DNA of 64,000 bases. Source: Octopus vulgaris. Taxonomy: Eukaryota. The DNA lies in contig OX597819.1 of the NCBI GenBank assembly GCA_951406725.2, forward strand, positions 106,020,001 to 106,084,000, read 5' to 3'. How positions within the stretch are numbered: the stretch's first letter is position 1; every line of letters begins with the position of its first letter. Below the pieces are notes generated by a model. It did no database searches and was not told the origin of the DNA. It was given only the letters and a program-made list of their open reading frames with translations. Below, one piece after another: positions 1 through 64,000 of the stretch. The position numbers were made by a program, and so were the translations under genes.

Positions 1-609
1 GAAATTTATTATTGTCTAAGATTCAGTGAAGTGTAGAAGCAAAGTCACGAAGTTTTCTTGCCATTCTTCAATAGAGTTGTGTTTTCCTCAAATTCTCTAG
101 ACTTCATTATAATTTTTGCACATATCATTTGGAAAGTATTGCGGTCGTGTAAGATTCTCTCTTTTTAGGTCGTTCAGTGTCAGTCTTTAAAGTAATCAGC
201 CGAGTTTTCTGCTATATGAAATACATTACAAGGGTTAGCTTCTATGTATACAGGTACATATGAGAAAGCCCAGTACATACGTAAAATTGAGTCAAATTAT
301 GCATCCAATTCATAAATCTGCTTTGAATTACATGATAAATATATTGTCTATTGTCAAAGTTTGGACATGCATCCTCTCTGTTTTGCATTGTGAATATTTT
401 CACACAATCTTTGAATACCTCTTATTTAATTCTTACTTAATATCAATGGTTAATGATGATAGTTTGCATAAGGATTCTAAATATTTTTACCTTTTCTAAA
501 AGCTCTGATATGTCTAGTAACGAAGCAATTCTTTTCTAAATCCACGTGATGGATAAAATGGATAAAATAAAAAGGAAATGTCTTAAATATTTCGTTAGGA
601 CAAAAAATC

Positions 610-2100
610 TTGTTTTGTAATAAAATTGTTAAAGTAAGAGCTCGAATATAAGCGGGAGCATATTTTTTCGTTCGAGCTATTTTCAAATGACTGCATGTTG
701 CAGCCATACTGTAGCGTGCATACTTATAAAGAAGTTTATATATCCCTCTTAGTTTATCGCATTTACTGGCTTCTAGCAGCTCAAAGGAAATTATGGTAAA
801 TATCGTCAACGGCCATTGAACTGAACTCAGTTCCACAGATACGAAAATGGCTGCATGCATTGAACTGAACTCAGTTCTACTGAACTGAACTCAGTTGCAC
901 TGATACTAAAATGGCTGCATGCACCAGATAAATTGTGAATGGGGAGAATTATTCCATGGATAATTACTGCATAGAAATCGTAATACAATTTCGATTGTAG
1001 AATCAAATTTAAGTTGACTGCGTTTTCAACTAAGAAAAAAAAAAACATTAGTGTTTACTTTTAATCAAATATACATTTAAGACTTTCAAAAGAAATCTTA
1101 AATGCTTTGTCAGCAAACATATTCTCGCTTTCTGATAAAATTGTTAAATTAAGAATTCAAATGTAAATGGAAGCATGATTCTTTTTTGTCCAAAGCATTT
1201 TCTCTTGCTTCCAAGTTGTAGCCATTGTGTATGGGAATATATATTTAGACAAGGGAAATATACTGCTGATTCATCACATTCTTCTGGCTTCTATCAGCTT
1301 AACCGAATCAATGACAACTATCTTCAACTGTTACCGAAGTGAGTGTATTTCTACTGTAGCTAAATAACAGGTTTGGGATCCTTCTTTATTGCAGCCGTCA
1401 TTTTAATTGCGAAGGGGAAGTCTTGTTCCATAGATAGCTCTTGCACTGAAATCGAAATATAAATTCAATTGCAGAAGCAAATTTTAGCTCACTGCCTTTC
1501 TAATTAAGATAAATACAGTAGTATTTAACTTAATTCAAATATAATTTGGCCTTCCTTTGAGGTGAATCTTATACCAAATTGCGTATATGTAGTTGGAATT
1601 TAATATTATTCATTATAACGAAATAATCCGATTAAATATGATTCTTCCCCTCAGAAATAAGACAAATGAAGTATTAAAGTTGGTCACATATTAAATTAAG
1701 TTTTGTAACAAACATTAATTTACGCTCTTTAACTGGTCCTAGATCATCCAGTAGAAACTTCTCCTTTAAATAATTTGGTAAATTAATCAGGAAAATGTGT
1801 TTGTCTATTTTAATTAGGAAAGTTGGTGGACAATTCTTTTGATATTTGATAGCTTGCATCATTCTTTTAATGCCGATTATAATCGATCAACTCACTGCTG
1901 CTGCTTTACCGAAGTCTTCATTTTTACTAGAAGTTATGGAATGAGGCACTTCATTCGTCGACTTATTATGTCCATGTATCTTTCTCACAGTGTTGTAACT
2001 GTAAATCCCGAGGCATTTAATGTTTGTATGTTCCCTGGAAGACTTTATAAATTGGTCAATGAAAGTTGTTAGATAAGCACGTAACTTAACTCTTATGATA
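610..2100 (-). mobile_element. Highly decayed R4/Dong-like LINE fragments (including two diverged copies of the same RT C-terminal segment)
   Basis: 610-810 and 1128-1330 are diverged direct copies. The minus strand of the second reads QWLQLG...FYQK, resembling QWLRSSG...LLTRNYQ in the intact element at 26.3 kb. 1840-1900 minus reads IIIGIKRMM, resembling VIVGALGMI. Confidence 0.3.
815..923. repeat. Short tandem repeat of a hairpin motif TGAACTGAACTCAGTT
   Basis: Motif at 817, 861 and 881; AAAATGGCTGCATGCA occurs twice; GAACTGA/TCAGTTC is self-complementary. Confidence 0.85.
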
Positions 2101-3267
2101 TTTATTGTAATTCCAATATTTTTTCAGCATTCTGTTTTTCTTTTCTTTTTTGTTTAGTTTTAGAAAAAAAACTCCATTGTCAGCTAAAGCTTTGTGGTCT
2201 TTCTTTAATTCAATAAGTAAAAGCAATATAATAGACTACTGAACACTAATCAATTTCAAAATTACAACCAAATTGATTTATTTTGAAAGAGAGATAACCC
2301 CCACGATACAGCTTAGTTGAGAAATAAAACAAACATTCTCTTTGTCTTCGTTTACATTGCTTCTTATTGCTGAATGGATGTGTCCCATCGAACTTGTCGG
2401 GTAATAAAAGAAGTGTAATCGGTATAGAAGTCTCTTTTTGTAAACTATGGAGTGTGTATACAATTGACAAATAAAAAAAAAATCAGTTTGCAACGACCCG
2501 TTAATATAAGAATGTTTTCTTTGTGAAGAAATTGCTTTATTAAGTTTTATTGCGAACATTGATAGCGTGCACTTTTCACCTGGTCGAGTATCATACAAAA
2601 TATGTTTTTCCTCTTTAAATGTTAACTAACAAACTCTTCTGCTATTCGTCTTTGTCTGTCCCACCGTTTTGTTTTCTTATTGTTTGGTAGATAAATTCTA
2701 TTTTTAAGGCATATTGAACACACACACATACAGCCACACAGACACTTACGCACACAGATATTAATAAAAACAACAAGTTGCAATGTTTTACTGTATAGTA
2801 AAGTCAACAAAATGTGACTAAGGGTGTCAAAACATTTCCATTGACAGAAATAGCTAAAGTGTTTGGAGAATTTTAGCTCTTATTTCTAGCAATGTTGGTG
2901 CCTTGATACCCTCAGTTACGTTTAGTTGACGACTATAATTCTCCTTGTATGTATATATATATGTGTGTGTGCGTGCGTGTGCGTTTGTGCATGTGTGTAC
3001 ACACTTACAGATACACAGAAACAGGCAGAAACACACACACACGCAAACACACAGACACATACACAAACACAGACACACACACGCACACTCACGCAAACAC
3101 ACACACACACATACACACACGCATGCATGCTAACCGGAGAATTTGGCTCCAATTTATCGATTGCATCTTGTTTGATAATAACATTTATCTGCATATGCAC
3201 TGAGCGAGACCACGTGCAAATTTCTTTTACTAATGTTCCGGACTCACGAATGTCTTGTGAACGAATT

Positions 3268-3530
3268 TAGTAGAAGGAAACTGTGTTGAAGCCCGTTAAA
3301 TCTATATATATATAAATATCCAGCGAGAGAGAAAAAAGTGATTTGTGTTTGCGAGTGTGTGTGTTCGCGTATGTGTGTATATGTATGTATCTCTATGTTA
3401 GCCTGTATCCCTCCACTGCTTGAAAAGCCTTGTTGGTTTGTTTATGTGCCTGTAAGTTAACAGTTCGGCAAAAGAGACCGATACAATAAGTATCAGATAG
3501 ACATTGAAATATATACTACAGTCGATTTAT
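3268..3530 (+). mobile_element. Decayed 3' half of tRNA-derived SINE (family of 55119-55500)
   Basis: GTAGAAGGAAACTG...GTTCGGCAAAAGAGACCGATACAATAAGTA matches copies at 13.3, 55.1 and 61.2 kb. Confidence 0.7.
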
Positions 3531-3642
3531 TCCAGTAAATCATTTAAGATGTTGTCACATGTGCACAATCCAAAACTGAAACATGTAAAAGATATAAATT
3601 GAAACATAAACACATACATACATACATACATACATACATACA

Positions 3643-3676
<34 letters not shown>

Positions 3677-3677
3677 C

Positions 3678-4235
3678 ATGGTGGCTGCCCCCTCGTTATC
3701 GCGTATGGCCATTGCACGAAGCTTAATCAATGTTGTTATCGTGCAATGCCTGTGCAAGAAGATTTTTTTTATGTGAAGAAAGGCTGTGTACTGAGTCAAT
3801 CCCACTCACTAAGCAACAGCAGCCATAATCCGAAAAGAAGAACAAGTCAACATCATCGGTAGCCACAGAGCCGCAGGTTTTATATCGGAGTTATCCCAGT
3901 TACCTGAGTTACCTTCTCCTACAAAGATGCCCTAACAAAGGCTAGGAGTCCTTCAGTCCCAATGGTTTAACTGCGCGATCGGGTGTTCAGTCCGATTATT
4001 TCTATGTCCCGCGCATGATACAGCCTTAAGACATTTATTGGATGGCCGTTGACTCTCAAGAGTTCCTCCGCCCTTTGACGGGTTTTGTTTTTCATCCCAC
4101 AGGGTGTCCACTAAACACCCTCCTCACTAAGCAAGTTTAGTTGGGTTGTCAGTTTAGTCGCCGACGACCCGACCATGCAACAGGTTGTACTGGGTTACAT
4201 GTTACCAGTAGCACTCGAAAGTGACCTGACATAAC
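3678..4235 (-). mobile_element. GC-richer interspersed repeat between (CATA)n tracts, possibly RTE-clade LINE 5' UTR fragments
   Basis: Abrupt composition change, bounded by CATA microsatellite, no ORF. The family assignment is from recollection of similar repeats only. Confidence 0.3.
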
Positions 4236-4386
4236 ATACATACATACATACGTACATATATAAAATATAACAGTTAATAATGTAAATCGTACTGGAAGTG
4301 TTTCATATCGGATTATCCTTTTCTGCTGCAAATAATATCAACATATATAAGGTTATTTCAGAACGATGATTTCTTTCGTTTACAAT

Positions 4387-4649
4387 TTTACCCTTTAGAA
4401 TACAGATTACTCTGTCTCATGTAACGCTTATTTATTCATATAATTTTGAATTAATCGTGCATTATCTCATAGCTTTAAGATTTCAATGATTTGATTGTTT
4501 ATTCTTGCAATGATATTCTAATGTGTGTATGTGTGTGTGTGCACACACATACACACATATACACACACGCGGGAAGCAGGATCCGGCCAGTTTGACCGAA
4601 AAACATGTAGAGCATTTAAGTTTGATATATCCAAATGATAAAGGGTTAA
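4387..4649. mobile_element. piggyBac-like MITE
   Basis: Termini TTTA-CCCTTTA ... TAAAGGG-TTAA (CCCTTT TIR ends, TTAA-like target duplication); no coding capacity. Confidence 0.55.
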
Positions 4650-5711
4650 GTATGTCGCTTGTACCATTACAATAGCCCATTTCGGTATCGAAATCATGAG
4701 AACGCCAGAATAATTTTTAAGCACATTATAAAATGAGAAACACAAAGGAGAATTCTCTGTCTTAGAGAGAAAAGCGGTATTCTTCACAATAGCTCTCTCA
4801 CGCTAAACAAAAGAAGCAATCTGATTTGAATCTGCTTACATATGCTCAAATTATTTTTCTATAATTTCATACAAGCCCTCCGGATGAATGATAAATGACT
4901 GTTGAATTTCACGATCACGTGAACACCGAATAACCAGCGACCGAAATTTAAGCAAAAGGAATTTCATCTCAATTCACTGATTGCACATCCTGTTAAAAGG
5001 CAGTTTGAACTAAGCTATAGTTTGGAAATATAATGAATATTTAACTTACACATGAATAAATATACATGTGCATGTGTCATTTTCCACTTTTCTGTTAACA
5101 TCCATGATTTACAAATATATTTATATGCACAAATCCTTATATCAATATATACATATACTGGTATACTGCCACGTACTGTATACGTAAGTTCTAAATATAT
5201 TTGTTAAATTCAATATACAATATAGTAAGATGAAATGGCAAACATAAGGCAATCATATTACATCAGAATACACGTTGCATTTAAAAGCAATATTTAACAC
5301 AATATATAATGTTCTATATCTAAAGAGCGGAAAACTTAAATTTAGAACAGCGGTTGTAGATTTCTTATGTAGAGAGAGGGAGAGAGAGGGAGGAGGGAAT
5401 TTGGTAAAAACATTCTAGAATGCTCTGCAAAGCTCGTCCAAAGTCATTGGTTACCTGATGTCATCCTATAGTGGAAATACCCCTGTTACTAGATATATAT
5501 CAGGAACCTCACAGTAACCGTAGTTTATATACGTAGACAGCTGATAGAAAATGGAAGGACATACGTTATTTAGATCACTACAATCGTTTCGACACCTTGT
5601 TTTGCACCTGTAGTTCATCGGTGCATGTTTTCTTCTTTTATCATACTATATCAATTTCTCTCAGGTTTTTAAAAATAGCTAAATGAATCTTAGAATAATA
5701 TATGTGGGACA

Positions 5712-5945
<234 letters not shown>

Positions 5946-6068
5946 TCTGGTTGTCTATCTGCCGTCTGTCTGCATGTGATATACAAACTTATGGATTAAA
6001 TAGAATATATCCACATACAAGTTTGATATGTATATATAGTTCAGTAAAATGTAGATACAGTTGAATAT

Positions 6069-6128
<60 letters not shown>

Positions 6129-6141
6129 ATTTTATAGAAGG

Positions 6142-6192
6142 AGCTTCTACAGGACTAGAACTGTTTCATTCAAATGAAATCATCAGGAAGCT
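6142..6192 (-). ncRNA. Type I hammerhead ribozyme motif
   Basis: Minus strand: AGCUUC-CUGAUGA-UUUCAUUUGAAU-GAAA-CAG(UUCUAGUC)CUG-UA-GAAGCU. It has a 6-bp stem I, the canonical core and a GUA cleavage triplet. Confidence 0.8.
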
Positions 6193-6569
6193 TGGCGTCA
6201 AGAATAGTTTTGGCATTTATACACTTAGGCAGATTTGATGGGGTGGTGGTGGGGGACTTTTTTGGGGTAGGCAGGGCACAAACTGTCTTTCTTAGGGGAG
6301 TGGTCAAAAGAATCAGTGATAAAGTAGATAAATGAATAAATAGAATAATAGAATAGTGTTTTAGGTAAATAGGAAGACTATTGCTTATATATATATATAT
6401 ATATATATAGTCAAAATTAGTCACAAGGATATCCAGAGGTAGCTTATTTTTATTGTAATCACTCCATTTTAAATTATATGGATAATACTATACCAAATTC
6501 TGGTGCCTTTATCTTAAGTACCATATTCAACTGTATCTAAATTTTACTGAACTATATATATATATATAA

Positions 6570-7225
6570 TTTCAACAATTGAGGGTAAAATTAATTAATT
6601 ATTAATCAATTTCACCAAGTGTTCAGTATGCAAAGGGACCATTTAAGGCGAATTCAAATTATTACATTATATAAAAGGGCTTAGTAAAATAAATTACTTT
6701 GCCGCATACTGAACTCATTAGAAATAGCAGCTAAAAAACTTTTTTAAAGCTATTTCTAATACTTAAAGAAAATCTCTCTCATATATAGTGTTTGCTTAAT
6801 TCAACTCACAAAAGTTTGGGGGTAAGGACATTAAAAAATCAAATGCTAAGGTTATTTGAGAACGTACGTTTCAAGATTAGTCAAGATTTGGGTTTGTTGG
6901 CACTGTTAGTTACGAGCGGATCTTCGAAAGGGTATGTTCTTACTTTCAGTGTTTCCAAATCCAAACCAAGGAGTTTCTGAGCTGATGATAGAAATGTTTT
7001 TTTGACTAATCTTGAAACGTACGTTCTCAAATAACCTTAGCATTTGATTTTTTAATGTCCTTACCCCCAAACTTTTGTGAGTTGAATTAAGCAAACACTA
7101 TATATGAGAGAGATTTTCTTTAAGTATTAGAAATAGCTTTAAAAAAGTTTTTTAGCTGCTATTTCTAATGAGTTCAGTATGCGGCAAAGTAATTTATTTT
7201 ACTAAGCCCTTTTATATAATGTAAT
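6570..7225. mobile_element. (TA)n-flanked inverted-repeat element (PLE-type inverted terminal structure, non-coding)
   Basis: Arms 6661-6884 and 7002-7225 (224 bp, identical by eye), 117-bp spacer, ~90-bp unpaired extension on the left, TA tracts both sides. Confidence 0.85.
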
Positions 7226-7744
7226 TATATATATATATATATATCAAACTTGTATGTGGATTACGTCTAGAGTAGGAATATTTGTTAGAAATATATGTGT
7301 CCATATATACATCGGTGTATGTGGATATATTCTATTTAATCCATATGTTTGTATATCATATTATGTCATATTTCACTTAATTGTATCGTATTATATTGTC
7401 TATATCTGTTTTATAAACACTTAGAATGCATATAAGAATATTCATAGTGCATATACAAATAGATATATGAATGTACCTTTTATATTTATTTTACTTTATT
7501 CTATTGTGCCTCTTGGAATAATAAGTGTCTATATAAGAAACTGATATTTGTGCATATATAAATGTATATATATACATATATAACTGTATATGTATGGGAA
7601 AATATAAATGTAGATATGGATATATACATGCATATGTATGGGAAACCATGAGAAACAGTCTCTTCTTTCACTTATCTTGGTTCCATTGTATCCAACGATG
7701 CGAAGTTGGATAAAGTAATTGTATATATGAAATAATCATTTAGA

Positions 7745-7940
7745 TAGATGGCCTGAAATTTGTGGAAAATGGGTAGTAGTTGATTCCATCGACCCTAGTC
7801 TTTCACTGTGACTTATTTCATCAGCCAGTCCCCAATAGATAAAAGGCAAAGTCGACATGGGCGGAATTTGTACTCAGAAAGAATAAAGTTTTGTAAAGCA
7901 TTTTTTCGGCGTATTAAGGGATTTGCCATCTCGCCGGCTT
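7745..7940 (-). mobile_element. SINE with Meta-domain-like core (family of 28805-29017)
   Basis: AAAGGCAAAGTCGAC..GGCGGAATTTG.ACTCAGAA...CTCGCCGGCTT is the reverse complement of the 28.8-kb copy. Confidence 0.65.
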
Positions 7941-8108
7941 ATATATATATATATATATATATATAGATAGATATATACATATAATACGTGAAGTTTCCTA
8001 GTTCTAGTTACCTAATGTATGAAACTACCTAGAGGGTGAAGTTCCTGCTTGTTTTCTAAGTATATTGCGTACTTTTCTAAGAAAACTGATTTGTACACGT
8101 GGCACATT

Positions 8109-9012
8109 TACGTGGTCTGATCAATAAGCGTCCGTACTGTTGCTGTCCCTACTCTCCGTAATGAAGCTAAAGCACGCAGAGTGAATCCGCTTCGCAAAGA
8201 TTGACCTTGAACTCTGCTGTGTATGCGCTCTAGGTTCTAACGTTCTAGCTCAATTTCGCTGTTCACAGCAGTGTTTGGAAGGAGGGTATGTAGCGTGTGA
8301 TCGTCGTATTGAGCAAGACAGAGAAAGTTGAGCAGATAATCTGCATCAAATTTTGCAAAAAGCTTGGCGATACATGTTCTGAGGCATAGACAAAGTTTTC
8401 AAAATATTTTCATCGTTCTTGACACAATCAAGGAGATCTTGAGCAACTGAAACCCGACTGTCATTTTGGTCAGCTGAAAGTAGTTTTGACACGGACTTGG
8501 TAGACATGCGTCTCGTACCCAAACCTTCAGTGATAATGGACTGAAATAAACCGTAACTAATCAGCACATCCTCTAATAACTCACGGATAGGGATTCAACA
8601 ATTCCCCCTCACAGCTGCACGCACATCCAGGATGTTCTCTTAGTTCTTCTGGTCGCATGTTTCCTAGGATGTTTGCCACTATCGACATTTTTTCATCCAT
8701 TCTGGAAACGTCTGACCCAATTGTATATTTGTATGCGGCTCATACACTCCTCTCCATACACTTTCTGCAACTTGATATAGGCCTCTGAGCAGGTCACTAT
8801 GACAACATTCTCTGTCTTCGTCAATATGACGACCACACGTTTCACGCATGACTTCGAAGGACTGCTGTAAACAACGGAAGTGAGCTAGAACGTTAAAACT
8901 TAGTGCACACTCACAGCATATCATGGTCAATCTGTGTCAGGCAGCTTTACTCTGCGTGCTTTATCTTCGTTACTATGGCAACAATCTGGATACTTATTGA
9001 TGAGATCTCGTG
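8109..9012. mobile_element. Foldback mariner derivative built from two left ends
   Basis: Long inverted arms (~8110-8330 / ~8810-9012). Transposase N-terminus on + (TEKVEQxICIKFC...KLGDTCSE, ~8317-8385) and on - (TCSEAYIKLQKVYGEECMSRIQIYNWVRRF, ~8790-8700). Confidence 0.75.
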
Positions 9013-9839
9013 CATGAAAAGCTCACTGCATGAAGTGATATTTTGTACCGATTTGTTTTAGCTCTTGATAGGATTATAACACAAAGTGCCACTCTATGAC
9101 CATTCATTCATTCTGGTGTATTTTCCAAATGCTTAATTTTATATATTCTATCTTTCATTTTGTCAAAGTGCATCGAGTACTATATTCCACAGTCTATCAT
9201 CTTTGGTTTAAAACTATAGTGTGAGATTTTCCCGCCATTTAAAAATATGTGTGCCCATGTAAATGATACCCTGCTGACTCAAGTCCCCGCAACGACACAT
9301 ACTTAACGACATGTAACTCCAGTAATTTCATTCCTGTTCGAAATGTCATGAATTCGAACCAATATTCTGAAAATATTTTAAGACACAGTAGTGAAGTATG
9401 TGTAATGTACACCCAGTCAGATTGCTAATGTTATGCAGAGTAATATTATATGTGACATATAGCAATATTTCTGCGATTCAATTCGAAAACAGTCGCCAAC
9501 GCTTTCGCCACAAAACTTTAATATTTGGTTGTAAAAATAAACACAAAACGAACAGTAACACATTCTAAGAAAAAAACTATTACTTGAAAATTATTTTTTC
9601 TAAAATTCACTTTGAATGATTTTAAAAAATAGTTTTCTCGCTTGCTGAAATTTTTACAGACGTATATCTTTTCTAATTATGAGCATTCATGCGAAAAACT
9701 TTTAAAAAAAACCCTGCATCTATATTAACAAATGCGGCATCTGATTCCAGTAAGATAATTGTGCAAACAACACCTACATACCTGGAAAAAGATTATGTGT
9801 ATTCACGCGACAGAGAAAGTGTAATTATCTATGCAGACA

Positions 9840-9884
<45 letters not shown>

Positions 9885-9931
9885 ACACAGACACAGACAC
9901 ACGCGCAGACACACACACACAAACACACACA

Positions 9932-9967
<36 letters not shown>

Positions 9968-11228
9968 AGCTTAGACGTTTCTCAGGTCAATGGTAATATT
10001 CTCATTGAGCAGAACTTTACTTCTTAGTTGGCGAAAGAAAATGATGACTAAGCAGTATTTTGAAGAAACTTTCAAGAAATAGGGCGCGAAAATAATAACC
10101 TGCGGTTTAGAATTAATTTTCTATGAAAATATTATTATTTTATCTTTGTTATCAATCACGATGATACTTTCTGATGTTTCGATTTAAGTGGCCTCGTCGG
10201 TGATACATATTCATCTCGAGTCTACTAGATCAGTGGGAATAGAAACAGATATGAACAATTTTCGCCAGCAGTAATGTGTAGTATATAAAGAAAGATGATT
10301 TAAGGGAAATAAATCAAGCAAACAAAAGACATAAATATGGATCGGACTGGGGTTAAATATAATAAATGTCGAACTCACTGAGTGATACACACATAAGTAT
10401 AATACACCAGATCAAGAATGAATTAAAATATTAGAAAACCTTAGTTTAAGAAGAAATTATGAGAATATAAAGACATTTATGTTATGGTTTCCATGCGCAC
10501 AGCTGAGATAAGGCATACTGTATATACTTTCCTGATAGACCTCGTAGAATCTACCACTGAAATTTAGCAGTCATAAATTTAGTTATAACTGTACTGGACA
10601 CATTAACAAGCATATTTTAGTTTTGAGGACTCGTCATTAATGAAACAATATGTGCGTGTGTTTCTGTGTGAATGTTTGTATATCTGTGTGTGAGGAGGTA
10701 GGTATGTGTGTTTATGTGTTTGTATTTATGCATGTATGCGTGTATATGCTCGCAGAAGTTTAATCCGTACCCGTGAATCCGACAATACGTATGCAGTTTC
10801 ATGTGAAGACATCATCACGCAATCACGCGCATACACATACAAATACGGACATATAGCTATATGTATGTATGTATGTACGTATGTATGTATGTATGTATGT
10901 ATGTATCTATGATCGTCTGTTGAGTCACCAGAAGCGATAAATTACAGGACTCAGTACAAAATGTAGAATATTCTTTTGGGCATTATAACAGAGAGGCATC
11001 GATTTCCAGTAATTAGAGTCGCTCGTTTCTCGTATTCAGCTGGAAAATTGAGGCCGGTCCATTTTTGAATATTAGCTGCCTGTATATTGTTTGAAAAATG
11101 AAATGAGACTGTGCATACATAAAAATATGCATACAGTGTTTATTCAAAAGAAAACACGGGTTGGTTTACCTGCTGATGATTAGAAACGAGTAATTCCGAG
11201 TGCTGGAAATCGCAACCTTTCACTTATG

Positions 11229-12478
11229 TATTAGGTCATCAAGTGTGAAATTTGTAGGAAAGAAGAAAAGTTTGCTAATGTTTTAGAAATGCAAGAAATA
11301 GTTTTATCCATCAAAGTATGCACCCATTTTGTAAATACACTTTTACCATTTCAGCGGTAGCTTGTCCAAACCAGATGTATAAATGCCTGGCAATCTAGAG
11401 TCAATAAAATATTGGAAGGCCTGTTTTACAACATCGTCGGAATTATTTTTTTCACTATCAAAAAGTTATCCAAATTCTGGAAGAAGTGGTACTCAGTGAG
11501 AGAATGATCAGGTGAGTATGGTGGATGATGGAGAACTTCCAACTTCAGCACCTGTAGCTTCGTCAATGTCATTTTTGCGATGCGTGGTCTGGCATTGTCT
11601 TGTAATAAAATAGGAGTGGATCTGTTGACTAATCGAGGCTGTTTTTTTTTGTAAGTTTGTGCATCATTTTGGTCCAGTTGGCCACAGTATACTTCGGCCG
11701 TGATTGATCACCCAGGTTTAATGAAATCTTAATGGATCACACCTGCGCCAGACTACCAAATACGCACCAGGTGCTTCTTTTGATGAATTTTGTTTTTTGG
11801 ACTGTGTTTTGATGATTCGTTTTTGTTCAACCATTGCGCTGAACGTATACGGTTGTATTGGATCCATTTCTCATCGCAAGAAATTAGCATCCTGTGGGCT
11901 TCCAAACGTTGCTGTTTCTGATTTTCATTGAGTTCATGTGGAATCCACTTATCCAACTTTTTCACTTTACCAATTTGAACTAGGTGTGTCAATATTGTTT
12001 GCTTGCTAACAACAGACAACAACGATAATTAACAGGTACTCTGGGATGAATCTGACTCGACTGTGGCTTTCAGTTCATCATTATCCACCTTGGTTTCTGG
12101 TCGACCGCGTTGATCATTAGTGAGATCAAAGATACCAGAACGAAATTTTGCAAACCAATTTGACACTATCTGGTGTGTAATAAAATCAGACTGAAATACT
12201 CCATTAATATTCCGAGCTGTCTGTGATACTGTATTTCCGAGAAAGAACTGATATTTCAAAACTCTATCAATTTCCAACTTATCCATCTCTAAACAAAAAT
12301 AGCAAAAGCGATTTATAAATACTTTCTAAAGCGCAAAATAAGTTACAGCAAAGAAATAGATGTGTCAGTATTCTAATAAAAAAATAAAGATAGTCAAAAT
12401 ATAATAATGGCGCAAAATGAGCAGCTGTCAAATTTTACCATATGCCTTTCTACAAATTTTATACTTGACGATTTAACA
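11229..12478 (-). mobile_element. Full-length decayed mariner (DD34D) transposon
   Basis: ~28-bp imperfect TIRs (11231-11258 / 12450-12478). ORF pieces contain the HTH region, RGRP, WIPHEL, CDEKW and HPPYSPD..EYHFF. Confidence 0.9.
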
Positions 12479-12488
12479 TTTTCAAACA

Positions 12489-12534
<46 letters not shown>

Positions 12535-12584
12535 ACACGCACACGTACGCACGCGCGCGCACACACACACACACACACATACGT

Positions 12585-13185
12585 AGTGCATCTGGTTCAA
12601 ACTTCGGCAAACTATTTGGGCGGATACAGTCTTTCCACTAAGAGAAGACATTTTCTGGGCCAAAGACGAAGTGATACGATGCCTGCAATCCATCACGTAA
12701 CGGTGAATGTATCGAATATCACACGCAGTTAAATTAGAAGGTTGACCAAGACGATGTTTGTGGCTTAGCCGTCCCGTAGCTTTATACTACTCTATTACTT
12801 GGGCAAATATGTTTACGCTAGTAGGTATTCGTTTGCTAATTAACTTGTATCCTGATCCATTTTCTTAAAATCTCCAGACAATCCTTTTCCTTTTGGTGCC
12901 ATTTTAATCAAAATAAAGATTTTTACCACGGTACACAAATCAGAATTCCTGCAGATGCAATAGCAATGTCTGATACAAAAATACCAGGAGAAATAATTTA
13001 TTAGAATTGAAATTACTAGCAATATCTGAATTTAGTAAAAAGAGTGGATAAAGTATTGAATATAGCAAATTTCCTTTAAGGTGTACATATTTTTGTAACA
13101 TGTGACAATTAATATTTCTTTCATATCTTTGAATATGTTTATCGTTTTGTGTTCCAAATTTGTATAATGTTTGCACGTATAATAT
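12585..13185 (-). mobile_element. Tc1-like transposon 5' fragment
   Basis: MAPKGKGLS start, then RLGQPSNLTACDIRYI...LSGKTVSAQIVCRSL (paired-like DNA-binding region); truncated at (CA)n. Confidence 0.7.
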
Positions 13186-13308
13186 ATTTTATTCAGTATA
13201 AACTTCGTTTGATTTCCTTCGATGTTAGCAGAGTAATGGCAATTTTACTGAAAATTTTCAAGAATGCACATACTTCTGTGAGACACTGTATATATGTATA
13301 TATAAGTA

Positions 13309-13550
13309 TGGTAGACGGAAACTGAAAGAAGACCGTCGTATATACGTGTATATTTGTGTGTGTGTCCGTGTTTGTACCCCAACGATCGCTTGACAACTGA
13401 TGTTGGTGTGATTACGTCCCCGTAACTGAGCGGTTCGACCGATAGAATAAGTAGTAGGCTTACAAAGAATAAATTCTGCAGTCAGTCTGTTCGACTAAAG
13501 GCGGCGATCCAGCAAGGTCGCAGTCAAATAACTGAAACAAAAGAATAAAA
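13309..13550 (+). mobile_element. 3' half of tRNA-derived SINE
   Basis: Colinear with the reverse complement of 55119-55370. Confidence 0.85.
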
Positions 13551-14186
13551 AAAACTATGCCATTTTAATCACTAGTAGTAAATAAAGTTTGAATTATCGA
13601 TAAGACGTGTCTTCTTTGTACCGTATAACTGGGTTCTATCTTCACTGGTAAAAATTCTCAAATTGTTTTTGTAGCCTAATATTTACACGCCATTATTTAT
13701 AGCATTATCTACTTCCATTTCAGCCGTTAAAAGTAAAAGAACGAAGAGTTCTTTCTTGAACTTTCTAATCTCCTATGCTATAAGCGTTATATGAGTAATC
13801 CTATAAATAATGAACCAGCATGTACTCATGTATACACATATAATATATACAAATATATCTGCGTTTACGTGTGCGTGTTCTATGTGTGAATGTATGAGTA
13901 TATGCATGCATCGATGTATTTAAAAATATTGGGCATTTAGACAGTGAATTACATTATCTGTAGGCTAAAGTTGGAATTAGTTAATATATAAATAGTAATA
14001 GATTCAATAAGTGAAAGCAACGTACTATGTGTACTGAAATTGGTTGGAACGTTTGCAGATAGACACGCTACTTTAACGCTTTTACATTTACAGTAAAAGT
14101 GATTTACCCCTTATCTGACTCTGTATGCCTATCTGTCTATCTCTCTGTGTACAAATGCACATGCATTTATATTATTGTGAGGGATC

Positions 14187-14767
14187 GCCATGATAGATCG
14201 TTAGCCACTACACACATTGTTTCCTCTCCTTGTTTCTCTCCTTGCTTTTTTTCTGTGTCCCTTTCTGTAGAAGAGCGTAGGCTCGAAACGTACAATACCT
14301 TTTCAATTCCTGAGCGTTATACTAATACATCTGTTTGTTTTGTACACCGCCTGTCTTCCTCTTTTTTTTTCGTGAACTCTCCTATATATATATATATACA
14401 TACATACATACATACATATATATATATATCCCAACACCATCACAGCACACACCACTACACCTTACACCACCATACCACACAATACATCACAACACATCAA
14501 CATGCACATGCAAACTCTCTTATACACACGCACGCACCACCACTTTGTTATCTCCCCTTCTCCCTAGCCCTTCTGTGTGACCCTTCTGTCCGGCCTGAGC
14601 CATCATAGATCGCTAGCCACTGCACATTCTTTATTTTCTCTCCTTGTTTCTTTTTGTATCCCTTTCTGTGGAAGAGCGTAGGCTCGAAACGTTAAAGACT
14701 TTTCACTTACCGAGCGTTATACTGGTACATCTGTTTGTTGTCTTTTGCTTTTGTGCGAAATCTCCAT
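14187..14767 (+). mobile_element. Partial tandem of a non-coding PLE-like unit with minimal hammerhead-like motifs
   Basis: Direct repeats 14187-14383 and 14599-14767, each ending in (TA)n. Motif CUUU-CUGUxGAA-GAGC(GUAG)GCUC-GAAA-CG-UH at 14261-14296 and 14662-14697. Confidence 0.7.
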
Positions 14768-15232
14768 ATATATATATATATATAAATATCGTCCGTTACT
14801 AGTGAGAGATTATCAATCCGGCTAAAATACTTTATAAGCTTTCTGTTGGTATACTAGGCTAACATTATTGTTTAGATTAGTAAAGAAATCGGCATATACT
14901 TATGGCAGTAGCCTAAGCTATAGTTAAGTTATAGTTCATCACCATCTTATGTTGTAAATTCGGTAGTTGAGTCCCAGTTATAGTGGGTTTTTACACAGTG
15001 TTATAAAAGGAAAGATATATACACAAGATATAGACAGGACAAGAAATGACTCTGATGAAAGTAGCTTTAAATTTTAGCTCATTCAGTTTTCTCAACCGTT
15101 TAATGGACAGTTTGAGTAATCCTATCAAAAACGAACTTATAATGATAACTGGAAACAACTGTATGTCAAATTTTCTGCAATAAAGAAAAAAATATGTAAT
15201 GACCATTATTTATACGTTGTCTCTTATTCTTC

Positions 15233-15271
<39 letters not shown>

Positions 15272-15505
15272 CAAGTAGGTACTGCAAATTTAGGGTGAAT
15301 ACTTGATAAGTGTAAGCACCTGTATACGCCAGCTAGTGGCAGAGGTTAGAGGGAAAAGGATGTCGCGGTACACGTGTTATATCGATTATACACTTTTATA
15401 TTTTTTATATCTATTATACACTGATGTAAGAACAGGTCGTTTATAAACCTTGAAACACGTGTACCGCGACATCCTTTGTTTCTGTTTTTGATTTCATTTG
15501 ATATA
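15272..15505. mobile_element. (TA)n-flanked module with 24-bp inverted repeat and 3' half of a hammerhead motif
   Basis: AAAGGATGTCGCGGTACACGTGTT (15355-15378) is inverted at 15454-15477. GAAA-CACGTG-TA-CCGC matches the motif at 52.4 kb. Confidence 0.6.
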
Positions 15506-15540
15506 TATAAGTATGTATATATATATATATGTATAAATAT

Positions 15541-15801
15541 TCAATAAAGGGTGGAATATAATTAGTTTAATAAAATTAATCAATTTCACCTAGTAGATTT
15601 GTCGGTATGGAAAAGACCATATTTGGTAAGGGTTATAATAATTATAATAAAGGGTTAAATGCAACAAGTTGGTCAAAACCAGATACCGAAAATATTAGAA
15701 ATAGCAGCCAAAATTGGTCAGTATTTCCTCTACTAGGAGACTTTTTACTAGTAGAGGTAATACTGACCAATTTTGGCTGCTATTTCTAATATTTTCGGTA
15801 T
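15541..15801. mobile_element. (TA)n-flanked inverted-repeat element, short copy of the 17.5-kb family
   Basis: Arms 15683-15736 / 15748-15801 (54 bp, 1 mismatch); left portion nearly identical to 17457-17650. Confidence 0.85.
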
Positions 15802-15808
15802 ATATATG

Positions 15809-15842
<34 letters not shown>

Positions 15843-15845
15843 TAC

Positions 15846-15947
<102 letters not shown>

Positions 15948-16529
15948 ATGTATATATACAAACACACACAAACACAACCGATATATTACTACAGTTCTAA
16001 TACAGTGGAATAAACCCTTTCAACCAGATGCCCTAGAATGTCTGCGTTTGAACATACAGTAAATGACTAAAATATTACGCAAAATATACTTAGACACTTT
16101 TTTTATGTAAGCTTGTTTTTGACACAAACATTTTCTCATTCGGAGTAGCGCAGAATCCTCTGGATGTTGGACGACTGATTGGGTGCTCCAGTATTGTACA
16201 CCCATTACCCGTCTTCCAGCATTCAGTGGACACCTCATATTTAGATATTGCTGAATACCTGGTCAACTGATTGGTTGGCAGCTTGATTGGTGTTTGGAAT
16301 GATTGTTTGGTAGATTGGTTGGCTGGTTGGTTGGTTGGTTTGATTGGTTGTTTACATGGCTATTGGTTGGCTAATTGATGGTTGGTGCCTTGTTGATTGG
16401 CTTGGGGGTCTGCAGGTTACAAAACTCTGTTTGCCTGGATATTGCTTTCTTTCTTCAGCCATGGCTGTTTATTAGTCAGTAAAGAGACATTTATACATAA
16501 AGAGAGAGAGAGAGAGAGGGGGGAGAGAG

Positions 16530-16582
<53 letters not shown>

Positions 16583-16680
16583 GAAAGAAGAACATACTAT
16601 AGCGCACAACAGGCACATTTGTTATCCATTCTGAAACGATGAAGCACGGCGGTTTAACCAGTCTGCTTATTCACCGCCTC

Positions 16681-17055
16681 GTATGTATGTATGTATGTAT
16701 GTATGTATGTATGTATGTATGTATGTATGTATGTATGTATGTATGTATGTATGTATGTATGTATGTATTTATGTATGCGTGTATGTATGCATGTACGTAT
16801 GTATGTATGTATACATGTATGTATGTATGTATGTATGTATGTATGTACGTATGTATGTATGTATTTATGTATGTATGTATGCATGTATGTATGTACGTAT
16901 GCATGCATGTATGTAAGTATGTATGTATGTATGCATGTATGTATGTAAGTATGTATGTATGTACGTATTTATGTATGTATGCATGTATGTATGTAAGTAT
17001 GCATGTACGTATGCATGTATATATGTAAGTATGTATGTATGTATGTATGTATGTA
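16681..17055. repeat. (TATG)n microsatellite
   Basis: Direct reading; source of the MYVC/HTYI pseudo-ORFs. Confidence 0.97.
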
Positions 17056-17408
17056 TCTATGTATCTATGTGCATGTGTTAGTGGGTAAGTTTGTATTTGT
17101 GCGTGAATGTGCCGCGTGTGTACTGCAGTAAAAACTATAGTTGCCAGAACATAACGTTTTTTCATTGATCTCTATAGATTACGTACTGTGATATCATTCA
17201 TCTTGTGAGAAACAACACGGTTTATTATATGCTTATATGAACCAATGAAATATCGACAGCATTTGGGGTGGGGCATTAAGTAGCCTTTTGGGCATTACGT
17301 AGCATTTGCATCTCGGGTGAAAAAAACCCCCAAAACACCACTATACATTTTGTTTGAATGCACCCCGATGTGCACAAATGTCATTATTGATGTATATATA
17401 TGTATATA

Positions 17409-17447
<39 letters not shown>

Positions 17448-17454
17448 ACAATAT

Positions 17455-18630
<1,176 letters not shown>

Positions 18631-20002
18631 TCGACACATCTTCAAAGTTCATCTGATGGTCGGTTTATTCAAGCATTCTGTGTGAATGTTGTGCGTGACT
18701 CCGTGTGTGTGTGTGTGTGTGTGTATCGGATGGGATCCCACTCACATGTTTTCAAACAATATTCAATGACAAGGTATTTTTCAATCCGACCACTATGAGG
18801 TCCCAGCTGGAACTGCATGGTTACACAGCGATTATCTTAACCGTATAACTCAATGTTTCTCCAGAAATTAATCTGTAGAAGTTGGTGTAATTACAGAGAA
18901 GCTTCTAGGTTCCGTCATGATTAACTTCAACGCTCTAAGTCATATCCAAATTTCCGAGTGTTTTGACTGCATACTGTTAATTAGCACATGTTTTATTAAT
19001 ACGTAGAAATTTAAACTATTCTTCTCCTCTCAGCGTTATGCATTCTTTGTGTTTCATTTTTAGCGTTCACGATTAGAAACGCTATCAAACGGAAGTTTAA
19101 ACTGATTTCCCTAGCTGTACGTAATCAATGATTTTTTAGTTTGTGATTTGGAGTCTTCCTATATCCTGTTTTAAAACTCAACAATATTAACTGCTCTTCG
19201 AATCATACATATTCGATTCATATTCATTTCTATAGATGAATTCCGCTATTCGAATATTGGTTGAACATTACATTAATGCATGAATTAATTACATCAGTAT
19301 GTACATAATGAAGCATTTTGGAGGTAAATTGATTCATAAGATCTGATGTGTGTCTCTATTACCCATTGTGATGAGTGAATGACGGATATATCTTTCAAAA
19401 TGGGATACTACACAAACTGTAATTTATGCTTTAGGTGATTAGAGACGTTCATTAGCAAATATTATAGCATATGTATTCAAATGATGAAATTTTATCCGCA
19501 AGACGTTTACAAGTTAAGTTATTCATAGAAACACAACGATGACGACAAGTAACATAACCTGCAAATTTGCATGCATGCATATATGCACAGATAGACACAC
19601 AAATACATACTCACACAGAGACACGCATGCAAACACACAAATACAAGCACAAGTACACACACACACACAAACATTCACACAGATTTGTTTTATCATACGA
19701 TTTATACCTGTCAAGAAACGCTTTTTTTATCTGAGTCATAAAAATATAAATTAAAACCATTGCTTCATATCTTATCTCATAGCTATATATGTCCATATCT
19801 GTTTACTGCATTTATTCATTGGTTGAAATCAAATGACATATAGGAACGAACGTAATCACTGTTTAATAATATTTATCCATAGAAATGCAGTTCCATGTTC
19901 TATCACACTGCTATGGGCATTCGGCAAGTATAATGTGCCATCCATGGCTTCACCTTAGTCATTAATATCTGCGCTAATTTTCAAGAATAAGTACGGTACG
20001 GA

Positions 20003-20099
<97 letters not shown>

Positions 20100-20194
20100 A
20101 CAATCTGTTTGTCTCTCTGCAGTATGTCTGCATGCCTTTTTACATGCCCGTCTGTCTCCTTGTCTGTGTAAGTATCCCTTTCTCTCCATCTATC

Positions 20195-20243
<49 letters not shown>

Positions 20244-21414
20244 CTCTCCGTATATAAACTTTATTTGCTTCAACTTTCTATGACGGATTTTACTCTAGTT
20301 CACTTTCACCAACTTCCAATGTAAATTTAGTGGCCGACAGCATTACCAGAGGTAGTTCATATTTGCCTGGTCTTGGGATATACACAATGCGATATTTCTA
20401 GTTATTCAGCCTCTGACTAGTAGTGGCACGAAAGTAGTAGCATCGGAGCTTGTTGTAAATTTTATCGTATTTAGCATTGCCATCGTCCATGTCTTTCAGT
20501 CTTCTGCGGGCAGATAGATTTTAAGTGCTACACGTAGAGCAGCTGGACTTTCTACCACAAGGCCAAGTGTGTCGTGGCCTTTTTTGCGCCTATGACAAAG
20601 CTCAGCTCCCAATAGCTCGTCAATGGGATATGTATATCAATGTAGACCGAACTCATCTACATATATAATTTTTAGATGCCGTGTCACGTACCACGGAAAT
20701 ATATTGCGTTAATTAGTATAACGACCAAAGAGTTTTCTTCGTGACCGGTACCCTTGACAACGTGTTACATGTCCTCAGTCATTATGGTACGAGCAAGCTT
20801 CTGGGAATGTGCTTACCGAACTTCCTTTACCGTCTCGTACTCAATATCGAATCCTGTGCATAATCAGCGAAATCCATTTCGATAAGATGAATATTTAGTT
20901 ACCGTCAGTACACAAAAACCTTGAGCCTTGTGAGATACAACGATTAGTTAGTTTCTGGGTTTCTTAGCACTATTTGTTAAGGGGCTGATGGGTTAATATA
21001 ACTTAATTCATACCTGGTGGGAGCTTCTAGAAGATTGCCAGTAATCAAATGTTTGCATGGATGTACTACAAATAAATTGATTGGAATAACATTCCAGTAA
21101 TTAGTGGCATAAAGAATTCCAAGCTGATAATTCTTTAATTACGAACGTCTTATTGAAACCTTCAATATAAATAGATCATTTCCAATTAGAAGATGGTCAC
21201 GAAATATTTTACTTTCCGACAATAATAGAAACTGAATTTTATTAAAATTCCCCACTAAGAAAAAGGATTCCTGATCCATATTCTTCAAAACCATTTATCA
21301 CCCAATTCTGCGCTTAGATATATACGCTTGCGTAATTTTTGCTATATTAATCGTTCTGTTTACATTGTTTAAAATAATGTTATTCTTGTTGATGATAAAA
21401 AAAAAATGGCTGAA

Positions 21415-21504
<90 letters not shown>

Positions 21505-21509
21505 CATGT

Positions 21510-22545
21510 GAATCCTTACTTGCCATTGTTAGAATTAACAATATAATACACACTGAAAATGTGATACATCCACAAGCATTTAAGAAATAAGATGAAGAAG
21601 AAAGAGTAAACAACTGGAAAATGAAACCATGCATGGGCAATACTTCAGAGAAATCGAAGGAAAAGGGAAGATCAACACTTGGAGATGGCTAAGAGAAAGT
21701 AATCTGAAAGGATGCACTAAGGGAGCACCCAAGAATATGCTCTGAGAACTAATTACATCAAGTTCCAAATAGATAAAAGTAGCGTATCGCCCTTTGTATT
21801 ATGTGTGGGAGCAGAAACGAAACCATCTCGCAAATTGTGAGTGAGCGTAGCAACTTGGCTCAAAAACACTACAAAAGGCACGATAATGGGGATAAATTCG
21901 TCCACTGAGGCAGTGCTCAAGAATAAGCTCTAAGAATTAATTATACCAAGTTTCAAATAGATAAGAGTCGCGAATTTCCCCCTTTGTGGGAGCTAAATTC
22001 GGCCACTGGAGGCTATGTGAAAAGTACGGCCTGAACAGCTCACTGAAATGGTACGAATATGAACCTTAAGGAGTCAACAAGACCAAGGAACGTAAGATAC
22101 TGTGAGATTTTACAATCCAATGAGTCTCCCTAATCGTGGCACGGAGACAAGATATTCTTGTGGCAGATAAAGCAGAAAAAATCCAAGATCATAGATACTG
22201 CAATACTTGGAGAAGCAGACATAGATCTAAAAGAATTTTAAAAATTGGAAAAGTACAGACTACTAAGAGACGAAATTGCAAGAGTGTGAACTATGAGGAG
22301 AGTGTCTGTCATTCCAGTAGTTGTTGGGGGCAGAGATCGGAATTGATATGAGAGTAGAACAAGCCTCCAAAACTGCTCTGATGGGGACAGCTGGGACTTT
22401 GAGATGTTGAATGTCTCCCACGATAATTAACAGCCAAGTATGAAAACATGTAATATGCGGAAAGAGACTCTGTGAAACTTCAGACATCAGGCTACTATCT
22501 CAGAGAATCTATCAGAACAAACAACACCGAACGTTCTGAGAATTA
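21510..22545 (+). mobile_element. Decayed 5'-truncated R4/Dong-like LINE
   Basis: Frameshifted MHGQYFRE, WRWLRESNLK, ALRTNYIKFQID, CxMCGSRNETISQIVSE, YKRHD and VIPVVVG; flanked by (AAT)n/(ATG)n. Confidence 0.8.
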
Positions 22546-22586
22546 AACCAATGATGATGATGATGACGATGATGATGATGATTATG

Positions 22587-22617
<31 letters not shown>

Positions 22618-22643
22618 CAATAATGATAATTAATAATAATAAC

Positions 22644-22704
<61 letters not shown>

Positions 22705-22716
22705 GTAGTAGTAGTA

Positions 22717-22791
<75 letters not shown>

Positions 22792-23333
22792 TAATAATAA
22801 TAAATTTTTTTGACCAATAGGACCCCACCTAAAAAAAAAAATCACTGATGGTGATGGTGATAATGGTGATGATGATAATAATGATAGTAATAGTGCTGAT
22901 AATCTATCTATCTATCTACACACACACAAACCCAAAGAGTTCAACCAACACAAAGAAAGTATTATTTGACAGGCAAGAACTCTGGTGTTGAAGACAGTCA
23001 GCCAGCCAACCACCAAGCCAGCCAACGAGACAGACAGACACTACTGTGATGGTGATAATGATAAAAAAAAAAATAACAATAATAAGATACTGCTGTGACT
23101 ACACATAAAACAATATCATTGATGATGATGGTGGTGATGGTGATGGTGATGATGATAATGATGATGGTAATGGTGGTGATAATGATGATAGTGATGGTAA
23201 TGGTGATGATAATAACAATAATAAGCCGACTACGGCTGCTATAATGGTACGATTATAATTGTAACGGCAATGATGGCCGTCTCCCCACGAGCCAATCAAA
23301 GCTAAAAAATGATAACATTATCGTAGCACCAAA

Positions 23334-24653
23334 ATGTTTTTGGAAACTAAAAGGAAAACTAAATCAGTATACCAAATCGCTTGTCCTATGGTTAATCTGG
23401 AAGCGCGTCCCCCAGGGATGAGCCAGCCTGGGATCGAAAAGTCATCAACTGGCACAAACTCTTCTCCGAATACGGACATGGATGGTCACTTGAACGGGAA
23501 ATCCCCCAACTCGAGCCCTCCAAGTTCACCACCACAACCACCACAGAAAGAAAAATGTAAGCGGAACAAATGGACCCGAGAAGAGTATAAAGAAGTAATA
23601 TACGCTTATTACTATGCATTAGGTAGGCCATCTCAAGAGAGACACACCGCAAACTCTTACAGTATATGGAGAACACGGAATCAAGACAGTAGGCCCTATT
23701 TGGACGAGAACAAATTAGCAAATGTGAGGAGGGATATCTTTAGAAATAACAGACTCACAGACAGTGAAATAAGCGCGATCAAGCACGCAACGGAAAATGA
23801 CATAAATATAAGACACAAAGGAAATGAAGAATCAGATGAACAGTATAGCCCGCCACGAGGCTTAATTGAAAGACTGCCATCTGACCAAAGTACGCAAATG
23901 CCTGAAGATACAAGAAATTCTATTGTACCTGTTAAAGATAGCCAGGAAAACGAAAAAACAACAGTAACTGAAGATCTCGCATTCGCTGAAGAACACAGAG
24001 AGTCTATGGCAGAAATGAGGCAGAAAATCCTGAATACGCTTGAAGTTGTAAGACATACAAGTATGAATGATAGAGAACCACTTCATAAACTCTCAAATAC
24101 AAACCAAAATAAAAAACAAATCCAAATTGGCAACTATGTAACAAATGAAATAATACGAGAATTAAAACCTGATTTGACTGAGTTAAATGAAATTATTTAC
24201 GCTTCTGCTAGGGCAATTGAAACCAGCTGTATGCCCCCGAAAAAACAAAGAAAACAAAACCTGGGAAGAAATCAAACCTGGAGAAGAAAAATTGAAAAAG
24301 AGATTGAATTTATGAGAGGGGAAATATCAATATTAAATGAACTAATATGTGGAAATGACGTAAGATCCAGAACAGGAAGAAAGATGAAGAGAAAATTTGG
24401 ATCCTCACCAAGAGAAGAACTGATATCAATAAAAGAAACGCTGAAACAAAAAGTCCAAGCAAAAGCCCAAAGAATACGAACATTTGAGAAGAGAAACAAG
24501 TTTTACAAGCAAAATAAGCTGTTCACATCAAATGCCAAAAAATTCTACAGAGAAATAGGGAAGGAGAAAGTAACCGTTAAAGACCCCCTCCCATGGAAGA
24601 AGTTCAAAACTTTTGGAAAAGGATTTGGAGTGACAAGAAGACGTACAACATAA
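23334..24653 (+). CDS. R4/Dong polyprotein, N-terminal part (frameshifted near 24590)
   Basis: 439-aa ORF with KWTREEY..VIYAYY and LANVRRDI motifs, and the R4-type pre-RT region AKAQRIR..KRNKFYKQNKLF..N.KKFYREI. Confidence 0.85.
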   Translation: MFLETKRKTKSVYQIACPMVNLEARPPGMSQPGIEKSSTGTNSSPNTDMDGHLNGKSPNSSPPSSPPQPPQKEKCKRNKWTREEYKEVIYAYYYALGRPSQERHTANSYSIWRTRNQDSRPYLDENKLANVRRDIFRNNRLTDSEISAIKHATENDINIRHKGNEESDEQYSPPRGLIERLPSDQSTQMPEDTRNSIVPVKDSQENEKTTVTEDLAFAEEHRESMAEMRQKILNTLEVVRHTSMNDREPLHKLSNTNQNKKQIQIGNYVTNEIIRELKPDLTELNEIIYASARAIETSCMPPKKQRKQNLGRNQTWRRKIEKEIEFMRGEISILNELICGNDVRSRTGRKMKRKFGSSPREELISIKETLKQKVQAKAQRIRTFEKRNKFYKQNKLFTSNAKKFYREIGKEKVTVKDPLPWKKFKTFGKGFGVTRRRTT

Positions 24654-27010
24654 ATGCTGACTGGATTATACAAACTGAAGGATCCTACCAAAATTTACAA
24701 CAACAAGCATGGGAAGACATCACAATAGCAGACCTAAGAAAGGCACTCACAAAGGCCCATAATTGGAAATCCCCCGGTAAAGATAGGGTGCCGAATTTCT
24801 GGCTCGCATCGCTCCCATGCGCACACGGTAAGCTAGTTCAGCTGCTCAATGGAATTATGAGAGACCCAAAGAAAACACCTGAATGGTTAGCAAGTGGCAT
24901 TACTTACCTACTCCCAAAGAATAACGAAACCAACCTTCCAAAAAACTATCGGCCTATAACCTGTCTATCCACCACGTATAAACTCCTAACATCTATCCTG
25001 GCGGAGAAAACATATGCATTCATAGAGAAGAACGATATTTTCCCCATTGAACAAAAAGGGTGCCGCCGAGGCTCTTACGGATGCAAAGATCAACTGCTAA
25101 TCAATCGTATGATCCTTGAGAACTGTCACAACAAGCGCAGAAATCTCAGCACCGCATGGATTGATTACAAAAAGGCCTTCGACAGTATACCGCATCCATG
25201 GATCTTGAGATTGCTGGACATCTTCAAAATTTCCCCTGTGATTTCAAACTTCCTGAAGCACAATATGTCGTTGTGGAATACGAATCTCCAATTATACCAC
25301 TCTAATGGAGTACTTGCCTCAGAAAATATAAACATCAACTGTGGAATTTTTCAAGGTGACTCACTTTCACCTTTAATAATCTGCATAGCCCTAATACCCC
25401 TTACAAGTGAATTAAACAGAACAGGGTATGGGTATAAAATTGCCAATAAAAAAATAAGCTATCTATTTTATATGGATGACTTAAAACTTTATGGTAAAGA
25501 CAATAATGAACTTGAAGGCCTATTGCGCACCGTGAAAGCATTCAGCGATGACATCGGGATGGAGTTTGGACTTGAGAAGTGTGCCAAGAAAGGGAAAGTG
25601 AAGACCACAAATTCAGTCGTGTTAGATGTTGACACAGTCATAAGAGAGCTTGAGCAAGAACAAACATACAAATATTTAGGGATAAATGAAGGCTCTGGTA
25701 TTCAGCATGCAAGCATGAAAGAGAAAATCAGGAAGGAATGTTATAGGAGAGTTCGTGCAGTCCTGAAATCTGAACTAAATGCACGTAACAAGGTGTTAGC
25801 TATAAATTCCTTAGCAGTTCCAGTTGTTACTTATAGCTACAATGTGTTGAACTGGAATATGAGTGAAGTAAAGAATATAGATAGAAAAATACGCAAGCTG
25901 CTGAGTTGTAATAGGATGCACCACCCAAAGGCAGACGTAGATCGCCTTTACCTTCCCAGAGCCCAAGGAGGTCGAGGCCTGATCCAATTTGAACTAGCTT
26001 ACAAAACAACCACAATTGGACTGGCCAAATATCTCGAAATATCGAATGACTGGATGCTAAAGCTCGTGGAAAATCACGAGAGACGAAAGAAGCTTCATTC
26101 TATCATAAAGGAAAGCAAAAAATTTGCTATTGATCTCGTGCAGGATACCCAAACTGAACAACCCGAGGGAAGTACGGCAACTATTGTTGCAAAGAAGGTG
26201 AAAATGATGGCAATGAAGAAAGCGCACGAGCAATTGGCTGATAGGTGGGAGGAGAAACCTCTGCACGGCAAATATGTGACCCGCAGCAAACAAGCTGATG
26301 TTGACCAGAAGCAAACCCATCAGTGGCTACGGAGCTCAGGGCTAAAAGCAGAGAGCGAAGGTTTCATCCTGGCTGCTCAAGATCAAAGCCTATTAACCCG
26401 GAACTACCAGGCCAATGTCATGAAAAATGGAGCAGACCCAAAATGCCGATTCTGCAACGACATGATTGAAACAGTGGACCACCTAATCTCTGGATGTAAA
26501 GTCTTAGCACCAGTGGAGTATAAATTAAGACATGACGGAGTTGGCCAATATCTCCACTGGCTAATAAGTCGGCATTACAATATCAAAACTGCCGACAAGT
26601 GGTATAATCACCACCCTGAGGCTGTAACTGAAGGAGAAAATGTAACGATTCTGTGGGACTTTCCAGTACATACAGACCGAACCATCAAGGCCAATAAACC
26701 AGATATTGTTGTGAAAGACCAAAACAATAAAGTTTGCTTATTGATCGACATGAGCATCCTCTGTGATCATAATATCTCAGCGAAAGAGTTTGACAAGCTC
26801 AGAAAATATAAAGACCTACTCATTGAAATTGAGAAAATGTGGCATCTCAAGGCGGTTACAATACCAGTGATCGTAGGAGCACTAGGAATGATCAAGAAGG
26901 GAACCGAAAATTATATGAGAATGATCCCTGGCTTACCATCCCTGCAAGAAGTGCAAAAGATTGTCTTAACTGGTACATCACACGTATTGAGAAGAGCATT
27001 GTCGATGTGA
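24593..27010 (+). CDS. R4/Dong polyprotein: reverse transcriptase, CCHC finger and restriction-like endonuclease
   Basis: KSPGKD, NYRPITCL, WIDYKKAFDS, GIFQGDSLSP, YMDD, YKYLG, GGRGL, CRFC..H..SGC, RHD, KPDIVV..LID, K..KY. Confidence 0.93.
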   Translation: MEEVQNFWKRIWSDKKTYNINADWIIQTEGSYQNLQQQAWEDITIADLRKALTKAHNWKSPGKDRVPNFWLASLPCAHGKLVQLLNGIMRDPKKTPEWLASGITYLLPKNNETNLPKNYRPITCLSTTYKLLTSILAEKTYAFIEKNDIFPIEQKGCRRGSYGCKDQLLINRMILENCHNKRRNLSTAWIDYKKAFDSIPHPWILRLLDIFKISPVISNFLKHNMSLWNTNLQLYHSNGVLASENININCGIFQGDSLSPLIICIALIPLTSELNRTGYGYKIANKKISYLFYMDDLKLYGKDNNELEGLLRTVKAFSDDIGMEFGLEKCAKKGKVKTTNSVVLDVDTVIRELEQEQTYKYLGINEGSGIQHASMKEKIRKECYRRVRAVLKSELNARNKVLAINSLAVPVVTYSYNVLNWNMSEVKNIDRKIRKLLSCNRMHHPKADVDRLYLPRAQGGRGLIQFELAYKTTTIGLAKYLEISNDWMLKLVENHERRKKLHSIIKESKKFAIDLVQDTQTEQPEGSTATIVAKKVKMMAMKKAHEQLADRWEEKPLHGKYVTRSKQADVDQKQTHQWLRSSGLKAESEGFILAAQDQSLLTRNYQANVMKNGADPKCRFCNDMIETVDHLISGCKVLAPVEYKLRHDGVGQYLHWLISRHYNIKTADKWYNHHPEAVTEGENVTILWDFPVHTDRTIKANKPDIVVKDQNNKVCLLIDMSILCDHNISAKEFDKLRKYKDLLIEIEKMWHLKAVTIPVIVGALGMIKKGTENYMRMIPGLPSLQEVQKIVLTGTSHVLRRALSM

Positions 27011-27205
27011 GAACTGTTGCTGCTCATGTATTTTAATTTAACTTAAAAAAAAAAAATGAATGAACTACTGAGTTTGGTTTAATGGCCTACCAATGTATAC
27101 TATGAGTTTCTTTGCCCTAGGAGTCGGGAAGACACTCGGCAAGTAATGGAAGCAAATTTGAAAGAAGAAAAAAAAGATAATAATAATAATAATAATAATA
27201 ATAAC

Positions 27206-27790
27206 ACCCCCCCCCAGTGCTTGAAAATGACCACATCTCACTCCTCTGGAACTTCACCATTCAAACTGACAGAAAGATAGATGCCAATAGGCCAGACATC
27301 ATATTGAAAGACTTCAAACAAAGAACATGCCTCCTCATTGATATGACTGTCCCAATCGATATAAACGTATCTGTCAAGACCTACCAAAAACTGAGCAAAT
27401 ATAAAGATCTTGAGATAGAAATCAGCAAAATGTGGAAGCTGAAGACTAAAACAATACCTGTTGTCATAGGTGCCCTGGGAATGATAGCAAAAAGGGGCTG
27501 ATAGCTACCTAACTCAGATACCAGGAAACCCCAAAATGGCAGAAATTCAAAAGACAGTGCTCATGGGAACTGCTCATATCCTACGCAAAATACTTTCTAT
27601 GTAATCTCAAGGCTTAAAACAAACATAATTTTCGTTTTTTCTTTTTTTTTTAGACATTCATTAGTACACCCCCCCCCAAATATATGGCACACTAGGCATA
27701 ACAACATGAACTTCCAACCTGTTGTCTCTTGAGGTCTCTGGGTGAGACTTGGAGCCAACTTGTACAAATATAAAGCAATAAGTCAATAAT
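27206..27790 (+). mobile_element. R4/Dong 3' fragment, second subfamily
   Basis: LLWNFTIQTDRKIDANRPDIILKD...KYKDLEIEISKMW..IPVVIGALG. The 3' UTR (GTCTCTTGAGGTCTCTGGGTGAGACTTGGAG) differs from the upstream element; TAA tail. Confidence 0.9.
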
Positions 27791-27820
27791 AATAGAATAA
27801 TAATAATAATAATAATAATA

Positions 27821-27851
<31 letters not shown>

Positions 27852-27861
27852 TAGCAACAAC

Positions 27862-28070
27862 TAATTCTTCGAGCTGGCAGAATTCTTACTGTGACGTCTA
27901 TTATTCTCGAGATTTTTACTCACTGTAAAAATTGTCGACTCTCCGACAATTATTGGTATTACTACCACCTTTTTCATCGACCACAACTGCTTCACATCCC
28001 AAGCTAACCTGTCATATCTATCTTTCTTCCTTATCGCATACCCTGTTGTCAGCTGGGCATTATCATTTTC
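27862..28070 (-). mobile_element. R4/Dong endonuclease-region fragment
   Basis: KKDRYDRLAWDVKQLWSMKKVVVIPIIVG. Confidence 0.75.
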
Positions 28071-28093
28071 GAATAATAACAATGATGATGATG

Positions 28094-28166
<73 letters not shown>

Positions 28167-28173
28167 TCATAAT

Positions 28174-28483
28174 AATATAGAAAGGATTGAGGTAACTCCT
28201 CCTGAAGATATAGTCAAAATTAAAAGAAGAGTGCCATTGTTATCTAGTGAACGATATTTCGACATATCGTGTGTGTTAATCATATACTGGTTAAAGAAAT
28301 ACGTTTGTCAATCTACTTCATTTCGGTTAATATATAAAGGATTGAGGTCACTCCTCCTGAGGATATAGAGTCAAAATTAAAAGAAGAGTGCTATTGAAAT
28401 CTAGTGAACGATATTTCGACATCTTGTGTGTCTTCAACTGGTTCAAAAAATAAATGTCAGTCTACATCATTTTGGTTAATATA

Positions 28484-28484
<1 letters not shown>
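28174..28484. repeat. Tandem dimer of a 155-bp non-coding unit within (AAT)n, with hammerhead-like motifs
   Basis: AAAGGATTGAGGT begins at 28181 and 28336. Minus-strand motif UGAAC-CAGUUGAA-GACA..UGUC-GAAA-UA-UC-GUUCA at 28405-28445. Confidence 0.8.
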
Positions 28485-28540
<56 letters not shown>

Positions 28541-28572
28541 TAATAATAATAATAATGATAATAATAATAATG

Positions 28573-28605
<33 letters not shown>

Positions 28606-28718
28606 GTAATAATAATAATAATAATAATAACAACAACAACAACTACAACAATAATAATAATAATAACAACAAAAGCAATAACGAATTCTTCGAACTGGTA
28701 GAATTGTTACCGCGATTT

Positions 28719-28804
<86 letters not shown>

Positions 28805-28805
<1 letters not shown>

Positions 28806-29017
28806 AGGCAGTGAGGTGACAGAATTGTTAACACGCCGGGTGAAATGCTTATCAATATTTCGTCCGTCTTTACATTCTAAGTTCAAATTTCGCCGGGCTT
28901 GACTTTGCCGTTCTTCTCTCTTGGCCAATAGAAGAAGCAACAGTCGAGCACTGGGGGTCGATGTAATCGACTGGTTCCCTCCCTCGGAATTTCAGCCGTT
29001 GTGCCTATAGTGGAAAA
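28805..29017 (+). mobile_element. SINE with Meta-domain-like core
   Basis: B-box-like AGTTCAAATTTC followed by GACTTTGCC...GGGGTCGATGTAATCGAC. Decayed antisense copies at ~7.8, 31.2, 43.0, 43.5-43.9, 45.1 and 63.9 kb, mostly beside trinucleotide tracts. Confidence 0.65.
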
Positions 29018-29363
29018 TTTCTTCTTCTTCTTCTTTTTCTTCTTCTTCTTCACCTTATCCTCCTCTTCCTCCTCCTCCTTCTTCTTCTTCTCTTCCTCCT
29101 TCTTCTTCTTCTTCGTCTTCTTCTTCTTCTTCTTCTCCTTCTCCTCCTCTTCCTCCTCCTCCTTCTTCTTCTTCTTCTTCTTCTTCATCTTCCTCTTCTT
29201 CTCCTCTTCCTTCTTCTTCTTCTACTTCTTCTTCTTCTTCTTCTTCGTCTTCTTCTTCTTCTTCTCCTCCTCCTCCTCCTCCTCCTCCTTCTTCTTCTTG
29301 TTATCATCATCATCATCATCATCATCATCATATCATCATCATCATCATCATCAACACCATCCC

Positions 29364-29402
<39 letters not shown>

Positions 29403-29449
29403 TATTATTTTTGTAAGACGTCACACCGTACGCAATATGATGATGTTGT

Positions 29450-30140
29450 TGATTGACGACATTGTGTCCACCGGGGCTTTTTGTACTGTCTGTCAGGTCA
29501 CAAGGATCTCAGACCGACATTAATTTGCTCAATATTCGAGCTCTTCCAAATAATGCTACTTTTGCAACACACCTAGATTATAGGGTATTTCTAAAATTTC
29601 CAGATGTTTCTTCAGGTTAGGTGGTGTTGAATCCATTGCTCTGATGACCACAGGGGCAAATTTTATAGTTGACTCTCGCAGCTGCCACATCGTGGCGATC
29701 TCAGGTCTCCATATTTATCGATCTTTTCTCTTTCTTTTATGATAATATGTTGATCTCACGGCACTGCCATGTCGATTATTAGTTACTCTTGTTTGTCTCT
29801 CCTAAAGGTTACTGTGTCCTGTCTTCGGTGCTCTAATATATTGCCTGTGTAGAAGACAAAGTACCAGAGGATTTTTGCCTTGCCCTTTTCGCTCATTATA
29901 TTTTCTGGTGCATATTGGTACCAAGCACCCCTTACATATCCATACTTCCGGCATAGTAGCTAGTGAATAGTCTCCGCTACCTTGTCGTGTCTGCGCTTGT
30001 AGTCTTTCTGCATAAGACTCTCACAAGAACTAAAAATGTGAGTCACCCTTTCGATCCTCTTCCCACACATTCTGCAGCGGTTCGTTGCACCTTTGTGGTA
30101 TATAGCTCTTTTCATTGAGTTGGTATTTAATGCCTTAGTA
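29450..30140 (-). mobile_element. Decayed R4/Dong 3' fragment
   Basis: CRMCGKRIERVTHIFSSCESLMQKDYKRRHDKVAETIH (CCHC + RHD), with downstream RLE-like remnants. Confidence 0.85.
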
Positions 30141-30149
30141 TTATTATTA

Positions 30150-30417
30150 TTTCCTTTAATCACGGGTTTTGTTGGAGCTCCCGGAGTCGTACATGCGCAG
30201 CGGGCTTGCTATCTGCAGCCTACGGTGTCATGCTATCCATTGTTTTCAGCTATCTAATACTTCTATGATTATACTGGCCGTGCCAAGGTGGCAAACCTTT
30301 TGTGACAGTTCTACGGGGCACTCTATTCCAATTTCCTTTATATTCCCCTTGATGCCTTCTGGTACTGTTCTCATGGACCCAACAATAATTGGCACTATCT
30401 TCACCTTCTTCATTTTC

Positions 30418-30420
<3 letters not shown>
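30150..30420 (-). mobile_element. R4/Dong 3' fragment
   Basis: Minus strand WKMKKVKIVPIIVGS, next to (TAT)n. Confidence 0.7.
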
Positions 30421-30469
<49 letters not shown>

Positions 30470-30478
30470 ATAATAATA

Positions 30479-30511
<33 letters not shown>

Positions 30512-30856
30512 TTAACGTTCTATTTGTACGAGTTGTCTCCAAGTCTTACCCAGAGACTTCAAGAGACAAGTTAGAAGTTCATGTTGGTGTTAGGCCTAAG
30601 GTGTCATATATTTGGTTTTGTACATTTATTGTTCTAGAGAATGTTTAAGAAAACAAAATTCTGAGTTTGTTTTAAAATCTGAGATTACATAGGCAGTATT
30701 TTACGTAGGTTATGGGCATTTCCCATGAGCACTATCTTTGGAATTTCTGTCATTGAGGGGTTTCCTGTTTCCTTTTGGTATCATTCCTGAAGCACCTATA
30801 ACAACAGGTATTGTTTAAGTCTTCAGGTTCTACACTTTGCCAATTTCTATTTCAAG

Positions 30857-30857
<1 letters not shown>
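30512..30857 (-). mobile_element. R4/Dong 3' fragment (subfamily of 27206-27790)
   Basis: Reverse complement of LEIEIGKV..IPVVIGA and the same 3' UTR; embedded in (TAT)n. Confidence 0.85.
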
Positions 30858-30901
<44 letters not shown>

Positions 30902-30966
30902 GTTGTTGTTGTTGTTATCATTATTATTATTATTATTGTTGTTGTTGGTGTTATTATTATTATTAC

Positions 30967-31026
<60 letters not shown>

Positions 31027-31103
31027 GATTGTTGTTGTTGTTGTTGTTGTTATTATTATTATTATTATTATTATTGTTGTTGTTGTTATTATTATTATTA
31101 TTG

Positions 31104-31153
<50 letters not shown>

Positions 31154-32245
31154 TCTGATTTAAACAAAAAACCTTGTGTTTTGGCAGGAAGAGTTTATTG
31201 ATACCGTGAAACTCAGTAACTATTTGGTTCTTCTTTTCATCGACTCCAGTAACATAAAAGGCAAAGTTGATATTGGTGGGATTTAAACTCACAATGTAAT
31301 GATTGGGAGACATTTCCGCAGGACATTAAAAAAAAAGACAGCATTTTTTAGATCACAGTAAATCAATTTCAATAAAAATTGGATTTCCTGATTATTTCCT
31401 GACCTTATTCTATCTGACAAGCTGAATAAATCAATCAATGTATCTCTCAATCTCTCTGCTTGATTATCTGCCTATCTCTCAGTCAATCTATCGGTGTATG
31501 TGTATGTCTATATGAGGTTTTATGTAACTCATCCGTATACTTAGTTGCGCGCATAGGGAAGAGTATTTATGTATGGCCATATAAACAAATACACAGGCAT
31601 ATAAACTCATATACACCCATATGTATGAATGTGTATGTGCTTGCATATATGGCACAGTAACGGTACGATCGCCATAAACTATAATGATAAATTATAATGA
31701 ATCACGCCCACAAGCTGTTATCATTTCAGTTGAGAGAATTATAAAGCAATAGACAGCAACATAAACGACTACAATCATCACAATCGCAATGCTAACCCCA
31801 ACCCAGACAATAAACATATATCTGCAATGAAAAAAATGACGTATATGCCTAAGCTTAGGAATGAACACGCATTTGCGCACTGAACGCAAAACACACATTT
31901 CAGAAGAACGAGATAGCTAGCATACACGTACTTATCCACATGCCTACTAATACATGTATACGCTAAAAAAATAACAAACTTCTTTGTATAGTTTACCCTT
32001 ATATCTTTGCTTTAGTGAGTGCACTGCGGTCATGCTGGAGCACTGCCTTGAAAGATTCAAATCGGTCAAGTTAATTTAGATGCAGCGCTTACATTTAAAG
32101 GCTTGCATTTATTTTCTCTATATCTTTGAAATGTATATTCTAACTTACGGGTTAATAAACAAACAGGCATTGTTTGTAAAGAGATGGGTGAGATACAAAT
32201 GCAAACACACGCACAGAAACATATATACATGCATACATACATACA

Positions 32246-32281
<36 letters not shown>

Positions 32282-32542
32282 TATGCATTATGCATTCATA
32301 CATTCATAAAACTTACGTACATGCATATTTATATAGTTACACTCATACTCACGCATTCTTTTGCGTATAAAATCTTATAAGTACTGTACTAAAATGTATT
32401 GAGTCATTCATCAGGTTAATGTTAAATTAGTTTTATAATAAAACTTGGCATAAACTCTAAAGTTAATATGTAAATACAAACTTACACACACATACACAAA
32501 ATATCTATAATGTATATATAATACGTAATGCATATACAGGGT

Positions 32543-32925
32543 GTGGAGGTGCAATGGCCCAGTGGTTAGGGCAGCGGACTTGTGATCGTAGGATACGGTT
32601 TCGATTCCCAGACCAGGCGTTGTGAGTGTTTATTGAGTGAAAATACCTAAATCTCAACGAGGATCTCGCAGGGGTGGTGGCGATCCCTGCTGTACTATTT
32701 CACCATAGCTTTCTCTTACTCTTTCTTCCTGTTTCTTTTGTACCTGTATTTCGAAGGGACAGCCTTGTCACACTCTGTGTCACGCTGAATCTCGCCGAGA
32801 ACTACGTTAATGCAACACGGGTCTCTGGAGTGCTCACCCACTTGCACGTTAATTTCACGAGCAGGCTGTTCCGTTGATCGGATCAACCAGAACACTCGTC
32901 GTCGTAACCCACAGAGTGCCACGAT
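32543..32925 (+). mobile_element. tRNA-derived SINE (family B, tail type 2) with 11-bp TSD
   Basis: Same head as 18265; flanked by ATATACAGGGT at 32532-32542 and 32926-32936. Confidence 0.85.
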
Positions 32926-32928
32926 ATA

Positions 32929-33762
32929 TACAGGGTTCAGTGAATAAATTACCGTCTAAATAACGCAAAAATGAAAATAACACTGACGTCTCATTTTAAC
33001 AGATATATTTACCAAAATTACCTAAAAGTATTTTGAAATACTAAAGAATAACTTTATTCAATAAAATCGCCATTGGCTTCATCCACGGCCTCAAGACGAC
33101 TTCAGAATCTCTTGCAATTCTTCTGGACGGCCTCCTTGTTTAAGTTGGTGGATGCTGCCTTAATCACTGCATTTATTTCATCTTTGCTGTTACAAGGAAT
33201 TTTGTTGGTCTCTCGTGCAACTCGTTCCACACGTAATGTTAGGGATGATGTGGTCGTAGAAATTGTCAGACAGCCATGACTGGGTTCTTCTGCTTGTGTG
33301 GCGTGGCGCAGAATCCTGTTGCCACACATCGGGTCTTCCAGCAACCACCCTCCTGACCGAGGGCAGCACTACCTCGTACAAGCATTTGATGTATGTATCA
33401 GCGTTGAGTGTGAGGCCGTGTGAGAAGATGAATGGAGGCATAAAGTCGCTATCACTACTGGTCACTCCAAACACATTGATGTAGACTGGATGGTTGATTG
33501 TTATCACTCTCAGTACATGCGAACAGGTTGCACTGTCTTATATTGAAACTCAAACACTCTGAAATGTTCGTATTAAAATTTCTGGAGTGAACGCCACGCA
33601 GTACAGCATGTCGTTTCCAAATTTCTAGTAGAGTGAATTGCGTCACGGTGTTGTTTTTCTCACAGACGGTGCCCAACTGACTCTGCTATACTGTGTAGTC
33701 GACAAAATCAAAAACAATGTGCATGTGCGAAATTAACAATATAAAATGGCGACAATTTACCC
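32929..33762 (-). mobile_element. Internally deleted Tc1/mariner-superfamily element (maT/DD37D-like)
   Basis: TA-CAGGGT terminus; VFGV.SSD..MPPFIF..GL.LNAD.Y...L..VVLP and WQQDSAPRHTS. Confidence 0.75.
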
Positions 33763-34557
33763 ATTTCAATAAATATTTCATATATGTGGGTGTGTGTTGA
33801 GTGAGAGAGAGAGAAAGAGGGAGGGAGGGGATAGGGAAAGAGAAACCGTATTGGGGCATTGGCTGACCCTAGGCAATTGTAGAAAGCATTTTCTCCAGAG
33901 AGCACGCAGTGGGATTGACTGAACCAAAGACTCGGTGATTGCGAAGCGAATTTCTTAACTAAACATCCATAAATATACATGACGCCTACAGAAAGGAAAA
34001 GCAGTAATTAAGAACTTATTGAAATTGCGACGCACGTGTTGTGAAAGATATTGACAAATTAATCACTTCAAAAAATGATTTATAACCAGCGCAGCTTTTT
34101 TCGTTAGAAGAATATCTTTTTTGCCATCCTATTTTTTTCCACTAATATCTTTTGTCCCTCAAATTCTCATTCGCTCTCATCTCCCATACACGTTTTCTTA
34201 CGGTACACTAACGAGAACACACACATACATACCTACACTCTACATTCCCCCTAATGCCACTAAATTTCCACACTTTCACACGTCTATGCATATACGTACA
34301 CAACAGTGAAATATGCACAGACAACGCCTCCTTTATGCTGGCTTCCTGACACAGATAATCACTTATACTTGCAGCTAAACGTCTGTCCCTTCCTAATTAA
34401 TTCCCTTCTTAATTCCCTTCAAGGACAGAATTTCTCTCTTGGTTTCCGATCATCCTCCCATTCTTTTCTTCTTACTGTGCGTGTGTGTGTGTGTGGGGGG
34501 GGGGTAGGTATGTGTGTATATATATATATATATATGCAGTTACCCATATATATATAT

Positions 34558-35685
<1,128 letters not shown>

Positions 35686-35705
35686 CATACATATATATAT
35701 ATACA

Positions 35706-37134
35706 TACAGAAAAGTAAGTATAAGTTTTTATCAAAGTTGTTTTATATTCTATAATTTTAACAGACAATAAATACAATATTAATTGTTATTGTTCGAGAT
35801 TTTGGTGTAATTTGAGAGGATAATACAAAAGTTATAGATGGTTTAGTAATTTACTGCAAAACCCATGGCGGCCAAAATGATCAGAATGGTTGCTTTTACT
35901 CCGTGTTTTAGTATATTTAACCGACGAACTCTAATGTTTTGAGTTTATTTACGTGACGGTTCGTTTACTAAACATTAGTAAGAATATCTGCAGTGTACTT
36001 TGTTAATATAATACCAGTTACTCCGTTACCAATTCGTCAGCAGATTATTAAGCTTCGAAAGAAGGATAATTTAAGTATTGGGTCTATTGCAAAGATTGTT
36101 AACAAGTCAAAAAGTGTTGTTCACGGTAGTCTTAAGGTCTGCAATGATTGTGGTTCGTGTGAAGCATGAAGGTATACAGGTAGGCCAAGAAAAACGACCA
36201 AGAGAGAAGATCGTGCTATGGTAAAGTTGGTTAAAAAGGACAGATTTAAAACTGCTGCTGCTGTTTCTCGGGAAATGAGCATTGTACTGAAGAAAACGTT
36301 ATCTCGAAAAACTGTCTCATCGTTTAGTTGAACATAACCTACAAGCAAGATCACCTACAGTGAAGTCACTGATCAGCTCCAAAAATAAAAAGGGTCGTCT
36401 TACCTTTGCAACCGAACATGTGTTGTGGTCTCAAGAAAAATGGCAAACAGTGCATTTCAGTGATGAATCTAAGTTTATGTTATTTGGCTCAGATGGGAAA
36501 AGGTACGTTCGTTGAAAAGTAGGTGAAAAATTGTCGCCTAAATGTCTTAAAACTAGTGTTAAATTCGGTGGAGGAAGTGTCATTGTTTGGGGGAAGATAT
36601 CTGGAGATGGTGTGGGGCTCTTTGGTGCGATTAAATGGAAAGGTAAATGCAGGAGTTTATAAACAACGTGTAAAAGATCATGTCTTGGCTGTGCTGAGAA
36701 ATTCAACTAAGCGACCACCCATATTCATGCAGGGCAATGCCCCATGTCACAAGGCTAAGGTGGTCATGAACTTCCTCAAGGCTGAAAAGGTTATTATTAT
36801 GGATTGGCCTGCTCAAAGCCCAGATCTCAATCCTATCGAAAATGTGTGGAATATTCTAGGAGAACGTTCGAAAGCCAGAAATCCTAAAACAACCGAGCAA
36901 TTATGGAATGCCCTTCAGGAAGAATGGAATAAGATCACCTAGCAAGAAATTGAAAATTTAATTTCCTCATGCAGTCGAAGATGTCAAAGTGTGATTGAAG
37001 CTGAAGGGCTTCACACTAAATATTAAATAATTCCAGTATTCTCTGTCATGTTTGATTATTTTGTTATTTTTTCAACCATTCTGATCCTTTTGGCCGCCAT
37101 GGGTTTTGCAGTAAATCCCTAAATCATCCATAAC
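35706..37134 (+). mobile_element. Decayed Tc1 (DD34E) transposon
   Basis: GRPRKTT, FSDESKF, GGGSVIVWG, FMQGNAPCH, WPAQSPDLNPIENVW, GLHTKY*. Inverted repeats at ~35823-35892 / 37073-37134. Confidence 0.9.
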
Positions 37135-37135
37135 A

Positions 37136-38150
37136 TCGCTAAACTAGTCCTTCCTGCGAGAGAATTAAAATAAAATTACCTCGCAGAGGGGTAAAAACAA
37201 GCAAGAAAAAAATGTATCACAAACAGGACGTAAAAACGATACAAATAAAACTACAAAATAAAATACAAGATAAAAATACATGTACAAGAAAATACAATAC
37301 GAGAAATGAAAAGAAAATACAATACGAGAAATAGAAATAAAAATAAACAAGAAAACAAACGAAAAGGCCTTTTTTCTGGCTGAGACGAAGGAGACTCTAG
37401 CAGCGCATGAGAATACAAATGTGTGTCTTTTTAGTTTGAAAGCCGCGTGTGAAAGGAAGTAGTTTTGGCTAGCAGTGGCAAAGATGAGGAGGAGCGAGAG
37501 AGAGAGATAGAGGAAGACAGGCGGCTGAGAGAGAGAGAGAGAGATGAGGAAGAGTGAGAGAGAGAGAGAGGAAGATAAAGCAAAGAGAGAAAGAATTTCG
37601 CGTCATAATTATATATAAAACAGTACTACGAATCGAATCGAACACGACGCGAAGGCGCTGTCAAACAATAGTGTAATAAATAAAATATATGCATACATAC
37701 AAACATATATGTGCGTACCTACATCTACATGTAGATATACATGCGTATATAAATATATATACACGTGAGTACAGGACACCACAACTAGACGTAGAACTCA
37801 ACGAGAAACGAAAAACGAAAACGGAAAAACCATTTTTTTACAACAGGAAAACAGAGACATGGAACTCAACGAGAAACGAAAACGGAAAAACCATTTTTTT
37901 ACAACAGAAAAAACAAGTACAGGGCATACTACACAAGGAAAAATCCCCTATCATCAGCTGTTACTAGTTCGGCTCCAGCGTGTTTCGAAGGCAAGACAGG
38001 ACACGACTCGCTAAACTAGTCCTTCCTGCGAGAGAATTAAAGTAAAATTGCCTCGCAAGGGGTAAAAACAAGCAAGAAAAAAATGTATCACAAACAGGAC
38101 GTAAAAACGATACAAATAAAACTACAAAATAAAATACAAGATAAAAATAC
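37136..38150 (-). mobile_element. Non-coding element with 143-bp terminal direct repeats (872-bp period) inserted in the Tc1 right inverted repeat
   Basis: 37136-37279 is repeated at 38008-38150; the Tc1 IR resumes at 38151 (TTGTA); homologous to 51.8-52.3 kb. Confidence 0.8.
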
Positions 38151-38388
38151 TTGTAATCTGTTTTTAACATTTTCTTATTATTATCAAAGAATGTAATTCT
38201 GTTTCTTAATACTCTTGTGATAACCAGAACTTAACACAACAAAGCTTATACAAAGCTTTACATTTTACCTTTGGCAATCTTTTTCTAAAACATTGAAACC
38301 GGTCAAGTCAATAAACATCTTTAAAATTGCATTTTCAAACCTTCAATCATATATATTTCCACTCGTGCGGTACCTTACAACTTTACTT

Positions 38389-38462
<74 letters not shown>

Positions 38463-39169
38463 GTATATGAGCTAGAGAGGTAGATAAACAAAAGTTTGAT
38501 ATATTTACGAATAACAAAATAAAGATAGAAGTAAGCAAATGAGAACAAAAGAGATAAGACTTTACATAATTCTTCTGTTCTACTTGTGTTGTTTTTTCGT
38601 TTTCTTTCACCCCGGACTTTGTACTCCATGTAAATATACGTTGTAAACACCTAATGATTTATAAACATCTATTCTATTAAAGTGGAAAAATTGCCAGAAA
38701 AGCCATTCGTATCCAGTTTTATTAGATACATGCATACATACATACATAAATAATACATACATACATAAATACATATGTACATAAATAAATGCATACATAC
38801 ATAAATACATACATGCACACACAGATTTATATATACATTTATATGTGTCTATATATATACTAAAAGCATATATATATATATATGTTTGTGTATGTATGAA
38901 TGTATATAATGTATCTCTCACTGTATGCGTGTGCATGTGCGTGTATGTGTGTGTATGCGCGTGTGTGCTCACTCACTAATACTAAACACCCCTCAACAGA
39001 AACGTAGTCACGTGCTGGTGCAGTTGAACACTTGCTATAAACTGTTAAATAGTTTTCATCTGAAGCTGTTCTTTTAATTGCCTTGTGGGTGATTAATGAG
39101 GGATAATATAGAAGAAATGTTGCAAAATAAAGCCGGATTTTCATTGAGTGGAGGAAATAACACCAAGAA

Positions 39170-40720
39170 AATATAGAAAAGAAATGTATAATAAATATGT
39201 CTGAAAAGGAAGACAGTAGACTGCTAATGATAAATAAATGGAACCAGTATTACATAGAATAAACAGATTCACTGGAGGAATAGATATTAAATTGAGTTTA
39301 GAAGAAAACAAACAAAAGGAGAAACGCGAGGTTATATGAAAGAGGAAGACTAATCAACATTAGTAATATCATATTAGATTCACACACAGAAGCAAAAGTA
39401 CAGCAAAAACAATTGTACAAATATTTAGAAATTAATGAACTAGACGCAGCGCAACATAGACTAAAGAAACGAAAAGGATAAAAAGAAATATTACAGAGGA
39501 ATTAGATTAATGCTTAAAAGAGAGTTAGATACAAGCATAAGGTAATGGACACCCCCGATAGTCTTGATTCTCCAGTAGTAAATTATATTTTCCCACTGGG
39601 TGCTAAGTGAATCAGGAAGACTAGACAGAAAAACAAGAAAATAACTGTTTTTAGAATAAACCTGATAAGAAACATTGTACTTACTACGAACATAGGGGAA
39701 CGTTTTGTAACTAGAAATTTAATGATATCTGCCGTGGAAACACATAATTATCTAGTGAAGATTAAATGGAAGCTAATACAAATAGCTACAAAACACGTAT
39801 AAATCAAACAAAGAATGTTGGAGTTCTTCAACAAATGTAAAGCAGTACTTGAGATAACAAACAGTTAGATTTAGAAGGGAAAAATAATGAAACTGCAAAA
39901 ACGAAAATGAAAATAAAAGAACCTTCTACAAACTAAACTGAAAACATGTTAACTATAGGATAACATGCTAAGGAGATGACTACAAAAATAATTAAAAGAC
40001 CAGAAATAGACTCTTCAAAATATAAGAAAGCTGGGTAAAGTGTTTTGGGTTTAAGACACAGCACTCGAGTTTCACATAGACAGATATTTTTATCAGGGCA
40101 TGATATTAACATAAAGCCCTCTGACTGGAAGCTACCAAACTCATATAAATATGCGGATTATGAAAAAAAATTCTGGAATATATGACTAAGAAAATATATT
40201 AATTACATTATTTATAGTTCCCAAGTCTTCAGCAATACATGCTCGTACTTACACAGAAGCATACCCACGAGCGTGTACACATAAAATTGTATGTATATCC
40301 GGGTAACGTACCGAAAGTATTACAAAAGAGTAATTTTTAACTGAAGTAAGATGTTAGAACTTCACATGGTAGAATAGCTCTTCTTCTACAGTAAATGCCC
40401 TTCCTATTCTTTTTGGGAGGTAAAGAATGAATTCCAAGCAAAAGCAACATACATCTTTGTCTTGATGAAGAAACATCTGTAGAAGGCTGCAAGCTGTTTA
40501 CGGAAATGAAACCATTGATAAGAAAAATGTTTACAAATGAAGGAAGAAGTCTGAAGAACGGAAAAGTAGCATTGAAAAATTCGCACAGTGTGGGATACCG
40601 TTATGTGCGACAATTTTACAAATCACCAGAGAATGCAAGAAATGATTCATGTGAACAGGTGAAACCCAATACTTGAGTTGACTGTACAAGTGCACTGTGG
40701 TGACAATGCATTAATGAAGA
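39170..40720 (+). mobile_element. Ancient decayed R4/Dong-like LINE
   Basis: ~39400-39560 reads QKQLYKYLEINE...QH...KKYYRGIRLMLKREL, colinear with EQTYKYLGINE..IQH..KECYRRVRAVLKSEL. Confidence 0.6.
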
Positions 40721-40849
40721 CGATGCATAACTTCGAGTATCGGAATGGTTGTCCTAGTGGGTAACACCCAATTTGGAGGCTAACACATCCCACTTGTCCC
40801 AACAGCTAACTCCAAATTTGGATGAGAGAAGTGGGAAGTATACTCTAAT

Positions 40850-41450
40850 ATCGGGAAGCGTTTGAAGCCAGATTCGGTGACACGGAATGAAACATGGTCG
40901 TATCTTTATGACTCGAAACTTAAAGCTCAGTCCGCTGGATTTTTTTACTCTTCTTCTTCAAGGTTCAAGAAGTTCAACAGACAGCGACGACAGCTGGCCC
41001 TTTTATGCGATTACAAGGTGATCTCTATGGGTTAATGGTACGTGGCAGTTCTGCGCAGAGTGAATGATCTATTGGAACTCTTAATAGCTTTGAGAAACCG
41101 TTACAAGGAAGAGACCAAGAGTTGGAAAACGATTTACAGGCAATGTGATAATGCAGGACCACACACATCAGGTAATCGGCAAATTGGTTTGACCAGTGGT
41201 CACCCACCTTCCACATAACCTAGGTTTTGTCGCCCTCTGACATCAACCTGTTCGGTTCAGTGAAGTAAAGTCTTCAGGATCTAAGATTTGAGAACACAAA
41301 TGAGTTGTCTCCAAAATAGATGGTTACAGCAGTGCACGCACGAATTTCTCAAAGGAGAATCGAGAATCGGCTTGAAGATGATGGTAAACTCCTTGCATAT
41401 GATGGGGGTCTATGTTCACAAGTATCTATGTATAAAGGAATAATTAGTCT
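40850..41450 (+). mobile_element. Decayed mariner transposase fragment
   Basis: Remnants of the GDETW..Y..ETK.QS and H.P..PDL.PSD..LF..LK motifs. Confidence 0.5.
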
Positions 41451-41537
41451 ACAAGATGACATTTCATAAATTAAGCTATACTGTTTTCGCTCACTTTTAC
41501 ATAACTTTAGGTTCAACTAACATATATATATCTTTAA

Positions 41538-41595
<58 letters not shown>

Positions 41596-42104
41596 GTATA
41601 TTACATAAACATATACATATGTTCATGTGTTTTTGCATGTGTACCGGAGCTTCTGTTAGCGTAAGATTGTTTTACAATCGTGTTCATGTGGTCTTAATTC
41701 CAGTATAGAAGAAATTATGCGTAAATGTTTATGTTAATATGCTTGGCAATACAATACAATAGTATATCCACAATCGTCGGAATATTATGCTTACACTAAT
41801 GACTCAACTTTCCAATGGAAGTCACGTGGTTAAGTAAATATATATTTACCTCTCATATCTCCCGATTTTTTGATTTTGTGTAGTCCTCACGAAGTACCTT
41901 CATTTTTCGGATCTTCTAAATCATTAGCATGGACTATCTACATTACACGTCTTCGTAGTTGATCACTGTGTGAACTGTTAACCGAGGCCGCAAGATGAGA
42001 TTTCTGCGACAGCTGCACGATCCTCTGAATCCACATCTTCTCCTGCTTATTTATAATGATATATATATATATATATATTCATATATGAAAAGTTGTCGAA
42101 GAAC

Positions 42105-42460
42105 TTAATAATGATTATGTTATGGGATATTTGTATCCACATAAACAAAATGATTAAGGTAGAACGGCCGGATATTAATGTCAAAGACCATCAGGAAATG
42201 AAGTGTCTCCTGATCCCTCAACAGACCTTAACGTATTACAATGAAATCTACAAAGATAATCTAAATAAATATAAACATATAATAAAACGGTGGTGACCAA
42301 ATTGTGGCGGTTCAAAACAGAAACATTAATATAATATGAGATTGATTTGAAATGATTAAAAAACAAGCAGAGAAACTTATAACACAATACCCAGGCCTTG
42401 CATGCATAGCATTCACATACCTTTAAGTATTGAAAAACATATCGTAATTGCTTGATCAAA
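42105..42460 (+). mobile_element. R4/Dong RLE fragment
   Basis: IMLWDICIHINKMIKVERPDINVKDHQEMKCLLI. Confidence 0.7.
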
Positions 42461-43098
42461 TACAGGAAAAACAAAACAAAATACACGAAAGCGTACATCC
42501 TTACACTTAATACATTCTGGCAGACTTGGACTTGAAAATACTAATTGTTGTTGTGTTCTGGTTTCAGAGAACAGTTCATCTCATTGATGAGTATTCACCA
42601 TATACTAAGCTCATTGAAGTATGGTGCCTTTATTACTCCTGTGTGTCGACTAACGTTGTGTTGTGTTTCTTTAGTCAAAGCTAACATTAGATTAATGAAA
42701 CTAAGCAAGACTGGTAATTCTTGTTTATAGAATTCAGCCAATGAAATATTTGCTAATGGGTCCTGATTGCTTCCAGCTCGATAGTGACGTGTTGTTTCCA
42801 CGGAGAACAGCGTGAACCAAAACAACGACGTACATATATATTCATTCTTAAAATATTCGGGCAGATTTGATCGTGAATATGCTGATCGCTAATGCATTTC
42901 ATCTTTGGATATCACTTTCGTCTTTCAGATGATGCGTTTATACAATATTGGATTCATCGGAAAACTTGGCTCAGCGGGATTTGAATTCACAATGTAAAGT
43001 GTCAGAACAAAAAATAATCGAAAAGTTCTTTGATTCTTTAGCGATTCAAATAGCTATGCGTCTTAGGCGCCTGTATAATAATAATATTGATAATAATA

Positions 43099-43151
<53 letters not shown>

Positions 43152-43233
43152 CGATGATGATGATGATGATAATAATAGTAATAATAATAATAATGATGAT
43201 AATAATAATAATAATAATAACAATAATAATAAC

Positions 43234-43272
<39 letters not shown>

Positions 43273-43432
43273 TTTTTTTATGTATTAGACATTCACTAGT
43301 ACAACACCAAAAGAAAAGAAGAAAAAAAAAACCCCAAATATATGGCACAGAACTTCCAACCTGTTGTCTCTTGAGGTCTCTGGGTGAGACTTGGAGCCAA
43401 CTTGTACAGACATAAAGCAAAAGTCAAACATA
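43273..43432 (+). mobile_element. R4/Dong 3' UTR-only insertion in (AAT)n
   Basis: Close match to 27645-27787; AAT tracts both sides. Confidence 0.85.
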
Positions 43433-43484
<52 letters not shown>

Positions 43485-43994
43485 TATTATTATTATTATT
43501 ATAAGATGCAGTTGTTAGAAAGATACAATGAAAAAAGTAATTATTTGTTACAATCGATCCCAGTAAATGACTGGTATTTTATTTCATCGACCTCGAAGAA
43601 ATGATCGACAAAGTTGATATCGCCCAGATAAAAAGCCACAATGTAAATGCGGAATCAATCTTGTAAAGAAGTAATGATTCTGTAAATCAGTCACCCTCAA
43701 ATATTTGGAAGAATTTTATGAGTGATACTTAATTTTATCAATTCTGCAGGAATGGAAGGCGAAAGTGGCGTCGGTAAAATTTGATCTAAGAAATGTAGTT
43801 AATCGGAAGACATACAGTAAAAATTTTCTTCGACGATCTATCGATTTTGCAAATTTTACTACGCTGAGAATAATATTAATAATAATAATAATGATAATGG
43901 TTTAAAATAACAAGATGAACAAGAATAAGAACAAAATCAACAACAACGATAATAATAACAACAGCAATAATAACAACAAAATCAACCACAACAA

Positions 43995-44690
43995 CAAGAA
44001 TATTCAGAGAGCGCAGATCTCTTCCAAGGCAACACCAACGTCCTCTTAACGATATTAGCCGGAGATGATTTTAAAATGAGAATATCTGAAATAAACTCGA
44101 CTGCCCTCACAAACGAGAATACTAAAAATGAACGCGACCGCTCTCAGAAATTAAGTAAAAAAAACGGAAAAATAACCCAAAAATCCTTGTCCGGTACCTG
44201 ATCGATCCCAATGATAGTCATAGAATGCTAAGGTCGGTGTGCGGGCCATGTTTGTAATGGTGTGTGTGTGTGTGTGTGTGTGTTGTTTGCAGTGGGAACA
44301 GGAGCAGTTTTCTCTATGAAGGCCTATTTTAGTCAGACACGAGTAAAATTAATAACAGAGAAACGAAAATAAAACTTTGGAAACAGCAACGCAATCATAA
44401 CTTACGCTGAAACTATGAGCGTGCTTTCAAGGGATATGATCAGAGAAAGACTTGAAAGTCAATGTAAGATTGTAATACTTCATGTAAACTAAAGTAAATG
44501 TAACAAATAATCCAGAATCCTTGTCCAGTACCGGATCGATGCCAAAATTTAATCAGTTCGTGCCAGTTACGAGACCAAATATTCTTGAAACTTTCATCAA
44601 AATCTATCGGGCGGTTCTTGAGATATCTTCTCCACTGGCAAACAAAGAAACACGACTGAAAACAATACTTCCGCCTTCGCTAAGGTAATA
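43995..44690. mobile_element. Non-autonomous Helitron/Helentron-like (HINE-type) element
   Basis: AACTTTCATCAAAAT...CTTGAGATATC..ACAAAGAAACA...GAAAACAATACTTCC..AGGTAA terminus; internal duplication 44170-44210 / 44505-44545. Confidence 0.45.
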
Positions 44691-44710
44691 ATGATAATAA
44701 GGTAATAATG

Positions 44711-44771
<61 letters not shown>

Positions 44772-44773
<2 letters not shown>

Positions 44774-45010
44774 GGAAGAATAGGAAGAATTTGGTGCATG
44801 CGAACAGTAAAGTTCGTGTCTATAATAACTGGTGCGTTGGGGACAGAAAGCCAAGACATAGAGAAATGGCTGAATGATACTGAAATAGAATGCCCGGTAG
44901 AGCTCCTACAGAAAATTTGTCACTTAAGCAAAAATTATCAGGAGAGTTCTAAGCACTTAAAAGACTGCTAAAATCTTGTTGATACCTTAGGTTACAGGTA
45001 GTACCTACTA
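44772..45010 (+). mobile_element. R4/Dong 3' fragment
   Basis: RIWCMRTVKFVSIITGALGT...IECPVELLQKIC, after (AAT)n. Confidence 0.75.
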
Positions 45011-45689
45011 AAACCGAACCTGAGCCAAACGAAAATGATAAAACTTTTTCCAAATGATACATGGCTGGAAATCATGAAGGCGAATGCTAGTTGATTTCAA
45101 TGATCAAAGTGCACAACTCGTACTTATTTTTTATTGCCACCAATGCCAACCTTGGCGGAATTTCAATTTCTAACAAAATGTACAAGAAATGCCAACGATA
45201 ATTTAGAAAATCGATACTATCCAAGGCCGCCAATGTGCAGATTTGTTATTACATACTTACAACTGAGAAAGCTGATGTGTTCTAGTATCCGCCCGCATCA
45301 CAGGACTTTGTGTTTTTCAAGAACTTACTGGGCCATCATTTGCTGCGACGATCAGAACCCGAAAGATTCTCAGGTTTTACACCAGAAATCTTCTCTGGGA
45401 CAGATCTAACAAGAACCTGGGATTCATCATTCCTGTGTGGTATTGGGGCACGCTTGTTCATCATGACAGATATTTCTTCCTTACTAACTAACTCTACGTT
45501 GAATGCGTCCTTAACAGGAATTGAAATTTGTCCTGCTAGGTTTCTAGTAACCATTTCCACCAGGCTAACCTTGTGGGGCAGCAAGTTTAGACAGCGACGA
45601 ACTCACTATGTAGCAAATTATATTGGACTCTATTTTGCCAGATGCATTCATGAGCGTTGCTGGTAACTTGCTGGAGACTGCCATTGGTG

Positions 45690-46900
45690 TACTTAGTTTA
45701 TTTCAGTTCCATGTTTTGCTCTCCGCCCTTGGTTTCGGAGTTGTTCAGCGATCGTTATTTGCATTATATTGGTTCATCTGCTATCTCAGATAAAAATTTA
45801 TCTACCTTCCTTTTGAATAATCCTCATCTACGTTTCGCAGAGTTGTGAGGTTCTTTTTCATTTTAAAACTATGGAGAAGTTGTGGGCCCTTGATCACTAA
45901 GCTTTTACAGTGTTGGAGTCAGCCTAGATGGAGAGGATGGGATGTTTGGTACAATACAGTAGAGTCCATTTCAAGTGTTGTTACATCCTTCAATCCTCGG
46001 TTTAGGCACTAAATCCTGTATGTTTCCATATACTTACTTATCACAGCACATCTTTCGCGTCTTTTTTCTCGCTCATCTTTGCACGAAAGTAATCTTGGTG
46101 TAACAACATTAGATTACTTCAAGAACTGCTGTCAGATTGGGCGCTATATGGTAACCATAACTGGAAGTACTAATTTAGAGGAATGACAGAAGACTTTTCC
46201 TCAGGAGATATATACATTACCTAATATCTCGTACTTTACGATAATACGTTAAATTTTGATGATGATTTGACTGTTATTCTTAATGGGTCTAATTTTAATA
46301 ACACAGTATCGTGCGAGATTTGTGCATTTATATAAATAATGTGTGACTTGCTGTATGATGTTCTGAGTTCTATTCACGTTCTTTTTCTTCATATCCTCTT
46401 TTATGGTAAACTCAGAGAAGCAAGAGAACTTAACCCACGGCAATTTTCTGGGCCTTCCAGACCAAATAAAAGTTATATTGAAAGTGGTATCGAAACCCTA
46501 ATGCTTTGAATGCAGTGGAACTCGCGAAATGCTTTCAATGATTATTTTAAACCCGATGCTGGATCTGTTAAGAAACGGAGCAGTTTCTCGGCATTGTTAA
46601 CTCAATCACAATCACAATCACAAGTAATTGATTTTCCTGAAGTTAGAATTGCACAAGTTGCCACATAGTGGATTTGAGAGTTAGATTATCATATTCGAAT
46701 TTAATTGTTGTTACAGATTGCTGCTGTGGTTGAGTATCCATGACTTAGAGAAAAAATACATATGTAGGTCACACCAGAGCTTTCAAAATGTCTGATCATA
46801 ATAAGTTACATTTTCTTTCATTTAGCAGTGCTAAAGTTTCAACACTATCCATATCAAATAAACACTATTTTCTAGATGCTCTCATCTACCGTATAAAAAT
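45690..46900 (-). mobile_element. Decayed CR1-group LINE 3' region
   Basis: Minus strand EKRRER..., GLVP..., SLVIKGPQL..., LRN..., FKRKVDKFLSEIADEP, typical of CR1-group C-termini. Confidence 0.6.
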
Positions 46901-47355
46901 ATTGCGATATATACCTGCTCCCAATAAAGACGTAGATAATTTGATCATCTAATGCAATCAGCGTGAAGCCCCGTAATGCATCCAATACGTTTTGATCATC
47001 CCAAAAATAACAAATAAACACTAGCAAATTGGGTCACAATAATTCATACATCTTAGTTGGAGTTTTATGCATCTCGTTTCTGAGCACTGATTACAACGAA
47101 TGTGGCATAAATAAAGAACGTCCAAGAGATGGTCAATTATACAGTAAAACAGCTTTCATGGTTCCATCTACAGAATCGATAAGTAATCATCTGTTTTGTA
47201 TGGAATTCCAATTTTCTTAATTAAGCCCTCAATATCTTAGACGAAAAGAAATTCTATTTCGGCTAAATCTTGCTTAGATGGTTTTTATATACCTGCACCG
47301 TTTTTCTATAATCGCAATCCAAATCATATATGTGGTACAATTATGAAATGAAAAC

Positions 47356-47406
<51 letters not shown>

Positions 47407-47550
47407 GCACATGTATGTGTATATATGTCTATGTACACACATCTATAGAGATTTGGAGAAAATTGGGGAGATACGAATCAATATAAAAGAGTATTTTCTT
47501 TTTAATCGGTTAAGCAACACAAGCATACTCAAACATGCACATACGTGTGA

Positions 47551-47596
<46 letters not shown>

Positions 47597-48043
47597 TAAA
47601 TGAATATATATATATATGATATTTATAGGTATATGTTTATACACTCTCACACACCAACACATGCATACACGCGCACACGCACACGTACGGGGGCACGCAC
47701 GTACACACACATACACGCCCGCGATGACTAATTACAGAAAAACCTAGTTGAAGAATCACAGAAGCTTAACGAAAACTATCCTACATATAATTTCTGCTAT
47801 AAGTTGGCGATTCAATCTTCCTGTTTACTAGTTCATAATCGCATTTATTTCTTATTACCTGTATATGAATTTCTGTGGGCAAAGTCAAGTTAAATGAATA
47901 AGTGAATATGGTCTAGTTAACGATGTCCATATACTATACAGTTCTATATTTAAGAGATGAGGAATTATTTACGTTATGAACAATATTTACATTTGACGGA
48001 TATTCGCCCTCATCTTGTTCGTTGTTAATACAACGTTTTACAC

Positions 48044-48110
48044 TCCACTACCTGGAATCGAACTCGGAATCTTGGGGTTAGTACCCCGCGCTCTTAACCG
48101 CTACGCCGTG
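48044..48110 (-). promoter_or_regulatory. tRNA-like Pol III head inside PLE pseudo-LTR
   Basis: GGCGTAGCGGTTAAGAGCGC-GGGGTACTAACCCC-AAGATTCC-GAGTTCGATTCC (A box, anticodon-like arm, B box); partial second copy at 50703-50737. Confidence 0.7.
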
Positions 48111-48136
48111 GGCAATTATGGAGTGAATTTTAGGGC

Positions 48137-50450
48137 TTATAAATCTAATATTCTCCTATCCTTCTTTAATACCGGTTCCCATATGCTGTTCATATCTGCA
48201 CTCGGTCTACTTAGGTGGTAGTTGTGTCCTAGCATATGTGCCGCTTCTTTTAGTTTTCGTATTTTCCAGTGGTGTCCTCTGCCTATTATCTTAACTTCAT
48301 CCCGCAAGGGGGGGGGGGTCTCCATTTTTCCATACACGCTCAGCTATGCCCGATTTATCAATATCTCCCCGTGTCACAGCTTTGCGATGTTCCTCTACCC
48401 TTATTTTGAGGGGGCGGCATGTTTCGCCATTGTATAACCTACCACAGCTGCATGGGATAGAGTACACGCAATTCTTGGTCATATTCTCTTCTATTGCTTC
48501 TTGTACACGAAGGAGATATTTGCAAAGTGTTGCATTACTTTTAAATACTGTCCTGATGTCATATGAGCCGCATATCTTTCGTATCTTTACGGAGAAGCCT
48601 TTCACATAGGGTAGTTAGACTGTGGACAGTTTATCGATTTCATCCTCTCTTTTCTTTATGATTGGAGTGGAGAGTGTGCTTTTAGTGTAGTTGTTGCTTA
48701 ATAGATTGTTACTGAGCTTGATCATTTGTTCGTGGTGTGTATTACGATCGCTACTCATATCCATTGCTCGATGTTTTAGGCACTGAGCAATCCCGCTCTT
48801 TATACTGTATGGATGGTGGGAGTTGAAGTTGAGGTATCATCCAGTGAAGGTCGGCTTGCGGTATACAGATGTTCTGATCCATACTTGGTGCGTGTTAGTA
48901 ATACGTCCAGGAAAGCTAGCTGATTGTCTTTCTTTTTTCCATTGTGAACTGTATGGATGGCTTTATTGAGTTCACATGATCTAACTGCACTTGGACATCT
49001 TCCTGGTGGGGCCAGATTGTAAAGGTGTCATCAACATATCGTAGGTATAGTGTTGGTTTTAGTGGTGTTGATCCTAAAGCCAAATTTTCAAAGTTTTCCA
49101 TGTATATATTGCCTATTACCGGTGATAGTGGCGAACCCATAGCTAAAGCCTCCTCTATCGATATATATAAGTGTCCATACTGAAGTAGGTAGCTTCTACA
49201 CAGAAGGTCAACATTTCTATCAAGTTTTTTATTGGAATATTAGTGCGTTCTTTTAGATGGGTGTCTGTCACTAGTTTTTCTTGAATCACCGATAATGCTT
49301 CACCAGTTGGGCCTTTAGTGAACAGACTTATCTCATCTAGATTCACCATCTTGTTGGATTGAATGAGGGTATCCTTTATCGATCCTTTGAAGTGGGTGGA
49401 ATTCTCCATGTACAATGTTGACTTTCCTGCTAATGGACTCATTATATCCATAAGGAAGCGGCTCAGTGGGTGACATGCTGAACCTCTGCAGCTCACTATA
49501 GCTCTTAATTGAATACCATCCTTATGAATCTTAGGAAGACCGTACGTGTGTAGTTGTTTACTGTAGCGTTGAGTCAGTTGTCTGTACTTCATTGCTGTAA
49601 AGTGATGCTTGTTCATGATCAAAATCTGTGACAACCTCCCCTCTATTTTCAAAGTAGTGTCTTTCTTTACTTTGCCGTAGCTATCATCACTTATAAGACT
49701 TGCCAGTTTTTCCGAGTAGTCAGACTTGTTCATCACCTCTGTAACATTCCCCATTGTCTGCTGCAAGTATTATGATGGAATTGTCATTCTGTAGTCTTTT
49801 GATAGCGAACGTTTCTTCCTTAGTGATGTTTGATTTGGGAAGTTTCGCTTTTTCTAGTACCCTTTAGTTCATCTCCCTGATCTTTCGGTATCTTTATGGC
49901 TATCTCTTCAATAGGGGATATTATGTCCAACTATGGAATGCGCCTGATGGTTGTCGCAAAGTTGAGGTCTTTGTTTAGTACTGTTTCTTCAGAGCTTTCT
50001 AGATGTCGGCCACTTACATTAATTATTGCTTCAGTCTCCATTCTCTGACCTTTGAGTTTCATAAACTTCTTACTCTGGCGTGTCTGCAACTTTTCAAATT
50101 CTTTCATGTACGACTTTTCTAGATCTTGTTGGATTCTCTTTCTATCATCATCTCTGGTTATTTTTCTAAGTAATGAAGATAACATCTCTTTGATTTCGTT
50201 ATTTAGTTGATGTTTGTTCCAACGGTTGTAATGAATCCTCTCGTGGACGAGGGCACGTCCTGCCCTTTCCGTTACTCTTCTAGCTTTATATGAATCCACT
50301 GGTATCATTATATTGAAGCCAGGTGGTATTAGCTTTGAGTCTTTACATCTCCACAGGAAAATTAGATGGTTTGAAAGACGAGCTAGTTTTTGATGGAGTT
50401 TCTCTATATGTCTCCATTGAGGTTTTATGTCGGCTCCGTACCGATTAGAT
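48137..50450 (-). pseudogene. Penelope-type RT-GIY-YIG polyprotein (stops and frameshifts)
   Basis: NHLIFLWRCK...LIPPG, LNKDLNFA, YGLPKIHK, SLFT, MGSPLSP, RYVDD, NCVYSIPCSCGRLYNGETCRPLKIRVEEH, RKLKEA. Confidence 0.9.
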
Positions 50451-50542
50451 AATACAGTTCGATGTTTAAGAAACGAGGAATTATGTACATTATTTACTTT
50501 ATTTACATATGAAGGATATCTGTCCTCATCCTGTTTGTTGTT

Positions 50543-50588
50543 AATACAACCTTTCGGCTGATATACCCTCCAGCCTTCATCAGGTGTT
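50543..50588 (-). ncRNA. Minimal type I hammerhead motif in PLE pseudo-LTR (stem III mutated)
   Basis: AACAC-CUGAUGA-A-GGCUG(GAGGGUAUAU)CAGCC-GAAA-GG-UU-GUAUU; the other repeat retains AAACGUUGUAUU. Confidence 0.75.
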
Positions 50589-50636
50589 TTGGGGCAAATT
50601 TGGAACCTGGGTTCTCATTCCTAAGGTATTTTTCGA

Positions 50637-50694
<58 letters not shown>

Positions 50695-51039
50695 TACCAG
50701 GTCACTGCCTGGAATCGACCTCGAAATCTTGGGGTTTATTTGCATATCAGTGCATTCATAATCTGCGCCTATTGATATTAATCTTCGCTGGCTATTGACA
50801 ACTTTAATACTGTAAAACTGACATTTTTCTGTGAATAGTTGTATGGCATTTTCACGCCCCTCCTTTCTACATGTCTGTCTCTGCCTTTAGAGTATAATAG
50901 TTTGAAAGGGCTGATGGGCAAGCAATAAGCAGGGGAAACTACTCAATTTTTCTTTGTTTCACTTTACAGCAAAAGCAGTCTGATTTGACTGCAAGCTATA
51001 TGTACATTGTACAGCGACGATGAATGAATGAATGAATGA

Positions 51040-51127
<88 letters not shown>

Positions 51128-51136
51128 GTCTATCTG

Positions 51137-51205
<69 letters not shown>

Positions 51206-51789
51206 ATATATATATATGTATCCGTCTGTCTATTTATCTATCTAGCTATACACACACATACATACACACACACGGGTATATACAAACATATATTGATAAC
51301 TTAATAACGCTTGCGTTTGAGAAACTTGGCTTCATCGTCATCATCGCTCTGCGAATATGGAAAGTTTAAATGAGAGAAAGACCAAGCTGATAGTAACGAA
51401 TTACTTAAACCTCAGTGAGTAGTACACTTAATATCGGCTGTATAAGGAGCACTGATTGATGCATCCTACTGTGCATGGAGAACGGCATTAGGCATATTAC
51501 AGTGCGAGCAGCGATCATGCACATATTTCCTGGTAGCATCACTCTACTTGGCTAAAAGGGGAAATAGTTTCGGAAGGCGACAAGATAATTTTAAAATCCA
51601 TTCGATAGCTGTCGACCTCAATGAAGACAGTGTGTAAATTATAATATGATATAGTAAAGTATAGTATAATACAATATGAATATGATATATAATATAAACT
51701 ATGAATATAGTATTATATAATATAAAATAAGCAATGACTCATTTCCACACGCACACTCGCATTATCCTTCCTGTAATTCTTTTTTCTCC

Positions 51790-52320
51790 CCTTCATTTTC
51801 TCTCTCTCTCTCTCCTTCTTCGTCCTTTACTCACTCTTGTTGCTCACACGTGACCATCGTCCATCTTTTTTTCCTCACATGATCATCTTTATTTTCCTTC
51901 AGTCGGTCGCACAGACGAGAAGCATTCTTATATGTCACCTCTCTTATCTTTTCTCTTGTCAAAGAATATTCCTTTAGTGTTCGATACCTTACCTTATCTG
52001 GCCTAACGGCTCTCCATGTTTGTTTCCGTTTGGTTTGTTGTATGTCTCCACTGTCCTGTTTTTGTTACCAACTTTGACTTTCCGCAAATTTCAAATTTTA
52101 TTTTGGTTTGCGGGAGCAACTGCTTTACGAAACCTCATATTGTCGTTAATTGCTCAAAATATGGAGTAGATGAACAACCGACAACTGATGAAGGGTCGTT
52201 CTTTATGTTACTTGTCTTGTTTTCCATTTGTTTCTCTCGGTATTCGCATACTCGGTATTCGTATTTCATGTTGTTTGGATTTCGTGACGTCTTGTACCCA
52301 TATATGCATAAATATATACA
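51790..52320 (+). mobile_element. Diverged relative of the 37136-38150 element
   Basis: Same order of modules: (CT)n, CCTGTTT, GC-closed hairpin, CTGATGA-(A/T)GGG, GTC(C/T)TGTAC, TA-rich end. Confidence 0.6.
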
Positions 52321-52402
52321 TATATATGTAAGTATGAACATATATGTAGGGTTGCATATATATATATATTTATCAAAAGAAAAACAGGATGCAAAAGATT
52401 TA

Positions 52403-52489
52403 GCGGTACATATGTTTCTGGCTTTATTGGACAATTTATATCAATGCATAATTGATTTAACATGTATGTCAATAGCCTTCTTCAGCCGC
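52403..52489 (-). ncRNA. Type I hammerhead motif with long stem II and palindromic stem III
   Basis: GCGG-CUGAAGA-A-GGCU..(long stem)..AGCC-A-GAAA-CAUAUG-UA-CCGC in a (TA)n-flanked module (~52370-53050). Confidence 0.75.
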
Positions 52490-53114
52490 GTACAATTACC
52501 ACACCAAAGACATATATTACATTATAGCAGGTTTGAGAAGAGGTTTGGGAAAAAGACGAGTTTCGTTGGGAATGCAAACCCACATAGTCGTATACGGCAC
52601 AGCGAGACACCAAAACAAACGTCCATACCGTTTTTTCACTCGGTAAAGGATGAGGAGGTTGGATGTTGAGATAAAGAGGGAAGAAGTGGAAGGGGTGAAT
52701 CTTTAATGAAGTTGGGATCACAAAGAGGAAAAAGTATATGTATAAGTATATGTATAATTCTAAACATGATTATACAGGATAATAGTAAGTGCAAAATGTA
52801 ATAAAAGAGTAAAAATATTAAAAAAATAAGTATATAAATATATAAAGATACAAAGGATGTCGTGTGTCGGGTCTAAGGTTATAGAGCTGTATTGTGACAG
52901 TGTAGACGTGAAAAATAACATGGAAATACAAATAAAGATAAAGAAGCGAAAAAATAAAGACGAAAAATAAAAAATGAAGGTATAAAAAAATAAAAAAAAT
53001 AAAAAAGTGGACATAAAGATGAAGTAAGGTAAGAATAAGGAGATACAGAAATATATATATATATATTATTTATATTATATGATTGAACGCCACGCATCCA
53101 TTTCCAAGTAAGTT

Positions 53115-53148
<34 letters not shown>

Positions 53149-53692
53149 TGTATGTATGTATGTATGTATGCATGTATGTATATGTGTGTGTGTAATATCT
53201 TTTGTATCGTAATATATTATGAATCATTTAGTTGTTGCTTGCTTCGGTGTATCCTCCGGCTATTGGTTTATCAAAGAAGATAACTAACTCAATCAGGAAG
53301 CTGCCTGATAAAATGGTTGCCCGAAGAGACTCCATCGTCATAAAATAATAACAATGAGGTAACGAATACAATCAGAAAGAAATTCGAAACTATGGAAAAA
53401 TGTCGGTACAAGTAATGCATTAAATTATTAACGTTGCTATATTGCTTTTTTACTTAATATGTATATATAATGTAGATGCTCCCTCGTCCACCGCTAACCT
53501 ATATGTAAATATGCTAATGGATGCCAAGCCAAATCTACACCTGTAAAAGGCAGGTAAACACTAAAAATAACCAACAATAGAAAAGGTTAAAATATTGATC
53601 ATACTAATGTCTTCTTGTGAAGACGCACACCCATGCATAGCACATGCTCATATATATATATATATATATATATAAATATGTGTGCATGTATA

Positions 53693-53755
<63 letters not shown>

Positions 53756-55118
53756 GTATTTATATGTATTTACATTGACAAACACATACGCAAACACGTT
53801 CATGAGTGTCTGTGCTTGTGTGTGCGCGCGTGTGTATGTAAATAATTTAAAGTTCTTGTCACAAATTATGCTGAATGTAAAAATATGCATGTGTTAGAAT
53901 TGCTTTTACTCGAAAATGCCTATGACCAAAAATTAACTGTATGGTGTTGTTCAATCTGAAATTCTATATTCATAAGTTTGCATCAAATCAGTTCTGTAAT
54001 AATGAAACATGCATCAAAATCATGATTTATTGAAGTTACGTGTAGAGAACAATATTACTTTCTTATTGTTTAGACTTTGATTTCATTTTCAACAGAATAA
54101 TAACAATTTACACATAATTTTGAAAGAAAGAGATTCTCAGCGGACAGCAATTTACGTAGGAAGATATCGTTTAGCGATTAGAAATTATTTTCCAAAACTA
54201 AATTGTTAATTTGCTGCACTTTTCGAATCACAAAAATCAACATACGAATTATTATCTTATTAGCGATGGTTGAGAAACAGGCTACATTTCACTAGTTTAT
54301 GGCGTCGTACGATTGAATTTAATGAAGCCGCCACCAAATGAAGAAAGTAGATTGGATAGATTTGTGTGCATATTATCTCTTTTTTATGAATTACATTTTG
54401 AGAGCATCTGATTTCAACAAAAGGGATATATAATTTTCCCAACAGTAAGTTTCAAAATCTTTACCAAAGAAAAAATTAACGAGTTATGCACTTCGAAATC
54501 ACGGGATTTTTTTAAAAATAAGGGCTAAAATGCTCTCCAAACATGCATGCCATTTCAGAAAAAAAAAACACAAGGACATACTTGATAGCATCGTTTTAGG
54601 TAGCCACCAGTTAACGAAATGGTCGTGGATAGAACAACTTCGACCATACTGTAAGTTTGACGGGAGATTTAACAACAAAAATAACAGCATTTACATTGGA
54701 AACTACTGTGAGAAGTTTTCATCCAGTAGATGTTTTCTGTAGAAGATCTTACGCAATTCCATACAGCTGTAACTAATTGATATTTAGACAGCATATAAAC
54801 AAATACTTGGCCATAGCGTTTTTGACACAAGTGACTTATATTTAAATTATGCAAAAATATTCTTGTTAATGGTCAACTAACAGCTGCCACGAAGTTTTGT
54901 GTCAGTATTAATTATGATAAATGACGAATTAATGTGGAAAATGGTAGCTATTAGATTAATAGATGCGCATCCACGCACGTGCACAACTACACTACACCCA
55001 CGTGAAAACACAAACATGCTGAAACATATTCAACTGTATATACACATGTATACAAGCTTTTCTGTATAATATATGTGACTATGTTCATATGTATGTATTG
55101 TATATATATATAACATAA

Positions 55119-55500
55119 TTCAGTCATTTTTTTACTGTGGCCTTGCTGGAGCACCGCCTTTAGTCGAGCAAATCGACTTCAGGACTTATTCTTTGCAAGC
55201 CTAGTATTTATTCTATCGGTCTCTTTTGCCGAACCGCTAAGTTACGGGACGTAAACACACCAGCATCGGTTGTCAAGCGATGTTGGGAGGACAAACACAG
55301 ACACACAAACATATACACACACATACATATATATATATACGACGGGATTCTTTCAGTTTCCGTCTACCAAATCCACTAACAAGGTTTTGGTCGGCCCGAG
55401 GCTATAGTAGAGACACTTGCAGAAGGTGCCACACAGTGGGACTGAACCCGAAACCTTGTGGTTCGTAAGCAACTACTTACCACATTGCCACTCATGCGTC
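55119..55500 (-). mobile_element. Full-length tRNA-derived SINE (family A)
   Basis: A box TGGCAATGTGG, B box GGTTCAGTCCC, internal TA/TG tract; colinear with 61235-61627. Confidence 0.9.
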
Positions 55501-55949
55501 TAGAAATAAATGTAGGAATAAGAAACTTAGGATCGATATCTGCGCCGGGTAATGCATTGTGTTGTTGAACAAGTCACTCTATTTCACATTGCTTAGTTGA
55601 AAACACGTTCCAAAACATTGCCGCTACTGCTGCTCTCTCCACTTTCAGTTATCATACATATGCTGAATGTGCCGCTCGGTCAAAATGTCGAGAGTCAAGA
55701 GGGTGTTTGCATCTGCTGCAAAGTTATAGGCACCTAAAAATTAGGGAAAGCGTTGTACATGTTATAAAACAAATTTTGTTCGCGGATGACAGTTAGCTCT
55801 CCGCATTTAATTATATATAAATATTTGATTTATATTCGTGTCCAGTGCTCGATTACCATACAAATTTTGAAGACTGTACATAAGTTAATAACATAAGACA
55901 ATGTCCTGCAGCGGGAAAGATGGGCAATTTCCTAATGAAATTTAATTGA

Positions 55950-56800
55950 AAATCCTATGTCACTCTGACAATGATGACAGGCAGCATATCATGTCTTCGT
56001 AAAAGCTTTGTGGCTAAGGAGCCGATGTGGAACCCCTGGTCCTAGTGTTCTACTTAAAATCTACAATGGTGGATGATTTGTTTGTCTGTAGAATTTCAAT
56101 GAATGGCTTGCAAATAGCTTAACACGAGTTACAAATGAGGAAATCCCATGTAAATTATCAGTTTGGTTACATATATTTCCCTTTACACAGTAAATTCAAT
56201 ATTGCATGTTTCTAATTTAGCTGAACTGGTGAACTATACCACATGTCAAAAATTAGTGCGGTCTACTATCAATACAACATCGATACCTTGTTTAATAACC
56301 TCAAGTACTATGCCAATCATTTTCCGGAGAATTTCTTGGATTGATATGTTTAATGGTAATTTTGATTTCTATGTAAACATTATCAGCTTCTTCAACAATA
56401 TGGTATTTCGTTGCGTCATCCCTATCGGTTTTCTCTATGTAACACTGATCTATGGTGCTTCAATAATTCATCTGAAGTCAAAATTTGTCTTTCTCCTTAA
56501 ATTAGGTATGAGTGATTTCTGTCATACTTGATGTTTAGGTGTTAGATATTTTGGGGTTATTTTCATCGAACCGACATTTATGTCTCTATTGTTTCTTTAC
56601 TTTCTGAGGCCCACAATATTGACACATGTTTTTTTCCTGAAGGCCCAAAGATTAACTCCTGTTTGGAGTTTGTTCATGAATAACCACACAACAGGCTTTC
56701 AATAGTTCTGCATAGAAACACAAATATTGCTGGATTTTGGAGCAATACGATTTTCAACAGTCACATAATTTTGTACTATTGCGTTTAAACTTTTTTCCTA
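55950..56800 (-). mobile_element. Highly decayed PLE-type reverse transcriptase fragment
   Basis: Frameshifted remnants DNVYIE, YQSK (YQ..GIPMG position), YVTKL and QG F in the order expected for PLE RTs. Confidence 0.4.
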
Positions 56801-57160
56801 CAAACTAACAAGTTACAATGTCATGTCTTCTTAATTTCATATACGCATGGTGAATAGGTAACGGCCAATCATGTGACCTTATTGATTGCCAACGTATTCT
56901 ATATTTTACGAATTTAAGAAAATTGGTGAGCTCCAATACTGCTTACTCTGTAAAAGGAAAAGGCATTAAATCACAATAAGATACTTTTCGTAGTATTTTC
57001 TACCTTGAAAATATTTAAATATAGTTGCGATATTCATCATACCTTTATTGAAGAGTTTGCAGACACGCATATATTTCATACTTGTCTCAAGAGTGTGAGA
57101 GAGGATTCAGATTGCATAGAAGCATTGTCATACACACACAGACACACACACACACACACA

Positions 57161-57217
<57 letters not shown>

Positions 57218-57807
57218 ACAGATGTGCTGACTTGCTTTCTGCTCCAACCACTTTTCGTATTTGCAGCATCTGTTCTTAATTAAAAGATCAATATCTATTT
57301 GCAAAATTGAATTCATTTAATTTTTACTAGAAGCATTATCGGGACGTCTACGTAGTCACTTGCTTGATAGAAATATCAGCTAAGGCCTACTACTATCAAA
57401 AATACGACAGTGCTATAGCCACGGATTTGACCAAAATCAAAGTTTTCACTCGTCTTTTATTCAATATCGATCGCATGATTTCAAAGATAAAGTAGGACTT
57501 AAAACGCCCAATTGTATTAATCAATTCATGTTCAAAATTAGCACCAGAATTTTATATATTATTTTTTATATACAATTTTGGGGTTTTTATGTAGATCGAT
57601 ATACACTCATAATTTTGTTGATTTAAGTATTGTTTTTTACTGTGACCGATATCCGCCTTTAGGTTCTATTATGGCACGCTTCCCAGGCGTTGTCATTGAC
57701 GTCAGGACTTAAGGGCTCTTCAGTTGTGGATCTTCGCCGGGAAACCCTTCTCGCTAATGCCTTCTGAGAAACAATGGTGACACGAAGAAAAAAGTCCAAA
57801 TATGATG

Positions 57808-58320
57808 AGATTAGCTGCTGTTTCTAGTAAGTCGATCGAACATTATCGACCACCAAGTGTCCTAAAGTAAATTTTCAGAAACAAAGTAGCGGTCCAGATA
57901 TCAAATTTACGACTCATTAATCATTACATATTAATGACTCATTAGCAATTAGTCAAAAGCTTGTAAGATAAACTGATACTTCAGTAGATCGATCGACAAC
58001 CAGATAGCAGGATGAAGTAAATTTTCAGAAGAAAATTAGTGACTGAGATATCGAACTGATAATTCGTTCATTACTAAATACTAACAACTCATTAACTGTA
58101 AGTAAAAAACTTGAGAACTTGGCTGTTATTTCTAGCAGGTCAGTTGACATCTAAGTGGCTGAAATAAGTAAATTTTCTGAAGGAATATTGTGGTCGAAAT
58201 TTGTGAGATTGGTTGCTATTTCTAGTAAATTGATACACATAAAGAGGCTGGAGGAATATTCCTCAGAAGAAATATAGTGGGTAAGATATCACACTAACAT
58301 GTCATTAATCATTAGTTACG
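57808..58320. repeat. Diverged tandem array (~90-155 bp units, 4 copies)
   Basis: Units start at ~57808, 57963, 58112 and 58204 with GCTG(C/T)T(A/G)TTTCTAG...AAGTAAATTTTC(A/T)GAA...AGATATC. Confidence 0.7.
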
Positions 58321-60119
58321 TTCAGAAAATAGATTCAGGAATCTCGTTTTGTCTTTTTGAACACAAGACACCATTGCACTGAATAGTAAGTTAGGAAAAG
58401 AAAAAGATATTTCTAATGTTATGTCGGATCTAGTAATGTATGACTGTTATCTGGTTAATCCCAGATAAATAAGAACTGTCCTCTCCGTAAAACAATTAGA
58501 GATATGAAGATTACTTTAATATTTCACGAAATAAACGATATCTAATGCTGTGTCCATTGACGCTAAGTTTTAAATGCCATTATAGCAGCTATTAGAGTAG
58601 CTGTTAAGAACAAAAGACAGGAATAACTGCAATACGTCTAAGGTTTATTAAGTTTACACTTTACACTCACTAACTGGAGAAGCTAGTGCTTTTACTTAAA
58701 AGTTTCCAATGATTTCTTCTTGCGGAAATTCTGCTTGTATTATTTCATATCTTATTATTTTAATTATTGTCAATTGGTTTCAGTCACTGGACCGTGGCCA
58801 TGCTGGGGCATAAATTTTTCAGGATTTTTGGTCAATTGCATGATACAAAACCTGGTAATTTGACTGATGTCATGAATCTAATACGAAATAACAAGCAAGT
58901 AGTCGTCAGGGGGAAAAGGAATATAACTCAGACATAACTAAATAGTACACTGTTATACTTCTTGGCCGAAGGTTTTTTATTAATTCACTGTCAATATAGG
59001 TACACAAACATAAATGAACACACACACACACTTGCATGCACATATAAATATGTACATGTACGTATATCCACGCATATGCGTGAATATATGAATGTGTGCA
59101 TGTCTATATATAGTGGCCATTTTTTAAGCTGTGTTCGCGTCACTTTTCATGTAAGATAGAATAGACAAATTTTGACTCAAGTGTTCGAATTCCAAGACTG
59201 TTATTCGCCGCCATCATTAAATATCAAATCTGTAATGCTATATACTCTAAGTGTTCAATGTGAACGCTGCGCACCCAACAAAGATGGTAAATTTCATTAT
59301 ATTAAAGTCACACGATAACATATTCATGGATCGTAATGGGAAAACCAATTTGTTTCTCACCCCTCATGTAGTAGGGTAATAGTTTATTTCTGAAACATCA
59401 CTGCATACTACACAACTAGTTGAATCATATGCACTTGACGGATGACAGGATAAGAGGAGAGCGACAAAAGGTGAGTAATATGGGGACAAGGATAGAAAGG
59501 AGATGTCATTTCTATAGTACGCATCCAATTTATTATTCGTTTTTAAAACCTTTCTAAGTCATGTAAATATTTTACTAGATATTTGCATTCCCTCAAGATA
59601 AGCAGTCCGTCAGTTCTATTATTTGAATTTATTTACCCCCTTTCTCTTTTCATTTACTTCTTGGTATATTACTTCTTGTGTATTTAAAACTTACGGTTGC
59701 TTATTAGATGTGACACTCCCCTATAATCAAAATTTCATATCCTTGGTGGCCACTTATATGTGTAAGTTAATCCATCTTATTAACTCTAACTTCATTTTAT
59801 TATTAATTCTGTTCTTGCAGCATCGTGATATAATTTGATCATAAGTTACTTGCAAATTTAATGACACATTCTCCGAAAAGAAGACGAAGTCTGAATAAAG
59901 TTGCCAAAATTTTCTATAGTTACTTTTTGTTTAGTATTTACGATGTATATGTAGGAACAACAATTTTGTTCATATTTCAGTTCGGCATCTATCAGTCCTA
60001 TAATTTACACCATGGTTGCTAGGGTGAGTAATAAGACTATATCTTTGAACCAGTAATTGGAAATTGGAAGTTAGTGTCTGATGTATTTATGTGTCTGTGT
60101 GTGTGAATATATATATATA

Positions 60120-60159
<40 letters not shown>

Positions 60160-61160
60160 AGCAAAAATGCGATTAAAAAATCCTGACTGATATCAAGTAA
60201 GCACTCAGTATATATGAAAAAGGTTAAACTTTCAACATGTAGTTTCCAGTAAATGTATGTAGAATACAAATCCAAGACATATCCTCATGTATAGCAGGTA
60301 AATCCCAAAATCCTTAAGCAGAATTTTAAGAAATTCAGAGTATTATCAACAATCAGAAATGTGTACGAAGAAAATCCTTTCTTCATTTTAGATCACACCT
60401 TAAAAATCCAAAAATTCTTTCAATTGCATTAAGATGTACATACATATACACATTTGTATTCATATATACTTATATATATACGTAATATCAAAATTAATAT
60501 GTACGAAAATTTATGTCAACACATGATCAAGGTAATTCAAATTAGTGAAGTATATATATATGTATGTGCGTGTGTGTATATATGTTATAGCTGTATTATA
60601 TAGTGCTACTATTACTGTTTAACGTTATCAATACAGTGCATATTGTTCCAATATTAAATGCCTGCACAATGTTCAAACTTCGACCATTGCCACTGCACAA
60701 TTCCCTGAATAAAACATCATACACCTATTGATACGGTTAAACGAGGATTCACTGTTCATACAATAAAGAAAATAAGGTCTAGTGTGGCGTGCGTCTAAAT
60801 TGCACACTAACCTAACATATTATATATTTACCCTGTCAAGTCAAACACATTCTGGTGTGCTGCTCTTCGACGGCTTAATGCGGAGGGGCAGATTGAAGGA
60901 GCACGGTCAAATTGCAATGTATTCCAATGTACGCATTACTTCGAAAGTAACGGAAAGGATATGGCCTGGAGTTATGAATCTTATGTCAGTCCATTCACGA
61001 TTGATATGGGATACAAAAATCATAGTTCCTTCATTAAAGATGGGTAAATGACAATTATCCGTTTTGGCTTTCGTTCCCACTTTGTGTTTTTTTACTATAG
61101 CCTTGGAATGAATAATGCATTATGGGCCAATTTCGAAGATGGAATATGTGTGAAAAACGA

Positions 61161-61229
<69 letters not shown>

Positions 61230-61234
61230 TACGT

Positions 61235-61626
61235 TTTTACTTTTATTCTTTTACTTGTTTCAGACATTTGGCTTCAGTCATGCTGGAGCAATTCCTTTAG
61301 TCGAACAAATCGACCCCGGGACTTATTATTTGTAAGCCTACTACTTATTCTAATAGCTACTTTTTTTGCCGAACCGCTAGATAACGCGGACATAAACACA
61401 CCAACATCGGTTGTCAGGCGAAGGTGGGACGACAAACACAGACACACAAACATGTACATATATATGTATACGATGAGTTTTTTTCAGTGTCCCTCTACCA
61501 AATCGTCTCACAAGGCTTTGGTCGGCCCGAGGCTGTAGTAGAAGACACTTGTGCAAGGTGCCACGCAATGGACTGAACCCGGAGTCATGTGGTTGGGAAG
61601 CAAGTTTGTTACCCCACAGCCACTCC

Positions 61627-61627
<1 letters not shown>
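61235..61627 (-). mobile_element. Full-length tRNA-derived SINE (family A)
   Basis: Head AGGAGTGGCTGTGGGGT...GGTTCAGTCC; colinear with 55119-55500. Confidence 0.9.
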
Positions 61628-61658
<31 letters not shown>

Positions 61659-63357
61659 TGTATGTATGTATGTATGTATGTGTGTATGTATGTATGTATG
61701 TATGTATGTATGTATGAATGTATGTATGTCTGTATATACAATTGTAATTATATGTGACTAGGTTGTTAAGGAACACCTACATTGCTAGTAATATGTGCTA
61801 TAATGATTTAATGCGGTAGTTAACGCACACGATTGAAAACATATACACTAAGAGGTGCCTGAATCGTTCAAAAATACCGACCGAGAATTCTTAATATCGA
61901 CAGCAGTTTCGGCAATTTCTTTTACCTCATAAGTTAAGCCCGTTCGATCTCAGCTTTCTTCGGCTTGCTTCCCAATTAGTATATAAGTTTTCGCCATTCA
62001 AATTGATGGATGAATTAGCGATATGATAATGTGTATACATAAAATTAATATAAACAGTAGGCTGCAATGTTTCACCAAAAATGGGGATTATAATTGTCAC
62101 TAAATATAACTAGGGTGTTAAGAAACACCGACTTTGTTAGAAATACGATCTAAAAAGCTATATGTATGTGTGTGTGTGTGTGTGTGTGTGAATATATATA
62201 TATAGATATTATGTATATATGTATATGTATATACATACATATGTATGTATGCATATATATATATATATATACACATATATAAGTGTATGCACACACATAC
62301 GCACACGCTCACGCACATACACACACATATATTTGGTTAATGAGAGAGATGGAGGATGGAAGATACAAGAATCGTTATTTTTCGCTACAATTGTTTCGAC
62401 CCATCTAGCGTCGATCCCTAACGAGTGGGATAATTAATAATTGGTTTAGGATTGTTCGTTGGTGTAGACGTGTGTCTTCTGGTAACAAGTAGATATAACT
62501 CGTTAAGATAACCACTGTCCTACAGTTAAAATATGATTAAGAAACTGAAATAGCTGTAGCTTGGAAGCATATGGAAAAGTCTCACATGATTGAAACGTGG
62601 CACTAAATGAGATACATGGAATAATCGACTCTCCAACATATGTTCTAAATGTAATATATAACTGCAACATAGTTAATAATGTATTATGCGAACGTACTTC
62701 TCCTAGCTGGCAATACATCAACCACTTCGACCAAATGATGTGTCCACGCACCCTAAATAATACAATATACGCTACAGTACTTACACGCATGCGATCAACA
62801 GCTATACCTAAATGAACAGATGTTACATAATTGCCCAGTCATCATTAAATATTAACCATTACAAATTGCTCTAAGTCACTTCTTTTCTCACTATAAATCG
62901 TTATCTCCATAGAAACACACTGTTTACTTCCGACCGTAAATCGTAAAAGTCAAATTATGTAAAGATAAGAACAAGCTTCTGAATAACAAAATATTTGATA
63001 CTCTACCACAGCAATTTTACTTAATTAATGGAATTCAATACTTCTGCATATATTTTATTGCATTATAAGAGAAAGGGACCACTGTGATAATGACGTTAAT
63101 TAATATTGTTCTTTAATAATAGGCTACAAATGCGTATATAGATACGTCATTCAAGATAATCGTCCACATGTATGATTTTATAAATCTGTCTAACAATAAC
63201 TTTTCTGTATAATTGCTCAACATGTAGAAATTGCAGCTATATATGTGGTACTATAAAGTTGAACATGACCTGGGCCAATTTTTGGACGAAACAGCAAAAT
63301 ATAAAATGCCAATAAACGAAACTCTCGGCCTTTGAGTCACTCAAGAATTTCAAACGA

Positions 63358-63477
63358 TTATTATTATTATTATTATTAGTAGTAGTAGTAGTATTAGTAG
63401 TAGTAGTGGTAGTAGTAGTAGTAGTAGTAGTACTACTACTACTACTACCACTACTACTACTACCACCACCACCACCT

Positions 63478-63525
<48 letters not shown>

Positions 63526-63542
63526 TAATAATAATAATAATA
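63358..63542. repeat. Palindromic compound trinucleotide microsatellite (TTA)(GTA)|(CTA)(ATA)
   Basis: Direct reading; symmetry centre GTAGTACTAC at ~63432. Confidence 0.9.
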
Positions 63543-64000
63543 GGGGAGAAAAGGGGAGAAAAGTTGAGAAAGAAGTATATTTAAAAAGTGGACGGTTGAT
63601 TAACTGATCCTCCTGTATTTTCTTTTACCCAAAGCCAAGAACTTTTCAACACCACCTCGTATTATTTTCTAAATTCTTTCTTGTTCTACTGTTATGCTTT
63701 CTTTTTTGTTTTCATTCATTACTATAATAGGAATAGATCAAAATCCAGCTGCCGATTTCGTGAACACCGATCTAAACGCTCGTTCAGAAAAGTTTCCCGT
63801 TGACGTTGTCGTCGTCGACTAAATATCTAAAGTTCGATGTAATGTTTGTAAGTAACTGGATATTTATTAGTAAGTTCAGACTTATTATTATTATTTCGAA
63901 TGTTGTTGATTTTAATTAACCTTTAATATTGTAATATTGGTTTCACATTTTAGCACAAGGCTAAGCATTCATGAGAGCAGGTGTGTACATTACATTGACG

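Follow-up and report, generated by a model that had tools for sequence, protein, structure and literature searches.

The short tandem repeat at 28174–28486 of the 64-kb window (the whole stretch of DNA analysed here) is an old insertion of two units. They belong to a non-coding, high-copy family in which each unit carries, on its minus strand, one minimal hammerhead-like motif. The family is likely non-autonomous and derived from the terminal repeat of a Penelope-like element (PLE), copied by a PLE protein into sites in AT-rich microsatellites. Tandem repeats with hammerheads that stem from PLE ends have been described before, and there is nothing unusual in such a layout. Interest lies in the core of the motif: U at position 6 is the norm in this high-copy family and recurs in a second repeat whose stems are unrelated.

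Layout, age and copy number of the repeat

The window consists of AT-rich eukaryotic DNA crowded with microsatellites and transposon debris (Table 1). Its repeat types, together with the abundance of Dong-R4 and Penelope-like elements in Octopus vulgaris (PMC13282606), suggest an octopus-like cephalopod as the probable host, a point on which none of the conclusions relies. Within it, two units stand head to tail with (AAT)n arrays on both sides; their start-to-start period is 155, unit 2 measures ~149 nt from end to end, and the nine nucleotides at 28478–28486 are identical to the start of the unit at 28174–28182. Across 167 columns the units share 83.2% identity, and the two diverged 155-nt tandem units inside (AAT)n that the initial annotation had described are thus real; a third copy of the ~155-nt unit is absent from the 64-kb window. 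Insertions and substitutions in unit 1 disrupt the 5' core and the helix II strand of the hammerhead-like motif, the depth of matching contigs drops there to a few hundred at 28274–28284, and the family's letters deviate from unit 1 at 28266, 28293, 28296, 28302, 28303 and 28324. According to variant tables read by hand, unit 1 and unit 2 each depart from the family majority at ~10 places, which explains the 17% difference between them and indicates an old dimer. On the two sides of the dimer, at ~27860–27890 and ~28680–28710, an (AAT)n tail is immediately followed by a short stretch; the two stretches resemble each other and are probably the heads of one SINE-like repeat.

Table 1. Positions of the repeat units, motifs and neighbouring elements in the 64-kb window
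Feature	Positions	Strand	Remarks
(AAT)n microsatellite, left flank	28072–28177	+	
(AAT)n microsatellite, right flank	28485–28666	+	
Unit 1, decayed	28174–28328	-	3' half of hammerhead-like motif kept at 28265–28248
Unit 2 with 9-nt repeat of unit start	28329–28486	-	
Minimal type I hammerhead-like motif	28405–28445	-	helix I 28445–28441/28409–28405
Core of the minus motif	28440–28433	-	8-nt CAGUUGAA; position 4 = A, position 6 = U
Helix II of the minus motif	28432–28429/28421–28418	-	4 bp, G-C first
GAAA of the minus motif	28417–28414	-	followed by UAUC; palindromic minimal helix III; predicted cut after 28410
Long-looped hairpin 3' of the minus motif	28348–28390	-	10 pairs including G-U wobbles
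Counterpart of the hairpin in unit 1	~28191–28235	-	
Hammerhead look-alike, unit 2	28350–28389	+	core 28357–28363
Hammerhead look-alike, unit 1	28195–28232	+	core 28202–28208
Short repeat, two copies	14187–14385 and 14599–14770	+	80% alike, each ends at (TA)n
Near-complete reverse transcriptase LINE	23316–27180	+	two long frames, 445 and 809 aa; PF00078; (AAT)n tail
Stacked 3' fragments of related LINE families	21992–22331, 27205–27790, 29702–30136, 30505–30856		
Further 3' fragments of related LINE families	39329–39592, 42087–42284, 43270–43430		
Decayed Penelope-like element	~47900–50640	-	N-terminal frame, reverse transcriptase and GIY-YIG-like pieces

Copies of the family were judged from contigs of public sequencing runs, 11 studies containing part of the dimer stretch. 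Four runs were compared at 80% likeness, namely X1, X5 and X9, which stand for organisms A, B and C, and X15, taken as RNA by guess and used neither for nor against expression. Contigs matching the dimer stretch number 1986 in X1, 897 in X5, 726 in X9 and 14 in X15, and so many distinct contigs suggest at least hundreds of copies, summed depth being no copy number. The unit junction is spanned by contigs in organisms A, B and C, contig joints in the X1, X5 and X9 data step back by ~150 bases, and most loose ends of other copies, at 28165/28173, consist of AAT or TAT runs; taken together, these observations make the tandem layout and the microsatellite flanks traits of the family. Whether the unit was single-locus had been a question at the outset, and it proves to be a multi-copy family in three organisms, often in tandem. 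In organism B (X5), depth is concentrated over two parts of the unit, the hammerhead-like motif and the adjoining hairpin's 5' arm (28219–28262 and 28382–28460), and the unit junction is little covered; its copies read as a shorter or more diverged, mostly non-tandem subfamily.

The minus-strand motif and its core

The minus-strand motif is present in unit 2 exactly as the initial annotation had given it, and is complete in that unit only, the 5' core having been lost from unit 1. It has the helix I, the helix II closed by G10.1-C11.1, the GAAA, the palindromic minimal helix III and the UH of PLE-type motifs, and retains C3-G8, G5, A9, G12, A13 and A14. The core departs from CUGANGA(H) (or UUGANAAA) at two positions: position 6 is U, and position 4 is mostly A, with U there making up 4/27/15% of depth (X1/X5/X9). 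Since the core fails this comparison, we call neither the motif a hammerhead ribozyme nor the locus a retrozyme; judged from its letters, the minus motif of this high-copy repeat would be hammerhead-like at best, with an altered core.

Helices I and II form the minimum-energy fold of a 50-nt stretch of unit 2 (RNAfold, -6.8 kcal/mol), which is no stabler than the folds of shuffled sequences (z -0.45). A general minimal-hammerhead descriptor matches 0 of 20,000 dinucleotide shuffles of unit 2 on either strand and, when helix I is relaxed, finds only 28440, 14666 and 50583 in the 64-kb window. Rfam returned no ribozyme match for this motif or for its plus-strand counterpart, the search of the locus yielding 3 weak non-ribozyme matches, and no ribozyme stands among the 150 of 216 matches listed for the whole window.

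Variant figures come from the 40 of 74 variant rows listed, and all shares are depth-weighted over short contigs. Among these rows there is no variant restoring A6 in the minus motif. They hold six variants within the 41-nt motif, where the variant sites include 28410, 28425, 28436 and 28439, and four of the six exceed 10% in any DNA run. Besides position 4, the frequent variants affect H17 (C or U, 37/3/18% in X1/X5/X9), loop II (55/26/27%) and N7 (33/13/6%), while the rare ones lie in helix I (0.6/6.8/2.6%) and at G8 (at most 0.4%). The chance that four variants above 10% would all fall at tolerant sites is p = 0.002, or 0.03 with position 4 counted as constrained; the placement of the variants is moderate evidence, because two of the four sites are CpG and 40 of 74 rows are listed.

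The 8-nt CNGUNGAA core type had also been claimed for a site near 14.2 kb, and it is indeed present at both 14265 and 14666, once in each copy of a short repeat (Table 1). This repeat has the same hammerhead-like layout with a U6 core, and its helices and helix III palindrome differ from those of the unit; in the 14265 copy, helix I is weakened. The two repeats have no significant sequence similarity, as 98 of 500 shuffles score equally well, so U6 is a trait of two unrelated repeats rather than the decay of one copy. To our knowledge, A6 is near-invariant in hammerheads. A U6 hammerhead core was not found in the literature searched, and Lunse et al. (RNA Biol 14:1499) may describe such variants.

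Given the altered positions 4 and 6, we predict that self-cleavage is slow, depends on help from a protein or does not occur at all, and we consider it somewhat doubtful that the minus motif would show any measurable cleavage. A more far-reaching reading is that the PLE-derived repeats here carry a distinct U6 hammerhead class, present in at least two unrelated families with different stems, still cleaving as a dimer or with PLE protein, converting tandem transcripts to ~155-nt circles, very abundant, and missed by every CUGANGA-based search; this we regard as unlikely. If the U6 motif does cleave, an entire class has escaped the standard descriptors and the hammerhead core is more tolerant than assumed. 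If it does not, PLE-type elements would keep the hammerhead fold without its chemistry, and such a non-cleaving fold would bear on the role that hammerhead motifs play for PLEs.

The plus strand and alternative readings

A second hammerhead, on the plus strand of both units, had been proposed with a canonical CUGANGA, a matching stem and AAAA in place of GAAA. The letters are as quoted, starting at 28202 and 28357, and CUGA(A/G)GA does stand inside a stem. That stem contains a C-A mismatch, the omitted letters before GUC in the original quotation conceal a helix II that lacks its 5' strand, and no UH triplet accompanies the AAAA. The family's plus core reads CUGAAGA, with 28361 G>A in about 99%, and commonly varies by a change of U4 to A (7/56/9% at 28203 and 14/43/16% at 28358 in X1/X5/X9). 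The suggestion that other copies might restore GAAA and UH does not hold. No A>G change reaches 5% anywhere in the dimer stretch in X1, X5 or X15, X9 has two A>G places, one of them 28278, and depth is high over both AAAA tracts; GAAA is therefore not restored in the family, AAAA is its norm, and the family majority lacks helix II, GAAA and UH alike. Relative to the minus motif, the depth of the plus core is 0.84 in organism A, 1.01 in C and 0.29 in B, where A-rich loose ends also occur at 28222 and 28382, which suggests that many copies in organism B stop before the plus core or diverge in it. U/A variation at core position 4 is found in the plus look-alike (28203/28358) and in the minus motif (28439) alike; it is strongest in organism B, and the parallel may be coincidence.

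The stem of the look-alike is the mirror image of the long-looped hairpin that lies 3' of the minus motif. The hairpin is stabler on the minus strand (-10.7 versus -5.7 kcal/mol in unit 2, and -8.9 versus -6.0 kcal/mol in unit 1) because its G-U pairs correspond to A-C mismatches in the plus-strand version. The look-alike is most likely this mirror image together with a chance CUGAAGA and, to go by its sequence, is not a working ribozyme in the family. It might instead be a true vestige, left by an older PLE end of opposite orientation that was fused into the unit and whose hammerhead was already dead in the master copy before amplification. This is suggested by the fit of CUGAAGAU to CUGANGAH directly inside the stem, by the finding that a loose descriptor (CUGANGA, GAAA with one mismatch, 6 of 7 stem pairs) matches just 242 of 20,000 shuffles, and by opposite-strand minimal hammerheads that occur 100–700 bp apart around PLEs of Schistosoma (PMC4209133). 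However, a vestige needs three lesions (in helix II, at G12 and at U16.1) fixed throughout the family, the loose pattern was drawn up post hoc and also matches 3 other sites in the window (15052 on the plus strand, 40232 and 36040 on the minus strand), the minus strand gives the better-paired stem, and the ends of the PLE in the window show no similarity. We therefore consider a vestige distinctly improbable.

The two motifs together had led the initial annotation to a viroid-like reading, in which the locus is what remains of a tiny circular RNA replicon, with a ribozyme in each polarity, that was reverse-transcribed and then amplified. Viroid-like circular RNAs have ribozymes in both polarities and a rod-like fold, and a plus-strand CUGANGA and a minus-strand hammerhead-like motif do share one 155-nt tandem unit here. 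The plus motif, however, is broken in the family majority and not only at this locus, varies at U4, and is under-represented in organism B. Nor do the circular folds of either polarity differ from those of shuffles: all 6 of 6 give z between -1.14 and +0.8, that is, about 0, with 45–65% of bases paired and no compact rod-like or branched form, the copies folded being decayed ones. Matches to an 18-base pattern, 45 in metagenomes, 5 in viral sequences and 0 in prokaryote genomes, include no extended relative. BLAST likeness stops at ~36 bases in all of the metagenome and viral matches with one exception, a gapped match over 51 columns (76%) that three near-identical loci share. The 21 pattern-matching loci with 170 bases upstream have no upstream core or helix I partner. 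The ambisense relic is thus not supported, and we hold it to be extremely unlikely. As a separate observation, the 18-base pattern is common to three unrelated repeat or conserved families in metagenome contigs (L004, L009, L010, L013, L020, L026, L036 and L038; L016, L017, L029, L033, L037 and L041; L002, L021, L035 and L039), with no upstream hammerhead core or helix I partner.

A different explanation would make the minus motif incidental, the unit being either a passenger of (TAA)n-tailed Dong/R4-like LINEs or a plain satellite or plus-strand coding remnant. Dong/R4-like LINEs with (AAT)n tails crowd 22–31 kb, and the unit shares its (AAT)n polarity with those at 23.3–27.8 kb; since (AAT)n is thus also the tail of the LINEs next door, the flank does not name the partner element. 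The near-complete LINE (Table 1) has the look of a C-terminal restriction-like endonuclease, and we take it to be of Dong/R4 type. As a passenger the unit was rejected, however, because 16 comparisons with four Dong-like ends in the window, 3' and 5', revealed no similarity. For a coding remnant, one plus frame is broken in unit 2 only at stops private to this copy, and several family variants fall on third codon positions of that frame. Against this, 9.5% of shuffles contain an open run of 50 codons, so that the frame length is expected by chance, and two protein searches found no homologue. The minus motif is also too exact for chance and recurs with other stems, and on balance we judge an incidental motif very unlikely. 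A tRNA-derived SINE was likewise rejected, there being no tRNA in the window. Elsewhere in the window lie two MITE-like inverted repeats, one at 6658–7228 that looks very young (227-nt arms, 100% complementary, around 117 nt) and one at 17548–18116 (180-nt arms, 98% complementary, around 209 nt), as well as frames at 11426–12325 (-), 33190–33537 (-) and 36523–36942 (+) that, by eye, we take to be Tc1/mariner transposase-like fragments.

Probable derivation from Penelope-like elements and comparison with known systems

Descent from a PLE terminal repeat, which we prefer, agrees with the insertion in AT-rich microsatellites and the partial-tandem layout of PLE pseudo-LTRs, traits that are not specific to PLEs. 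The endonuclease of a lizard PLE prefers 5'-ATT-3' (PMC11167929), and PLEs are biased to microsatellites (PMC8557442). The window itself contains a decayed PLE, which serves as an internal control: its reverse transcriptase motif lies at the PF00078 cut-off, its top atlas matches are to GIY-YIG at 0.96, with the family on 18–20% of cluster members, and it carries a canonical minimal hammerhead, CUGAUGAA, at 50583, adjoining (AAT)n. The reading frame of this PLE runs through the hammerhead core at 50583, and part of its terminal repeat recurs at ~48040–47935. No autonomous partner element emerged from the comparisons made. A short-motif search showed no similarity between the unit and the octopus Naiad or the other sequences in the PLE consensus file of PMC8557442. 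Among 28 local alignments of the unit with the ends of neighbouring elements, the best, to the 3' end of the window PLE and out of register with its hammerhead, has p 0.01 and fails correction.

Under a PLE derivation, the minus strand would be the RNA strand, and the two motifs of a tandem transcript could pair through their palindromic helix III into the dimer form. The PLE reverse transcriptase-endonuclease would then insert copies of more than one unit at ATT-rich sites, giving dimers that subsequently decay, and the hammerhead fold may by now be chiefly a signal that the PLE protein recognises. PLE minimal hammerheads are presumed to function in dimeric form and show poor cleavage in vitro (PMC4209133), many PLE-linked variants cleave as dimers according to Lunse et al. 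(via the review PMC6765202), and the hammerhead of a lizard PLE cleaves only with the PLE protein, cleavage being dispensable for insertion in vitro (PMC11167929).

Compared with viroid-like ambisense RNAs, the repeat has the small size and a hammerhead-like motif in common; unlike them, its second-polarity ribozyme is not intact, it has no rod-like fold, and it is a high-copy DNA repeat. Of the retrozyme- or viroid-like layout proposed at first, the viroid half falls away, and what stands is a multi-copy, often tandem repeat with a minimal-hammerhead-like motif.

The retrozyme half of that proposal calls for a closer comparison. Non-LTR retrozymes are tandem type I hammerhead repeats of 150–450 bp, some of which are expressed as self-paired circles (Cervera and de la Pena 2020, PMC7229834). 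Like them, the unit is non-coding, multi-copy and head-to-tail, has a low GC content (under 50%) and a length within 150–450 bp, and the family carries one type I hammerhead-like motif per unit; monomers, dimers and multimers and a proposed PLE origin are shared features as well. The unit differs in its non-canonical core and in having no compact self-paired fold: the strong self-pairing reported for retrozyme circles is not seen in its circular folds (z -1.14 to +0.8, decayed copies). In animals, tandem hammerhead repeats match PLE terminal repeats, and 1 of 9 tested tandem dimers cleaved (Li, Clavereau and Pollet, bioRxiv 10.64898/2026.07.22.740005). No two consecutive units at this locus both have a complete type I hammerhead, unit 1 being disrupted and both cores being non-canonical if complete; with one complete motif in two units, the locus is not an 'active' retrozyme in the sense of Li et al.

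The nearest parallel to the altered core itself is the natural A6C hammerhead of phage Bcep176, which cleaves at <0.1 per min (Perreault et al. 2011, PMC3088659). As in the minus motif, position 6 is changed there in an otherwise complete motif, with the difference that the phage example is a single motif and U6 here is found in two unrelated repeats, one of them a high-copy animal repeat. In the minus motif, position 4 is mostly changed as well.

The minimal hammerheads of PLE pseudo-LTRs provide the most detailed comparison. Their consensus reads U-rich, helix I, CUGANGAH, G..C, GAAA-N-N-U-H (Cervera and de la Pena 2014, PMC4209133), and the UAUC end of the minus motif occurs among the PLE-associated motifs in a supplementary table of that paper. 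The minus motif shares with them the U-rich leader, a 5-bp helix I, an 8-nt core with an extra base after A9, G10.1-C11.1, GAAA, a palindromic N-N for helix III, and UH. It is unlike the motifs in a portion of supplement file 2 of PMC4209133, where 44 of 44 have U4 and A6 (both required by that search), in its U6 and mostly A4, and its helix II is short (4 bp). The PLE motifs exist as thousands of solo or truncated copies per genome, and the repeat described here is likewise a high-copy one.

Follow-up and report, generated by a model that had tools for sequence, protein, structure and literature searches.

The 64-kb window (the whole stretch of octopus DNA analysed, 64,000 nucleotides) is AT-rich and crowded with microsatellites and decayed transposons. 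One of these, a decayed Tc1 transposon on the plus strand (35709..37134; DDE_3 match at 36523-36939, E = 7.7e-13), is the target of a non-coding insert on the minus strand (37136..38150). The insert is followed by a different high-copy repeat (38151..38390, plus strand), which lies head to head with the insert's 5′ end and ends in (TA)n. Just left of the Tc1 element, inverted repeats with 92% identity (34558-34676 / 35394-35518) surround a TATG-rich core in a MITE-like arrangement. Elsewhere the window holds a young inverted repeat of 227 nt (6658-6884 / 7002-7228; 99.6%, spacing 117 nt), direct and inverted copies of one repeat around TA tracts (15502-15801, 17390-17727, 17937-18449 and 32501-32726; 83-95%), and a minus-strand fragment (33190-33537) that looks transposase-like by eye and gave no match in a Pfam search. 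A tRNA gene search of the 64-kb window, which bears on whether the insert could be a tRNA-derived SINE, found none, although worn tRNA-like heads would escape detection.

The insert comprises 1.164 units of an 872-nt sequence, and computation thereby confirmed the period and copy number (1.16) given by an earlier, sequence-only reading. Its predicted RNA would have its 5′ end at 38150 and its 3′ end at 37136. The near-identical terminal direct repeats of 143-144 bp noted in that reading were recovered as a 5′ repeat or pseudo-LTR (38008..38150, minus strand, 143 nt) and a 3′ repeat (37136..37279, minus strand, 144 nt), separated by two substitutions and one gap, with all three differences in the 5′ arm. 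The 3′ repeat holds only the 5′ half of the ribozyme fold described below and stops 8 nt before the predicted cut. The unit is indeed non-coding: on its circularised form the longest ATG-initiated reading frame has 45 aa on the RNA-sense strand and 92 aa on the other. Behind the ribozyme, the tail contains an internal tandem duplication (37787..37912, minus strand; ~65 nt, 85%). A TA-rich tract (37683..37766) corresponds to the end of a relative near 52 kb and marks the usual unit boundary, and a CT-rich stretch with its adjacent segment (37328..37600, minus strand) is common to few relatives. Contig depth at 37328-37600 falls 10- to 100-fold below the flanks in all four runs, a dip that may mean that a unit of ~540 nt is much the commoner form and the 872-nt one a long variant of it. 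The fold of the whole unit has a z of -3.19 (20 shuffles) and its shape is not rod-like. The unit is present in sequencing runs of four organisms, with word shares up to 0.40.

Two near-identical terminal repeats would also be expected of a small LTR element (a TRIM or an LTR retrozyme) or of a local 143-nt duplication after the insertion of one unit. Of the LTR-type features named beforehand as contrary evidence, PBS/PPT and a TSD were looked for at the repeats and are absent. The insert ends TC..AC on the plus strand and GT..GA on the minus strand instead of TG..CA, flanking duplications of at least 4 nt were not found within -3/+6 nt of the ends, and neither a TGG-type primer site nor a purine tract accompanies the repeats; the first two observations agree with the sequence-only reading. 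Furthermore, the boundary of the repeat falls inside the ribozyme fold, the 52-kb relative ends at other points, and a local duplication cannot place the tail ahead of the CT-rich start. We regard both origins as very improbable.

The order of segments within the insert is permuted with respect to the relative (~51700-52385). The best of 44 rotations of the unit against 51601-52400 starts at ~37667, just past the TA-rich tract, and scores 458, versus 323 for the unit as it lies and a mean of 344 (maximum 394) for 100 block-shuffled controls. The permutation proposed earlier therefore holds; its original cue, the match of the TA tract to 52300-52371, is weak when taken alone (53.6 bits versus 51.8 for an unrelated TA tract). 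Homology of the TA tract to the relative by itself was rejected, as this score is not significant. The relatives look Naiad-like, in that their tails seem to end preferentially at the TA tract and not in random registers.

The insert begins inside the right inverted repeat of the Tc1 element. The inner inverted repeats of this transposon (35831-35892 / 37073-37134; 62 nt, 92%) are both recognizable, the right one stopping at 37134, while the outer right repeat is missing and the outer left end has been lost to (TA)n; relatives in all four runs have loose ends at 35708, indicating that the left end once extended outward with a second copy of the motif of the inner repeat. The Tc1 repeat had been thought to resume immediately after the insert. 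This proved wrong, since the outer left repeat scores only 31 against 38141-38400 and 370 of 500 shuffles score equally. The neighbouring repeat at 38151-38390 instead contains GAAAC and GUC blocks and an AATAAA, with no CUGAnGA in this copy, and appears to resemble the 3′ end of a Penelope-type pseudo-LTR. Its relatives show mixed loose ends before 38150, and a 2-nt AC is shared at the insert junction. A joint from 37134 to 38151 was absent from the 15 of 42 joints listed. Because the insert repeats differ by 2.1% and the Tc1 repeats by 8.1%, the insert is younger than the Tc1 element.

Minus-strand positions 37945..38062 of the unit form a predicted split-core, non-circularly permuted hammerhead, recognized by its core letters and by pairing. 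Its helices are helix X (38062-38058/37949-37945, 5/5 pairs), hairpin Y (38057-38051/38033-38027, a helix in the predicted fold), stem II (38025-38021/37991-37987, 5/5, with a perfect 5-bp partner upstream at 38025-38021), helix P0 (38020-38010/37973-37963, 10/11), stem III (38005-38001/37983-37979, 5/5) and stem I (37999-37995/37962-37958, 4/5). All hammerhead core letters are present, in the blocks GAAA (37986-37983) and CUGAUGA (37957-37951). Three nucleotides link stem I to stem II. Helix X closes the motif between A9 and G10.1, the core is opened by two extra helices, and we take the GA/GA loop to be kink-turn-like. By analogy with the hammerhead core (PMC10085705), the putative self-cleavage site lies after GUC, at 37999..38000. 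The order of blocks on the minus strand (GUC, GAAA, CUGAUGA) is the reverse of that in types I-III, and the order site-GAAA-CUGAnGA has been named type SGC in the available text of PMC10085705. Within a single unit, these blocks do not permit a standard type I, II or III hammerhead. Rfam models gave no match at the gathering score over the whole 64 kb; in 36900-38400 there were 16 weak matches, most of them to microRNA models and on the TA tract, which were taken as chance.

A strict S-G-C descriptor occurred in the window only at 37957 and in 1 of 100 shuffled windows (0 of 100 when the upstream stem II was included), and a descriptor with all helices but III gave two window sites (37945-38062 and the 52-kb relative) and none in 300 shuffled windows; both descriptors were written after the sites had been seen, and the second was tuned on these two. 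A plain SGC stem II would have only 4 bp with two G-U pairs in either window copy, in the unit after two inserted nucleotides, whereas the upstream partner is all Watson-Crick in the unit, the 52-kb relative and the consensus Naiad_Ovul. The minimum-energy fold of the motif alone differs from the proposed one and is not better than that of shuffles (z -0.71), as computed with a program that cannot model pseudoknots. The prediction for this motif is one cut in every 872 nt of minus-strand RNA, and we consider it likely that the motif does cut in the family. In this copy, which has a mismatch in stem I and two letters between the core and helix X, the ribozyme may be dead.

The worn 52-kb relative carries the same fold in other letters (52076..52197, plus strand). 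Its helices X (6/6), Y (8/8), II (6/6), I (6/6) and proximal P0 (5/5) are fully paired; G12 is changed to A and the strands of stem III are out of register. Hairpin Y has a loop (38034-38050, minus strand, and 52090-52105, plus strand) with a U-rich, UUAUUUU-like word that is also found in Naiad_Ovul. Shared in this way by the unit's left copy, the relative and Naiad_Ovul, the word is a candidate protein-binding site. Across a TA-rich tract, a type I-like hammerhead with a long loop II (52400-52490, minus strand) lies tail to tail with the relative.

Contigs of 6 of 24 listed sequencing runs (X1, X3, X5, X7, X10 and X17) were used in the comparison. None of the 30 positions in the core, stem II and stem III was variable (at least 4%), as against 21 of 52 other positions (Fisher p = 1e-5), in counts made on unphased contigs of other species from four runs (319, 325, 69 and 12 contigs), with an 80% alignment requirement that on short contigs favours conserved blocks. 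Two pairs of helix P0 changed on both sides in run X1 (unphased): 38020 T>G (75%) with 37963 A>C (59%), and 38011 C>T (49%) with 37972 G>A (88%). In ~100% of the same run, 37962 T>C turns stem I into 5/5 pairs, and the cut-site base varies only from C to U (24%). The helix X pair at 37947 is broken in 12% of X1 depth, and two indels in relatives touch stem ends (38005 and 37991). Contigs of two runs presumed to be RNA (69 and 12) cover the motif, a coverage that is silent about strand, ends and circles. A dip in contig depth at 38010-38016 is unusable as an end signal, and no cluster of mixed loose ends at 38000-38010 was found among the 22 of 87 rows listed. The viral contigs searched for the unit yielded no match. 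Two metagenome-contig matches (L001 and L002), with a GC content of 54-57% and lacking the cut-site block, were rejected as chance.

The closest described ribozymes are the type-SGC hammerheads (HRIMA-1 and variants; Eckert et al. 2023, PMC10085705). As presented in the accessible text, they have the same site-GAAA-CUGAnGA order, a linker of ~3 nt between stems I and II, a helix tying the far ends of these stems and a 5-bp stem I; the unit has their core letters (CUGAnGA, GAAA, NUH), S-G-C order and stems I and III. Their block C (CUGAnGA with its stem II strand) is assumed to be unbroken, whereas on the better of the two pairings the Watson-Crick partner of stem II in the unit lies upstream and, unlike in type SGC, two helices are placed between A9 and G10.1. 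The RNAs in that text derive from metatranscriptomes, with no known organism's genome among their sources, and their cutting was demonstrated; cleavage of the unit is predicted from sequence. Our literature search, in which subscription journals were mostly uncovered, found no paper with this ribozyme wiring or with SGC motifs in animal genomes. Within the same coverage, only PMC10085705 and PMC8557442 were relevant to the wiring.

The second of these sources describes Naiad elements (Craig et al. 2021, PMC8557442), which in its available parts form partial tandems, have inverted 5′ arms and hard-to-see TSDs and prefer (TA)n. The tandems, arms, (TA)n preference and hard-to-see TSDs liken them to the unit. 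Naiads are described there as being without a canonical hammerhead, with only cores or half cores, and Naiad_Ovul is marked as a half core. Read by eye, the last 190 nt of the Naiad_Ovul consensus in the supplement show the same order and helices as the unit motif (II 6/6, III 5/5, I 6/6, Y 7/8, P0 5/6 and X 5/6), and the record before it ends in the same fold. Naiad_Ovul has the triplet GUA and a 1-nt linker, its fold is followed by ~75 nt and (TA)n, and the strand behind its CUGAUGA cannot, by eye, form stem II. When two 8-letter words were searched for in the supplement, 6 of the 22 places found showed this order, a figure that is not a census. The six are two octopus records, three near-identical ones around Naiad_Aacu/Naiad_Anas, and a record ahead of Naiad_Mley whose stem I has only 2 bp. 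An exact-word search with four words of the two window motifs gave no match to a Naiad tail in this material; the demonstrated link of the unit's sequence to Naiads is the fold, read by eye. The unit further differs from Naiads in having no reading frame, in its length (872 nt versus 3.4-4.4 kb) and in a 3′ end beside the cut rather than at a TA tail; in this copy that end does not lie in (TA)n.

Some features of the insert recall a non-autonomous Helitron or another rolling-circle DNA element that overran its end: A|TC occurs at 37135-37137 on the plus strand, and a GC-rich hairpin stands 6 nt before CTAG on the minus strand. When the insert was checked for the full Helitron set (5′ TC, a 3′ hairpin with CTRR on one strand, and an AT site), the two signs proved to lie at the same end and on opposite strands. 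The insert continues 8 nt beyond CTAG, with no CTRR at 38150, and CTAG itself belongs to helix P0 and occurs neither in the 52-kb relative nor in Naiad_Ovul, so that this origin is disfavoured and highly unlikely.

Partial tandems forming pseudo-LTRs, without LTR ends, are a Penelope-like trait, and the insert is very probably a Penelope-type non-autonomous retroelement. A decayed Penelope-type element also lies at 47936-50614 (minus strand), with a direct repeat of 103 nt (47936-48038 / 50452-50554, 83%), a type I-like hammerhead core at 50583 and, by eye, a GIY-YIG-like motif; three frames of it that were searched had no Pfam match. The helper was probably a Naiad rather than another element. 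Alternatively, the same RNA and ribozyme could have been mobilized by an R2-like (Hero/R4-type) non-LTR element, its enzyme jumping from the RNA 5′ end to a 3′ end. An element of that general build is present at 23316-27010 (plus strand). It is nearly intact, with two overlapping frames (445 and 809 aa; RVT_1, E = 2e-27), a C-terminal zinc knuckle and a nuclease-like motif, has worn 3′ pieces at 27388-27853 and 30439-30864, and is presumably Hero/R4-like. Yet no CUGAnGA occurs in the 400 nt behind the reading frame ending at 27010, and each helix in the fold of the unit has its counterpart in Naiad tails, as does the U-rich loop of hairpin Y. The head-to-head arms and (TA)n ends are likewise Penelope-type traits in the available text of PMC8557442, and a helper of the Hero/R4 type appears quite improbable.

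The architecture as such, that is, non-autonomous Penelope-type partial tandems and retrozymes, is already known, and the idea of circle-copied retrozymes has been published. Metazoan non-LTR retrozymes (Cervera and de la Pena 2020, PMC7229834; Li et al. 2026, 10.64898/2026.07.22.740005), as far as these sources were available, are non-coding, low in GC and arranged head to tail, have a hammerhead core and no PBS/PPT, and have been proposed to use a Penelope-like helper. The unit shares the non-coding, head-to-tail organization with GC below 50% and without PBS/PPT. In contrast, retrozymes have type I hammerheads in each unit of 170-400 nt, at least two complete tandem ribozymes and experimentally observed circles, while the unit is 872 nt long, differently wired and known from DNA sequence, and the insert contains one complete motif plus half of a second. 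Like the insert, the non-autonomous Chlamys elements, MRC1 among them (PMC8557442), are Penelope-like and bear pseudo-LTRs, which in Chlamys were once taken for LTRs; unlike it, they come from green algae, with no such ribozyme described in the accessible text. Lacking the type I and size features, the unit is not assigned to the non-LTR retrozymes, which it resembles in its way of working, and is best called a non-autonomous Naiad-type element.

On balance, we favour an insert of 1.16 head-to-tail non-coding units, likely retrotransposed by a Naiad-type enzyme, whose motif would cleave the RNA at intervals of 872 nt. The internal predicted cut site is intact, and the 3′ end of the insert (37136, equivalent to 38008) falls 8 nt short of the cut. 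An end that stops there after crossing one intact cut site argues for a template that was a circle or an incompletely cut multimer: from a cut-to-cut linear monomer no more than one unit could be copied, and the additional 151 nt therefore require a ring, either closed or held by the ribozyme, or an uncut site of a multimer. A random break would end within 8 nt of the cut in ~2% of cases, for a landmark chosen after the fact.

In the proposed sequence of events, tandem transcripts would be cut at 38000|37999, and the broken Tc1 repeat would prime cDNA synthesis 8 nt inside the cut end of the RNA. The enzyme would copy 864 nt, cross an intact cut site and continue for 143 nt into a second round; the crossed site would correspond to a re-closed circle, a nick held by the ribozyme or an uncut site of a multimer. 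Finally, joining of the far cDNA end to the second repeat arm (38151-38390) would cost the Tc1 element its outer repeat, and for this reason no TSD would have formed. The head-to-head joint and the lost outer repeat would fit priming on both sides of a break, with deletion. According to the available text of PMC11167929, a Penelope enzyme can start at internal positions of its RNA and use either target strand; Penelope copies with junctions lacking a TSD are described in the accessible part of PMC3846280. Two points count against the proposed course: in the same text of PMC11167929, hammerhead cutting was not needed for insertion of the anole Penelope, and the usual Naiad end is the TA tail and not the cut site. 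The earlier proposal, in which a circular or multimeric RNA is reverse-transcribed over more than one unit, thus stands as regards anatomy and the absence of LTR features and gains a proposed cause not recognised at that stage, the rearranged hammerhead motif, but it does not stand as regards a clean insertion after which the Tc1 repeat resumes.

The chief competing explanation is an ordinary Naiad-type partial tandem, complete with its TA tail, that inserted into (TA)n beside the Tc1 element and later suffered a deletion. This deletion would have taken away the outer Tc1 repeat together with ~370 nt from the end of the second unit, and the closeness of the insert end to the cut would be chance. 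This explanation would account for the loss of the outer Tc1 repeat in one step and agrees with the preference of Naiads for (TA)n (PMC8557442, as available), with the 2-nt AC shared at the junction and with the loss of the left Tc1 end as well (loose ends at 35708). It requires, however, that an insert still young (2.1% divergence between its repeats) underwent a further event, and a break within 8 nt of the predicted cut, expected by chance in ~2% of cases, or perhaps 6% (an estimate) if three landmarks are allowed. We judge this course of events unlikely.

If the insert arose by copying past the cut site as proposed, the letters of the two repeats bear on the template. Both repeats have a T at 37217, where 99.4% of X1 depth has an A; this fits a single source and does not separate a circle from a homogeneous multimer. 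Several minority letters are common to both insert repeats. The G at 38050, one of the differences between the repeats, is common in the family (36% in X1 and 56% in X3), a hint that the template consisted of two distinct units and not of a single circle. A circular template or a held nick has close to an even chance in our estimation, and a multimer somewhat less than that. The most specific version, in which the split-core hammerhead, with a wiring held to be impossible in the published permutation scheme, cuts and re-closes an RNA of ~870 nt and the Naiad enzyme docks on the ribozyme, starts 8 nt beside the cut and runs round beyond its starting point, is less likely than not.

A rewired Naiad hammerhead would remove the exception of Naiads, which have been reported to thrive without a hammerhead, and its core-opened form would add to the six-permutation hammerhead scheme. 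Beyond the bare motif, the copy described here offers a unit running from cut to cut whose junction is intact and whose end lies 8 nt from the cut, a natural substrate for studies of cutting, ring closure and the start of the enzyme. The ring reading, if true, would reveal a class of retrozymes invisible to type I searches, and the insert would record rolling-circle reverse transcription directly in an animal genome.
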